Assembly (NCBI GenBank): GCA_001949185.1
Contig: BDGG01000014.1
Coordinates: 1,085,378-1,149,377, forward strand
Length of the DNA: 64,000 nt
Direction of reading: 5' to 3'
From: Ramazzottius varieornatus
Lineage: Eukaryota; Animalia; Tardigrada
Part shown: piece by piece, positions 1-64,000 of the stretch
Layout of the letters: every line of letters begins with the position of its first letter
Numbering within the stretch: the stretch's first letter is position 1
The notes under the pieces: model-generated
Told to the model about the DNA's origin: nothing
The model's database searches: none
The model's input: the letters and a program-made list of their open reading frames with translations, nothing else
Translations under genes and position numbers: made by a program

Positions 1-543
1 TGCTTCACGTTGCGAGATACCGTTTCACTCATGGGCTTCTGGATACCTATTAGTGTCGGGGATATCGACAGACAGAGACTAGCCAGAGAGAAAACCATCA
101 ATTTCAGCCTAGTCAGGAGGCAAAGTTTGCCTACAAACCTACCCCGCAAAACTCGCGCATTTCCGCTCCCCTTTCCGAGACTTTCGAAAAACACAATTTT
201 GCCTCATTCACGACTAATTTCCGTTGATCAAGCAAACTCAAATTTCGAATCAACCGTTTGCGACATGAACAGCTCGTCGTGAGGAGAACTATTTTACCGG
301 CCCATTTGAAACGTCGACTCTTCTTTCTTCCTCAAAGATCTTCTGTCAGTTTCTTCCTGCTTCCAGACTGCTTCCTCCACTAACTTGAGATACCTGGGAA
401 TGAGGTAAGGATAGAGATGTTATTCAACTAGGTGGAAAGACGACCAGCATCCAGTATTCTCCGCGACCGTAAGTCAGGAAAATAAAAAATCTGCTAAGCA
501 GATTTATCACAATTTTTTCGTTTATCACGGCGGGGCCATGGTG

Positions 544-600
544 GATTGATTGCATTGATTGATTGATTGGTTGGTTGGTTGGTTGATTGGTTGGTTGGTT
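544..600. repeat. (GATT)n/(GGTT)n tetranucleotide microsatellite in 5' UTR intron
   Basis: gattgattgcattgattgattgattggttggttggttggttgattggttggttggtt read directly. Confidence 0.9.
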
Positions 601-705
601 CAAAGACTGCGACAAGTGCGATTTTGCTGCTTATTTCCAGCTTTTCAGTTGCATTTTTCACTCGTTTTTTCGTTTTCCAGATCGAGAGAAATCAAGGCTT
701 GAGCC

Positions 706-3700
706 ATGGCGTCGGGCAGCGCCGATGAAGTGCCGTCGTCATCCCAGGGCTTCTCCGGTAGCCCAAGCATGGAAGATCAGCTGCTGCAGGAACGAGAAGT
801 GCTCCGGTCGGAAATTCAGCGCATGCAGAGTAAGCTCCGAATCCTCTCTACCAGGTTAAGCATCCCTTACGAAGAGCGTTGCTTAACTGATGTGGCTCTG
901 CGTTTTTCTAGCCGACCATAAAAGAGCCGTGGACTTGGTCAGATCGACGTTGGAACGACAACTTCAAGAAGCCAATATCGCTATCAATGGTTTACGCGAA
1001 GAATTGGCCAAAGAAGGTATGAAACTACCTCCGTCTTCAGCTCGCGAGTGATATCCAAGTGCGATATTTGTGTTCATTGTAGTGAACATCAACCAGGACC
1101 ATCTCAAGCGGCATGAAAGTCAGGCCAAGAAGGAATCCGACTTGAAAAAGGCTTTGGTAGGATTTATGTTTCTATACATCGCTGCAGAGTTATCTATAAT
1201 TTGTCTCTTCAGGTGTCCGCGGAAGATCACAATCTACGGCTGTCCACTGAGAAGAATAACTTGCTTCTGCTCGTTGAAGGTTCTCGAGCGGAAATTGCAG
1301 AGCTAAGAGGTAGTTTTGCAAACAGAATTTGTAAACCCAAGTTTGTTTAGTCCAATCAACAATCAAGCGTTGTGGGGGTGTTGACGTCACGTCGTGGTGC
1401 TGTATAACCGCCATTTTGGAGTCGAGTGATGACGTCATGTGTGTGTGTTTCTAGAGACGATCAGAAATCAGTCGCGCCAAGTGACGGAAAGTCTGGCCGA
1501 AACTGAGCTTCTCCGTCTCAAGTGCTGCGGCAAAGACGCCGAGATTCAGTTTCTCGGAATCTCCGAAAAAAGTCTGAAAGCTCAGACTGAACGTCAGCAG
1601 AAGGATCTCTCTGAAGCACATGCCGTCATGGTCAAGAAAGACCGCGAAATTTCCGAGGCGCGATCGGAAGCTGATCGGCGAGTCAAAGACGTCATCAAGC
1701 AAGTTCAAACATTGAGCGACGAGCTATGGCAAGAGAAGCGGAAGGTCGCCATGCTGGAAGATAACGTCAAACGCGAGAAGGAAGGCGCTCAACGGCTCCA
1801 AGAAAGACTGGACAGCTTCGAAGGCGACAGGCAACGGATGCAAGAAGAGTTTTCAGAACAGAATAGCTCCCAGCAGGAAATCATCGATAGCTTCAGAGAG
1901 CATGTAGCTGTGCTAAAGAGAAGAAATGACCAACTGGAAGAAGAGAAACGAGTTCAGGAAAGCTGTCGAGATGACTTGGAAGAAGGTTATTAGGAAAAGC
2001 TCATTTCCGGGTGGTATAACACATATGAGCCGCTTGAGTAGAAACCAGGGTTTTTTAAACGGTGTTCCAATCACTGAAGTAGCCTGGTTTCTGTTTTAGC
2101 GTTCAAAGTTGAAATTTTAAGCTCCTTTCGTTTCAGTAACGATCATTTGTATTTTTGTAGTGTACAAGAGAGCAGTCAGTGACTTGCAGGAAGAGTTGTC
2201 TTCCGCTCAGACCGCATTGGAGGAGAAGACGAACCAGGTCGCAGCGATGACAGCCGAGCTGGAGCACGCTCGTGATCTGACGGCCTACCTGAAGAATGAC
2301 GCGTCTCGTACGGCCTCTCCCGAACTGCAGAACCTTGTTCGTGGCCAAGGCTTCTCGGTTCCTCGACTGTACCACGAATACATCATAACGGCCGACCGTC
2401 TTTCCGAAGCTGTCAACGCACGCGCGGCGGCTGAAAGCGAACTCGAACGACGAAGCCAAGTACGAATATTTTCCCCGAATTTTTCTTTGTTGAAGGTTCA
2501 TCGTGTTCTCTCCTGTTAGGAATGGCAGCAGTACCTAGCTGGAAGAAGTGAGGAAGAAGCAGCTGTACAGGAGCTACAAAGACAGCTTGAGCGAAGCCAG
2601 AATAATTTACAGCAACTAACTAAAGTCCGAAAACATGTTCTGTAACCAATATAAAGATGAAATTTCATATTGAAAATTAATTTTTAGAAAGTTGAGAACA
2701 TGGAAAAGCAAGCTGTGATTCATCGACGGAACCTTCGGACATTAGAGACGGAGAACCGGACGCTGAGAGATAAGAACGAGGTCTTGCAGCGACAAGTCAT
2801 CTCCGTGGTGGAAGACAATGACGAGGAGAATGGTGGCTTTCTTTTGAGCAAGTCAACCTACAGGTATGTAACTTCCGTTTCTCCGGTCTTTTCGAGCAGC
2901 CAAAGGTTTGATGTTTAACGATGTTGTTGTTTCTTTTGCAGGAATACGGCTGAGCTGATACAAATCAACGCGGAACTGTACGCTTCCATCGAGTCGCTGA
3001 ACAAGGAAAACTACGACCTCAAAGTCCAGCTCGAAGAAGCCACTAAGTAAGTTATCTATCACTTTCCCCAGATCTGATGTTTTCCGTTTAGCATTTCAAT
3101 GAAACTACTGAACTGGCAACTGAGTAGTTTGGAACTAGCCCGGTCAGTAATCATCCTAGTCAAGTTGCGCACTTAGCTATGTATTGTGAATGACAAAGTG
3201 CGCCACAGTTGCACTTGAATTATTAACCCCGTTGTAGTGACGCACTAAATCAGTTTATCAACCGACAAACTGCGACACTGTAGTGAGTACGAAAGTGTTT
3301 TTGTCTTTTGCAGGAATGAAGAAGAGTTCCGCGAGGCCGTGGAGCAAGTTCGTGGTCTGGCCGCTCAGAAAGAGCAGTTTGACACTCGCCTGACGGAACT
3401 GTCCCGCGAAGTGCAGCTGTACCGGGTGCAGAACGAGTCGTCCCTCTTTAAAGACTTTCTCCGTATCCTTTCCACGGCGCCTGAGCAGATGGACGCTTTG
3501 CTAGCCCTGGTCTCCAACGAGAGCGCCTTGTGGGCCTTTGTCCGCTCGGCCGGCGGCAACGACATCGCCACCCAGTTCGCGGCCATCCACAAGGAGGTGC
3601 AGGTCGCCCGGCAGGAAGCACAGGAAGCCCGCGTGGAAGCTGAGAAGCGCTCGACCGAGCTGCAGAAAGTGCGCGAAGCTCATAAAGCTGACATGAAGAT

Positions 3701-6700
3701 CATCAACGCCGACCGCGATCGAGCTGTCAGAGACCTCAACGGTTAGTACAATCTTTCTCAACGTACTAGCATACCACGCAAGAAATAAGAGAAAACCTTA
3801 TTGAAAAATCTGAGAAGAGCAATAAAACTAGGATTTAACAGGAACGCGACAGGCACAGGCATACAAAAATCGCGGTACTCAGAAGGAAAATATTGAGTGC
3901 TCGGTACTTGCTGATCAGTTTGACTGTGGTCCTGGAGTTGTTGGCTCGTAGGACTGAAGAGTTCGGATGGTGAAACCGACGGGGTCGCAACTCTGTCCAG
4001 TGATAAAGTCCTGATGAGATTGTCCAAAATGTTAAATGTCAGCCACCTTGGCTTTCTTAGTGTAGTCGGTGTTGTTAGTACTGCTGGCTGGAGCTCTTGT
4101 CAGGAATATTCCGCATGCTCATCTCAAACACTTCCCTTTTTTTGTCCGACATGAAAGAGAACGACAGGTCAACCTTTGAAACAATTTTCCTGGCTGAACA
4201 AGGATTAGTCACAAGGAAGACGCCCATTTTTCATCCCCTCAGCCGCATAGGTTTGGTGTATTAAGGAAAAATGTTCTAGAATGTACGAGAATAATTTGCC
4301 AGTGTAATGAGATGAAAGTGCAAAATTTTTTTGCCTGTTCCCACCTGAACGTTGGCAAACTCGTTAGCTTCTTATTTGAAGGTGCGGTTGGTCGAAGTGT
4401 GACTTCACAACCGTTCAGATAAGATTGGAACTGCTCCATATCTCTAGACAATTAATGTTGTGGGTAACGCAGAATGCAGCCTTTACTAGTCTTCGCTCTG
4501 TTCTGCGACATGTAACAGCATACATGCGATCAGTCGGGTTGCGCTGTATGGCGCATGCCGGTTCTTGTCGCGATCGCTTCTTGATTTATTCTTTTCTATA
4601 TTTTGCAGTACTCCGAGATCAAATGGACGCCCTGCGGAGGGAAAGTTCGCAGAGGATCGCCGAAGCCGATCGACAGGTGGCCAAGATGAGCGAACTGTAC
4701 GAAAGACTGTGCAACTCCGAGAAGGAATGCGGAACTTTAGCTCAGGTAAACGGCAGCTCGGCAAACGATGTTGACAAGAATGTGTACCCAAGTGGCGCGT
4801 GTTGTCGGCGAAATTGGCTGCAATGGTACACCACTTGGAAAAAGATTCTTTTGAGTTTTCTCAAGTTGCGCATGTGTCTAGTGTTTTTGGCTGAAAAGGT
4901 ACGCACCTTGCAAAAGGATCTGGTCGTGTTTTCTAAGTGGCGCACGTTGCAGTGTTATTGGCGGGGAGGCATAGTGTGGGCCACTTGGGAAAAAGCGATC
5001 TCTTGGAGTTTCCAAGTGGCGCGCGGTATCAGTTGTCTGGCTGGGAGCGTGCGCCACTTGAAAGAACGATCTTGTGCATTTCGTTTTCCATCGTCCCGAT
5101 GCTGTTTTTGATTTCAAAACCATATCCCAAGCCTTGTTCATCTTCTGGGTTTGTTATAGGCTTTGGAGAATCAGCGGGAAGAAAGCGGTCGTCGTTTGGC
5201 CGAATGTCAAGAACTCCGTTCCACGGCGTCCTCCGTCCACAGTCGGCTGGCTGTCTTCGAAGAACAGCAAACCCGCGCTCAGACCGTCATCAGCCAACAC
5301 ATGGCCACCATCGAGGCTGCCCACGCTCGTGAAATTGAGTCGGGGAGGAAACTGCAAGAAGCCCAAGACAGCCTGAGCAACCAACAGAACAAGGCAGCTC
5401 ACCTCCAGAGAGAGCTGCAGACGCAGCAGAGCAAAGTCGAGTTACTGACGAAAGAACTGACCGACGTGAAGAAACAACTCGACGAATACAAAACACGTAC
5501 CAATAATACACAACAACAACAAAACACAAATGCTGCCAGTAGTAGTCAAGAACGGAGTAATAACAGTCAAGCCAGTTCACAGTACGCTTTAAGCGTCTTA
5601 AGACAGTCGTCGGTCCAACAAGAGACCTTACAGATGCAAATTGGAGAGCTGCAGGGACAGTTGGAGAAGGCTAGGGAGGAGCTAAAGGAGAAGGTGGCGG
5701 AACTGAACCGGTACCAGGAAAAGGCCACAAAGAAGAGCGAGGAGATGCAGGGCACGCGCTACTCCCTCATGTCCGATATTGCACATATCAAGGAAGAGCG
5801 GGAAACCCTCAAGACTCAGCTGAACGCCGCCAAAGCCGACAAACTGAAGGCCGAAGCTGAGCGGAAGAAATTGGAGGAGGTGAGCAGGAGGCAGAGAAGC
5901 GAACTGGAGGAACAGATGAACAAGTACATGGACGAACTACAGGTAGGCTGACAGTTTTTTCCCCTTTCTCTTTCTGATAGACCGGCGAACCACTGTGCCT
6001 ATTTGTCTTCCACATGCATACATTCAAACTTGGATAATTTCTGGTGACTTGTATCCAAGTGCGTGAAGTACTACAGTTATTGGCTGTATTTTCGCTCACG
6101 TACCCGCATACATGCGCTGCGCAGTGTATCCATGGGTCCATGTATGCAGGTGACAGACGATGGGCGCATTTCAGTTTGTTGTGATGGAAAGCAAGTTGTT
6201 TTGTAGGCTCATCAAGTTTCGCAAGCCTTCGTTGCCGAGCTTCGCAAGGAAGTGGACCAACTGAAGCAGAGCGCTATGGCTTCCAAGCGTCGCGAGACGG
6301 ACCTGCAGAAAGCCATGGACGAACTGCGGAAGCAGACGGCGGAGCAAGAGAAGAAGCTACGTGAAGAAGTGCGCTTGATGGAGATCGAACGGGAGAACAA
6401 CAAGGAGTGGAAACGCACCATCTACGATCGCACGCTTCCTTCCTCCACTGACGTTCCCAGCGACGAAGTCCAGGACTTGACCATCATCGTCGAGTACCAG
6501 AAGAAGGAGAACGACTCCATCTTCAGACAGCTGCAGCTGTCCAAAGAAGACTGCTTTGCCGGCGCTGCCAAGGTATGAAAAAACCCTTTTTTTTAAAGAT
6601 TACGAGCAAAATGTTCAAGTGAAGTGTTTGACAATGGGAACTCCACAGACAAACTCGATCAGATCGTTTTCTCAAGTGACGCACGTTTACAGTATAATCG

Positions 6701-9700
6701 GCAGTGCGCCACTTGAAAAAGGATTTTGTCGAGTTTGTTTGCCGAGCTGCCCAGTACTATTGTGGCTGTTTTCCTAGGTGAAATTTCTGTCAGAAGGTCT
6801 GGAGCAAGTGCAGCAAGAACTGCAGTTGGTGATTCAGCGGAAAGAAGGTAGCATCGAGTCTGACTCGTGGCAGAAAAGTTACACCGAACAGCAGGCCATT
6901 CTGAACTCTACCTTGCAAATGAACGCCAAACTGAGGATGGAAGTGGCCACAGTGCAGAAGGAACTGGAGACTACCCGAGCGTCCCTCAAGACCTTGACGG
7001 ACAAGTCGGAAGCGGCGACGAGCCGGCTAAGGGAGCTAGAGAACGACAATGTCAGATTGCAGGAAGCCGAGAAAGTCCTGAAGCAACAGGTCCAAGACTG
7101 GCATAACAAGTTCGGCGTTCAACAGCAGAAAGGCGAAATTGAGACCCTGAAAAGGAGAATCGCCGAGCTGGAGAAACAAAACGCGGACCAAAGTAAGTGG
7201 AACTCTTGAGTTTCAGCCTTGCTCCCACCTGCATACAGTTTGACGTTATGAATGAACAGAGCAGTGACTGTAGGAGCGTGAAAGACTTTTGCTGGAAACC
7301 TGACGTTTACCTGCATACCGTATGTCTATTGCGAATGCATGGGTTGATGTAGGTAGGTTTATGAGCTGGCTCGTCTATGAACTAACCAAGTGTTGATGTT
7401 GTTACAGACGATAATGTGAACAAGTTGAAGGCTCAGTTTGCCAGCACGGTGAGCAGGCGTGTTCAGGCCAGAAGCAAGGAGATGGAACAGGCCTTGGAGG
7501 ATGCTCGCGGAAGCTTGGAAGAACGCTCCAACGAGCTGACCACTCTGCGGGTCCAACTGGCTGCCAGGGAGGCCGAAATCATCACCATCAAGGCCGAACA
7601 CGCCGAATTCATCAGGACCGAAGGTATCCGTCACTTCAAGGAACTGAGGCAGAACGAAGAACAGGCCAATGCAGCCCTCGCAGCTTTGCGCATTCACCAC
7701 GACCAGTACAAAGTACAATATTTCCCTAGACTTGGTACTTTGAAGGTATGAAACTAACGACGCTAGTTTTTTCAGGAGGCGGCGCATCAGCTGGAAATGA
7801 GACTGAATGCCCTGATGGGCGGCTCAGCTGTGCCAGGGGCTAAGATCGCCGAGAAGATTCCCGTTCCGGTTCCCATCCGAGAAACGGCCGTGGTGACACC
7901 CCAAAGTAAAGGTCTGGCGGATAAGATGACACCCGTACCGACATTGACACTGCGAGCTAGCGGCCATGCAGCTCCTATAGCCACGGTGGCGCCCCAGGTG
8001 CCACACGATCTTCTGGCCCATGTCCAGCCGGTCCAGGCAAGTGCGCAGATGCAGCGGCCAAGTAGCGGACACGGAAGCGAAGCGGCGCGACCCGCCAGCC
8101 ACGATGAGGGGGAACGAGTTGAAGCATTTGCTAGCGCTGGTGGCAGTGGTAGTGGTAACGCTGGTGGGACGGGACATGCCACACCCGCTACTCCACCTTC
8201 TGGTGGTAAGCCATTTGCAACTATTTCTTTCTCTCTTGCATGCACCTACGTGCTTGGACACCGTCCTAGTGGTACGGCCGTATGTATGCAAGTGCCTGCG
8301 ATTGAAGCTATCTTTTGCCGTTTGACGTTACTGTGCCTGGTGCTCCGTAGGGACCTTAGTGGGAAGTGTCCGTAGAGAGGTTCGACGTCCACATCCCGAT
8401 TCGGACGAGCAGCCAGGCGGTAGCCAGCCACAACGTCAGCCCAAGCGACCGCGACCAGCGTCTTCGGCAGCAGCTGCTGCTCCCACGGTCAGTGTGGTGC
8501 CTAGCGGAAGCCGTATGCCCTCTCTGCGACCTCCGTCACCCACTTCTGTGACGGATGTCACCAGTAGCACGGCACCGGCTGCCTCCACGCACACGGCCAC
8601 TCCGGCCCAGTCTGATCGTAGTGAGGATCGCGCCGTGGGCTCCAGTGGCGAAGCTGGACCCAGTGCGGCGCCCAGCCATCATCATCCGCAGGTTGAGGAA
8701 GCGGATGGCGTGACCGAATCAAGCATGGGACCTAGTCCTGGAACCGTAACCAACCCCGAGGTAAGAAGCTCCTTTCCTCGGTCAAAGACGGCCAACTTTC
8801 CATGATTTCATCCAGCTGCATGCCTGCGCACCGTAGTGAACCCTTTGGTTGGTGTCTGCAGGTGTATGATTTGGGTGCAGGTGTTTTGCATTTTGTGGGT
8901 TGTTACAGGCTCAAGGAGAGGAAGCGCCGGATCAGGCTGAAGGTGAAGCCATGGTAGTGGACGAAGGTGGTCCTTCGACGTCACAGCCCATCATGGAAGA
9001 ACCCGGAGACGAAGCGCAACCAGCTATTTCAGACGAAACAGCCGGTAGTCACGACCACGCTACCGCTGCGGCTTCTGCGCCGCTTCCTGACGGTAAATAC
9101 CACCTAGTCGATCTTGCATTCCTTGGAGAGACTTGTTTTGGCTGTTGTAGATGGGGGTTCGCACGAAGAAGACCGACCTTCTGTTGCCGACGTGGCGATG
9201 GACAGTAACGAAGCCGCCACCAGCAGTGCTTCCCTGCCGGACCAACCGACGGCCATGGACGTTGTCCTCCAGCCTCCTCATGGGCACAGTCGCTCGCTGG
9301 ATGACGCAATGGCCATTACTGACATGCTGTCGATGGCTGACAGTCGACACGATCTCGACACGGACATCCTGGAAGGCATCCTCGAAGGTCAAGGTATGCC
9401 AGTGGCTGGTCTTTGTGCCATTTTTCGACGGAATATTTGTCAAGTTTTTTGCCCGACACGGCCTTTACAGTTAGAAAGACTGAAAAGTGCGTATCAAGGC
9501 GGTGCTGGGAATATTCTTGACTGGAATTTTCATAGGAAAAAGGCACAATTGGTTTACCGCTGATTGGGATCTTTTGTGCCTTTAATGGCTTGGGCTAGTT
9601 GTAGGTACGGGGGACGCAGCGGAAGAAGGTGAAGTTGAGTCTGAAGAGGAGGAGGAACAGGGTGAGGGTACCGGGCAGGAAGATGGTGGCGGGGAAGAGG

Positions 9701-10483
9701 AGCTTGGGTCGCGCGACACGGACGAGAGCGCACCGTCCGAAAGCGAAGTCAGGCTGAACCTCGGACCCACCGTCTTGTCTGCAGGCGACGGGACAGCCCT
9801 GACGGGTGTACCCAGCACCAGCCAATCCTCTCTCGACTCTTCAGGTAGGTTCTTTCAGTGCCCAAACTTCGACTGTATCAATGCATCGAAATTATCAAAG
9901 CTTTGGAGAAGGTTTCAAGCACCTCCATGCAGACCTACTGTTGTGAACATACGGGTCGATGTATGCAGGTAGCTAGTTGATGGGTTATATCGTTCGCTGA
10001 CTTTTACAACGGTAGTATTCGGAATATGATGGTGGTGGAAGAGGAAAATAGTGTAAAATAATGTTGGAAAAGCTGAAATGGTGCTGTTTGGTTTTAGAGG
10101 GCGGAGCAGCCACGCCGTCAGCTTCTCAAACGCAGCTGGCCGCATCGCAGTCCATCGAGACACAGCCACGTCTTCGTCGACAGCCCATCCGGGCCACGGC
10201 ACCCTCTTCTTCGAGCGAAGCTCAAATGTCGCGAGTGTCGCCGGCCGCGCCCTCAGCTTCCAGCTCGGGCAACCTGGGCAATAACAGTCCCCAGCGTACT
10301 TCCGGCTCGACGCGCCGACCCATCTCACCACCCAACGCCAGCAACATGCACTCCCCCAACCCACCCCCAGGACGGCCATCCCGAGCCCTGCCCACTGCTC
10401 GAGGAGTTTATCGGCCTGGTCAAGGACTTGTCAGTCGCGGCACGCGGGGAGGCCGCCCACGACGAGGCCCTCCTCACCAGTAA
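706..10483 (+). CDS. TPR: Nucleoprotein TPR / Megator-like coiled-coil nuclear basket protein (multi-exon)
   Basis: Chain of + strand coiled-coil exons bounded by GT/AG. TPR-like segments ASPELQNLVRGQGFSVPRLYHEY and QDLTIIVEYQKKENDSIFRQLQL. Acidic/disordered C-terminus ending in an RGG-like tail (RGTRGGRPRRGPPHQ*). Kozak gccATGg at 706. Confidence 0.8.
4752..5090. repeat. Intronic hairpin element family A, 4-unit copy (CCAAGTGGCGCAC-N~25-GTGCGCCACTTGG)
   Basis: Four tandem ~70-bp palindromic units after the terminal ggcagctcggcaaac, inside a TPR intron. Confidence 0.85.
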
Positions 10484-11016
10484 CGAGAAAAGTCCTTCTC
10501 TACATTCTTAGCGCAACTTTTCTTCTTAAGTGGTCTTTCTGTTCGTTACTTCTGATCGATTCGAATGTAAGAATCTTCCGGCATTTCCTCTGGCGCTCTG
10601 TTGGCAACTTTAACTTGTGTCCGAAAGAAATAGACTCTGCAGGTGCCGCTTTCGTGGCCTGTCTTTAGACGATGATTTTTTAGTTGATCCGCTGAAGTTT
10701 TAAATGAATCTTGTACGACGAAAGGACGAATCAATTATTGAATCAGTTCAAGCTAGAAGATCAAATTTCCGAGCAATGAAATTGGCAGGGTTCGAGCGAG
10801 ACCACTGAGACCAGTGATCAAGGCCGTGCCAAACGTTCATGACGTCAGTACAGTAACAGGTTGAGTTGCTACATTGCGTCATGTTTCGCGGCAGTGATCA
10901 CCGAAGTTTTCGTTGGATGGAAATCATGGTCACTTATCTTCACCTACTTGGATGGTTTCCAGATTTTGTAGCGATTTTCTTGTCGTCTGTGGTAGATCAT
11001 AAGTTTTCTTGTAGTA

Positions 11017-13521
11017 ATGGCGAAGAATGGCGCTACTTACCAACAAGGTGATCTAATTTTGTCGGAAGATCCCTGGGTTTATACGGTGCTGAGCGGGGAA
11101 GTCGACTTCCGCTGCTACCACTGCTTGCGTCTTCTGGCTTCAGCTGATTCCTCCTCTCCACTCCTCAACAAGGGCAACCGATGCTCCGCATGCAAATATG
11201 CCCGATACTGCTCCGTGGAATGCCAGGTTAGTGAGCAGATTTTCACATGCGGAGGAATGGTGGAAAGAGGATTTTTCCCGATGGAGGATAACTAAATTCC
11301 GTACTTGTACGGTTTGAACTGGTCGGGCCACCATACAGGCTGTTTGGCCGATGTTATGGCAAGCGCGGGGCCGCAGAATTGATCGAAAATTACCATATTT
11401 CCAGAAAATCTTTCTTCCTAGCTTGTCGTCGTTTCGGCACCGCTTATGAAACAGTTCATCTCTGGCTAATGTTCCTACGCTTGAGAGGCCTCCCCACAAA
11501 TTCGATGTTCTATCTGTGTTGCAGAAGAAGGATTGGAAAGAACGGCACAAAGCCGAGTGCTTCATGCTGAAACTTGGAGGAGCTTCCAGCGTCCGACCAC
11601 CTGTACACTTCCTCCTCATGCTCAAAATCCTCAACAAGCTGAAAGTAAGTCGTCAACAGTTTTTCTCGAGGTCGATCAAAATCTGTTATACCGTAAGGAA
11701 CGTCTTTGAAAGAGAGGGCACTAAAATCTGATGGAGTGTGAGATTTGGCACAGGAAAGATTCCGGGCCGTAAACGTCCACCGGGTCAGTTCACGCCACTT
11801 CAAACCTGCGGCCCGGTCTAAATTTACGGAATGTCAGGTTGCGTGCGTCGCTTTGTTAAAGTGATATCTATCTTCTTTTCAGACAAATTTCGACGATCTG
11901 ATGAGCAGTAAATCCCCTTCCTCGTTGCAAAAGAAGCGCAAGACTCGAACGTACATCGATTTGGTGTCGCATGCCGAGGAACTATGGAATACTCCGGGGA
12001 TAATGGAGTACATCACGCAAGTGCGCATCATGCTGGGCAAATACCTGGCCATCGAGAACGACGCCGAACTTCCCTACGTCCAAGATGTCCTTCAGATGTT
12101 CGGCAAGATTAAATGCAATGGCTTCGGTATCACAGACGATAGTATGAGTTCCTGCGGTGTCGGTGAGGAATTGAACATATTATAATGGACTATCACAGAG
12201 TGAAAAATTCTGGTCGTTTCAGGAATTTATCTGGAGGGTTCGGCCTTGGACCATTCCTGCTCGCCCAACGCCTGCCAAGTCTTCCAAGGCCCACGCTTAA
12301 CCATTCGAGCGACGAAAGCTATCCATGGCGGTATGAAGAACGTCCGCATCGCTTACATCGACGTTTTCGTCCCCAAGGAGGTCAGGCTGAAACGTCTGAT
12401 GGACGGATACCTCTTTGAATGCACTTGTCCCCGATGCCTCGATGACACCCAGCAGGTAAGAGTCAGCTCGTCCTTCTTTTCACAAAGCGTGAAGCGGTTG
12501 CTCGCAAAACGAACTGGGCTTTCCCGATGGCGCACATTCGTTACTAGCTGGAAGCCTGCGCCACTTGGAAAAATAAGCCTGTCGATTTCCCAAGTGACGC
12601 TCTTCGCCATGTTGTTTGATGGAAGCGTGCGCCATGTGGGAAAACCTTCTGGCCGCGTTTGTTTGTCGAGCTTTGGAACAACAAGTGGTTATTGTCTAGA
12701 AGGACGCGGAAATGTTTAGCATCAAATGTGAATCTCCCAAGTGCGCTCTGGCTGTTCCCTCGGACGAACGCGCCGAAGCTCCGTGCAAGTGTGGCCACAA
12801 GCCGAAGAATGGGGAAGTACGGCTGGACCGCTACGACCTTCTGCTGGAAGAGCTTCTACAGCGTGTCGACCGCTTTGACCAAGAGGGTGTGGGCTGTGAG
12901 TTCGACGAGAAGCAGTGGAAGGAAGACGAGACGTTCCTCCATCGGATGGAAGACCTCCTTCATCCAAACAACCCTCTCCTGGCCTGCTTCTACTCCATGA
13001 TGGGCCGCATGCTACTTTCTTGGGGCTGTGAAACAGCACCGCAGTATTTCGCCAAAGCGGCGTACATTTACAGGTAAGTCTCCCTTTTTGTTTTTTCGTA
13101 CGCTTGCATACAGTATAGTCATCCGTTTTCTCGACGACCGAGTATGCAGGTGCTTGAGGTCATGTTGGTCGCTGGCCTGGCATGCACCTGCATGCTTTCG
13201 TCCGCTTGTATACGGACACTATGTATGCAGGTGTATGAAAGCGTAGACTGTCCACTGAAGTTCGTTTGGCTGAGCGGATTTTCTTGCAGAGTGTGGATGC
13301 CAGCCCCTGCTGTAGATCCAGTAATGGGTTATGCTTTCCTCCAAGCTGTGGAGCGCGATCCAGCCGTTGGTGAGCCCTTGGATTCCTTCAAGCGCCTGAT
13401 CGAAGCCGAGAAGATCCTCCGCTTTACGCACAGCAAAGATCACAGTTTGTATCGTGAAGCTCATGCAGCGCTACGCTTAGCCGCCATCACTGTCAACAAG
13501 ATATGCTCACGTAATGTCTAA
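11017..13521 (+). CDS. SET and MYND domain lysine methyltransferase (SMYD family), multi-exon
   Basis: MYND finger CYHC...CSACKYARYCSVECQ|KKDWKERHKAEC. SET motif GIYLEGSALDHSCSPNA, YID, and post-SET YLFECTCPRC. Confidence 0.92.
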
Positions 13522-14047
13522 CGACTTCCTGTACTCTGGTTACTAATCTTATCCTTTCTCTACCACGCAGCATTCTGACTTACTCCTCGTACTGTTGATT
13601 TATACTAATTTTTCTCTTCTGTTTCTCCACAACGCTCCTAAAAGCAGGAAGCACTTGTGCCACCTTGTTTTACCATAAATCGAAACTTATCACTTCACAT
13701 TGTTTTCGACCGTACCCGAGACGCGGTTTCTCGTTGACAGCTGCGCTCGGTCTTACACTTCCGATGAACGACGAAGCTGTCCTGAGACCTAGCAGTTGAA
13801 CACCGGAGACCTTCTGATAACTTTCGGCGGAAGTGAAGTCCTACCATTCTGAGCTTCCCATCAGGCTGGCTTCGAAGCTCAAATGGAGAAACACGTTCGA
13901 CGAACTTCAGCTAGGATAGGGTACCACCAAAAGAATAACATGAAAAAGATGCTGGAACAGACTTGAGTAAAAGACTTCGCCTTGCCAAAGGTCGTATATT
14001 TCGTTAGCGAAAGCACGAGGAAAGAAACAGCAAGAGCACAAGTAAAC

Positions 14048-16000
14048 CTAGGACAAAATCAATTCTGGAAGACGAGTCGAGGAAGTCTGCGGCGTGGTGG
14101 TCTTGCTGGACAAGTCAGATCCGGTGGTCGGCGTATCCGACTGCAGCGCCGAAGCAGCTTGGGCGGCTGCAGCCTTCTCCGCCGCCAAGCGCTTCCTCCT
14201 TTCCCGTTCCTTCTGCTGAATCCTGACCAGCTTCTGTACAGCTGCCTTGGTTGGCTGGTTGAGCGGAGCCGTTGCTGTTGGAGGCGGTGGTGGGATGGCT
14301 CGTGTGGGATCGTAGGTTGGAATGGAGACTAGGTTCAAGGGTGTGTAGCCCACAGGACAGCCACTCATCAGCAGAGGCGGCGGATCGACCATAGCCGGTA
14401 CCACAATCATGTTCTCCACACTAGTCTCGTCAGGCGGCTTCTGTAAGCCCAAGTAAGGCACCATGATAATCATCCTCTCGGGCGTGTAGTAAGGCCAACA
14501 CAGCACGGCCCCCACACCGTCCAACGTGAAGGGCACCGGAAAGGCCCCCATCACTGTCTCACTAACGATGGGAAAACCTGTCTCTTTGTCGGGAGTTAGG
14601 TACTTTTCAATTTCGTTTAGCAATACAGAGGGATCGGGCAGAGAATCAGTAATACTATCTTGCGAAGATGGATTGTCAGCGTCGACCGTTGTGATCGACT
14701 TGCGAGGAGAGAGAACGGTCTTGATCGGGCTGGCCGTTGGAGTTTGGGCTTTCTCGTCGGGGTTGGTTTGCTCTTCCTTGCTGCTCTTGTTGTCCCATCG
14801 GGCTTTGAACGGAATCTTCTTTTTACTGGGTGTTTCGGGTTTGGAATTGCGGGATGGCGAACGCGGTTCGGAACGGTCGCGTTTCCTTGGAGTGGAGAAT
14901 TTGGACCTTGGTCGTTGCGTAGGACTAGGTGAACGTGAACGAGTCCTACTGCGGTCTTTAGTGCGAGTAGGCGGCCGAGAAGCACTCCTACTGCGTTGGC
15001 GTACTCGAGTGGGGCTCTTCGTCCGACTGCGGCGTTTCGCTAGAATAGGACTACGGGTCCTACTCCGGTCGTCTCGCCGTTTGCTCTTCACTGGTGAACG
15101 GGATTCACTCCTACTGGACGACCGCTGTCTTGACCGCATCGGACTGCGACTTCTACTACGTTGTTTGGTGCGGGTAGGCGTTCGGGACCTGCTTTTGCTG
15201 CGCGACCGGAAGTAACTTCGTCGACTAGAAGAGATTAACTTCTCACTGTAGACTTTCCGAGCAGGCTCTGGTTTCTTACGATCATGCCGTGGACGCGGAG
15301 AGTAGCTAGTAGAGCGTCGACGAGGTGTGCGAGTACTCGAACGACGTCGTGGAGTCCTGGAGCGCGAACGCGACCGTCTTGACCGTTCATATCGTTGCTT
15401 GGACGCAACGGGACTTCTGGACCGTGAGCGGCTTCTGGGTCTCTTTCGTTCCACCGGACTAGGCGAAAGCCTTCTGGCGAACCTTAGCTTGAAGGATGGC
15501 GAAGCAGATTTGGGTTTCTGGTGTACTGGACTTTCTGGCGAAGGCTTGTCCACTTCCTTTTCGGTGCCGACTTTCTTCACTTCTTCCAGTTTCTCTTCTG
15601 GCCTTTCTTCTACCTTGACTTCGGCACCCTGCACTGGTTTCTGCTTAATGGACGACCTAAACAGCTCCAGCTGCTTTTCCAGTTCATCGACCGAAGGCTC
15701 TGGCTCAGGTGGTGGAGACAGAGAAGGGATTGAGGCAGAAGGAGTCACTTCCAGTACGGGTTTGAGTTGATTGATTTTTTGGACGCTGTCGACAGGGTCT
15801 TCTTCCGTCTTGATCGTCACTTCGGTCTTCTCGGCTTCCGTCGGCGACAAACGTCCAAAGACTGAAGCAGCAGAGTGAGCAGCATCCTTCTTCAAGGCTC
15901 CAGCTGCAATACAGAAGGTAAGCTTGGGTTTGCCGAGAGCGAATTTAATCGGAGCTTTGGCTTTATCTTTCGTCGGACGGAAAAATCCGTTGGAATCCAT
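14048..16000 (-). CDS. Intronless 650-aa arginine/serine-rich (RS) protein, family not recognised
   Basis: Long ORF with central RSRSRS tracts and a Pro-rich C-terminal part; no RRM recognised. Confidence 0.75.
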   Translation of the reverse strand: MDSNGFFRPTKDKAKAPIKFALGKPKLTFCIAAGALKKDAAHSAASVFGRLSPTEAEKTEVTIKTEEDPVDSVQKINQLKPVLEVTPSASIPSLSPPPEPEPSVDELEKQLELFRSSIKQKPVQGAEVKVEERPEEKLEEVKKVGTEKEVDKPSPESPVHQKPKSASPSFKLRFARRLSPSPVERKRPRSRSRSRSPVASKQRYERSRRSRSRSRTPRRRSSTRTPRRRSTSYSPRPRHDRKKPEPARKVYSEKLISSSRRSYFRSRSKSRSRTPTRTKQRSRSRSPMRSRQRSSSRSESRSPVKSKRRDDRSRTRSPILAKRRSRTKSPTRVRQRSRSASRPPTRTKDRSRTRSRSPSPTQRPRSKFSTPRKRDRSEPRSPSRNSKPETPSKKKIPFKARWDNKSSKEEQTNPDEKAQTPTASPIKTVLSPRKSITTVDADNPSSQDSITDSLPDPSVLLNEIEKYLTPDKETGFPIVSETVMGAFPVPFTLDGVGAVLCWPYYTPERMIIMVPYLGLQKPPDETSVENMIVVPAMVDPPPLLMSGCPVGYTPLNLVSIPTYDPTRAIPPPPPTATAPLNQPTKAAVQKLVRIQQKERERRKRLAAEKAAAAQAASALQSDTPTTGSDLSSKTTTPQTSSTRLPELILS

Positions 16001-16402
16001 TCCCTCGTTTCTACCTAGGTTCTAACCTTGAATACAATAACGTATCGTTAGTCGTCTTCTGTGGTCAAGCAAATACTTCGAAGAAGCCAATTTTTTGATA
16101 GAAACTTCCAGTCTCACCTGTCGTACTTCACCTTGCTCCCACGCCGGCATCAATACCAGCCTCCCCACAGTTTCACAGGCATCCCAACGCAGCAACCGGA
16201 TGTTAAATCTTCAAGCACAACCCCGATGCAGACTTTTCCACAACTGGAACTCAGAAGAAACTTTAAAGTTCAAACTGAGAGCCGCGGAAAGATAGGAAGA
16301 AATTCAAAATCACTGATGAGCTGATCTTCTTTGCTTGATCGCGTGATTGCTGGATTGCGCTATGCGAATATCGAGGCGAAGCGAATACTCGTTGGTCGTT
16401 AC

Positions 16403-16505
16403 GTTGCACATTAGACTTGGTTGATTGCTGCCAGAACGTATGGTTGATTAGTTAATGGGCACTACTTTCAGTTTGTGCAGCACGACGTTCAGCAGCTCGT
16501 CAGTG
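16403..16505. mobile_element. Partial copy of the 127-bp MITE found intact at 51948-52074
   Basis: ~100 bp near-identical to 51973-52074, including the right TIR ...cagcagctcgtcagtg. A possible remnant left end cactgatgagctg lies at 16311. Confidence 0.8.
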
Positions 16506-16910
16506 CATATAAACAAAGGCTTGCTATGCTTTGCCTTTACCGTCGAAATGTCTTCAAGGGTTTGCGAACTATGCCTTCAACGTGTCTTCGCTGCATATTG
16601 ACTAAAACTAGCTCAACCAAATACCACGCCACCGAACACCGTACCCGCACATCGCTACTTGATTATTCGATTTCCTTTTTTCCGCACGGTAACCGCTGAC
16701 TGGGCGACATACCGTGAGATTTCACGAATTCCCCGCTTCTCCGTATCTCTTCGATTCATGATTCTTCGAAGTTTTGACACCTGCCGTAACCTGCGAAATC
16801 AAAAGCCATCTTCATCACAAGTTGCTGCCTGGAACATCCCCTCCCATTGTGCGGACAATCACTGTTTGTCGGTTGAGTGGAAAAAGCGTGTCGTTCTGTT
16901 TTACAGCGCC

Positions 16911-19220
16911 ATGGACAAGACACCGACGTGCAGTGCCCCTTCACACGGAAGCATCCCTCCGCCGATCATGACCATCAACCCTGCTCCCAGCACAACAAAC
17001 AGAAACATGAAGAAGGAGCTGAACGACCACACAGAAATGCGTCTCGAAGATTTCATGAAGAAATTCAGCATAGGTACGTCTCTAGAAAACCTCCGATTGA
17101 TGATCACCCAGATCAAGTCGCGCATAATCTCGACCCAAACGAAGTTGCGGAAAGAGGTCGGCAGCTGGTCACAGCTTCGCACTTTCAGTGTCGAATCAGT
17201 TCTTTCTCCCGACTGCTTTTGCTGATTACTGGTGCTTGTATTGCAGGTGACGATGTATGGGTCATCAGTAAGGGACAGTGGCACGAAGCTAAGATCATTC
17301 TGATCGAAATGTACAAGTATCTCGGAGATGAGACGACATCCGTGCCCATCTACAGAATCCATTACCCGGGTTGGGGAAAACGGTAAGCAGGCTCCGACAT
17401 CCATCGGATGCGGCAGAAGGAAGATGTCTGATGCGTTCTCCTCTTCAGGTGTGACGAGTGGATGTGCAGCGATTCGCTGATGTTACAGAACACAGAGATC
17501 AACGCCAAGGCCTCGGCCGAAAACGGCGCCTTGATGGAGGCCAGGTATAAACTCTGGGGAAAAATTCTCGTTTGTTTTCCCCGGATAGACTTATGCACTA
17601 CGTTGCGTGATGTTTAATTTTGCAGTGGAATCAAGAGTATGAAGACCGGAAAGAGAACGGCCCAGGCAGACAAGACCAGTTCTTTGCAGATGACGGCGAA
17701 AAAAGCCAGTGTCAAAGCTCCAATCCTGTGCCTATCAACGGAGTATCTCCCGCCAGAGGCCGAGGAAAAGGTGGAAGCAGAGGAGGCGCGACTGCCGAAC
17801 CTAGGGGTAACTTCAAAAAATATTACCTCTAGTGCCGAAGCAGTCGAAGTAATGCGCGAGTTCAACCGAACATTCCGGTAGTGTACCTTGACTTTCGAAT
17901 GTCTGGAAAATAATTTATGCTGCATGTTCATCCCATTGAATTTTCCATTGAATTTCGCTCACAGGATATTCATTTTCGATATTTTTCCAGGTACGACGAG
18001 CAGTAAACAAGCGAGAATTGATGCAGGACTGTCTGCGGGAGATAATATTTCAGCTGCGGGCTGTCAGTCGCTGGAGCCTCCCAGCATGGCTTCAGCGCTC
18101 GAAAGCGAGCCGACCACCTTGACCGACAACGGAAAAGCGCACAGCTTAGAGCCAGCCAGTTCATCTGAGAAGTCGATTAACCGACTGGAAAACTCATCCA
18201 GTATCAAGAAAACCGAAAGAGCGAAGAACACTGGTGCGAGGAAAAAGGTGCCAGCCGGTGAGAGCTATTTATTACGGTTCGAAAACCGCAGCGATGACGG
18301 AAAATCCAGCACAGGCTATTACGTGTTTGCTTGTTTTTCAATTAGCCATGACCGAAATGCTACCTGTGGGCACCATCGTTACAGCCGTTCCTGCTGGAAG
18401 TCCTGCCGGAACTCCAGGTCAGCATTTCATGGTCCAAAGCAAGGTGGAGAACGGTAAGATCGTCCCCTTCCTGGTGCCCGTCCAACAAGTTACCGAGGTG
18501 GAAGAAACTGTTCCCGAAGGTTCGTACCGTAGTTTCAAGTAACAGGGCTGGATTGTAGTTATTTCTCTGTAACGGGTGCTGGCATTGCATGAACGGTCTG
18601 TACAGGCCGGCGAAGTGGTTACTGTACGAGCCGGGGAAGTGGTTGCTGTACAGGCCGGCGAAGTGGTTACTGTACGAGCCGGGGAAGTGGTCACTGTACG
18701 GGCCGTCCGAGTTGTCTGCATACAAGCCAGCGGATTAACGCAGATCCGCGAGATTCTACTGTTATCTGAGATAACTATGTTTCAATGACAAAGTTGGTTA
18801 CGTGATCTGTTCTATAGGTACAGTGACTATGGATATGCTTGAGCAAGAACACTCACCAACCGAAAAACCACGGAAGATGCCACGGAAGGAGAAGGATGTT
18901 CTTACTAAGATTCGCCGACAATGGTAAGAGGCTTTTAAGAGACATACGGTTTTGGTTCTTTGCAGATGAAATATCATGAATGTCATGACTTGTATTCTGT
19001 TTAGGGTTATGGGCAACTTCCGGAAAGCGAAATTCTGCGACCTGTCAAACAGTGGGATTAGTACCTTTTTCGCCAGGTACTGTTTTCAGTATTGCAGATG
19101 CATTTTGCAGTGGAAACTGAGCTGTCCAGTGAGATACGTGGAAGCGTCTTGTGTTGGCTTTTGGATGTTGAGTCTTTACACAGCGATTGTTCATGTGATA
19201 AAGACGCATTCGAGGTAACG
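16911..19220 (+). CDS. Transposon-borne chromo-barrel (Tudor-knot) domain protein, multi-exon; 3' end uncertain
   Basis: Spliced exons 16911-17073, 17247-17382 and 17449-17544 give KKFSIGDDVWVISKGQWHEAKII...YRIHYPGWGKRCDEWM, a MRG15/MSL3/Esa1-type chromo-barrel. Further phase-compatible exons run to ~19076. No MRG domain follows. Confidence 0.75.
18600..18706 (+). repeat. 24-bp minisatellite (GTACAGGCCGGCGAAGTGGTTACT) x~4.5 with 48-bp higher-order pattern, intronic
   Basis: Tandem units read directly, alternating caggccggcg / cgagccgggg variants. Confidence 0.95.
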
Positions 19221-22200
19221 CAATAACACCGTCGCCACCATTCTAGAAATCTTGCTCTGTGTGAGTGACGAGTATGTCAAAATTCGCAGGTCTTTCGGCA
19301 AACAAAGTTCGGCACCCGGGGCATTGGTAACCCATACCAGGATTCGGATATTTCTTGACGACAAACTTGTGGGTACTGTCACGCCATGGTCTACCTAGAA
19401 GAAACAAGTATGTTGTCCCAGACATGGTAGTCTAAATTCATGCATGGTCACTACGCCGGCGTGTACATCAGTAGGGACAACTACGCCAGCGTCTCCTTTG
19501 CTAACACTGACGGCATCTATGGAGGTTGACCAATTTTGCAACTCTCGCTCTTGTAACAGTATCCTTCTTCCTCGAAGTTCATTTCGACAGCTTCCTTGCC
19601 TTTACAGGTTGTGTAACCGGATCCACTCAGATTCTTCATCTTTCGCCCAACCTTGTGACCACCAACACTTCGCACGAGCCAGCTGCCGGAGGGACGCAAA
19701 TTCTTCTCTAATTTCAGCCATTCCACCATCTGCACCAAGTTTCCGGTCGCCGCGGTCACGGCAATGATATGTTTGCAAGCTGGGTCTTTATTCTGAGTGA
19801 ACTGCAAACAACCGCATTTACCTTCCCCGGAAGTAGTGCGGATCTCGACGAAGTACCAGCAGGGCTTCTTCTTGTCTGTAGACCGAACTTTCCGAACGAC
19901 CGAGGAGTTCCATTTTCGTTTATAATGGGTCGTTTCTTCCGCGGAAAGCTCAACCATCCAGCCTTCGTCAGCAGGGCCGCCCATAAGCTCCACGGCCTTG
20001 TCCCAGCTAACGCGAAACATGTCGGGAAGTCCGGTGGTGGCAAAGTCCGTCAGCACATTGGACGGTCTTGATCCATCTCCCGACGAATCGACCTATAAAC
20101 ATAATGTCACAGTTACAGACTAGCACTATGTACCTGTTCTACTATTAGACGAACCAACAAGACTTCACCGGCACAAAGCGCGGCAGCTCTGCCCGCGTAG
20201 GCTTTGGCAACTCCGACGGCGGACAATGCAGCATCTTCGCCAACAAAACGTACTAACACCACCGGCCTACTTGCAACAACTCCGCTGGTACTAACTTTTC
20301 GACTCGATGCAACGACAACCATGGTGTTCACGTTGCACTTGGAGGACAACCGTTGCACTTTGGACATTATGTGGGTATTGTCGTGCGCTTTCTGTCGCGA
20401 CAAGAGAAGGTCTTCTCTGTACTGCTCGGCTATTCTGTATCGGCCTTGATCTTTCAGGGCCTGGAACATGAACACAGTTTCATCGGCGTACATCTTGAGC
20501 AATCTCTCAACCACTTCCCGGGGATCGTTGTGCGTGCCAAAAAAGGCTCTGAGCGTTTTGTTCATGGCCTCGGACAGATTAGTATTAGGAAGGTCGCGCG
20601 AGAAACCCATCTTTTCACGTGCCGGTAGGATTAGTTTCTCGACAAAGTTCTTCTGATGGTGTTTTTCAAACCAGTGCTGGAATTTGTCATCGCCCAAAGA
20701 GCTCTTCACCTCTTTCCACTTTTGGAGATACTGCTCTTCCGAAACTGAATCTACAAGCCCTAGAACATGCTTCCTCACACCAGCTACGTTGCGGTGGTAC
20801 CCCAGTACACAGTTCAGCACGAACGACACATGGGAAGAGGGTACGGGCTTTCAGAGGAAGTATCTCTTGATACCATCTCGGATGCGTAGAACGCAGAGCG
20901 TATGGTTGTGTCGAGGGAAAGCTTCGCGGAATGCTTCGTACAGTGCTCGCTCGCCATCGATGATGAAATCGAAGCTGAAGTCTTTTGACATCACATCGAC
21001 ACCTGCATTCACAAGACATTCTCGGAGGTAATTAGCGAACACCGACAACGAAGCTTTCGACTTCCTCTGAGTTAGGCATGTTGGTCCGATCAGCAAAGCA
21101 GGCTTTCCTGTCTTCTCATTCACAAAATAAGAATGTTGGATGACTATGACCACCAGATACATGTTGCACAGCTGGAAAGTCAAATCGATCTGCAAGCGAA
21201 GCTTCACTGCAAACACAAAACCAAAGGATTAATACCCCATTCAGGCGCGCATCACTACAAGACGAAAATAAGCTCAGTCTACAGTGCCTGTTGATAAGGC
21301 GACCGACAATATTACCGGCTTGCACTTCAAGAATTCCGTCAAATGTACACTGACAACTCTACCGGCCTATGAACGAACTACTCCACTGGCATGTAGATTA
21401 CCAAAACTGCCGGTGTTTACAGCAGAAACATCGCTGGCGTGTACTTTGTCAAGATTGCCGGAATAGGCAATCGCTCTGACCTTAATCGACTTACACTTTA
21501 GCTTTTGGTCGCCGTTCGTCGCTATCAGTCCAACGTGGTACGGATCTACCACGACGAAATTCTCAGATTTCGATCCATCCTCGTTCTGGTACTGACGAAG
21601 AATGACCCCTTCCTTCCTTCGCAGGTAGCTTTCCACGTCTTCTCCGTATGTGTTCTCGTTGACTGTGTTTCTGATGGTCATGACCTGTCGCATATCTTTC
21701 GGTCCATAATATGGGTTCACCTCGCGGTCGATTTCGGGTATAGTTGACGCAACTTCGAGAACGATGTCTCTAGGGCTCATGGGCTTGCCGCGTGCAACAG
21801 ATGACGCTAGCTTCTTGATCGCGCTTGTGATGGTTTTCCCTGGTGTAGGTTTTCCCAGGCGGGAATGGTGCGATCTTGCTTTCGTCGGACCATACATACT
21901 GGATCACGAAGAAATTCTCGACTGGCTTGCTGCAGCCCTCTGACGACACAATTGCAAGAAGACGTCGCTTGAAGCCATTGGGCTTCCCATTAGGTCGACT
22001 GTACCAGTCCTTCTTCATTGGATAAGAACGGCGTCTGGTCGTCATCATGCTTGCTACCACTACCAAACCGTTCATTTGATTCTCTCCAGCTGCCGTTCCC
22101 GTCGTCCAGAATTAGTCCGTAGATCCGTTCTCTCTGCTCGGGCCGGAAGGAAACGGCAAACCACGCTTGACCTTGGAAGCGCTGAGGTATTCGGTGATGT

Positions 22201-23445
22201 TTGTACGCATCAAGGACTTCTGGATTACAAAGCCAGGCGAGAACTGACGCATCGCTTTCCACCGTTTGGAAACAACGATAATGATTATCTCTGCAGAAAG
22301 CAATATGATGTGAGTTAGATTTCACTACGTTGACAACTCCGTCGGCGCGCACACCAGCATCCTCATCGGCTCATACAACGGCATCTTCACCGGTTCATAC
22401 AGTAACAACTCTGCCGGCATGTATTGAAAAGAAGCAGCTTGACTCACATCTCATAACATGGTCCCAGAGCGCTGTCCGCCACGGGAGCTCCTAAGGCAAG
22501 ATTTCCACGTACAGAAAATGTAACCACTGGCTGAGATAATCGTTTTGGCTCATGTTCTGATACAGAAAACGACGTCTCCCTGCAACAGGTAAGTGATCCA
22601 GTTAACGCTGGAGTCACTTGTGCGCTGCTCATAATCCCGACTACTTACGGGGTAACGCACATGTGCACTGGCTCATTAGCGCTGCTCTGCGTGGAGGCGC
22701 CGGTGATAGCTGATGCGTCGTCGTCGTCGTCGTCACTTTCCAACATATATACAACCGACTTACCAGCATTCTTCACCGAAGAGTCTTTGAAGTTTGCAAA
22801 TTTCCTGAAATAACCAATCGATATATTGCTTGCAATGAATATCGCATTTGTGGACTACATAGTGCAAATAAACCACACAAACACCGTACATAACGTCATC
22901 TCAATCGGCGAGTACGGCATGTACACGGATTTCGCCGGCGTGTGGTCTGCCGTCTCCACCGGCGCGTATAATGACAACTGAGACGATATGATACGGACTT
23001 CGCCGGTTTGTGCAGTGGCATCTCCGCCGGCGTGTAAAGTGATAACTTCGACGAAGACAACTTATACTTCGACGAAGACAGCTTATACGAAGACAACTTC
23101 GCCGGCGTGAACATTTGCAGGTCCAGCGGTTTATAAGTGTTTTTGAAATACGTTGGAAAGTTTGAAAACGTACCTTCCAACTCCAGAAGAGGTGCTCGGA
23201 ATATTATGATCGTCGTCGATGACAGAATTCATAGTCAGTTCGTCCGAATCGTCTTGGTTGTCCCATTCCGCGTCGAAAGCGCTTGTAGAACGATCGGGGA
23301 GTATATCTTGACTGATGTCCTCAGTTTTCAGGCGTTTGACACCCCCACTGCAGCCACTGCTGTTGGGCGAACCAGATGGGAAGATACCATCGAACACTAT
23401 CTCGTTGTCGTCATCCTCATCCGAAATAGACGGTGAGTGTTCCAT
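19045..23445 (-). pseudogene. MULE transposase with SWIM zinc finger, spliced, disrupted by frameshifts and stops
   Basis: IDLTF (D1), IIDGERALYEAFREAFP..LCVLR (D2; CxxH reads CVLR), TNLSEAMN (E), SWIM CGC...CKHIIAV, C-terminal CPGC...H...YH..C. In-frame TGA at 20851 and TAG at 19243; frame changes around 22000 and 21850. Confidence 0.85.
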
Positions 23446-23810
23446 GGCGAGGTGGCAGCGAAAGTCAAAACAGATCCAGGAAGAAAGCGAGGAGAAAGGC
23501 GGAAACAAGTGAAAAATAAATTTTCTTGCGTTGCAAACCCAAGCAACTGGCTTGGCCGTGGCCGCTATTTCGGCTGCGGCGTTTCAGTATGCTGAGCGTA
23601 CGTCGTTGTGAGGGGTACGAGTTACGGTGCGGTGTTACGATTATTTTTCGAAATTGTGGTGCAGTACGGTTACGAGTTTAGTAGTTGTCTGGATACGTTG
23701 AAGGTTATACTGAAGGCAAAATTCGCAAACCCCCGAAGACATTTTGACGGTAAAGTGCTGCGAAGGCAAAGCATAGCAAGCCATGAACAAAACAGAAAAA
23801 ATCAGCACAA

Positions 23811-23957
23811 GCACGACGAAAAATTATGGGGCCAGTAAAAATTATGGGACCAGTCCTTTTCCTTACAGCGGTACGGAAGCACGTACGTACACCACCGATT
23901 CATAGTAATGCACTTTTTGCCGTCTTTTCCGCCTGGTCCCATAATTTCCTGTCGTGC
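23811..23957. mobile_element. Small inverted-repeat element (MITE-like)
   Basis: gcacgacgaaaaattatggggccag (plus tandem copy aaaaattatgggaccag) pairs with ctggtcccataatttcctgtcgtgc at 23933-23957. Confidence 0.6.
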
Positions 23958-24284
23958 GTGTAGCCCTAAAAGAATCAGCGTATTTCTTCGTAAAAAGTTA
24001 GATCACGACTTGATTTTCCCACCTTTGGCGTATCTGCTGCTGGGTATTCTAACTATTCTTCACCAGTCTATAGTACGAGGGCTGCTAACGGTAAGTCAGT
24101 CCGCATTTTGGCACGCCGTTTGTTTTCAGCACGCGAAGTCTTGCAGCTCTACAGTAGGTCCGGATCAGCTCAAGGAACTTTAACTTTGCCAATTCATTGG
24201 CAGTCTCTGACACTTCTGCAAAGTTGATGACTGCTTGTCTCTTTTGTGGTGTCGAACAAGCAGCCTGATCCCTGCGGTAAACAG

Positions 24285-24662
24285 ATGAGCGACAGTTCTA
24301 AATCTCCTACGGCATCTGAGGCGACGGACATGAGCACGTCATCTTCGACCAGCAACGCTGGATGGCTCAACGAGCGCAGTTTGTCTGCCGTCCTTCACGA
24401 CCAACGGGAAATGCTGAGCAAGCTGGAGAAGGCAAACGAAACGCTGGAAACTTGCAACTCTCTCAGTGCTCAAAGATTAGAGACTTACGTCCCAGAGTTC
24501 AGGCAGCACGTCAAGCTATTGGGTGACACCAAAAAGGACCTGGATTCCGTTTATCGACGTCTTCGTTTAATCCAAGCCAAAATTTCAAAGTTATATCCCA
24601 AAGAATACGCCGAAGCTAGAAACAAGGCGGAAATGAGCGAGGAACCGGAGGATGAAGAATAA
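24285..24662 (+). CDS. KXD1: KxDL motif-containing protein 1 (BORC subunit)
   Basis: QREMLSKLEKANETLETCNSLSAQRL...HVKLLGDTKKDLDSVYRRLRLIQAKISKLYP matches the KxDL family pattern. Confidence 0.88.
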   Translation: MSDSSKSPTASEATDMSTSSSTSNAGWLNERSLSAVLHDQREMLSKLEKANETLETCNSLSAQRLETYVPEFRQHVKLLGDTKKDLDSVYRRLRLIQAKISKLYPKEYAEARNKAEMSEEPEDEE

Positions 24663-24771
24663 CAATACAGAACAGAGCATTTGTATACTTATAATACTCT
24701 GTCTGTTTCTTCCAAACCAAAAATGTGGAATAATCTTTTCTATGGAATGAATGGTCTTTGTTTTACGCTCT

Positions 24772-27700
24772 TTATCTTTCCAGTTTTGATCTGTTTTCAC
24801 ACATCCCTTTTATTCCTGCAAGCAAAACCATTCCGACTTGCCAAAGAAACGACGGGAAGAAATAATATACATTTTCATGCGAAACTTTCTCCCTTGGACT
24901 TACTCTTGGCAATTTCCATCAAAGCAAGTGTTGCTTTGCTATTCGGAGCTTCTTCCAGGAAGCTTTTGCCCTCATCGCAGCTCTTTCCTAAAACAATTAC
25001 GATCAGATACCAGTAAGTGACAACTCGTTTCCGGCGCACTCGCTTGTTGTACTGTGGTACGTGATGTAGACTACAGCTATCAAGCGGCTGCGACAGCGAC
25101 CTGCATACCGCACTTACCGATCAGCGGATCGAGAGGAACTTTGCCCAGTAAAGTCAGGCCCAAATCTTGGCACATCTTCTCGGCTCCACCAGTCGACGGA
25201 GGAAATATCACTGACTGTGTCTGCAGAAAAATAAAAGTATGAAAATATAATCCGAAGTTATTCAGAGATGAACACAAACTGAAAGCCGGGCAAACAAACT
25301 CGACCAAATCACTTTAGCAAGTGGCGCACGTTCCCGAACAGACTGGTTGATAAGGTGCGCCACTAGGAAAACCAATATGGTTTGCTGTCCCACGTGGCGC
25401 AAGTCCTTGGTGTTATTCGCTAGACGCGTGCGCTACTTCGCCCACTTTGGAGAACAATCTGATCGAGTTTGTTCACCGAGCTCCCAATCTCGTAAAACTT
25501 TTCGGGTTTCACCAGAACCGAAATTCCTGAAGTTGAGTTTGAGTGAAAAGTTTTTAGCGTACCTTGCATCTGGGACAGACGAAAGCGCTCATATTCTCCA
25601 CGACGCCCAAGATGGGTACTTTGACTTTGTGGCAAAAGTCAATCTCCTTGCGGACATCTTGGAGGGAGATTTCTTGTGGGGTGGTGACGATGACAGCGCC
25701 GTCGATGCCGGCCTTGTTGAGGTATGTGACGACCGACAAGTGCTCGTCGGAAGTGCCGGGCGGAGTATCGACGACGAGGTAGTCGAGTTCGCCCCAGTCA
25801 ACATCGCGGAGAAAGTTCTTGATCATGGTATTCTTCTTGGGTCCCCGCCAGATGACCGCGTCGTCGGCACTACCAAGGAGGAAGCCGATGGACATGACAG
25901 CCAAATTATCTTCCGCGTACTACGAAGAAATAGTTATGGAAGGCTAGTTAGAATACTTGGTTGCACCAGGCTTTTGACCGGAAGCTGATGGACTCACCAC
26001 TGGTGACCATCCCGATCCGCTTTGGTGGACCTGAAAGAGCATACCAGTAGTAATCGTTACACGTATCGGCAAATCAGGCATCACCATGACTGAAAAAGAG
26101 AGACTCGGACTGAAGAAAAGCATCACGCGCTTGAATGGTAAAAATAGAGACCTTCCCGGAAGTGCCGCATAAAGAACAGGAAAGATGGTCCCTACTTTCT
26201 GGATTACATGATTACATTGGTCCGTCGGGCTTTCTGACCTTGTAACTGGTATTTTACCAAAGTAAGGCTGCACGCTTGCATCGATTTCTTCTCGATGCAC
26301 AAGGTGGCCAGTGTCAATCTGTTCTTTTCGCCCATGACCGAGGAACAGCAAGACATCTTGGAGACGACCATAACGAAACTTCCTGGCATCATCACGTATG
26401 ATAGTACGACAGGCCACAACTGCACCAAGAAGACCAAGGCCGCCGACATTCTGGAGCTTCTTGTGAAAGAATAGGGCTACACGCTCGTCGGACAAGGCGG
26501 CAGCGCCCGCGCCCGCGCCATCCCAACTTCTATGGCCTGGCCTTTCCAATCCTGAACCCGCTGGAGAAACCCGCCATGGGCCAGTCAATCCGTTACATTC
26601 TTCGCTCACTCAATGGCTCCTTTTCTCGAAACGCCCCAGAAGGTTCCAACTTATCTGATCGTCTTCTGCTTTGTCTCTTTCTCCAGTCCAAACATCGCAT
26701 GCGACAACCGTATCAAAGGTACTTCGTCAAGGAGAGGTCGGCAAACAGCTCAACCAGATCGCTCTCCCAAGTGACGCACACGTGTGGTGTTACTGGCTGA
26801 GGACGTGCGCCACTTTTGAAGACAATCTTGGTCAAATCGCCTTACCGAAGTCGCACATATTTTCTGCGCAAATTTCTGCGACCCTCTGTGACTTTTCGGT
26901 ACAGTTTTCTTAACTATCAAATCTATTAAGCCCAACATTTCACACAGTACCTGTTCGTTCTGAAGCCCCAGCATGGTCGGCACCGAAGGTCCACAGATGT
27001 CCACGTCCAGCAAGGCAACCTGTAAACGGAAACATGCTTAATTCCACAGAGTCTAGATTTGTACTTTCGAAAGCCCAGTAAAAAGCTAGCCAGTGGTCTG
27101 TTCTGGGCTTAGGTTGTTGCCATGTGAGGGAAGGTGTAAAGATGGGGTAGCTTTTGCGGGAGCTGGAGCTGGCGGCTGTGTGGTTCCCGCTTCTCTTCTC
27201 CCTCTTCTCTAGACCGAGCACTCATCTCATGTTTGCACTGCTGGCAGCCAGCTCGCTGGTCCAACCATGTTTTTCCCTATATTTATACAACCTGGATTAA
27301 CGTAGCCAACACTCGCACCGACCACACAGCAAGCACCTGGGGCCCAACCTCCCCAGGTTCACTGCAGTATTTTGGCACTATGAATAGTCATTACACGCAA
27401 CTGGTGGGTGATTCGACTCGTCTCAACGCTTTTAACCGTCAAGCTGTCCCCGAAGGAGCTATCACTACCAGTGCACGGTGAGTACATCCCTTATGCTCTC
27501 TGTTTGAAGAATAAAAGGCAGTAAAGCTTGTCCGGAAGAGTCCAGGTTGATCTCTTCCGGGTTAATCGAAAAAACACAGCGAAATGCTAGTTTCGATCAG
27601 TTGGCGCATGACGTCATACCCAATTTGATTGAGTGCTCGTATATCGTTTACCGCCACAAGCCTACCTGTTTTTGATTAAATTGATTGTCGCCATCTTCTC

Positions 27701-28119
27701 GTCCGAAGTTATCGCTGGCCAGAGCTCTCGCTAGACACGTAGAGAAGGTGCTCTTTCCAACGCCCCCTTTACCGGATAGTACGAGAATTTTGTGCTTGAC
27801 GGGGAGCATCCTTATCCGAATTTGATCGACAGCTGGAAAACGGACGGATGAGTGTACGATCAAGATAAGAAGTCAGCTGAGTGGCGAATGGCGCAGCTTA
27901 CCGGGATCAACTTCCTTGGCCTTTCCCGAAGAACATATCTGTTGGTTTGGGCATCCAGCACAACCGGACGTTTTACCCGCTTCTTCACTCTGTGTCCCGG
28001 GACAGTCTGTAAAGGACACGGTCCAGTTCTGGATCCGAATATCAGACATTTTAAATATGCGGGAGATACATTCGTGACAGACGTGACTTACGTTCTGGTG
28101 CGTCCGTTGGAACGTCCAT
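24772..28119 (-). CDS. NUBP1: Cytosolic Fe-S cluster assembly factor NUBP1 (Nbp35), multi-exon
   Basis: N-terminal [25 protein letters not shown]; P-loop [11 protein letters not shown]; DVDICGPS; VIWRGPKK; [10 protein letters not shown]; [11 protein letters not shown]. Confidence 0.96.
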
Positions 28120-28343
28120 CGTGGTGTCCTGGAGTCCTCTAGTCGGAATCCTTGTATTATTGTCTTCCTCCAGAACTTCTAGACTAAGATAAAGTCAAGT
28201 TACTGTCGAGAACGTTGAAGGGACGCCTACCGGAAATCGAAATTTTAAAATCGTTTATTTTTCTGAACAGCTGATCACGTTGTGCGTATAGTGGGTCATA
28301 TCACGTCGTATTACGTTATGTCAGTTCCGCTGTGACGTCATAT

Positions 28344-30970
28344 ATGTATGTTTTCTTGTCTACGACTCTACGTCACTGCGGCTGTTCTGACGGTCGGTAG
28401 TTTTCTTTTTCAGGGACACTTCGCTCCTGCAACATGGCAGCATCACCACTCCCAAATGGTCTGACCGTGTGGCATACGGCACATACGGGCCACTGACCCA
28501 GTCGGGGGTGTTTCCCCATACGACAGAGTACCAGTTAGCCTACAACCGCGGTCCGCTCTCGCCCCTGCAGACCGTCTACCCGCGATCATGGACATACAAG
28601 CCGCACTGGTCCACGCCAGCCATGCTCAACACGGGCGTCCTCAAAGAGTTCCCCATGCCCGACAGGCTACGCTTCAACCTGGAGTACGCCAATCCCGACC
28701 TACTTCCCCCTGTTGCACCCACCCTGCCTTCCACCATGAAGAACGTCGAGAACTTGGTCTCGGCTAAACGGGACTCTTCGGTACCTGAATGGACGCTGAG
28801 AGACCCATATAGGGTCAACCTAGTGGACGCGCTAAGGGACGACCCCACAAGGCTGAAAGTGGACGCCTTACGAAAATGCCAGGAAGAAAGTCAGTAAGCA
28901 TCCTTTTGGGCTTTTCCAGCTTTTCAAATGGCAACTTTTCCAAACTCGACAAGATCGGTTTGGCAAAAGGCGCACGCTTCCAACCCAGTACATGCGAATG
29001 TGCGCCACTGGGGAACTAGGCCAGCTCGTTTTGTCAAGTGGCGCACGCGTCCAGCCGATATCACTGGAAGCGAGCGTCACTTGGGCAGACCATCTGGTCG
29101 ACTTTGCTGACTGTGAGCCTGTACTCGTGTTTACATCGGACGAAAGAAACACTGGAGGGTTTTATTGCAGATCAGGTGACGGACAAGAGGTTAGCGGACA
29201 CGAGGCGAAAGCTGAATGACCGGGTGAACGATGTAAACTACTGGAGGAAGGAGGTCGTGTCGGAGACGGAGAAGCTGGAGAAGGAAATTCGTGATGTGGA
29301 TCTGATGAAGCAGAGAATAGACCGGGAAATTGCCGAGCTGGATGCACCGTTAAGAGTCTCTCTGGAGAATACCGGTATCCGAAGGCTGAAAAAGAGCGAC
29401 AATGCCGTACTCTACTTGGACGGTGTCGACTACGAGCTAACCAAGGTAACTTTTCCCTTGACTTTTACGACGTCGTCTTTTTATATCTTGCAGCAAGCGA
29501 TTTTCCTGACAGAAGTTTTCATTAGGAGATCTCTGCTCTTTATAGGAACAAGATGCCATAAAGAATGCCCAAAAAGCTTACAGAATAATGGCCGCTAGCT
29601 TACAAGCACAAAATGGGTATTAAAGCAAACAATAATCTGTATTATTTGGAACACTGCCTGTTTCAAAAAATAAACTGAAAAATTCGGTTGTCTCCGGTCA
29701 GTGATGAACTGACATTTTTTTGACTTGCAGACGGAACAAAGTCCTTCTGGACGATTTGTATCGGGATAGTTCCGCAAAGCACACAGCGCTCAGCATCGAC
29801 CACAAATGTTACGGAATGAGGTTCACCTCACCGGAAGTCCGCGCTTATCCCGGCATCGAAGTCTACGAGAACACGTAAGACCGTCAATTTCTGACGTTTG
29901 GCCTTTTCTAGCCTCCAGTGAGAAAATGACTTGCTTGACCTTGTGACTGTGTGCAGGATCTCGACACCGAACAGCTGGACGCAGTGTTCCAACACGCTGG
30001 TTCTCCGTTCCCAACAGACACGGAAGGAGTCGACTATCCTCCGCCAGGAAGCCAAGAACCTCCTCACAAAGACGACCAACGAACTATGGAGGATATGGTC
30101 GAGGGTTAACGAGGCCTTCCGGGTCAAGATCAACCAGCTGGAAGATCACTCTCGTCAGCTACATCATCGTTACACCATAGTACGTATCTTCGTGCCGACT
30201 TCTTCAACTACGGTATGTTGAAAGGCTTATTCATATCCTCTTGTTTCCTGTCTTCAGCTCAACCAGGAAATCTGCGATCTGATACGGGACGCCGATCTGT
30301 TGAAACGGAACATCGAAGAGAAAGCCAAGCCGCTCAAACTAACGCAGACACGGCTGCAATGGCGTTCCAACCGACCGGGCTACGAGAACTGCCACGATCC
30401 AGCTCATACAGCGTAAGGAAGTCTTTTGTACTGTTGCAGCGAACTGCAAAGCACATAAAAAACGACGTAGCAAAAAACAATGTTTCTGATTTTCCAAAAA
30501 ATCGTTTTTTTGTGGGAAATCTTTTCAATCGTAACGTTGATTCCGCCAATATGTACAAATTTGCTTGTCAAGGCGGAGCCGAGCACGGCCTTGATAGTCA
30601 TCTCCATGCTGCCCTTTTTCTACGAGGATTTCTGTCACGTTGGTGCCGGGCACGACCTTGACTGGCGTTTCTGTAGAAAAGGGCAGTGGTAATCAAAAGT
30701 GCTGTAAAGCGCCACCATGGTACACGGATTAGTGATAATGGTCTGTGTTTTAGGATGCGGGATGGTCTGACGGAGATCCACCAGACGATCGCCACCCTCT
30801 CGAAGCAACTGAAGGACACGGAAGCCACCATCAACAACCTGAACTACGCCAAGGTTTCGCTGGAGCACGAGATCAAGACAGTCAGCGACTCGCTTCACCG
30901 CGATCGCGATCGCTGTTTGGCCGTCCGCAATGCTTTCCCTGTTTGTTTCCGTCCTTGCATGTCGGTATAG
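28344..30970 (+). CDS. Tektin family protein (ciliary/flagellar), multi-exon; start uncertain
   Basis: LNDRVNDVNYWRKEV...DAPLRVSLEN...DGVDYELTKE; STPNSW; PLKLTQTRLQWRSNRPGYENCHD (tektin RPNVELCRD-like nonapeptide). Confidence 0.88.
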
Positions 30971-31313
30971 TCCCTATATACCCTTTTTACTCTTTTACCG
31001 ACCTTCCTTCCCATTTTATCACTGTGTCCTTATACTGTGAACTGTCTGGAGTGCTGTCACAAGGTCGAACCATATCTTTGTCCTTTTGCTTTCGAAAACA
31101 AGGCCCATTACAAACTTAACATGATATTTTGGCGCCTTCTGTAAACGCCCGTTCGTTTAAAAACTGAAACGAAAAATCAAGATTGGAAAGCCCGACATTT
31201 TTAAATTACGATAAAATTAAAAAGAGATAAGAAATGGAAATCACCGAAAAAATCCGGAAACCTTTCAAAGACCTCAGAAACGGTGAATTTAGAAAGTTGG
31301 AAATGCGACTATA

Positions 31314-34300
31314 TTATTTAGGTTTCTTGACCAGGAAGCGATCTAGTGTTACAAAGCCTTTCTTCGGCCTTGCTGAGGGATCGTCGAGCCTTAACCTCTT
31401 CTTAGGTTTCTTTTCCTGTGAAGCGTTAATGGCCTTGCTGAGATCTTCGGCCACATGGAAGTCGCGATGATCCATCCACATGGGGCGACACCAAATCAAC
31501 TTCAGGCACCGCTCGCAGTGGAACAAGTCAAACTTGTCCTCTCCTGAAACACAAGACGTCAAAGGGAGTCAGCCATACGCACTTGCGGCATCCGCATACA
31601 AGAAACCGTATACTTTACTGTGGTTCTACGTATGCAGGTACATGAGCCAACCCATTTCGAGTACCTGCATACATTTCCCCATTGTATCGAGTATGCAGGT
31701 ACGGAACTCATTCCACGCACCTGCATACTAAGAAGCATAAATTGTGTCATGGTTTCGAGTATGGAGATGTACGTACCTGTTTGGCCGTCCAGTGGGTCCT
31801 TATTGGGATTTCCCACAGGAAATTTCAGCACCTTCCTTTGCGGACTTGGCGGTTCTTCCGAGCTTCTCGACGTCGACGGTTTGGCTTCTTCGGACTTGGG
31901 CATCTCTTTGTGCTCAGTCTCCTCCGTGAAGCTTCTTCTGCTTCTTTCTCTCTCGACAAGGACCAGTTGATTGCTGGGGAACTCTTCCTCACTGGGCACA
32001 TCCATGCTGTTCTCGTCGTCATCTTTGGAGGTTATCGGCACGGGCTCGCTCTTCTTGGGCGACTCCAGCATGGCCGACAAGCTTCTTCTGCTCTTCTCCC
32101 TTTCGACCAAGACCAACTGGTTACTGGGGAACTCTTCTTCGCTGTCTTCCTCCAAGTCTCGTTCCGCCTTCGTCGGTGAATCGAGCTGGAAAAAGTCTTC
32201 GTACTTTTCCCATACGCTGGCTTCGGGCTGGAAAAGAACAGACTCGTTAAACTCTTCCAACTTCTCCCACTGTTCGTGACCGTCCTCCACTAAAAAAGAA
32301 GAAAACCAACTAAGTTATTTCTCACTGTCAGTAAAACGGGTTATTCTACATCGTTAGAAATGTCTTCCTCACTGGCTTGGAGGAGTTGACCCAACCGCGT
32401 TTCCGTGTCGCTTTTCGACTCCATGTGCTCCGTCCGTACTTTCTGCTGTTGGTGATGACTAGCCTGTCCACCTTGAGCATCCTTTCGAGGTGAAGCCTGG
32501 TTGAGGTACTTGGTTATGGAGCCTTTCCGTTCTCGGACTTCCTTGGCCTTGCCTAGCTGTATCTTGCTCGCGTCCCTCCCTTTGACTTTCAGCTCCGAGT
32601 ACTTGTTTCCCGGAAAGATTTGCGAGTCATCCACTTCCTTCTTCTTCTGACCGCGAAAGTACGAGTCGATGCGGCTGGCTGTGAAACCACCGTCGCGCAT
32701 CTTCGATGCGGAAATGCCCAAGTTGATCACCGCGTAATGATAACGCCCACTACGAAAAGAAAACACTTTTCCTTATTTCGTGACCCCAAATTGAGAAAAA
32801 CATTACTGCCAAGAACGTAATCATACGGAAGCTCGGCACGAGTCGCCAGTCAACTCGATCATATCGTCTTCCCAAGTGGCGCACCATCTCGGTGATATTG
32901 GCTGAAGGCGTGCGCCACTTGGAAAAACGATCTAGTAGAGTTTCCAAGTGGCGCCCAACGCCATTCCTTACTGGTTGAAAGCATGCGCCACTGGGGAATA
33001 CGCTGTTTTCAAGTTTGTTTGCCGCGCTGTTAGCCACTAGGAATGAATCAAAATAACTTGTTGAAAACTGACAATTCAGACAAAGTATTACAAGTATTTT
33101 ATAGAACTGGACCTACTTTCGGTATCCTAAGGATGTCAGCAGACGGTCGGCCACCATGAAAGCATCGTAGACCATAGCTTCGTTATCATACGAAGTCATC
33201 GGCGCACATCTCGAACAGGACTGCCCGCTCTTGATCTTGAACGGGTCTTTGACGTACGTTATGGACACCGTCAGCAAGGAAGCTGATCGGTTGTTCTCCG
33301 CTTGGTCCTTCTTCAGTCTCACCTACAACTCAAAACTGCCCATCAGTTCAGTTCCGTCAGAAGTAAAAAACAATGCCGCAAGACGCTTACCGAGAGTTCC
33401 GAGACGAAATGCTCCATCCACTTCTTGACTTGTTCTCTGGTACTTAAGGCCTCCTTGCCCAGGAAGTTCTTGCTACAGCCTATGGACTTGGGCAGGTCCC
33501 TTTCCTGCACGGGTTCGTTGTCAATGCCCACAGCCAGACTGGCCAGCCACCTGGCCGTCTCTTCGCTAAAGTACTGCCGCAGTTTCGGCACTTCGACTTT
33601 ACACAGTTCTCCCATGGTGGAGATGCACAGGTTCTCGATGATAGACCGCCCCAGCTTGCCACCCAACATCCTGACGTCGATGATGTTGGTCTTGTTGAAC
33701 AGCGGACCCACCGCGTTGCCCGGAAGTACCGTCTGCTTGCGAGGCTTGTTCAACCCACAAGCCAGCTTCGACAGCGTCTTGCTGTAGGAAATGCCGCCCG
33801 AACAGTGGAACTCTGTAACATTTATGATGTCCTGTCGTAAATCCTGAAACAGCAATTTCTAATCAGGTTTGACAGAAAAGATCCTCCGTCGCCTTCTTGC
33901 ATACTAAACCAAACGCCAGGTAAGCGGTCTGTTGTATGCAGGTACGTGAAAACTAACGCAATGACTTTGCCCACATTCCAAATATTATCTTTACCTTCCA
34001 GATTTCAAAAAAGGATTTCTGGGACATTTGAAGACAGGTGTAGCCTATGTTGTGTTGAGACACGAAGTTGGAACTATTCTCATAGGAAACTATGAAGGAA
34101 TTGTTCCGCGCACTTACGTTGACGAGAACGGCGCCGATGGCGAGCGCGAAGTTGTTTAGCTGGACCGAAGATGCGACGAAAGCTTCGGGATCTTCCTCGA
34201 GCTTGAGGTACAGCTGGTCCAGCCAGGCTTCGACGGAATGCGACTCTGCGATGCAGGTGGATCCAAGAGCTTCCGGCGTCAGCTTGAGCTCTTTGCTGAG

Positions 34301-35024
34301 GTACCGAGGCAAGAGCTGCTTGACTTCTTTGGTCAGATCGACGAAGGCTTCGTCCACGCTAGCTCGTTCCACACAGTGGAAGTGCTTCTTCATTACTCTG
34401 ATCACTTCGGCACCCGCATCGCGATACCTGAATAAACAGATATAATACAAGCTGGGAAAACCTACATACACCTTCACGTAAAAAAAGACGATTCAGTGTA
34501 TGCAGCTACTTGACGGTATTTCATGGCCCATCCTTCATATCCCTGCATGCCCACCATTCTACGTCTACACACAAATGGAAGTATGCAGCTACATGACGGT
34601 AAACCAACCTTGTTAAATCAGCCTTTCCGTGTAATTCTGGTACGACGAAGACTTTAACCTCGGGACAAACTTCCCGCGCGTCATCAGCGTGATGAAATCT
34701 CTTTACTCCCCTCTCTCGAGCTTCGTAACTCAGAGCGATAATCCTGCGCGAGAAAGGAAACATGGGCGGACTAGCTCATGTACGCTGTTCAAGCACAGAG
34801 ATTTCCCCTCCATCTTACCCGCCACCTTTGTGTCGTGTCTTGTACTGCACAACAATGGCTGGCTTTCCTCTCCATTCCGGTTCGAGTCGTAGTTCCACTT
34901 GGACGTAGAAGCAGTCCATGTCGATAAGAGCGATGAGAGGGTCGATCTTGTAAGGATCATCTTCGGTGGCCATTAGAGATTTGGACGTCGACGGAGCCTG
35001 ACAGCGTTTACGTGCGTTCTCCAT
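31314..35024 (-). CDS. POLH: DNA polymerase eta (Y-family), multi-exon
   Basis: IALIDMDCFYVQVE; IIALSYEAR; GKADLTRYRDAG; ERASVDEAFVDLT; KLACGLNKPRKQT; PKSIGCSKNF; UBZ CERC...HRDFHVAEDL; C-terminal PIP-like TLDRFL. Confidence 0.95.
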
Positions 35025-35505
35025 AGCACCGAGCTGTTCTCCGCACACTTCCTCACCTTCCTCGGCGACCCTACAAAATATGCCGCCAAACAGCAGAACC
35101 CGAGACCAAACGACAGCTTCTAGTCGAAGAATCCCCACCAAAAAAGTCAAATAAAGATCAGATCCAAATCATCCAAAACATTCAGTGCGACTTCTTCAAT
35201 CAAAAACCCTCCTCAATCAACGTAATAGGCCCCTCTGCACCGGCTAGCTTGCAAATCTAGATGGTATTTAGTGCAACAAGCACGCCATGGTGTACCTCGG
35301 TTTACCCAATTCAAGGATCAATTGATCAAATCATCAAAATTGAAAATCAAAATCCAAATTTCTTTTTTGCCAATTTTAGACCAAGTCTTCGCCGACTTGT
35401 GCAGAATTTTCTTCAGCGCCCCTCTGTCCTATCGTGGGTGCCTTACAGTGAACTGGAAAGCCGAAACGCGCTACTGGTTTGCGGAGAGAAGACGCGGTAG
35501 CCGCG

Positions 35506-36694
35506 ATGGCGCTGTCGTGGTCAGGGCTGCCCGGTTGGCGGTGGTGCTGGCTCGTTACCGTCTGCTGCTTGTTTACCTTACCTTCCTTGATCATTCCGGT
35601 GTCCGGTATTGCTTTTCATCTGCCTCCCAACATTAGGAAGTGTCTTCGAGAAGAAGTGCAAAAGGATGACGTGGTGAAGGGTGAATTCGAGCTGTCAGTC
35701 GCGCCACAGGAAATCAAAACCCATCTTCATGTGAGTTTGACTGGAAGATAATGCTTGCTTTGTTGATTCATCATTCAACCACCGATGATTTGTTTTCATT
35801 TTTGTTCCTTTCCCGTGCAGATCCTGGACTCCAAGGGACACAAACTGTATGAGAAAGAAGACGCACAGAAGGGGAAATTTGCTTTCAGTGTGGAAGAGTA
35901 CGAAATGATCGAGATCTGTTTCGAAACAAAGTTTGACACCCGTGAGTAGAGCTTTCGTTTCCAGAAGGAATTCTGTGTTTCTGGTTTGTGTTGATGCGCA
36001 GTGCGCCACGTCACTGTGCGCGCTGGTGCACATTAGGCTTTACACTACGTGCGCAGGACGCCTTACGCGCACTGACATCACTAACCTTACACTCCATGGC
36101 AGCAACGAGCTCACGAGCACGATCGGCGCAACCGAGCAGCTTATGACACCCGCAGAATGCGCAACCGGAATTTCGCAAGTTTACCACTCTGTTTCTTTTC
36201 CAGCCTACGGGCGACCTCCGCCTCCTCCCAGAGAGATTTCGTTCCTAATACGGCATGGAGTGGAAGCTAAGAATTACGAAGACGTAAGTGGCTCCTAATA
36301 CTGCTGGTCCGAGAATTGCACGGTTGGGAAAATCGAAGAAGGATTTCCAACTGAACTGTTGTTTCATGTCATTCTGCAGATCGCTAAAGCTGAAAAACTG
36401 AAGCCGATGGAAGCTGAACTTCGTCGACTGGAAGACTTATCAGACGCCATTGTGGAAAGCTTTAACCACATGCGCAAGCGGGAAGACGAAATGCGAGGAA
36501 CAAATGGTAATGCGGACGTGCTCCCACGCAAAATGTGCGAAATTCTTACGATAAATTTTTCCTGTTTTGCAGAACAAACCAGCAGCCGAGTTTTATACTT
36601 CAGCGTCTTTTCCATGCTGTGTTTGCTGGCTCTAACCACATGGCAAGTTTTATATCTTCGTCGATTTTTCAAAGCCAAGAAGCTCATCGAATAA
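35506..36694 (+). CDS. TMED10: p24 delta / transmembrane emp24 domain protein 10, multi-exon
   Basis: Signal peptide; GOLD domain KCLREEV; [31 protein letters not shown]; TM and C-terminal [13 protein letters not shown]. Confidence 0.96.
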
Positions 36695-37088
36695 AATCCT
36701 TTTCTCCGCTTGTTCGCATTTTTATTTTCCCTTTGAAACAACGTTTAGTATCGCTTTTTGGCCAATATCCTCCAAGATTGCATCGCTGTATACTGTCTGT
36801 TTTTTATCCACCTTAGTCATAAGAATGGTCACCGAATACATTATAAGTTTTAGTCAAAAGAGAGACCACAACAGAATTTATTTCGCATGTTTCTCTTACC
36901 AACTAAAATCGATAGGACGAAATAAAACCAGAACAAAACGTCGCAGACCAAAACAAACGATAACGCAGGCAGCAAACTTAAGAATACTTAAGAAACAGAT
37001 CTGAAAAGGAAGCCAGGAAATCACAAGAAAAAGAAAACGCAAATCGACAGAAAACAAAAAGCATCGCAACGTTTATTCTCCAAGAATC

Positions 37089-37550
37089 TCATATAAGACT
37101 CATATTCAGGCCCACTTCATGCTGCCTCGCTACAGGTGCTGATAAATGTCCCAAGACATCCCTACAGTTATACGATTCTTCCTGTACGAGCTTGTTAACC
37201 AACTGAACGAAGAACTCAGGATGAAGGTGTCGTTTCAAGGCGCGCAACGTCTGCTTCTTGAACTCCCATCCGTGTAGACACCTTACTAGTATCCTCAGTG
37301 CCTCTTCCACCTGCCCCGTCCGTAAAAATGCTCTGGCTTCTCGGAGGCTACTGTGGAAGATGGCAATGTAGGAGCAGAACTTGGCAGCAGCTGCGCGACG
37401 CTTCTCGCGGGTGATCTCGTCCCAACTCTTACCCGATATCGCCTTCTTCTGGTACTCTTGGTAGACGTGATAGCTCAAGGCTGTGAAGGTGGCCACACTG
37501 GCGCTGTATTTCAGAAGCTGGTTGTTCAGCTGAAGATTCGGGAGAGACAT
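37089..37550 (-). CDS. Intronless divergent TOM20 (MAS20)-like protein
   Basis: N-terminal signal-anchor followed by basic residues. FHSSLREARAFLRTGQVEEALRILVRCL...TLRALKRHLHPEFFVQLVNKL follows the TOM20 pattern F..E..LGE.LL..G..E....L...L..LQQTLPP.VF..L..KL. Confidence 0.6.
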   Translation of the reverse strand: MSLPNLQLNNQLLKYSASVATFTALSYHVYQEYQKKAISGKSWDEITREKRRAAAAKFCSYIAIFHSSLREARAFLRTGQVEEALRILVRCLHGWEFKKQTLRALKRHLHPEFFVQLVNKLVQEESYNCRDVLGHLSAPVARQHEVGLNMSLI

Positions 37551-39419
37551 CTTGGCCGAGCCAAGACAGATCAACTTTAACGGTCAATCTGCAAGAAAGG
37601 AGGATTACTGTACATGGCAAGCCACACGTCAAATTGTGCCCTGTATTACCACACCAAGTGACCGAACCCAACGTCACAACCGTGTGGCCAACCAAGCCAC
37701 GGAAAATACCGTTGTACCACCCGGGTCAACCAACGCACTAGCGTCACAGGCTATTTCCGGCACCGGACGATTCAACCTTGAACGCCCCAATGATGTTTCT
37801 GACGTCACGTTTCAAATTCCGATGTTGCGACAGCGAACCGACGGAAAATCCCAGCAAAACACATGGAAACTGACAGTCTGATGGAAATGAGCAGCTCACC
37901 TATGGTATCTCTGTTGGAAATCAGACGACGGGAAAAGTTGAGCCAATATGGAGGCTGGGACAAATTTGGTTTGTTGACCCAGTTGGAACGGCAAGGGGAT
38001 ACGTTTCCCAAGTGGGGCGCAAACAGGGAGCAGAGCACTCTCGACGCCACCGGCTGAGATCACTTGGCTAAACTTGCCGGAAGAATCGGAAGACTGGCCG
38101 CGGTTATGGCTTACGAAACAGAACTCTCACATTCACAACAGCATGAGGTGCGAGAAAGCCTTGATAGGCTGCAGGCGCGGCTGACGAAAGGACGGTCTAG
38201 ACTTCAGAATTTGGAGCTTGATCGCGATCTTTGGTCGGTGGACGGCGGATGTTTATTTTTATTACATTAAATGCCATAATCACATATTAGAGCATCACTA
38301 TTTCCGTCGGATCAACTAAAGTCTTGGCTGTTTAACATGAGATTTCAACGTTCTTTTAATTGCGGATCTCTTGGATTCTCTGACTTCTCGTGTTGACTGT
38401 GCCTATTACCATTCGACAGCTCATTATTTTATCTTTCGATCTATCCTTAAAAGTTTGGGATTGAGTAGTAGAAAACAGGCGAACTTAGACGGCTAACTTT
38501 ACAAACCCGGTATGGGGCGGCTAACTTTACAACCTTTCCCTCGTACTCATTGTGAGTACAATGTGTCAGTTTCACTCGCCTCCCGATTTTAGCATTTGGT
38601 CTTTCGGGTTGGGGACTTTTGTTTGCCTGCAACTCGATTTTGTCATTAAGTTGAGATTAATGACCAGTGGTCAGCGAAAACGCAGAACGCTAGCAAAAAG
38701 TTTTACGATTTCGGGTGGTTTCGGTGGTATTTCAGTCTTCGTCTTCTTACTGGAGGCACATACGAAACACTCGTTCTGAAAAAATCTGAAACAGTGAGGA
38801 CAATTCCCTTTACCGAAACCAAGCCTGGGATAAATTTTCTTGTCATCGGAATGCTTTAGAGAAAATCAAAATGGCAAGGACTACTTTCCCCAGGTTGAAC
38901 TCCACGGCCTGCCAATCTTCGAAATGTCTAAATTTCTTAAATTATCTATTGGCTGGCCCTGCCTCCTTAGCATTACCTTAGCCAACCAAAGTCTTGTACT
39001 CACAAAGAGAACGGTGGTATTTTGCGAACATGAAAGCCTTCGTGCTGTAAGTGTTAATAACGGAGAGCTCACCAGTAGATCTTAGCACACGGAATAAGAG
39101 GCATCTGTGTCAGCAGAAGCCTACTAAACATTTACAGTAGAAGGAACTCACTCGAAAATAGCCTGCAGGATTATGGTTACTTGGCACACCGTCAGACGAT
39201 CAATCAGCGCAAACCGATTTATTCGGGATGTTGAAGGTACGGCTTGCATGCGCGATCGTACTACGGGTTTGGTTGGCCGGTGTGGTGGCTGAACCGATAG
39301 TGTTGTGGTTCCGATTCCAAAGCATGAAAATATTCTTCAGTGCTCCTCTAGATCTCCTCGGTCTTCTGCCATCTTTCAAACTCTGCAAATACTGGTGGGG
39401 TTCAAGCTCCTGCTGTACA

Positions 39420-40951
39420 ATGCCGGACCCCATGGACTGGATGTACAAGAAGCCCACGATCGATACGGAGGCGTTCTTACTGGGAAAACCTGTCGACAGG
39501 TCTTTGGAGCAGCTAGAAAATCCCGAAGGATGTCCAACCAGCAACGAAGATATCGGTACGGTAGGATGTGGGACGTCTTTTAGATCCAGTGCCATCACAA
39601 CTGTGTGTGTTTACAGGTGGAAAGCCAGGAGCGCTGTTTCTGGAGGCTGCCGCCAGCGCCGCTCTCGAAGCCGAAGCCAAACTTCGGGAAGATCCGTTGT
39701 ATGCCATCAGGAAGCGAGAAGAGGAGCAGAGAAGAATGCTGTTGAATAATCCTGTCCGATTAAAGAAGCTACAAAAAGAGGTACAGTAAGCCGCTCTGGT
39801 AAAACAACGTCGTTGCGATGTGGTTAATCCTGTCAGTCCTGTGCTGTTTCAGATGGAAGAGCAGAAGAGGCATGAAGAGAAACGGAATAAATCCGCCAGC
39901 GAGAAAGATCTCCTGTCGAAGATGTTGAAGTTGAAGAACAAATACGGTGTCGACGTGAAGGAACTCCTCTCAGATTCTCCCACATCTTACTCAAGAAGCT
40001 CTCGCTCCAGTAAGAGCTCTCGGAGAAAATCGCCAAGTCCAGAGAGATCAGGCAAAAACTCCAGACGCAACTCCGACAACTGCAGTAAGTCATCCACCGG
40101 AGTTAATGGTTGTGTTGGATTAAGTTGCTTGTTTGTATGCTGGTAAAGGTCGCGGCTGTTCGACTTCTGTCTACCGGAGACGGACTTGTTCTGTGTTATT
40201 GTAGGACATTCCAGATCGAATCACGAAAGACGACGAAGTCGCTCCAGAAGCCGCAGTCATTCTCCCGTGTCCAAACCAAGACGTTCGCGATCGAGAAGTC
40301 CTCGACCGAAAAAGAGTCGGTCCCCACCAAGGCCTACGATTCCCAAACGTCCAGTCCCTCAACGAGCACCTCGACGAGCTGTCACTACTGCCATGTAAAC
40401 CAATACTTGTCCTTCTGATTTCCAACTCAATGCTTGTAATCTCAAGAGCTGTATGTTGCAGGTTTGATCCCGTGGAGCTGGAAAGAAAGAGAAGGGAGAT
40501 GGAAGAAGATGCCAAGGTCCGCGACGTTCAGCGTGCTTCCAACGTCACTACGTACAGGCAGAAAGACAAAGCTGACGAAGAAAGGGACAAAAAGGTGGCC
40601 AGCGGATCTTCCGGTGGTTTTATCCGGTACGATATCTTGATTTGAGCTGGAACCGTGAGCAAATGGTTCGAGACAGATTGTTTTCCAACTGGCGCACACT
40701 TCCAGCTAATAGCAGCCAAGAGGTGCGTCACTTGAGACAGCCATCTGGTTCAGTTCATTTGCCCACGAGGCCACGACCAGCCGTTATAATCGATACAGAA
40801 ACTCTGCTAAGGTGTGCCTTTTCTTGTTCACTACAGACCGATGTTAGATGCATCTGCCCAGAGCAGCACGCTGGAATCCCGTATACAAGCCAACCGCCAC
40901 AATATTCAGAGAACTCGTGCTGCTCTTGATAAGGATTTTACCAAAAGATGA
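39420..40951 (+). CDS. CWC25: Pre-mRNA splicing factor CWC25 homolog, multi-exon
   Basis: MDWMYK...EAFLLGKPVD...PGALF...AKLREDPLYAIRKREEEQRRMLLNNPVRLK; RS region; ELERKRREMEEDAK; C-terminal LESRIQANRHNIQR. Confidence 0.88.
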
Positions 40952-41034
40952 TAGGTTACTTTTGCAGTAGTATCGAGTTTTAAGAAGGAATATTCTGTTT
41001 GTTTCCGACTACAAAGCTTTTCTGGAAACTTCAA

Positions 41035-42243
41035 TCATTGAGGATTCTTCTTCACCGAATTCCTTGGGTATTCTGTACATAGATTAGTAGATACATCTTT
41101 TGGTTGAAAAAAGTGTAAGACAGTGTCTGTCGTCAGAGCTGCGTGGAATAAACCGCCGCGGTCTTTGACAGGAAGTGTGTCGACTTCAACATGCCTTACT
41201 TCACCATCATTTTCAAAATTCAAAACGTCAGCCGAAACTGTCTGTCCTGAAGAAACATTCTTCGCCAATGAGGCTCTGCTAAAAGGTTTCTTACTACAAT
41301 CAAAAGTATTTCCGAAAAGAATAACATTGGTCAAGGTGGAGTTCTCTCGGTTGACTTGGATGAGGTATGCGTAAAGCTCCGTGTCGGCGTGGATCATGTA
41401 GAAGAAGGTTGGCCGAACTGCTATTCGTCTCCCATTCTGCAAAGCAAAATTTTGCATATATAAAGCTACTTCAGGCCCCAGAAAGAAATTACCTCGTTAA
41501 CATCGATGACGGAGAAACCACAGTATTCCGACCGGAGATATTCGTTCTCCAGTGGAGAAAACGCAGGGTCGAATATGGAGACGGGCACCTGCAAGCAGCA
41601 TAGTCATCAGCGTATAGTTTAGCGGTTACAAGCACATTGATTGCGGAAGGTGGGGGCATACCTGAATGTTTTCCGCCAGCTCGCACAAGAGGATCAACTG
41701 CAGCTTGCACGACCTTCCCCAGTCAGTCGGCGTGGAGAAACGCCCTAAAGCGTAGCAGACGATCTCTTCAGGTCCCAGCTTCCCCAGGTATTTTACGAAA
41801 GCATCCTTGAAACTCTGAACAAGGTTAGGAAGAAAGTCCGCACAGCAAACTTGGGAGATTCTGGATCTGCGAAGAAGAAAGCCTAAGTGCGATTAGCTAA
41901 ATTAGATAGCAGCCCGGCAATATCGGCACAGGACGTCATCGCAATCACATGTTAAACGTACGTTAGCCCGATGACGTCAAGCGATGCTTACGATAACGTA
42001 AACAGCATTCACTGTCTAGCCAGATGAAAACAGCAGACAGGCGCAGTGCAAAACGTACCTCAACTTTATGATAGCTAGATGAATCTCATGGATGCTAGTT
42101 GCATATTCCTCGATGTGGACTTCAGTGAAGAGGGAATGAGATGCATACTTGGGCGATGGTCGTGATTGTCGCCCTGTCCTTCTACGCGACTTGACAAACA
42201 CGAAGGGCGAATCCTCCGCCCGTAGATCCCCGTTACCATCCAT
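41035..42243 (-). CDS. SRRD: SRR1-like protein, multi-exon
   Basis: EIVCYALGRFS...KLQLILL; SIFDPAFS; RPTFFYMIH..ELYAYLIQVN...LTNVILFGNTF match SRR1 domain motifs. Confidence 0.8.
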
Positions 42244-42642
42244 TAGGCTCCTCCTTGTCACAGCCAGTGCGTACAGAGAGCACCGGAGATCTTGTATATG
42301 ACCCATCAACCGTTCGGCCCGTTCCGAACAAAAAGATATTTTGTCGAGGACAAGATTTTCAATTTCAAATCACTTCCGCTCGCGGTCAAATCAGGCAATC
42401 AAAATCTCTGCTGATTTGAATGATTTCAGATAAACCGCCACAAGCCTGCTTGCCTGTGAATACAAACTGACAATCAATCTACGGATACTTGATTTAGCAT
42501 AAATTAACAACCGGAAGTGGAAATTAGGAAGAACACCCGTCAACACCGCTTTAGCGCCTGCGACTGGCTCCAAGGTTCCGTCTCTCCCACTGATCTCTTC
42601 CACGATTGCGGCCGTGTTGGGTATCTAAACCACATTAAGGAC

Positions 42643-43881
42643 ATGACGCTGTATTCGTCTCACATCCCGACGTCTTGGTTCCAGAAGTCTCTCCTGACTC
42701 TCGGCTCCGGCCTCGGAGCTTTTTTCAATCCCACACGCGATGGTAAGCTGTAAGACTGTTACGCTGCCACAGATGTTGCTGCAAATTGGCGTTATCCGTG
42801 TCTTGTTTCAGAGTTCATAGCTACGTTTGGTGAGACGACTTCTAATCAAGCATTAGTATTTATGCGGCGAAAAATGGTGGAAGATCCCGAAGGAAGGCGA
42901 ATTCTACGGTAAGATCACCTTGTGGAATTATTTGTATGCACGTGCACGTCGCACGCCATGCCTGCTGTTGCGCACATACGGCGCTACTTCCGGTTTCCTA
43001 CTGAAAAAATTCTCCACCCTTACTGACCTTCGCAGGGACCGACCTCTGATCAACTCCCAGACTCTCAGCAGTTCGTCGCTGAGGCATTCCCCTGCGGAAA
43101 GCTTTGGAGAAGCCTACTTAAAGTTCCTGGAAACAAATGTGAGATCTACAGTTCAATATTCGAAACTACGGGAGCCTATTTCGCATTGTTTCCTGGTTCT
43201 TCAGGCATTTTCAAGTGCAGAGCTTTTCCTCTTATCTTGTGCAGTGATTGCAGGGTGTGAGTCCGGACAGCAGAAAGCGGGTGCAGTTCGTGGATGACGA
43301 GGAACTGGCTTACGTTATGCAGCGCTACCGCGAAGTCCACGACCTCATCCACACATTGCTGGGCATGAAGACGAATCTGCTGGGTGAGATTACTGTCAAG
43401 TGGGTGGAAGGTCTTCAGTTCGGTCTTCCCATGTGCGTGACAGCGGGCGTCTTCGGGCCTGTTCGTCTCAAACCAAAGTAAGCCTTGTCACTGCCGTCAG
43501 AACCCTTGAAACCCTTGCATCAGCACGGCCCTAACGCTGGCACGGCCCTAACTCTGGCACGGCCTTAACTCTGGCACGGCCTTGTTCGAACAACCCGGAA
43601 ACTCTCTTCTTTCTTGCAGGCATCGACAGCTTTACCTACGAACGTACCTTCCCTGGGCTCAAGAAGCCGGAAGAACTTCCAGGTTCCTCTTGAACGTATA
43701 TTTTGAAGAAAGATGGCACCAGGATCTCTGCCAGCTGAGGAAAGAGCTTCGGATACCTGATCCACCCAACTCGGCAGCTACAAATCCTTACGATGTGTCT
43801 TTGCTGTACAGAACTGATAAGTCAGAAATTTCCAACACTGATTTCATTTTTGAGGCTGAAAACAGGAGGATCGAAAATTAA
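42643..43881 (+). CDS. COQ4: Ubiquinone biosynthesis protein COQ4, multi-exon
   Basis: [21 protein letters not shown]; GETT; [21 protein letters not shown]...[18 protein letters not shown] (HDxxH..E); [10 protein letters not shown]. Confidence 0.96.
43523..43584 (+). repeat. 17-bp tandem repeat (GCACGGCCCTAACTCTG) x~3.6 in COQ4 intron
   Basis: gcacggcc cores at 43523, 43540, 43557 and 43574. Confidence 0.9.
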
Positions 43882-44471
43882 TTTTCAGCTTTTTTTGAAA
43901 GCATCGTTTTTTACCCTTTACGATGGAGAATTGGAAAACAAAACTTACGGCAGAAGCCAACGCATGCAAATCGCAGTAAGAGCAGTGAGTAAAATAAATT
44001 ATAAAAAAATACTCTATTGTCTGCAACGGTGTTTGTGAGACTTTACAAGAACCACCGACCTATAGAAGCTTGATTTTAAAAAGGACCCCCTGTTGAAGCT
44101 GAACTAGGTCTCTGGTAAAGGATAAAACTACTGCGGTCTTCCCTTCAGTCCGACCAGACAAAGGAAAAGCACTGGAAACAAAGAATGTTCTTTTCTGGTA
44201 GGGAAGAAGACCCAGATTATCTTTTTCTAGAAAGACAAATAATGAAGTTACATGCATGCTCCAGGCAAAGCTTTCGCTTTCCAATGTTGCGGGAAGCAAT
44301 ATAAGAAGGCTTGATGCTCCAATCCGACATCGTCAGTTTTTCAGGTTTCATTTCCATTTCGAGTTTTCAGCTCAAGTCTCGCATTTGAAACAGGTCTCCC
44401 CTTTTTTACTCTTGTGGAGCATCGGTCTAGCTTGCTTCACGGTCAAGTACAGTGCCAGTTTTAGCTTGAAC

Positions 44472-45353
44472 ATGTCGACTCTCCCAGCGGTAAGTTTGCT
44501 GTGGCCAAAGCGTAGCGATATACATTGATTGAGCAATGTGCTTGATTGACTGAGTCTCGCTTCCTCCTTGCAGGTTTCCATGCTGGTCGTCGTGGCCTTG
44601 CTGGCCAACCTTGACTTGTCTGTGGGCCAGTTCGGCACCGTCTTCCCCTTCAACATGGTCCCTGGTGGTCTTCGCATCCCCTTCATCGGTGGAGGCTACG
44701 CTCAACCAGCCGGCGGCCTGATCGGTCAAGGCTTGGGCTTCGGTGGACAGCAGAATCAGGGCTGGAACGCACCACCTCCCGCCGTTGTCCAACAGCCCGT
44801 CGGATGGCAAGCCCCAGTCGTCGTCCCTCCTCCTCGCCCAGTAGGATGGAACGCCCAGCCAGTAGTTCAACAGCCCGTCGGTTGGAATGCCCAGCCAGTG
44901 GTCCAGCAACCAGTCGGATGGAACGCCCAGCCAGTGGTTCAACGACCAGTGGGATGGAATGCCCAGCCAGTGGTTCCAGTGGTTCAACAGCCGATGCGCC
45001 AGCCTGTAGGATGGAACGCCCAGCCCGTCGTCCAGCAGCCCGTCGGATGGGGCGCCCAGCCTGTGGCCCTTCAGCCCGTGGCCCAGAACATCGGATGGAA
45101 CGTCAAGCCTGCTCTCCTCCCCGTCCCCGTCGTCCAGTCCGGCTGGGGATCCTCCGTTCCTCAAGTGTTTCCTCAGTCCCAGACGGTCAACACGCCTGCC
45201 CTCCCAGCTACCAACATCCCCACGGCCCCGCTACCTGCAGCTCCGACCAATACGGCCAACGCAGCTGCCTTGACGACCCAACCCGTCCAAGTTCCCACCT
45301 TCCAAGCGTCACCGGCTATCGCAACGTCCGCCAACGCTGCCTACTCCAAGTGA
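44472..45353 (+). CDS. Secreted Q/P/V-rich protein with PVGWNAQPVVQQ repeats (structural protein-like)
   Basis: Exon 1 MSTLPA (44472-44489) spliced to a signal-peptide exon; about 8 copies of a 12-aa (36-bp) repeat; TATA-like aatataag at ~44298. Confidence 0.82.
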
Positions 45354-45891
45354 CTGCCACGCCTAACTCAACTTTGATCATTTTCTTTATCTTTCAGAGC
45401 TTTTTTGGTTTTCAGATTGTTTATTATGATACGATTAGCTACCGTTTTATTCTTTAGCGCAGGCATGCACCGTCACCCGAACAGTATTAAATTGGTTATC
45501 CGCACTTCATTTGAAATTATTTTCAGTCCAGTTATCTTCGGAGTGTAGTTGCCGTAGTTCCTTCGGTAAATTCCGACTTCCGAATGGTTTCCTTGAATTT
45601 CCTTGTCGAGCAGAAAGCTGAATCAATGAAGGAAAAACGTTGTTGCATGGAAAGAGAGAAACCTAGCGCAAAAGAGGGAAATTCCCATTGCTTAATGAAG
45701 AAAAGTTCTCATGGCTGAATTGTCTTGCCATACTCTACACTGGTGAAAAGACGTGATACTCCAAAATTTACATCGTACTCCTTACTCCCCACATCGTACT
45801 CGAAAAGCTTACATCTTATTCGACACTCATCAGCACTTGCGGTTTTACTCGTGACTGTCCAGAAGTGTGCAAGTTAAGCAGCCAAAGCGAA

Positions 45892-47093
45892 ATGCGTTGT
45901 CAACTGGGATGTGCTATACCTTCTCCAGTGTTATTACATACTGCCTTTAGTCTGTCCCTCCTTGTTCCATCATTTCAAGCGGGAGTGTCGAGATGCGTGG
46001 CCTGTACCAACTATGCCACCCCCTTCCAGGACGGCTATTATGACGATGTACCCACGCCCCACCAGATACAAGCTGACTGCGGAAGCGCCGATGCCAGCCA
46101 GCTGGTCAAGTACAGGAGCAACTGTGAGGGCTTAGCGGCCGGATACACCAGTGGAGGACCCACCATGCGCTGCCAAGTGGCTTTCTGGAATGAGGGCACA
46201 CAGAGTAAGTTGATCTTGACCTTTTACGCCCGTCAAGACCTGACGTTGGCAAATGGGACGTCGACAAAGTACGTGGACATGTTTGTCTTCTGAAGTGGCG
46301 GACGTGTCCATTATTGCCTGGCTGAAGGTGTGCGCCGCTGAGGGACACGATCATGTTCAAGCCATTTATCACCCATGTCTGATGTCCCAGCTGTGTCTTG
46401 ATTGATGTAGCTAGGGTTTTCCGCGGTTGCATCAACATCGGCGACCCAACTTATGGGACAGGTCATGTCGATGGTCAGTGTAAAGTCAACCCCTTGATCA
46501 ACACACCCAGCTGTATCTGCAATGTCGACGGTTGCAACGACTACTCCAACTTCAAGACGGTGGGGGGTAGCATGGTGGGCATAGGCGGCTCGTCGGCCGA
46601 CACTCAAGTCAAGCTGGACGCCAGTGGCAACGTGGTGGCATCTGCCACCGGCAGTGCATCGACTAACGGCAGTACTGTCTCTGCTTCTGGCAGCGCTTCC
46701 GCCACTGGTAGCGCTACTGGTGGAAACACTACTGCAACAGGCTCCAATGCTGGTAGCGGCAGTGCGACCGATGGAAGCAATAGCGCTAGCGGGGCAGATC
46801 TAGCTGCCCCTAGCAGCGCCAGCGCAGCCGCCGACGTGGCGGCCCGGGCTGCCGCAGTCAATAACGCAACGGCAGGTGGTAGCGCCTCTTCGGGTGTCGC
46901 CCGACAAGCAACTCCTTCGCAGGTCGCAAGGCCTTTTTGTTTTGTTCTTGTAGTAGTCACCATCCTCAGTTCGGCACTGTCAAACGTTCATAGCTGTTGT
47001 TGCGTTATCCTCATTGTTGTGCTGTTACGACTGTTGGTTGTTTCGCCTGTCCTCATCAAGGTTTACTCCGAATTAAGTTCCGCGGAAAAGTAG
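45892..47093 (+). CDS. Ly6/uPAR (three-finger, quiver/sleepless-like) Cys-rich surface protein with Ser/Ala/Gly stalk and hydrophobic tail
   Basis: Signal peptide; RCVAC...C...C...RCQ|RVFRGC...C...CICNVDGCN (terminal CN motif); low-complexity stalk; C-terminal hydrophobic segment. Confidence 0.72.
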
Positions 47094-47279
47094 TAAATCA
47101 ACAAAGTTAGGTATGCTTGGTCAGTTTAAAGTTCGCTAGCAACGGCCTTTGGGATATTATAGCGTAAGCGGACGACGAGACGAGCTGGTGAAACTTGAAA
47201 GGGCCTGATGGTTATTGCGTCAGTTAGCTTGTAATATCGATCGAGACTTATCTGCCTGTAGTACTTTAACCTCGCAAGA

Positions 47280-49540
47280 ATGTTTCGTCCGCGAAGGCAG
47301 TCGCCGAAGCTGGATGGGGGAAGTGAGCGAGGTGGCGGAGGGGGCAATAGCGGTCGTCCCAAATGCGCTTGTCCACCCGTTCGACAATGCGGCAACTCCG
47401 ACGAGGAACTGCCCGATGTCCGCCGTAATCGCATGAGCATGACGGTAAGCATCCATCCCCATCCCTCCTCGAGTAAGAACGCAACGGGGTCATTTGTGCC
47501 ATGCACCAATTATTGTAAGACACTGCCCCAAAGATTTGTATCTTGGCTCAGATTAACCAAGAACAAACTTCATTCCTATATGTACTTGTACACGGTGCCA
47601 AGGTTTTTGTAGAATGCCCAACGAGCATCTCGGTTGGAATTAATTGTTGTGGGTGGTTACAACGGGCAAAATTTTGACATGGAAGAAACGCGCAACATGT
47701 ACAAGTTCAACCATGCCGAACAATATTGGGACTTTATCGGCGAAATGCCGGCACCTCGCTTCCATCATTGTGCCGTCGTCCACGATCCCCACATTTACAT
47801 CATCGGTAAGCTATGCATATAATGCTTATTGCCTGTTCAACAGTGACAAGGAAGGACGTGGGTCTTTAGGTGGAGCTTCCGTCAACTGTACGGAAATATC
47901 GGCCATGACCGGTAACGACGCGCAGATTCTGTCACCGACCAACACGGTGTACCGCTACACGCCCGAAAAGAAAGAATGGGCCGAGATGCCGCCCATGGCC
48001 ACTCGACGAGTCTACCACACCGCCGTCTGTGCCTTTGGTAACATTTACGTCTTTGGCGGGCAAGACGAAGACCAAACGTAGGACCACAGTCTTCTCATCT
48101 CAGCAGGCCTTGACTAACCTGACGCCTTGTGCATCGACGTCTTTTGCAGTATCTTGGACAGTGTGGAAATTTACGATATCCATAAACGAGTTTGGAGCAC
48201 GGGACCCAGCCTTCGTCGCCCCTTGATGGGGGCAGCCGCCGTCGTCACCGGTGGTGCTATTATGGTCTCAGGTGGCATCACCACACCGACCGTCCTCCGA
48301 GGACCCACCTGCGATCGCTTCAACGTTATCAATCGCGTTCACTCCCTCGATGTCTACACACACACGTAAGCGCCACCGACATCATCATTTGTTGCAGCGC
48401 CACCAGACTTTTCTCACTTGCAATCGTGGCGACCACACTCCACCAAATCGTTATCCCAGGTGACGCATGTTCTCGGCCAATATTACCGAGAACGTACGCC
48501 ACTTGGGGAGAAAGGTCTGGTTGAGTTGCCAAGTGGCGCACATTCCCAGTGCTACTGGTCGAGTTTGCGTGCCCAACTTCCAGTTATCGACAATTCTCAG
48601 TTGTTTTACTTTGCAGGTGGTCATCGGTTCCGTCGTTACCGGTGCCACTGGTCCATCACTCGGCCTTGTCCATCAACGGTGAGGTCCTGATAGTCGGTGG
48701 CGCCACCGCCGGTTATCCCAAAGCCGAGGAAGCCGCCAAGCCGCATTTACTCAGTCGTTCCGACATTTTTTCCTTCAACGCCGTCACCAAAATGTGGGAA
48801 CTGGTGGCTACCATGCCGGAAGCCCGCGCCAATTGTGGAGCAGCTGTCATCGGTAAGTCCATCGAGTCCTGCCACAACTCCCACCTTTATCGAGTTGTGG
48901 CCTTTTTTATACGAAATATTCACCAAAGAGACAGCAGGTTCGTGCCCTGCACAGCCCTGTCAGCCATAAATTCGTAGGAAAAAGGCAAATGGGAATGTTC
49001 GGCCGCCCCCTACCTTCGCCTGAATGGCGCACGTTTTCAGTGAGATTTGCCGGTAGCGTGCGCCACTAAGACAAAGTGCCCTTGTTCGGTTTCCAAGTGG
49101 CGCACCCTTCCCGCCAATATTGGCTGGTAGCGTGCGCCACTTGGGGGAAAATGATTATGGCGAGTTTGTTTGCCCAGGTGCCAATTTATCTGGCGGGCTG
49201 GAAGCCTGGAACAGGCTAATAACTCTACAGTTTAATCCCAGCAGTAATCAAGTGCGAAAATAAAATGATAGCTGTTGTTGAAGGTGACGAGATTGTGGTA
49301 GCGGGAGGACAAGGTGTCAAGCGGCAGGAAACGTTAGACTCGATACTGCGGTACGACGTCTACCCGCACATTTGCGGCCCGGGTGTGGCCATGCCCAGTA
49401 GACGTGTGGCCCTCGCTCTCGTTGCCTTCCCTTCGTTCAAAGTACCTCCCAGGCCAGTTGTTGCCTCCAAGGCGGACATGGGAACCCAGCTAACCCTTAT
49501 GCACCCGCAAACTACCCTCGCTGGCTGGCATCAGTACTAG
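47280..49540 (+). CDS. Kelch-repeat beta-propeller protein (scruin-like), multi-exon; start uncertain
   Basis: About six kelch repeats, e.g. MPAPRFHHCAVVHDPHIYIIGG, MATRRVYHTAVCAFGNIYVFGG, MPEARANCGAAV. Confidence 0.85.
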
Positions 49541-49622
49541 AATCCTCGTATCGCCTCATTTATGCTTTTTCTCTTCATCGTCTAGATTTTCAACGAAAAT
49601 AGAAATTAACTGTCTAATGGCT

Positions 49623-51713
49623 TCATGTATTTGGCGGCCACAATAAGTCAACACTAGTGACGTCCAGTTCCACACAGTCTACATCTTTCTGTAGAATGGA
49701 GGAAATACTGGGGTCAGTGCGACCGAAATCACTGTGAATGAATTCTTTGACATAAGTACCGGCTTGAGTTTTCAGCTCAAGTCGAAACTGCAGGGGGTTC
49801 TCCGTAGCTTCAGCGCGGAGTTCGTGGATCAGTTTAGGACGGACTGCGTTCGACCGGCGATGGAGAACACGGACAGGGGTCCACTGGTCGGTCTTCACGG
49901 TTCTCAGACTGTTGATCTTGGCGAGGTCTTCTGCTGTGAAAGCTTCTCTTGCCGAACAGAGAGCGGAATAGGTTTTGGTCTTTTCCTCTTCACCGGTTTT
50001 CAGGATGGTCATGTCACCTCGCGAGACGATCCGCAGAGACTTCACCTGAAATAAAACAACATTTTGTCATCAAATTGCCGTCACTACGGATATTCAGCCC
50101 GGAGCTCGGCAAACAGAATCGACAAGATCGTTTTTTCGAAGTGGCGCACCCTGCCAGCCAATACCACAGACAAACTGCGCCACTTGGGAAAGGAATCTTG
50201 TCCGTTTGTTTGCCGAACTCCTATGACCTATTTAATCGTATTTCATTCAATGTTACTTTATCTCTATCTTCCTATTTTTTCATCCTATGGTGTTTCGACT
50301 TTGTATTTAAATACCTTGTTTCAATTTATTTTGTTTTTTTTACCGCGATTTGACCGTTGCTGGAGTTGTTAATGTCATCTTCCAAGTTGATGGTGTCCAT
50401 TTCGCCCAGCGAGGATACCTTTGCGTTGATCAGTTCCACAGCGAATGGTCGACCAGTTCCCAGCATTCGGACATCGATGTCCTCTCTTCCGGAGGCGGAG
50501 AATCGCGTACTGTCAGCTTGAAACTTGGCTTTAATCTTTCCACAGATGAGTTCTTCGACGGAAGTGTCGCCTTTCCGTTCCTCTTCGATCATCCACGGTG
50601 TCTGACTGACTGTCCGGGAGAACTTTAGGTAGCGACCAGCGACAAAGACCGAGGAGGGGATACAGACGATTTGGGTGAGCTGCGAAGGTGCCGAAAGACT
50701 TTTGGGCGGAAAGGGGAAGAACTGCTTGAAGTCATAGGAACTCATGCCCAGGAGAACCTTCTCCAAAGCATGTCGTGTCATGCAGCGTTTCACTTTACCG
50801 TCCGGGTCCCTCTTTTCCTAAAACCATCCAAAATCGTAAACAGATTTCGGAAACGCGAAGATACGGACCGAATCAGATACCTCTGTCAAGGCCGTGCATA
50901 CTGCCTACTATTTTTCCCGGCACGGCCTGGGATGATGCGTAGAAAGAAGGCACCACTTGTCAGGTTCGTGCCCAATGTATCGCCGGCACGGCCTTGACGA
51001 GTGCGGAGACAGAAGACGCATGCCGTGAGTCTCCGACCATTGATAATCAACCGTACCCTTTTTGAGTTGGCCTCTTCAAAATCGAAACAAACCTGGAATG
51101 CATATGGATATCGTTTCCGCAGCACGTCGCACTCCTTTCCCTTCATTTCGGGATTCTCGATAGCGATGTTGATCTCCAGGCCTTCCCTTCCAGTCCAGCG
51201 AACGTTGAAGGCGCTGGTAAAGACGGGTGTGACAACAGCTTTCCAGGCATCTTTGACGGATAGACGACCGGAAATCTTGAAAGCTGTCTCGTCCCAGTAC
51301 TCGTCGAAAGATCTTGCTCGTACGTCGGCAGCGGGCGGCATGGTTATGGAGCACCAGAAGGTCTGCATGGTGTAACCAGACTTCTGGACTGTATCACAGA
51401 TCTGAGTCAGGAAGGCAACGTTGCAGAAGCTTTCCTGAAGCAAGCCACAACAGCTCGGGCACACGGTAGATGCGTCAGCAGGCCGTACAATAGAGGAAAT
51501 CTTTGCATCATCTCCGGGGGTGGACTGGTCAGGAGGCTGCGAACAGAATAGGTGACCGTCGATCAGGGAAGAAGCTTCGCGCAGAGTTGCAGGATATTTC
51601 TCACCGGCGATGCGCATCAAGCAGCGATCACAGACGCCCAGACCGAGCAACCGCGATGTAGTATCCGCATGCTTCCGCAAACCCTCGATCGAATTCGCCA
51701 CGGATGAGGGCAT
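49623..51713 (-). CDS. PUS10: tRNA pseudouridine synthase Pus10, multi-exon
   Basis: GRYLKFSRTVSQTPW; SASGREDIDVRMLGTGRPF; KTKTY; QWTPVRVLHRR; TQAGTYVKEFIHSDFGRT. Confidence 0.96.
50101..50221. repeat. Intronic hairpin element family A, clean single-unit copy
   Basis: ggagctcggcaaacagaatcgacaagatc..gaagtggcgcac-N-tgcgccacttggg..aatcttgtccgtttgtttgccgaactcc folds on itself; PUS10 intron. Confidence 0.9.
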
Positions 51714-51947
51714 CCTCTAAGATGGTTAAGACTCTGCTCCGTGTTCGCTTTTGGACGGTCTGAGAGTCTGAGAAGAAGAGCACAATACGCTGAAAACTGA
51801 AAAGTTCAAACTGCGCGAGTTGATGTGGAAGAAATCTGTTTTGAGCGAGCAATCAACCTCGTCAATCAACCGTAGCTGAAACCAACTTGTTCCGGTGTTC
51901 CTTACTTGAAGTTACTTCCTTTTCGTTCGTTCTGCTCGGGCCTTGTA

Positions 51948-52074
51948 CACTGACGAGCTGCTCAACATCGTGTTGCATATTTGATTTGGTTGATTGCTGC
52001 CAGAACGTATGGTTGATTAGTTGATGGGCACTACTTTCAGTTTGTGCAGCACGATGTTCAGCAGCTCGTCAGTG
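51948..52074. mobile_element. 127-bp MITE with 30-bp TIRs and perfect 8-bp TSD
   Basis: TIR cactgacgagctgct(c/g)aacatcgtg(t/c)tgca; TSD gccttgta at 51940-51947 and 52075-52082. Confidence 0.92.
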
Positions 52075-52429
52075 GCCTTGTATAAGCATTTCTGCCACCG
52101 GAAGTGAAGACGGAAGAACATCCACCATCCATAACTTAAATACACTTGATCATGGTTGTCAGTGCATTTACTTGTTTTACGCGAAGAAGGATAAACCAGA
52201 ACATTGCCAGCCAGGGTATCACAGCAAAACAAACTCACAAAACTGTCGAAAGGGGCCAAGAGTCCCAGAAGAAAAACGAGGAACCGCTTCGATCGCTCAC
52301 TACATCGATATGCAGGATTATCTAGCAAATTATCTATACTTCCACGATAGTCGCTTACAAAGGTTCGCTAAACAAATCAATATCTGCGTGTACATTCCAC
52401 AGGTAGCGGTAGGAAAAGTAGCCTCTCAA

Positions 52430-52987
52430 TCATCCTTTTACTATCCGCTCCCCGTCGAGATTGTACTCGGCCCTAACAGATTCTCTTTCGTTCGGTGGCG
52501 GAAGAGGGGGATACAAGTCTCTACTCGATCGATCTCGCGCTACTTTGTCCTACAAAGATTGCAGATGCGAATTTGTTCGAGTAAGAAGTACAAACTACAA
52601 AACCTTTTCGGAAGTGACACTGGATAAGCGTAGTGCAGCTGCTCGCGTGCGCACCCTTATTCGGCGACGTGCACATACATACACCATTTTACACTGGGAA
52701 GTGGGAAAACTGATTTTTGTGTTTACCCAAAACTTCCGGCAAAGTTTGTAGTTTTCCTGGTATAAATGACAGGCTTTTCGGTCGTAGTTGTTGTAGTCGA
52801 GGCATTTTAGGGACATCGCCATTTCCTGCAAGGCAAACGGTAAGAATGAGATGCTGGAAGCTGGAGATTATCCGCAATATCTTACTTCAAAACATGGGTT
52901 ATTTTCAGGAATATCGGCTTTGTACTGGAAGGATCGTCGGCTTGGCTCCGTGACATCGACATTGGGCCTCCTTACTCCTCGCTCCAT
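52430..52987 (-). CDS. CHCHD7: CHCHD7 / COX23 twin CX9C mitochondrial protein, 3 exons
   Basis: NNPCFE|EMAMSLKCLDYNNYDRKACHLYQENYKLCRKFW|DKVARDRSSRDLYPPLP..ER. Confidence 0.85.
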
Positions 52988-54574
52988 CGTAAAATTCTCA
53001 AGTAAGGAAGATTTTGAGATGCATACAGGAAGGATAGAAGGCTTTCTGAAGAGTTACGGAAATTCAGGAAGTGCGAAACAGCTGTCTTGATTTTGACTGT
53101 ACGCTCTCGCAGCCACAAGACTGCCCGTTAACGCGAGAATGGCATTGTTGTGGTTTTAGTTTTAATCGCTGGAATTTTCTAACCTGACGTTGCGGTTCCT
53201 CTCTTCTCTCGGGTATAGGGTCCCTTCGGAGCCCTCCGCCTTTCCTCGAATTCTGAAAAGAAGACTGCTGCGTCGAAGCCGTCCAAAGAAGCAAGCAGAA
53301 TCTCCGCGTCCAGTCCGAAGCCCACGTTATTCCGTCGCACACCGCCGACCCACTGTGCTGCTCCTACGCAAGTTCAAACGAACACCTCGAAGCATCGACT
53401 CCAAAAAGATCCTTTCGGGTGGAAAAGAGAATAATTCCCAGTATAGCCGGATTGTCTAGGTGTGGCATGACTTGAGCTGGACGATCCGCGTGAGAATCAT
53501 CAATGACGACAAGTTCGTGACGGTAATGTTGCCTTCAAACCATTCTTCCAGTGTAAAGTTCTTGTTTTACCATGGAATCTTTCTTAGTGGGCTATAATGG
53601 AGATGGGAAAGGAGGGTTGATTGCCAACACGGACGGTCAGTTGAATTCAAATCTACCGCTCTTGTACTGTGTACACTGTACAGTACCTCGGTTTACTGTC
53701 CAAAGTCCAACCGTCAAAGGAACTCAAACTGTTTTTCCACCCAAATGTGCCGGACGAATTCAATGAGGACGGAACGATATGGATGGAAGTATAAGTGAAG
53801 AAGCTTGTAATATGCCCTGTGTTTTGTGAATGTTCCTGGGTTTCAGTATACTGTTGGATACTTGGATGTCACCATGATCAAAAGCCTGGCCAAGAGCGTG
53901 ATTGCCCTGAACAAGACCCTCTTTGGCTTACGAGTACAGCACCGAGGACAAATTTATAACTACTGCATTCCCTCGAAAGTTCTGCCCATTCACTCGATGA
54001 CAGACCCGTAAAATAATGCCGGAGACCTGCTGACTGACGCACGATCATGCGGGGCCTAATTTATGGGCCTGTCATGTGCCCTGCGCAGAACTTTCGACAG
54101 AAGACAATAGGTGGTCGCGGACTCCTTGTTTTCCACACGTCATGGTTCTCCCCGCTGGGGATGCCGTAAGTCATCGGTGGCACACAGCGTGCGCCCTCTG
54201 TAGGCGGGACAAAAGCAGCCAATAAGACGTAGGCAGGGCGGGCTTGTTCTTCTATTTTACGACAGAGAAGAATCTTCCTCCGACCGTCGACAGAACCCAG
54301 AGGAAACAGAGCAGACAAAATCAACATGCATCTCTCCGAGATTTGAGCACTGTGTCATTTTGAAGCCGTGTTGAGGCGTCACTTTCAATATGTTTCCGGT
54401 ATCATCGCTAGGCTGTGTATCTAACCTACTCTGTTCCCCGTGGTCGCAGCTCTTGCGCTTCATATCGGCTGATCTGGACAATGGTCAACGAGGATGACAG
54501 CTCCCACAGTTCCATGGCCGTCGGCTTGCCTGCCTGGATATGCAGTTGATTGATCCAAAACTACGACGTTTGCC

Positions 54575-57500
54575 ATGGATAACCTTCGCTTGAAATGTCT
54601 ATATCGGTCTGCGTTCTTCTTGTCGATTTTGTTCAGAGTATCTGTAGGTGTGTTAGAACCTGACGCAGCCACCAAAGTTTACGAAGTGGAAGGACGCGTT
54701 GGGAAAGAAGAGACATTCTTCTGTCCAGTGGACGAAGGTTCAAGTCGAGGGCTGCAGCGACGCTGGACGAAAGACGGGCAAGATATGGTCGGGGATAAGG
54801 ATGGTGATGTGCTGATTATGAATCGTCAGACGATGGAGCAGAAAGCCCGCTTGGAGATGACTGCTGATGAGGTGGTATTTAGAGCCTTAAAGCTCTCCGA
54901 TTCCGGCACATACCAGTGTTTATTAAGGTTCGCACACAGTGACCAAGTGGTGCTATCCAGTTATCGATTGACCGTCCGCGACGTCCCCGATCCCCCAGGA
55001 ACTCCTCGCTCCCAAGCCATCTCCTCCCGCAATATCACGCTCATCTGGTGAGTCAGCCAGTGATAAACGAGCCACCAAATTACATGTGACTTATTCCAGC
55101 ACCAGCCCTAATCCTCGTTAATCATCTCTTCCAGCTTGAATATTTTAATCTGCTTATTCTCACCAGCCAAAATATCCATTCAGACCGTCCAACAAATAGG
55201 AACCAACACTAAAATAGGCATCAATACATTCGAATTTCTAGTGAGACCGGCGCACGAAGCGTACAAGATCGCCACTTTAAGTGACGCTCGTATTTCAGTG
55301 TTACTGGCTGTTAGAGTGCGCCACTTGGGACGACGATCCTGTCGATTTCTCAATTGGCGCACATTTACAGTGTTGTAGACTGGGAAGATGCACCACTTGG
55401 GACAGCGATCTTGTCCGTTTCGTTTGACGGGCTCTCATTTACGCCAGTGTGAGTGGCCACTGGTCAAATGCTCTGAGCGGCACACTGGGTTGATTGACGA
55501 GCCCGATTGTTGCTTGATTGGGTGCGGATGTTTTTTCAAGGCTCTCATGTTTTCTTTTCCCGCAGGCAAGGTTCTTCCGACAACAACAGCCCGATCCTAC
55601 ACTATGTAATCCTGGTGGAGCCTCAAACAGGGAAAATGGATATGGGACACGGCGGATATCCGGCGTTTGAGGCAGCTGGTGTCCACGATGTGACCAGCAT
55701 GGACCAGGCTTCAGCGGAAGCACGTTCGCGACAACGGCGTATCCGTACACCGGATAATGCCACCACATTCACTGTCACTAATCTCTTCCCCTTTACATTC
55801 TACACATTCCAGTTGATCGCTGTAAGTATCTTTCTTGTCGGCTCATATCTGTACCGGCAGATTCCATCCGACACATGTCCATTAAGACCTCCGACCCAGT
55901 TGCATACCCAAACAGGGCCTACTGTGCAATTCGCCCCGCTTTCTGTTATGAGCAGTGGGCACTTGGCCATCGCAATAACATCTCTACAGCTCATTTCAAC
56001 CATCCCAAATGACAGTCAAATTAGGACAATTGATTTTGACACCCCGCGTTGCGGATTGTAGCTTGTAGCACTCCATTAATTTTCGGAGAACCCATGACCA
56101 AATATTTCAAGAGGCTTCGCCCGAAAGTTTGCGAAGCTGTATAGTGTCAATTGTTATGCTAATAGAGAGTTGAAAATTATTACGCTGTACCGAATACTAT
56201 ACATAGACGTTTCCAGGCTGAATATTTAGACTTGTTTCAGGTGAATGCCGTCGGACATTCGAGACCTAGCGCCATTTCCTCCCCGATGCAAACCATCACA
56301 GAACCGCCGACCGGTTCGCCGGTTTTGATCGTGGTATGTTATGCCACAAGTTCAACCCTTATTTGTTTAATCAGATAAATAAGCAAAATAGATCTGTGAA
56401 TAGACCAAGAGCTTTGTTTGCTCATGAAATATAATATGCAGGCTCAAAGTCCGAGCAGTTCTTCCATCCGGCTGCAATGGCTACCGCCAAGCCTCGTTGA
56501 CTGGCACGGGTCTCTTCGCGGCTACCGACTTTTCTACCGACAAGCCGGCAATGAACAAACGCATGAGATTATCTTGGACAGTCCGCAAGCTCAAACATAC
56601 GAGATTCGTCGGTTGGAAGCCGGAAAGAGATTTTATATCAGTGTCCAAGCGTAAGTCCTATGTGACGCTGTTCAACTGGCGTATTCAGGCGGTAAACTCA
56701 GCCTGAATGATGCGCCACTTTTGTAGCTGACAATGCTGCGTTTGAAATATTGGTTGCAAAATGATTGCGATCTCCTGTATTGCAGATTTAATGAAGACGG
56801 ATACTCTCCAGCGCACACTGAAGTGGTTTCGACGCAGGAAGCAGAGCCCAGTGCGCCCAGAAGCGTTCTGAGCGAGGGTGTGACCAGTTCATCGATTTCC
56901 TTGGCATGGTTGCCTCCAGCCCAATTTAACGGGGTCCTCCGGGGCTACAAGATCTATTATACTCATCCGGCTGGATTTACTGACTCCAAAACTTTTCCCC
57001 TTGTCCAGAGTGAAAGCGAGGATGGAGCCCAAGCTGCCAATGAATGGGTAAGTAGACTAAGCACAGTTGAAATTAGTCAATAGCGATCCGCACTGGGCAA
57101 TGGCCTGGTGCGCACTACGTTGGTTCGTCGCGCACATTCGTTCCGCCCGCTTGTACAGTGCCTGAGCGTTGCGCGTGGCTTCTGCGCACCACACGACCTG
57201 CGACTACGGGCTGCAAAGTAAATTACCACCTAAGACAACCCGTTGCTGCTGTACGTATACCACCGAGTAATTCCAGCAAAGCCGTAAATTATACCCTAGT
57301 TTCATTGATTATTTTATTGCATTGGGATATTTCGAGCGTTCGAACAAAGTTTGTCTTGCTAATCGTTCAAGTGCGATCAATTCTGCATTGCTAGAATTTA
57401 CGCAGGTGCGTTATCGGCTGATTGCGCTGCAACCTTTCACCGTCTACCAGATCGCCGTACGAGCCTTCACCGCCAAAGGCGAAGGACCAGCAAGCCCCAA

Positions 57501-60500
57501 CACACTATCCGTCCTGACCGATGTCGCACAACCTGGTAGCCCTCAAATCTTAAACGTGAGCCGAGTAGCTGAAAACGCCGTGATCGTCGAATGGATACCT
57601 CCACGACGTGTCTTCAAGCAGCTGGACTACTACTACATTCACTACACCGTCGAGAAAGAAGATGGACAACTTGTTGACGCTGAACAATTGCTGCATCTGC
57701 CCGTGAGTGTTTCAGTGCAATTACCCAGACTGGTCAATCAAGCTCAAGACATACGGTTGATTGATGTTATACCTGGCACCAGGGGTTTATAGCACAGCCT
57801 TGGTCGTTATCCAGGGGTGTTAGGCTCCGCTTTGGTTTAGTTGTCCCCGGATCTTTTTTGTACGGTTGGGTTGTTTTTGCAGTCTTCGTCTAATCTTCTC
57901 GAGCAAAGTGGAACACAGACTCGCGCGCTGAACGACGATGTTTCGCCGAAGTTTCCGACGGAACAAGCGGTGATCACAAACTTGACCACGGATCGGGTGT
58001 ACCACATTCAAGTTAGCGCCGCAACAAAGAGTATCGTCGACGCGGACAAGATTTACAAAAGCGAACCCAGCCTGGCTTTTTCCATGGACCTCGCCACCCA
58101 CGCTACCGTGGCTAAAAGAATATCGGAGGGTGGTCGAGAGATGACCATGACCGAAACTATGATTCTGATCGTCGTTATAGTGACGATCGGGCTTTTATCC
58201 ATGTTCTGCGGACTCTTCTGCGCCTTCAGGTCCGTGAACCGATCACCTCAAGTGGCGCACATTTACGGTGTTGTTTGCCGGAAGGGTGCGCCACTTGGTG
58301 TAACGATGTTGCACGTTCCGTTTGCCGATCTCGTGATCTTTCTGGTTACCTTTTTTCTACTCTCTTATCGATTTTGTTTTTCAGGAAGCGATTCAACCTG
58401 GGGACGTATTCGTATCTTGCGCCGAACAGTCCGAAGCACGAAGAGAAGCTGAATGGCTTCGTCAAGAGCCCAACGATGGAAAGAACGACGCTGGCCTCGA
58501 CGCAGCTGGCTTCCCATATCAAGAAGCTGTACGCGGATGGGCAGATCGGACTTTCGAAAGAGTTCGAGTCGTTGGCGACCATGTTACAGGTTAGCGAGTT
58601 CCCGGCGAGCTTGGTCCAGGCTTCGCGGCCGGAGAACCGTCCCAAGAACCGCTACGTTAACGTGCTAGCTTACGATCATTCGCGGGTCAAGTTGAAACAC
58701 GTGTGGAACTGCGACAGCGATCATGCCCAAGGTAAGGAAATTCGCCGTCGAATCACTGAGTCATTTTCGCATGTTTGTATTCTAGGCGGAAATGATACGG
58801 AATCGACGGCCTGTGGATGCACACCGCGCACATCTCCCTCCAAAACACCCGTTTCAGACTACATCAACGCCAACTTCGTGGCGAGTATTGATGAACCTGA
58901 AGCTTACATTGTTACTCAAGGTAAGTAAGCGAAAAAAAGTTTATCAAATGTTAGGAAGTTGATAGACGATATCAAAACAGACCTCACACACGTGCATACG
59001 TTATTAAGCGTGTTGATCGTGCCATGTTAAAGTGTGGAGGTGGATGAAAAACTTGTCGGTTTCCTCCCTGATTGTCCTAACGGTGTTATTTGGTTCCAGC
59101 TCCGATGCCGAATACGCTAGTAGACTTCTGGAGCATGATCTGGGACTATAAGGTTCGTGTCCTGATTATGCTGACGGGTTTGGAGGAGAACGGGCGGAAG
59201 AAGTGCGAGCAGTACTGGCCGTCGCTGGAAGAGGGCAAGAAGCGTTATGGTCCCTACACCGTGACCATCATCTCGGAGCAGACCACTGCTTTCTACATTC
59301 TCCGCACCTTCATGGTAACCTTCGACGGTGCCACTGGGCTGTCGACGGTCGCTTCGCTCTTCGGTGCCGAACCGAAGAAGGAATCATGGACGGTGCTGCA
59401 GTACATGTACTTGGACTGGCCCGACCATGGGCGACCGGACACGACGGTCCCTCTTTTGCGCTTCGTCATGAAGTCCAGTCAGACTTTTGACGAGGAAAAT
59501 ACAGGTAAGTTAGCTGATCAAGTAAACGCCGATTTCTTGGTCCATTGGATCCCTGCATACCAGCCCATCATGGTGTAAGCTCGTGGCCTGTGTATGCGGG
59601 ACGGTGAAAGACGGTGTTTGATATTGATCAGAGCGGGCTTTCAGTTGTTTGTTTTTTTCGCTTCTAGGTCCCCCGATTGTTCACTGCAGTGCCGGTGTGG
59701 GTCGCAGTGGATGTTACATCGCACTGCATTCCATGATGATGCAGCTCGATCGTACCGGGCACGTCGACGTTTTCAATTATCTTCTCAACGTCCGCAAACA
59801 ACGCATGGGTCTCGTCCAAAACGAATCCCAATGTAAGCTGACTTACAAATTTGAAATCAACTGAATTGTTTCAACGAATTTCAGAATCTAATATTTGTCC
59901 AAGATTTTCTGAGTTCAAACCGGTTCGGCAGGCAAACTCTGGAAGATCGTTCTCCCAAGTGGCGCACGTTTACAGTATTGTTGACCGGAAGCGTGCGCCA
60001 CTTGATAAAACGATCTTGTTGATTTCCCACTGGCGCACGTTCATAGTAATATTGGCTAGAAGCTTGCGCCACCTGAAGGAAACTATCGTGTCTTGTCGAG
60101 TTGATTTCTCAAATCTCGATTATCTGAATTAGAAGTTAAAATCGATTATGGTTTAGATGCTTTGATTTACGATGCGTTGCTGGAGTACATTCAGAGCGAG
60201 CAGACGGAAGTTTACGTGGCGACGTTCGACGAGTACCTTGATGGCCTTCTGAAGGACGACGCATACCTTCTGAAAGGGCAGCACGAGCTGGTGTGCGCCG
60301 AAGCCAACGGGTTGGGACATGGCTGTGACTACGCTAAAGAGTCCTATAATCGAGCCAAGAATCGCTCGCCGCACCTGCTGCCCATCGACTCGCCTCGACA
60401 TCGAGTGACCATTTCACCCAGACCTGGTGAGGTGGGCTCCGACTACATCAACGCCTCCTTCTTACCTGGACAGAGGTATTTGAAAGAATTTGTGATCACC

Positions 60501-61623
60501 CAGTGGCCCTTGCAGAACACAGCCGCCGCTTTCTGGCAGATGATCTGGTAAGAAGAAAAACCTTTGAAAAATGCTTGTAAAATACTGGAAATGTTTACTT
60601 ACGTATTGTTTTCCAGGGATTTCCAAATTCGGGTTGTGGTTCTTCTCGATTCCACCCGTCTTCTGACAGATTCCGCTTCCTCTTTCCCAAAGTTCTGGCC
60701 GGAAAGAGCAGAAGACTATAACAGCACAGAGTCACACAATCAGTTGACCTACGATGGTCTTTCGATCCATTTTCAATCAGACAAAACACAGAGCAGCCTT
60801 CATGTGACAGAGTGTTGCGTCGACAAGCTCAACGATCCGGGTTCCGTTGAGAAACAATCACTTCTCTGCCAGATAGTCCGTCTGACGGAAGAACCTCTCG
60901 ATGGGAGTTACAAAGACGTCTGTGAACTCATTGATAAGGAAGTTTCATACGATGGCTTCCGAGGATGTAGGCCTGTACGCGTTGCCGTTGTTGACGAGTT
61001 CGGTGGCGTGTCTGCGGCGACCTTCTGCGGAGTCATGTCCGCTCGACAGCAGGCCTTCACCGAAGGCAGTGTCGATGTCTACTTGACTGCTAAACTCTAC
61101 AATCAAGCTCGACCAGGTAAGGTTTTGATAATGTCAACATAATAAGGTACCAACGTTACAATGGAAGCTCGGCAAGCAGACTCGACAGGACCAGTGACGC
61201 ACGTTTACACTGCTGTTGGGTGGATGCCTGCGCCACTTGGAAGGCCACTCTGACGAGTTTGTTGCCTGTCTGCCAGATTTCTGTACTGTGAAAGATTTGC
61301 TTTTTCTCTAGGTGTTTTCGCAAAGTTGCAGGACTACCAAGCTTTTTGCGAAAGCGTGAGGACCGTTTGTAAGGAAGCAGCACAGTGCATTCCAGTAGAG
61401 CAGCTGTGCTTTGCCGGGTCGATGCTGAAGCCAGCTTCGCCGGCATCGGATGTTCTCCACGCCCCCAAGAGGCTTTCGGCTATCTTGGAACAAGACGAAT
61501 AGCTTGTTTTACTTCTGTGATAACATCCTTGGTTTTGCTTTGCTTCCTTTTGGACCTCGGTTTCCTTGCTATCTCCGAGATTACTTTCTTTCAAAGGCCA
61601 AAATGCACGGATTGCACAAGTTA
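54575..61623 (+). CDS. Receptor protein tyrosine phosphatase, PTP99A-like (Ig + FN3 repeats + TM + D1/D2), multi-exon
   Basis: Signal peptide, Ig domain (DSGTYQC), about four FN3 domains, TM, KNRYVNVLAYDHSRV, DYINAN, WPDHG, HCSAGVGRSG. D2 has Asp in place of the catalytic Cys (VVDEFGGVSAATFC), as in PTP99A/PTPRG. Confidence 0.9.
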
Positions 61624-62195
61624 ACGTTTTGTACTCTTTGAAACTTGATCTTTTCATGTTTCTAATTTCTTCTGATTTGGTTTGGGTTTTTTTGATACGT
61701 TTAATAACTCGATATATGTTGGCATGAAGGAAGGACAGTTTGCGACGCGGTTTGTTCCAACGAGGAACCGGGAACGCCGTGGAACCTCCAGTGAGCGTGG
61801 TGCAAAGGGCCTTGGCGGAGGGCGTGGTTATACTGACGCTCATCTTTATGGATAGGCTGGTGCATCCCGTTTAGATTCTCCGACGACAAGGCCGTGCTGA
61901 GCTCGCACATTTGCCAAAATTTCCGTCTTTTTTAGTCTTATCCACTGTTGTGCTGCTGAACCGCGCGTCCATCTGAGACCAACTTGCCATAGAATCCGCG
62001 TTATCATGATAGGGGCTATCCCCCAAGATAACGCGCCGACTCGCGTGCAAGAGGGTTGGGTTCGATTCTGCAAAGATCGCTCTTTAGTTTTCCAACAAGC
62101 CATAATAGTCACTTCGTAGTGCTCTTCAACCCAAAATGCACGTTCATCAAAGGTAGACCCATCTAGCGTAATTATCGGGGGGGGGGGGGCGAGAA

Positions 62196-62245
62196 NNNNN
62201 NNNNNNNNNNNNNNNNNNNNNNNNNNNNNNNNNNNNNNNNNNNNN
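62196..62245. other. Assembly gap (50 N) with duplicated poly-G/cgagaa flanks
   Basis: N run flanked on both sides by G-run + cgagaa. Confidence 0.95.
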
Positions 62246-63196
62246 GGGGGGGGGGGGGGCGAGAATACTTGGCCACAGGCCGAAAGCAGCAACGCTTCGA
62301 TTGATCGTCAGTTAAGCCGGGAGATACCGCCTTCGGCCGGTGGCCAGAAGTTTGTTCGCCGCCAATAATTATGCCGGGCGCGTGTACGAAGCTTGCCTGC
62401 AGTCTTGTCATTAAAATAGGAACGAAGTACAGATGGAAGCATAAGAAGGAATGAAAGCATCAGAAGGACCGTCGGGACACATCTTGATAGCCCAACCCTG
62501 TCCTCTTTGTTCGTCTGACCACCAGGCAACTGCATGTGCGTGCTTGAGGCTGCCGATTTTGCTGGACTTATCATATCACATACAGCCTAGGTGTACAAAG
62601 AAGACGGTCTCGACGAAGGCAATTACACGTCGAGGATTTCATGGCCGCGAGAGAAAAACCTGCGCCCGCAGCAATAGATATTGGGAAAAGGTCGGCGTTT
62701 GCCGGCATCCAGAAGAACTTTACACATCGATAAACAAGGAATCCCATGAAGGTTTGTTAATAGCCGTTTACTCATCATGCCAACGTGGTGTTTTGATTTG
62801 AACACAGCTTTTTTCAGACTCTTTCTATGGATGCTGTCCAACGCCCGGTGGACTAAATCGATACGACCAGAAGTACAGCTCTTCAAAAATCTGTTCTGCA
62901 CACGTTAGGAGAGCCTCTACGCCGGAAAAGCCAAAGTGTTCTGTAACAAGAAGAGCATGCCGGAAAAAATGAGCTCGAAAAATCGGCAGAAACGACAAAA
63001 TAACAGGCAACTAAAGTGATGCCATCGACATCCGGGTGTTCCGCTAGCGTGAGTCATTCTAAATGAGATCCGTTATCAAAGTGCAACTCCGTATTAAATG
63101 TTAATTTCAAGATTTCTGGTTCAAATTTCACACGAAACATCGTTTTGATCAGTCTTCTATTCATTTTAAACGTAGTCTCTATTTTAACAGAGAGGA

Positions 63197-64000
63197 ATGA
63201 TTTCGGTATCAACGATCCAGGCAGAAACTATTGGACGAATTTCTGCTGGGCAGCAGCCGCAAATGGGCATCTCTACCTTCGTCGGTATGGCTGAGCAGTC
63301 TTTTGGCGGTGACGAGTCCGTTTGTCTTCCGTCTCACCATCGGGATCCTTTTGCCTCCTACATAAAGGAGAAAGACAGATGGAAATGGTTAGCTTACCGT
63401 CCGACATATGGCGCTGTGTATTGTTACCATTGCTTCGATCACTGGGCTGACCATCCTCAGGACAAATCCGTCCGCCGCAAAACCTGGTGTAACTTTTTTG
63501 GGGTCTACGCGAACCCAAGTACTCGTGCGGCACACAGACAGAAAGTCCGTCGGGATAGAGTCCTTCGGCATGAGAAAACACCCACACACACCATGTGCAC
63601 CGAGAGAGATAAAAGGAACATAGTTCGCGGATCTCTGGGTGGTTGACGAAACCATGAGACTGGAGCAAGAAATATGCCTCCACTGTTAAAGTGTTCGATC
63701 TAGCCTACACTGAAGCCTCTTTCTACGTATCTTATGCATCTCATGCGGTGCGGAATTGAACCAAGTTAGAAGATACGGCGTCGATATAGGAGACTCGCAC
63801 ATGTCGCGGTGGGCAGCTGGAAAAATCGCGACTCACATCAGCATGAAGATGCGCTATATGCTGGTGGCGTGGCTGATGAAGACACAGCCATATTTCGGTG
63901 TGATGATCAACGAGTCCACTGACCGAGGTGGCTCGCAGAACCATATCATATACATTCGCGACGAGATCGTTGAAGACCCAGTGTCGTTCTTTCGGGGACT
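63197..64000 (+). pseudogene. Decayed hAT-type (ZNF862-like) transposase fragment, truncated by the window edge
   Basis: TTF-type zinc finger WKWLAY...VYCYHC...RHEKTPTH..C; downstream SPYFGVMINESTDRG...IIYIR resembles the hAT first catalytic D motif (D reads N here); stops in between. Confidence 0.65.

What the first reader, a model, noticed from the sequence alone, without database searches (positions are those of the whole stretch)
16518..23782. Two-gene Mutator-like transposon carrying a chromo-barrel 'reader' accessory gene
Seen: TIRs (outer 18 bp identical, ~70 bp alignable with short insertions on the right) and a 9-bp TSD (8/9) enclose a minus-strand MULE-DDE/SWIM transposase and a convergent plus-strand spliced gene with a chromo-barrel domain. 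Established: 9-bp TSDs are typical of Mutator; maize MuDR has convergent mudrA/mudrB; Arabidopsis VANDAL MULEs encode VANC accessory anti-silencing proteins; chromoviruses use chromodomains for targeting. Inference: this is an animal MULE family whose accessory protein reads histone methyl marks or nucleic acid to steer insertion or counter silencing. I do not know of a described animal MULE with this cargo.
Basis: partly seen in the sequence, partly recalled or inferred. Interest (0 to 1): 0.9.

Follow-up and report, generated by a model that had tools for sequence, protein, structure and literature searches.

The report
Tardigrade Mutator transposon with chromo-barrel gene
This is a broken copy of a jumping gene (Mutator type) of the tardigrade Ramazzottius varieornatus whose family carries, besides its transposase, a second conserved gene for a protein with a histone-mark-reader fold, which suggests the transposon brings its own chromatin-binding helper.

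Summary
Inverted ends (20 nt exact, about 65 nt alignable) and a 9-bp target duplication (8/9) enclose a minus-strand MULE DDE/SWIM transposase and a convergent, spliced plus-strand gene. That gene's product passes Pfam Tudor-knot, and its model matches the MSL3 and MRG15 chromo-barrels.

The genome is Ramazzottius varieornatus. It has about 13 elements. Nine were checked, and each has its own 9-bp duplication.

The second gene is not a one-off capture:
- It sits in the same convergent position in two TIR-related families. Their transposases differ at a nonsynonymous distance (dN) of about 0.3.
- By coordinates it also sits there in a third, deeper lineage (about 40% transposase identity).
- Between families dN/dS is 0.13-0.33, while copy-specific changes are neutral (0.99).

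The window copy itself is dead. It has a 4-bp deletion in accessory exon 4 and a 1.5-kb deletion that removes the 3' ends of both genes. The transposase also has two frameshifts and a stop.

Exons 1-5 of the accessory gene, with their introns, are 79% identical to a stand-alone gene, RvY_18288, which appears to continue into an MRG-like domain. The direction of exchange is unresolved. Function (targeting or anti-silencing) is inferred, not shown.

First readers, and one follow-up agent of this scan, noted the same element type on other pieces of this genome.

The parts
16509..16517 (.). left target-site duplication ATAAACAAA
16518..16579 (+). left TIR (20 nt exact, then 45 nt at 89%; lacks 8 nt present in the right arm and in other copies)
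16911..17073 (+). accessory gene exon 1 (ATG; conserved MRLEDF motif)
   Evidence: conserved donor and acceptor in the cross-family alignment; matches P0001; splice sites
17247..17382 (+). accessory exon 2: first part of the chromo-barrel
17449..17544 (+). accessory exon 3: second part of the chromo-barrel (CDEWM; Y instead of C in all other copies) and start of the C-terminal helix
17626..17806 (+). accessory exon 4 (RGG box); 4-bp deletion unique to this copy at 17711/17712 shifts the frame
   Evidence: donor joint 17806/17991 in run X4
17991..18257 (+). accessory exon 5 (Ser/Thr/Pro-rich linker)
   Evidence: GT..AG joints in run X4; P0017
18346..18519 (+). accessory exon 6
   Evidence: GT..AG joints in run X4
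18598..18705 (.). 24-bp minisatellite (4.5 units) inside accessory intron 6
18818..18923 (+). accessory exon 7a
   Evidence: joints; splice sites
19005..19076 (+). accessory exon 7b; its donor splices to an exon that is missing from this copy
   Evidence: loose end at 19078 in X4 matches the extra DNA of the C2 copies
19159..19160 (.). junction of a 1,541-bp internal deletion (relative to copy C2a) that removes the last two accessory exons and about 33 codons of the transposase C-terminus
19160..19431 (-). transposase C-terminal exon(s), truncated
   Evidence: conserved in minus frames across families
19520..20080 (-). transposase exon with SWIM zinc finger (CxC...CxH)
   Evidence: P0025
20116..21216 (-). 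transposase DDE core exon (second D and E motifs); in-frame TGA at 20851-20853, open in copy C2a
21370..22370 (-). transposase upstream exon, broken into three frames by two 1-nt insertions unique to this copy (about 21840 and 22019)
   Evidence: X4 contig lacks the base at 21840
22925..23088 (.). tandem repeats (periods 68 and 21) in the first transposase intron, related in inverted orientation to the 24-bp minisatellite
23134..23445 (-). transposase exon 1 (acidic N-terminus; ATG at 23445-23443); exon end approximate
23711..23782 (-). right TIR
23783..23791 (.). right target-site duplication ATGAACAAA

Best explanation
The stretch is one dead copy (7,265 bp) of a low-copy Mutator-like (MULE) DNA transposon family of Ramazzottius varieornatus. 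The most complete copy seen (C2a, 8,765 bp, itself with lesions) shows the full layout: two convergent, intron-containing genes between roughly 60-80-bp TIRs. One gene is a DDE/SWIM transposase. The other has about 10 exons and encodes a conserved N-terminal motif, an MSL3/MRG15-type chromo-barrel, an RGG box, a low-complexity linker and a lysine-rich tail. It has no MRG domain. Shown: the second gene is an integral part of the element, has been kept in the same place in at least two (by coordinates three) diverged MULE lineages, evolved under purifying selection while the lineages were active, and is transcribed and spliced. Inferred: the protein serves the transposon as a chromatin-binding cofactor. 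The barrel would dock on methyl-lysine-marked nucleosomes (the fold that reads H3K36me3 in MRG15/Eaf3 and H4K20me1 in MSL3), and the RGG and lysine-rich parts would hold nucleic acid. My preferred version (about 35%) is that it tethers the transposition complex or the element to permissive, gene-associated chromatin and so biases where the element lands. The alternative that it shields the element from silencing is listed as a rival. The 5' half of the gene shares a recent DNA-level ancestor with the stand-alone gene RvY_18288.
For: - Element boundaries and mobility: TIRs, and nine independent 9-bp TSDs.
- Transposase identity. D, D and E motifs are visible in P0022, P0023 and P0027.
- Barrel identity: Pfam above cut-off on P0001, P0002, P0003, P0006 and P0017. 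AF2 model plus Foldseek top hits 3ob9, 2f5k and 3oa6, TMt 0.75-0.87.
- Same convergent two-gene layout within TIRs in the G-type family: L031 at 7,548 bp and L032 at 6,667 bp.
- Third lineage: barrel and transposase hits lie 2-6 kb apart and convergent at C19:285.8-288.9 kb and C5:1647-1653 kb.
- Selection: dN/dS is 0.13-0.33 between families against 0.99 for 54 copy-specific substitutions.
- The conserved last exon ends in SVDRAVRY(F/L)MSL in both families. The annotated model P0006 joins the barrel to that tail.
- Expression: GT..AG joints 17806/17991, 18257/18346 and 18519/18818 in run X4, and a SMART cDNA oligo in X1.
- Three of four aromatic-cage positions are aromatic in the family: HY, GW and Y/W before DEW (alignments).
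- This copy lies in the ~1-kb (pre-insertion) spacer between two divergently oriented ORFs, a gene-proximal site.
Against: - No binding or transposition data exist.
- The cage tyrosine of MRG15/MSL3/Eaf3 (YEAK/YDAK) is histidine here (WHEAK/WHKAK), so methyl-lysine reading is not assured.
- Every C-type copy examined has lesions in the accessory gene. These are a stop in C2a, a 23-nt deletion in C2b, deletions in C4d, C7d, C9 and C4b, and a 4-bp deletion here. No currently active element is demonstrated.
- The 5' half is shared with RvY_18288, so part of the apparent constraint could come from exchange with a selected host gene.
- Outside this genome only one Hypsibius exemplaris protein and a few unnamed ENA proteins share the barrel type. 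Their genomic context could not be checked.
- The dN/dS estimates rest on tblastn-selected, hence conserved, segments.
Confidence: 0.6

Rival explanations
1. Anti-silencing or decoy factor. Because it has the barrel but lacks the MRG domain that links MRG15/MSL3/Eaf3 to their enzyme complexes, the protein would compete with host readers (for example Rpd3S-type deacetylase recruitment) on the element's own chromatin and keep the convergently transcribed element expressed. This would be functionally analogous to VANC of Arabidopsis VANDAL elements.
For: The barrel is present and the MRG domain is absent in all transposon-borne versions. The stand-alone relative RvY_18288 seems to have an MRG-like C-terminus. 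Convergent transcription from both ends is a layout prone to antisense silencing. Purifying selection fits this as well as it fits targeting.
Against: There is no evidence of competition or of any effect on silencing. The MRG assignment of RvY_18288 rests on one language-model/structure look-up only: Pfam is silent and my AF2 model was unusable. Nothing distinguishes this from the targeting model.
Confidence: 0.22
2. Passenger transduplicate. The 5' half of a host chromo-barrel gene was captured, Pack-MULE fashion, and is carried and transcribed without benefit to the transposon. Its conservation would reflect recency or repeated gene conversion with the host gene.
For: The family does capture host DNA: copy C2b carries a Sec7 fragment (Pfam 1.2e-16) that is 88-89% identical to a gene at C2:7.34 Mb. 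Exons 1-5 plus introns are 79% identical to RvY_18288. RvY_18288 sits on a very short branch at the base of the transposon copies in the tree.
Against: The gene is retained at the same position, with transposon-specific 3' exons that RvY_18288 lacks, in families whose transposases are saturated at silent sites, and by coordinates in a still deeper lineage. dN/dS is 0.13-0.33 between families against 0.99 within a family. The barrel (78% amino-acid identity) is better conserved than the transposase (45-66%).
Confidence: 0.12
3. A host gene that merely lies next to a transposase gene, so that the inverted repeats are coincidental.
For: None beyond the existence of the stand-alone paralogue on C18.
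Against: Nine elements at different loci carry the gene inside TIRs flanked by their own 9-bp duplications. No TIR lies near the C18 gene.
Confidence: 0.01

Closest known systems
MuDR of maize (mudrA transposase + mudrB)
   Same: Mutator superfamily. TIRs and 9-bp TSD. Two convergently transcribed genes, each starting near one end. A second gene that is not the transposase (layout as summarised in PMC6446971).
   Different: MURB is not known to have a chromo-barrel (my knowledge; no mudrB sequence was compared here). MuDR is from a plant and this element from an animal. TIRs here are about 60-80 bp against about 215 bp. Both genes here have many introns.
VANDAL21/Hiun of Arabidopsis (vanA, vanB, vanC)
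   Same: A MULE with accessory ORFs, one of which (VANC) acts on the element's own chromatin state (PMC6446971).
   Different: The proteins are unrelated. VANC is an anti-silencing DNA-binding factor, and no reader fold is described for it. No function has been tested here.
Chromoviruses (Ty3/gypsy with integrase chromodomain, e.g. MAGGY) and DNA-transposon/Chromo or PHD fusions catalogued by Grau-Bove et al. (bioRxiv 10.1101/2021.11.30.470311)
   Same: A mobile element that carries a chromatin-reader module. Tethering to marked chromatin is the accepted role for MAGGY.
   Different: Here it is a separate gene, of the chromo-barrel (Tudor-knot) type, in a MULE. Neither MULE nor MuDR is mentioned in that paper's text, and its only Tudor-knot mention concerns KAT5.
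MSL3 / MRG15 / Eaf3 host chromo-barrel proteins
   Same: Barrel fold with C-terminal helix (rmsd 1.5-2.2 A). HYxGWxxxxDEW signature. Pfam Tudor-knot and MSL3_chromo-like hits.
   Different: No MRG domain in the transposon protein. The cage Tyr is replaced by His. It has an added RGG box and lysine-rich tail. It is encoded inside a transposon.
Pack-MULEs / Pack-TIRs (PMC8277862 for animals)
   Same: The shared 5' half with RvY_18288 fits gene-fragment capture (direction unresolved). A clear example is the Sec7 fragment in copy C2b.
   Different: Pack-MULEs are non-autonomous and their cargo usually decays. Here the cargo travels with the transposase and is under purifying selection.

Membership tests
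Mutator-like elements (MULE superfamily) | Terminal inverted repeats | tested here: met
   20 nt exact plus 45 nt at 89%. The same termini bound 7 copies. The related G-type TIRs are 78-79 nt.
Mutator-like elements (MULE superfamily) | Target-site duplication of 8-11 bp, typically 9 bp | tested here: met
   9 bp in all nine elements checked, seven of them perfect.
Mutator-like elements (MULE superfamily) | DDE transposase recognised by the MULE domain model PF10551 | tested here: inconclusive
   Hits in the window exon piece, in two exon ORFs of other copies and in four annotated proteins. E-values are 9e-6 to 9e-3, covering up to positions 4-98 of 99, but the best score is 26.5 bits against the cut-off of 27.6. 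The feature search gives MULE transposase clusters as all top hits, best 0.94. D, D and E motifs are visible.
Mutator-like elements (MULE superfamily) | SWIM zinc finger downstream of the catalytic core (common, not universal) | tested here: inconclusive
   PF04434 scores 14.9 bits against a cut-off of 19.6. The CxC...CxH pattern is present in P0025. UniRef names P0023, P0025 and P0026 SWIM-type.
MuDR-type two-gene MULE | Second gene convergent with the transposase, each gene starting near a TIR | tested here: met
MuDR-type two-gene MULE | Second gene homologous to mudrB | not tested
   No mudrB sequence was available through the tools. The product here is a Tudor-knot protein.
Chromo-barrel (Tudor-knot) readers | Sequence match to PF11717 above the curated cut-off | tested here: met
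   27.6-32.3 bits in P0001, P0002, P0003, P0006 and P0017 against a cut-off of 20.8.
Chromo-barrel (Tudor-knot) readers | Barrel fold with C-terminal helix | tested here: met
   Model pLDDT 85-95 over residues 51-130. Foldseek hits to MSL3, MRG15, MRG701 and Eaf3 at E 4e-6 to 1e-4.
Chromo-barrel (Tudor-knot) readers | Complete aromatic cage for methyl-lysine | tested here: inconclusive
   By alignment, three positions are aromatic. The Tyr of YEAK/YDAK is His. The window copy also has Cys where all other copies have Tyr. Residue roles are from my knowledge of MRG15/MSL3 structures.
MRG15/MSL3/Eaf3 family proper | MRG domain C-terminal to the barrel | tested here: not met
   No MRG hit in P0001, P0006, P0014 or P0017 even at E up to 10. 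Only the stand-alone RvY_18288 shows an MRG-like C-terminus, and only by the Atlas look-up.
Pack-MULE | Non-autonomous element without a transposase gene | tested here: not met
   The family encodes a transposase in the same elements.

The most novel reading that the evidence does not exclude
A clade of tardigrade MULEs has long carried its own trans-acting histone-mark reader. This chromo-barrel/RGG/lysine-rich protein would direct integration to marked, gene-associated chromatin. The clade has also exchanged exons with a host MSL3/MRG-like gene (RvY_18288). That would be two-way traffic between a DNA transposon and a chromatin-reader gene family.
Probability: 0.25. Interest if true: 0.8.

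Novelty: new variant of a known kind. Interest (0 to 1): 0.6.

Why it matters
Accessory genes of DNA transposons are rare and poorly understood; mudrB still has no clear biochemical role. Here the accessory protein has a recognisable and testable fold, a chromo-barrel of the MSL3/MRG15 type, and it shows the evolutionary signature of a gene that serves the element. If it reads histone marks, it would be a DNA-transposon counterpart of the chromoviral chromodomain or of the LEDGF-integrase tether, but encoded as a separate gene. Its kinship with a stand-alone barrel gene also gives a concrete case for studying exon exchange between transposons and chromatin genes in an animal. The particular copy in the window is a dead relic. 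The interest lies in the family.

Tried and rejected
- Complex prediction: the G-type transposase fragment P0023 with the accessory protein P0006 (residues 36-319) returned 'no answer'. It is not used as evidence either way.
- AF2 of RvY_18288 without an alignment: mean pLDDT 37, unusable, so no fold search was run on it.
- Pfam MRG on RvY_18288 at E up to 10, and PF05712 over the genome: silent. The second search rang nowhere, including the controls, so it is uninformative.
- A search for relatives of the RvY_18288 C-terminus found only the protein itself.
- The transposase searches found only R. varieornatus proteins and one unnamed ENA protein. So there is no placement among the named MULE clades and no linkage evidence in Hypsibius.
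The C19, C5:1.647 Mb, C10 and C25 elements are therefore known by coordinates only.
- The joints 18255>19897 and 20131>21306 in the RNA contigs looked like alternative splicing of the transposase, but they are the two genomic deletions of the C7 copy.
- I first read a stop in accessory exon 7. This was a frame error, resolved by the small intron 18924-19004.
- The protein tree of the barrel region (13 rows trimmed to the barrel region; unaligned inserts of P0005 and P0016 removed) left the position of RvY_18288 unresolved.
The penultimate exon looks mostly low-complexity with one short conserved motif.
- I submitted no hand-joined spliced model to any search or fold tool. Exons were searched by reference, and spliced products were taken from database proteins.
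Full report
**1. The observation**

Positions 16518-16537 and 23763-23782 are a perfect 20-nt inverted repeat. After an 8-nt indel a further 45 nt pair at 89%. The nine bases outside the two ends are ATAAACAAA and ATGAACAAA.

The terminal 20-mer, with two degenerate positions and up to one mismatch, occurs 26 times in the genome. Its reversed control occurs 0 times.

On the minus strand, exon-sized ORFs give MULE and SWIM Pfam hits. On the plus strand, one ORF gives a Tudor-knot hit. All are below threshold at this stage because the domains are split by introns.

**2. Organism and copies**

An exact look-up shows that the window's own annotated proteins are RvY_16976 (accessory gene, P0001) and RvY_16978 (transposase fragment, P0025) of Ramazzottius varieornatus.

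A DNA search of the 55.8-Mb assembly found six further copies with the same TIR type, which I call C-type:
- Two long copies on C2, here C2a and C2b.
- Two copies on C9 and C4 that share a deletion of window 17579-19691.
- Two other internally deleted copies, on C7 and C4.

Each of the seven copies has its own 9-bp target duplication, five of them perfect. Excluding indels, identity is about 96.5-97% within a subgroup and about 90.5% between the two subgroups.

A second family (G-type) has TIRs that begin GGCTTGGTATGC, against GGCTTGCTATGC here. Its elements of 7,548 and 6,667 bp on C5 also have 9-bp duplications, 9/9 and 8/9.

**3. Gene models**

*Exon structure.* A cross-family alignment shows conserved splice sites for accessory exons 1-4. 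RNA-derived contigs of run X4 show GT..AG joints at 17806/17991, 18257/18346 and 18519/18818. Run X1 carries a SMART cDNA oligo. All exon borders have canonical GT/AG. The database proteins P0001, P0017 and P0006 are spliced the same way.

*The window copy is incomplete.* An X4 contig leaves the window at 19078 and continues with sequence that is found only in the two C2 copies. Those copies have 1.5-2.5 kb more at window position 19159/19160. That extra DNA holds a penultimate exon with a conserved LSPxG..FL.L motif, and a last exon with a lysine-rich tail ending in SVDRAVRY(F/L)MSL. Both are shared with the G-type family.

*Reference layout.* It is therefore C2a (8,765 bp): a gene of about 10 exons for N-terminal motif, barrel, RGG box, linker and lysine-rich tail, convergent with the transposase. 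C2a itself carries lesions (section 4).

*The transposase.* It has an acidic first exon, a long upstream exon, a DDE core exon, a SWIM exon and a C-terminal exon.

**4. State of the window copy**

It is dead in both genes.
- Accessory gene: a 4-bp deletion at 17711/17712 that no other copy has, a Cys where all others have Tyr before DEW, and loss of the last two exons through the 1,541-bp deletion.
- Transposase: two 1-nt insertions unique to this copy near 21840 and 22019, an in-frame TGA at 20851-20853 where C2a is open, and loss of about 33 C-terminal codons.

The other copies have their own lesions:
- C2a has a stop in barrel exon 2, an in-frame 15-nt deletion in exon 4, and 4 nt missing from the penultimate exon relative to C2b, which shifts its frame.
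- C2b has a 23-nt deletion in exon 4.
- C9 and C4b have stops and share a 2.1-kb deletion.
- C7d and C4d have large internal deletions.

**5. What the two proteins are**

*Transposase.* The MULE domain scores 16.9-26.5 bits in several independent proteins and exon ORFs, against a cut-off of 27.6, and covers up to positions 4-98 of 99. The SWIM pattern is present. A feature search returns only MULE and ZSWIM clusters, best 0.94. Together with the TIRs and 9-bp duplications this makes the superfamily assignment safe, although the curated Pfam threshold is narrowly missed.

*Accessory protein.*
- The spliced products pass Tudor-knot at 27.6-32.3 bits against 20.8. P0006 and the Hypsibius protein P0014 also pass MSL3_chromo-like.
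- The AF2 model of P0001 has pLDDT 85-95 over residues 51-130, forming a barrel plus a C-terminal helix.
- The best solved matches are the human MSL3 and MRG15 chromo-barrels, rice MRG701 and yeast Eaf3, with rmsd 1.5-2.2 A over about 83 residues for the MSL3, MRG15 and MRG701 barrels.
- In alignments to MRG2, MSL3 and Eaf3 the HYxGWxxx(Y)DEW signature is kept, but the Tyr of YEAK/YDAK is His.
- No MRG domain is detectable.

**6. Is the gene part of the transposon?**

Yes. Four lines of evidence agree.
- The G-type elements have the same order and orientation inside their TIRs.
- A third and much deeper lineage shows barrel exons and transposase exons (about 40% identity to P0023) lying 2-6 kb apart and convergent, at C19:285.8-288.9 kb and at C5:1647-1653 kb. 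These loci could not be fetched.
- Between families, the conserved part of the accessory gene (exons 1-4) has dN/dS of 0.13-0.17 against G-type copies and 0.33 against the C18 gene. The transposase is saturated at silent sites with dN of about 0.3.
- Within the C-type family, 54 copy-specific substitutions are 12 synonymous to 42 non-synonymous, a ratio of 0.99 per site.

This is the classic pattern of a gene selected in the active lineage and decaying neutrally after insertion.

**7. The stand-alone relative**

RvY_18288 (P0002, 633 aa) on C18 matches the element only from 14 nt before the ATG to mid exon 5. That is 1.23 kb at 79% identity, introns included. No TIR or transposase lies nearby, and its C-terminal 370 residues are single-copy in the genome.

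The Atlas look-up places that C-terminus with MRG domains: features 0.88 with 177-182 shared, and structure TM 0.81 by target over residues 367-563. Pfam is silent and my own model failed. I treat the MRG assignment as a lead.

Neutral sites (introns) put the C18 segment closer to the C-type family (65-82% identity) than the two transposon families are to each other (48-69%). C18 also has the shortest branch. In the protein tree it sits unresolved at the base. So a DNA-level exchange between the C18 locus and the transposon lineage happened after the families had begun to diverge. Its direction is open.

**8. Distribution**

A profile of the barrel exon, searched against 1.84 billion representatives, found only 15 proteins: R. 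varieornatus models, one Hypsibius exemplaris protein (OQV17236.1, barrel plus Lys/Ala-rich regions, no MRG), a few unnamed ENA proteins, and one weak, apparently unrelated repeat protein (P0013).

**9. Mechanism**

*Shown:* mobility, gene content, selection, transcription and the fold.

*Inferred:* the protein is a chromatin-binding cofactor of the element. I favour tethering or targeting (about 35%) over anti-silencing (about 22%) and over a neutral passenger (about 12%). My reasons for preferring targeting are that the barrel is combined with nucleic-acid-binding-type segments, that reader modules on other mobile elements act in targeting, and that this copy sits in the spacer between two divergent ORFs. 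That last point is a single case. None of these arguments is decisive.

**10. Known or new**

MULEs with extra ORFs are known: mudrB, vanB/vanC, mutB and an unknown second ORF in MULE-Co (PMC6446971). Transposons that recruit Chromo or PHD readers are also known, as fusions. My full-text searches found no MULE, and no DNA transposon, with a separate chromo-barrel gene. A 2026 survey of arthropod MULEs mentions no accessory or second ORF and no chromo-type domain. I therefore rate it a new variant of a known kind.

The same element type was noted by first readers on other pieces of this genome. One follow-up agent (s1-789745) reached essentially the same reading. My analysis was done before I saw those notes.

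**11. Limits**

- I handed no hand-joined spliced model to any tool.
- The one RNA look used assembled contigs of runs whose RNA nature is a guess, apart from the SMART oligo and the splice joints.

Noticed in passing
L038:4044-4823 (copy C2b, G000:C2:5301095-5310839): This copy alone carries about 1.1 kb more, with a 259-aa ORF that hits the Pfam Sec7 domain (1.2e-16). The DNA is 88-89% identical to two separate stretches of a gene at C2:7338813-7343254. This looks like a Pack-MULE-style capture of a host ArfGEF fragment by an element that still has its transposase.
   Followed up: partly
L035:2278-5420 (G000:C18, RvY_18288, P0002): A stand-alone 633-aa gene whose first five exons and introns are 79% identical to the transposon's accessory gene. 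Its single-copy C-terminus resembles an MRG domain by the Atlas look-up only. It is either the donor of the transposon gene or a host gene that took up transposon exons.
   Followed up: partly
window 18598-18705 and 22925-23088: A 24-bp minisatellite lies in accessory intron 6. Related tandem repeats lie in the first transposase intron, in inverted orientation on the + strand, so they are in the same sense relative to each gene (inverted-repeat pairs I1 and I3). Their role is unknown. Transposase-binding sites or small-RNA sources are untested ideas.
   Followed up: partly
window 14048-16000 (-) and 24246-24662 (+): The element sits in what was a spacer of about 1 kb between two divergently oriented ORFs: a 650-aa Arg/Ser-rich protein on the minus strand and a 138-aa ORF on the plus strand. 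This is a shared 5' region, the kind of site Mutator elements are known to favour.
   Followed up: no
G000:C19:285817-289121; G000:C5:1647081-1653503; G000:C10:1307745-1308315: These are deeply diverged barrel exons (RvY_18532 type, about 55% identical in exon 2). At C19 and C5 they lie beside a convergent MULE transposase of about 40% identity. No transposase hit was listed near the C10 copy.
   Followed up: partly
L011/L008 (G000:C7:1620212-1624670): This doubly deleted copy lacks window 18258-19896 and 20134-21305. Its two deletion joints appear in contigs of run X4, and the 20131>21306 joint also in X3, so this non-autonomous copy appears to be transcribed.
   Followed up: partly
window 23807-23961: Just right of the element there are short inverted repeats around AAATTATGGG(G/A)CCAG (pairs I4 and I13). 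They may be a small foldback or MITE-like remnant.
   Followed up: no
window 12246-13077: ORFs with a SET-domain C-terminal signature (…HSCSPNA… and …FECTCPRC…), probably exons of a SMYD-like methyltransferase gene.
   Followed up: no

Follow-up and report, generated by a model that had tools for sequence, protein, structure and literature searches.

Arrays of a 24-bp unit occupy introns of both genes of a Mutator-like transposon in the tardigrade Ramazzottius varieornatus, and in its genome such arrays are almost confined to three transposon families. An 8-nt core of the unit and the spacing of about 24 bp have persisted in at least three homologous introns in each of two related families, whereas the rest of the unit has diverged into family-specific flanks. 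We tentatively read the arrays as densely clustered sites at which a protein binds the DNA of the element, similar to the targets of VANC proteins in Arabidopsis VANDAL elements, and assign this reading a probability of about 0.45, that is, slightly below one half.

Structure of the element

The element (Table 1) is located in the window, the whole 64,000-nt stretch of DNA analyzed here. It was assigned to Mutator-like transposons based on inverted repeats of 62–72 bp, a 9-bp target-site duplication (flanks ATAAACAAA and ATGAACAAA, differing in one position) and homologues of its protein, which are MULE transposases; the MULE domain match itself has E = 0.002, below the Pfam cut-off, and the public name of the protein of this copy is "SWIM-type domain-containing". 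The copy is decayed, with an in-frame TGA in its transposase gene. A Sec7 fragment is present in one copy of the element.

Table 1. Features of the Mutator-like element and its arrays (positions in the window)
Feature	Position	Strand	Description
Left terminal inverted repeat	16518..16589	.	Mutator-like element
Accessory-gene intron	18520..18817	+	298 nt, GTTCGT...TATAG; holds the clean array
Homogeneous 24-bp array	18598..18743	+	five good units, 18600-18719, and a degenerate sixth; 48-bp higher-order period
Internal-deletion breakpoint	19159..19160	.	this copy; two full-length contig 2 copies have 1.5-2.5 kb extra here
Intron I6	19395..19530	-	136 nt; weak GTCAAC donor; 2 units, 19443-19520
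Intron I5	20093..20295	-	203 nt; about 6 degenerate units, small indels; nearly the entire intron
In-frame TGA, transposase gene	20851..20853	-	this copy only; GGA in other copies
Intron I4	21207..21494	-	288 nt; GTAAGT donor; 5-6 units, 21302-21468
Intron I3	22291..22447	-	157 nt; GTGAGT, CTAAC branch site, CAG; 4 units, 22329-22424
Intron I2	22580..22648	-	69 nt; the sole array-free transposase intron
Intron I1	22805..23173	-	369 nt; about 7 units, 22892-23112
Right terminal inverted repeat	23711..23782	.	Mutator-like element

Arrays in the introns of both genes

The original prediction placed arrays in both genes of the element, and they were indeed found in the accessory-gene intron and in five transposase introns. 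The accessory-gene array had been described as homogeneous and residing on the plus strand, and TRF and exact matching agree on this. TRF reports 4.5 copies of a 24-nt period at 18598-18705 with 84% matches, the 48-bp higher-order period reaching 95%, and an exact 24-mer occurs at both 18600 and 18648 (0 in 100 shuffles). The top autocorrelation lag in this intron is 24, accompanied by 48. The array is in the sense orientation relative to the accessory gene, and the number of units in this intron varies from three to five across four copies of the element.

In the transposase gene, which has six introns (I1–I6), all five intervals predicted to contain degenerate minus-strand arrays are bounded by GT..AG and have lengths that restore the reading frame. 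When the sense strand is laid out in rows of 24, the register is visible in all five. In I1, I3 and I5 the autocorrelation peaks at lag 24; in I4 this lag ranks second, after 48, and there is no 24-lag signal in the short intron I2 or in the exons. The predicted core positions, 22342/22366/22390/22414 in I3 and 21362 to 21458 in I4, do follow exact 24-bp spacing, which in I3 holds for all units; overall, the spacing ranges from 21 to 30 nt, the latter separating the two units of I6. At the threshold of 14 out of 21 positions, the transposase introns (1,222 nt) contain 20 sense units and no antisense ones, compared to no sense and one antisense unit in the exons (3,016 nt). I1 shows signs of tandem turnover: it contains a higher-order duplication of 68 bp and another duplication, of 21 bp, found in this copy alone, and it is longer by 25 nt in one subfamily.

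Splicing was deduced from splice signals, reading-frame arithmetic and the spacing of homologous segments, with the exons searched singly. In all six introns the flanking exons lie in different frames and are joined only by removal of the GT..AG interval. Removal of I5 leaves exactly 31 codons, as in the Paramacrobiotus homologue at this place, so the homologue spacing matches the exon length and argues against a coding repeat. The exon downstream of I6 is homologous to the C-terminus of a Paramacrobiotus relative. For I4, the alignment with a distant homologue begins only at the start of exon 5 and gives no support to the junction; this intron was accepted because its donor is conserved in the related family B (see below) and because of the frame rule. 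The arrays occupy the middles of the introns, leaving the splice signals intact, and explain the length of the array-bearing introns.

An exonic repeat encoding eight residues, considered as an alternative, was rejected: in complete copies, stops interrupt every frame of I1 and I3–I5, and the unit spacing is variable; in I6, one frame is stop-free in two of three copies. Thus, stops, frame arithmetic and homologue spacing all point to intronic arrays, in line with the original prediction. Two public gene models extend partly into the arrays, and different donors within them are chosen by public models. The public models of these copies thus contain array sequence translated in error.

Distribution of the motif

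To describe the enrichment in the window we used the consensus GTACRNGCCGGCGRAGTTGTYNNY, requiring at least 16 matches among its 21 specified positions. Eighteen matches were identified in the element and none in the other 56.7 kb of the window, so the claim that the unit is not seen outside the element is true at this scale; 200 dinucleotide shuffles of the element yielded 0.14 matches on average and two at most.

Scanning the R. varieornatus genome (55.8 Mb) with a two-unit pattern produced 25 matches against none for the reversed control, and the pattern GCCGGCGN{14,20}GCCGGCG, 38 against none. A 72-nt profile yielded at least 73 matches with E ≤ 1 when 150 of 7,930 first-look candidates were scored, and among the scored candidates all matches with E < 0.1 belong to copies of the MULE family of this element (family A) or to three copies of a Harbinger. 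The arrays are almost confined to family A, to a diverged sister of it (family B) and to one family of PIF/Harbinger transposons; nearly all of them belong to the two MULE families. One more array, at contig 14:377243-377299, holds a unit of 25 bp in which the core recurs; the assignment to families covers the other arrays. Not all arrays are intronic, as some are located after stop codons.

A generic host minisatellite is thereby ruled out, given the absence of the unit from the rest of the window and the restriction of nearly all genomic arrays to three transposon families. The motif is transposon-specific and not element-exclusive, since it occurs in families A, B and PIF/Harbinger: the original designation of the unit as element-specific stands in the sense of restriction to transposons and fails for this one element, the same core being present in the sister MULE family and in the unrelated Harbinger.

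The Harbinger family, with a DDE_Tnp_4 transposase, carries three or four units of the family A type just after the transposase stop in all three of its copies, in the transposase-sense orientation. The motif units are all that it has in common with the MULE, and a search for a DNA-binding protein common to the two found none. Judging from the type of the units, the Harbinger family appears to have copied the motif from family A.

Conservation between families A and B

Introns I1, I3 and I4 of family B (locus L043), homologous to those of family A, contain arrays with a period of about 24 bp and the same core, GCCGGCGA, and the GTAAGT donor of I4 is retained. The protein identity of the exons of the two families is 58.5%, and the identity at four-fold sites is 26%, that is, they are saturated. 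All arrays of a given family have one flank variant in common, GCCGGCGRAGTTG in family A and GCCGGCGA[G/C][G/C]TC in family B. Among seven copies of family A, the core and the flank change at equal rates with no signal of purifying selection; this is expected for dead, decaying copies, so this low-power test provides no added support.

The arrays of the transposase genes are transposase-sense in both families. In the homologous accessory intron, the family A array is in the sense orientation and the family B array is antisense. The statement that the arrays are always in the sense orientation is thus correct for the element studied here and does not extend to its sister family. Direct duplication within the element may be enough to explain the sense orientation.

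Candidate binding proteins and the element termini

Pieces of the accessory protein have a single weak match, to Tudor-knot (E = 0.0079, below the Pfam cut-off), and by this weak match the product may be a chromo-barrel (Tudor-knot-like) protein. No DNA-binding domain was found in these pieces in Pfam, PDB sequences or the protein atlas, nor was an RFX-like winged helix (Pfam at E ≤ 10, PDB sequences and the atlas, short exons searched apart), and no VANC homologue was found in the element.

The array motif was also considered as the terminal binding site of the transposase and rejected. The motif that recurs within the inverted repeats is another one, TTGCCTTC-like and conserved between families A and B, so a transposase site of the known type is not the array motif; the similarity of the inverted repeats to the array unit is at the background level, and there are no array units within about 600 bp of either end.

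Possible function of the arrays

The motif can be described as a palindromic GCCGGC core extended to GCCGGCGA, with a family-specific 3' flank, repeated about 24 bp apart. From its conservation we infer protein binding to the arrays and, with it, a binder and an effect of binding: a sequence-specific protein would bind the element DNA and mark the element as "self", and this mark could serve transcriptional activation, anti-silencing or transposase recruitment. Selection would maintain the clusters in internal non-coding parts of the transposon, that is, in the introns and in the stretch after the transposase stop, with the introns presumably used as only there the coding sequence stays unbroken, and tandem duplication would expand and contract the arrays. 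The core held despite saturation of neutral sites suggests that the motif is probably a binding signal, and a held core combined with family-specific flanks is what one would expect of cis-acting sites co-evolving with their factor. The originally proposed role of the arrays as cis-acting recognition sites thus gains support from conservation; at the same time, no motif-reading DNA-binding domain encoded by the element was found, and the 24-bp spacing, not being a whole number of helical turns, counts against DNA binding. Families A and B have different flanks, and a binder from the element itself is therefore more probable than a host-encoded one; the Harbinger family might then borrow the factor of family A.

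The fullest version of this reading, an animal counterpart of VANC, seems to us rather unlikely. An element-encoded protein would read the intronic GCCGGCGA arrays as a self-address specific to the family and keep the element active or guide the transposase, the flank would co-evolve with this protein, and Harbinger would have copied the family A address in order to exploit it. Such a reader could be the chromo-barrel protein of the accessory gene, acting by itself or together with a partner, or else the transposase through an additional activity.

Action of the arrays in RNA, where the sense motif in the pre-mRNA or at its 3' end would bind an RNA-binding protein controlling splicing, export or stability, so that, for example via intron retention, transposase would be made only in certain cells, agrees with the uniform transposase-sense direction of the arrays in the transposase genes of both MULE families and in the Harbinger post-stop region, with the mid-intron location sparing splice signals, and with the differing donors picked inside the arrays by public gene models. 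The flank G[A/G]AG[A/T]TG is purine-rich and presumably resembles splicing-enhancer motifs. However, uniform direction is also expected from direct tandem or dispersed duplication, and three array introns have no excess of RNA folding compared to shuffles (z-scores +1.16, –0.27 and –1.01), nor do the arrays match any Rfam family. The flipped orientation in the accessory intron of family B and the ordinary folding both favor DNA over RNA, and we consider action in RNA improbable. Equally doubtful is the lack of any function, with a minisatellite born once in an ancestral intron, spread by ectopic conversion or repair and kept by tandem turnover, the shared core reflecting mutational or conversion bias. 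Degeneracy of the arrays, the equal rates of core and flank change in recent copies, and the observed tandem dynamics (the 68-, 48- and 21-bp duplications, the variable number of accessory units and the longer variant of I1) are consistent with this. DNA transposons readily acquire short foreign segments during gap repair, and the Sec7 fragment in one copy is comparable to such uptake. Still, survival of the 8-nt core and the spacing in at least three homologous introns across saturated divergence, the same flank variant in separate introns within a family, and the near absence of arrays elsewhere in 55.8 Mb are difficult to reconcile with a purely neutral origin.

The occurrence of the same core in two transposon superfamilies that are unrelated and have no protein in common could point to a host factor, either a repressor or chromatin-boundary protein reading the motif or small RNAs targeting it, by which the host has learned to recognize transposons. 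This is very unlikely: a transposon should discard a motif that serves only repression, yet this one has persisted across saturated divergence; a lone host factor would be expected to maintain a single motif, while the flank varies by family; and the A-type units of Harbinger better fit capture from family A. Returning to protein-binding clusters on element DNA, if a binder exists, the 24-bp unit, the small genome and a handful of copies would form a compact, testable animal system and a model for transposon self-addressing, escape from or recruitment of chromatin regulators, and mutual exploitation.

Comparison with known systems

To our knowledge, self-recognition of transposons via dense non-coding motif arrays has been experimentally shown only in plants (VANDAL/VANC and Spm/TnpA). 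The sequences analyzed here show this layout in an animal genome, together with signs of long-term constraint. In Arabidopsis, the motif arrays to which VANC21 binds run in one orientation and lie in introns and intergenic parts of VANDAL21, each VANDAL subfamily having different motifs (Hosaka et al., 2017; PMC5735166). The R. varieornatus element matches this published layout, the nearest parallel known for its arrays: both elements are Mutator-like with more than one gene, have dense tandem repeats of a short motif in one orientation in introns or other non-coding parts, differ in motif variants from related families (here, the flanks of A and B) and change their arrays by tandem duplication. 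The differences are the tardigrade host; the 24-bp unit with a GC-rich palindromic core, compared to the 9-bp YAGTATTAY; the lack of a VANC homologue, the accessory protein being chromo-barrel-like without a recognizable DNA-binding domain; and the presence of the motif in an unrelated Harbinger as well. The high motif density of VANDAL21 is unique to its family; here nearly all arrays lie in families A and B.

Binding to dense motif clusters, some of them in other transposon families, has been described for TnpA and for a MULE transposase (preprint 10.64898/2026.08.24.746577). These Spm and AtMu1 clusters are likewise dense, family-specific and located within transposons, serving as the address for an element-encoded regulator, and the reported cross-binding to BRODYAGA2 parallels the Harbinger case. 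However, they are mainly terminal or subterminal, whereas our arrays are internal and intronic, with a different motif at the termini. Rehavkus and foldback transposons (PMC6446971; 10.1101/2024.12.02.626372) are MULE-related animal elements that also have a 9-bp target duplication and family-specific tandem repeats. Their repeats lie beside or inside the inverted termini, while here the arrays are intronic, short (2–7 units) and divided among six introns; a Rehavkus-type MULE was rejected, as there is no minisatellite just inside the 3' inverted repeat.

Introner elements, present in algae, fungi and some animals, are repeats that generate introns. They resemble the arrays in placing related sense-direction sequence in many introns and differ in that the arrays are found in transposon genes and not in host genes, with the splice sites outside the shared unit. 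This candidate was rejected as well, since the arrays are confined to transposon genes, also occur after stop codons and are antisense in the accessory intron of family B.

Intronic arrays of the element

The observation of 24-bp arrays in the introns of the Mutator-like element is solid. The clean array in the accessory intron (18598–18705) has a TRF period of 24 with 4.5 copies, besides a 48-bp higher-order period; the exact 24-bp unit occurs twice, and in shuffles never. At all five transposase intervals named in the original prediction the 24-nt register, seen in rows of 24 on the sense strand, is degenerate yet clear. Of the six array intervals, five have 24 or 48 as their top autocorrelation lag; the other comprises two units 30 nt apart. 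The element has 18 matches to the consensus unit GTACRNGCCGGCGRAGTTGTYNNY that agree at 16 or more of the 21 specified positions, compared to a mean of 0.14 in the shuffled element, and the other 56.7 kb of the window contain none, in agreement with the earlier failure to see the unit elsewhere. A separate tandem repeat (36/72 bp, approximately four copies, 84–88% identity) is present at 44838–45079.

Features of the element, and related PIF/Harbinger copies
Feature	Position	Strand	Length	Remarks
Mutator-like element	16518–23782			62–72-bp inverted repeats; 9-bp target duplication, one mismatch
Accessory gene		+		Convergent with transposase gene; weak Tudor-knot match
Accessory intron	18520–18817	+	298 nt
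Transposase gene		–		Mutator-like; weak MULE match, MULE homologues
I1	23173–22805	–	369 nt
I2	22648–22580	–	69 nt
I3	22447–22291	–	157 nt
I4	21494–21207	–	288 nt
I5	20295–20093	–	203 nt
I6	19530–19395	–	136 nt
PIF/Harbinger copy	L040:3356–6592 (contig 1:2958755–2961991)
PIF/Harbinger copy	L041
PIF/Harbinger copy	L042

The window copy of the element is decayed: near 22019 it has an additional base, around 21840 a minor rearrangement and at 20851–20853 a TGA; compared to two longer contig 2 copies, it also has an internal deletion at 19159/19160. Other copies yield the predicted R. varieornatus proteins RvY_05205, RvY_05206 and RvY_14067. A full-length MULE copy from contig 2 has an extra insert of approximately 1 kb with an open frame for a Sec7 domain (L034:5041–5820, E = 1.3e-16), that is, a captured host-gene fragment inside the transposon. 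Both flanks of the window element (16403–16505, with a palindromic tip, and 23803–23900) are small dispersed repeats with dozens of genome matches, including one further copy at 51972–52074.

Prediction of introns

GT..AG boundaries were set by eye, and interval lengths modulo 3 were then checked against the open frames of the upstream and downstream exons; all six transposase intervals have a frame-restoring length. I3 combines a GTGAGT donor, which reads GTAAGT in one subfamily, with a CTAAC branch site and a pyrimidine tract, and the donors of I3 and I4 are kept in the sister MULE family (family B). In complete copies, I1, I3, I4 and I5 contain stop codons in all three frames, while two of the three copies holding I6 leave one frame of it stop-free. 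The Paramacrobiotus metropolitanus protein XP_055356392 aligns on either side of I5 with 31 unaligned residues between, and the window spacing at this gap, 296 nt, equals I5 plus exactly 31 codons; the exon downstream of I6 is homologous to the C-terminus of the same protein. Judging by these sequence features, the array intervals are predicted introns and not exons, the least certain points being the exact I4 donor and the weak I6 donor. Arrays occupy five of the six transposase introns, the exception being the 69-nt I2, with unit numbers from I1 to I6 (7, 0, 4, 5–6, 2 and 2) stable across copies. Of the public gene models, two extend some way into arrays and a third leaves one array out; GAU93239 and GAU93240 (RvY_05205 and RvY_05206), one transposase copy annotated as two genes, translate parts of the intronic arrays, e.g., through I5 and into I4.

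Genome-wide distribution

We scanned the whole assembly (55.8 Mb, 200 contigs; the window is contig 14:1085378–1149377). The two-unit pattern yields 25 matches (none in the reversed control), the pattern GCCGGCGN{14,20}GCCGGCG, 38 (control, none), and the 13-nt core, 25 (control, one), eight of them lone matches outside array-bearing transposons. The 72-nt three-unit profile has at least 73 matches at E ≤ 1, a lower bound, as scoring covered 150 of the 7,930 first-look candidates; among those scored, all strong matches fall within copies of the element's own MULE family (family A) or three Harbinger copies. The expected restriction to one MULE family holds only in part: array matches are confined almost wholly to three transposon families, with family B and a PIF/Harbinger family sharing them with family A.

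In family A, arrays occupy the same places in all seven copies compared (85–96% identity), and full-length copies carry more units, in the transposase direction, approximately 140 nt past the transposase stop codon. Family B is seen in the loci L043 and L019–L023 and copies on contigs 20, 22, 50 and 103. The PIF/Harbinger family (3.2 kb, two convergent genes, DDE_Tnp_4, approximately 50-bp inverted repeats, three copies at 94–96% identity) has 3–4 units between the genes, approximately 155 nt past the transposase stop and in the transposase direction. Their flank, the 3′ part of the unit, is of the family A type; the single short transposase intron (approximately 70 nt) is without an array, and beyond the units no sequence is shared with the MULE. 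A tandem 25-bp unit GCCGGCGGCCCAAGTCGCTCGTTTT with the same 7-nt core is found at contig 14:377243–377299. An unrelated, highly regular 24-bp repeat GCCGGAACCGCTGGAGCCTCCATA (contig 3:3221429–3221601, at least seven copies) resembles a coding glycine/serine/tyrosine-rich repeat.

Conservation between families A and B

Accessory exons of the two families are 68–71% identical. Over 439 codons compared between them, protein identity is 58.5% and third-position identity 38%, while four-fold sites of conserved codons, at 26% identity, are fully saturated; introns outside the arrays have no alignable sequence. Still, the family B introns homologous to I1, I3 and I4 carry arrays with a unit of approximately 24 bp (TRF: period 24, 6.7 copies; period 48, 2.3 copies), and homologous introns share an identical 8-nt core at roughly equal spacing. 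The flanks around this core differ (GCCGGCGA[G/C][G/C]TC in family B, GCCGGCGRAGTTG in family A), and separate introns within one family carry that family's flank. This pattern is hard to reconcile with neutral minisatellite drift and fits a recognition motif co-evolving with a family-specific reader. This constraint argument is new and quantitative. Among recent family A copies core changes are as frequent as flank changes, which says little, as these copies are dead and decay neutrally.

Orientation and possible function

Every array of the window element is sense to the gene that contains it, as originally claimed, but this orientation is not conserved, since in the homologous accessory intron of family B the array is antisense to the accessory gene, running the same way along the DNA as the transposase arrays. 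Direct duplication by default leaves the arrays of an element in one direction, and VANDAL21 arrays are likewise one-directional (PMC5735166). As, moreover, three array introns folded as RNA show nothing unusual and the arrays have no Rfam match, the reading leans toward action at the DNA rather than RNA level, with a role within the transposase transcript the less favored possibility.

The inverted repeats of families A and B are mutually homologous and bear another repeated motif, from which it follows that the array is not just a terminal transposase site. We infer that a putative factor reads the motif; no DNA-binding domain, an RFX-like winged helix included, was detected in pieces of the accessory gene, and the Harbinger and MULE accessory proteins show no relationship. 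Rehavkus-type subterminal minisatellites and introners were each excluded by a tested feature, as were coding repeats and a generic satellite, the two alternatives named in the original prediction. Among known systems, the nearest is VANDAL21 with its VANC target arrays (PMC5735166). The R. varieornatus arrays share its layout, namely a short motif packed in one orientation as tandem repeats within introns and other non-coding stretches of a Mutator-like element, and motif variants that diverge between related families, while VANC, its defining protein, is absent from the element; hence the arrays may work like the VANDAL21/VANC system, with putative binding, yet are not a member of it.
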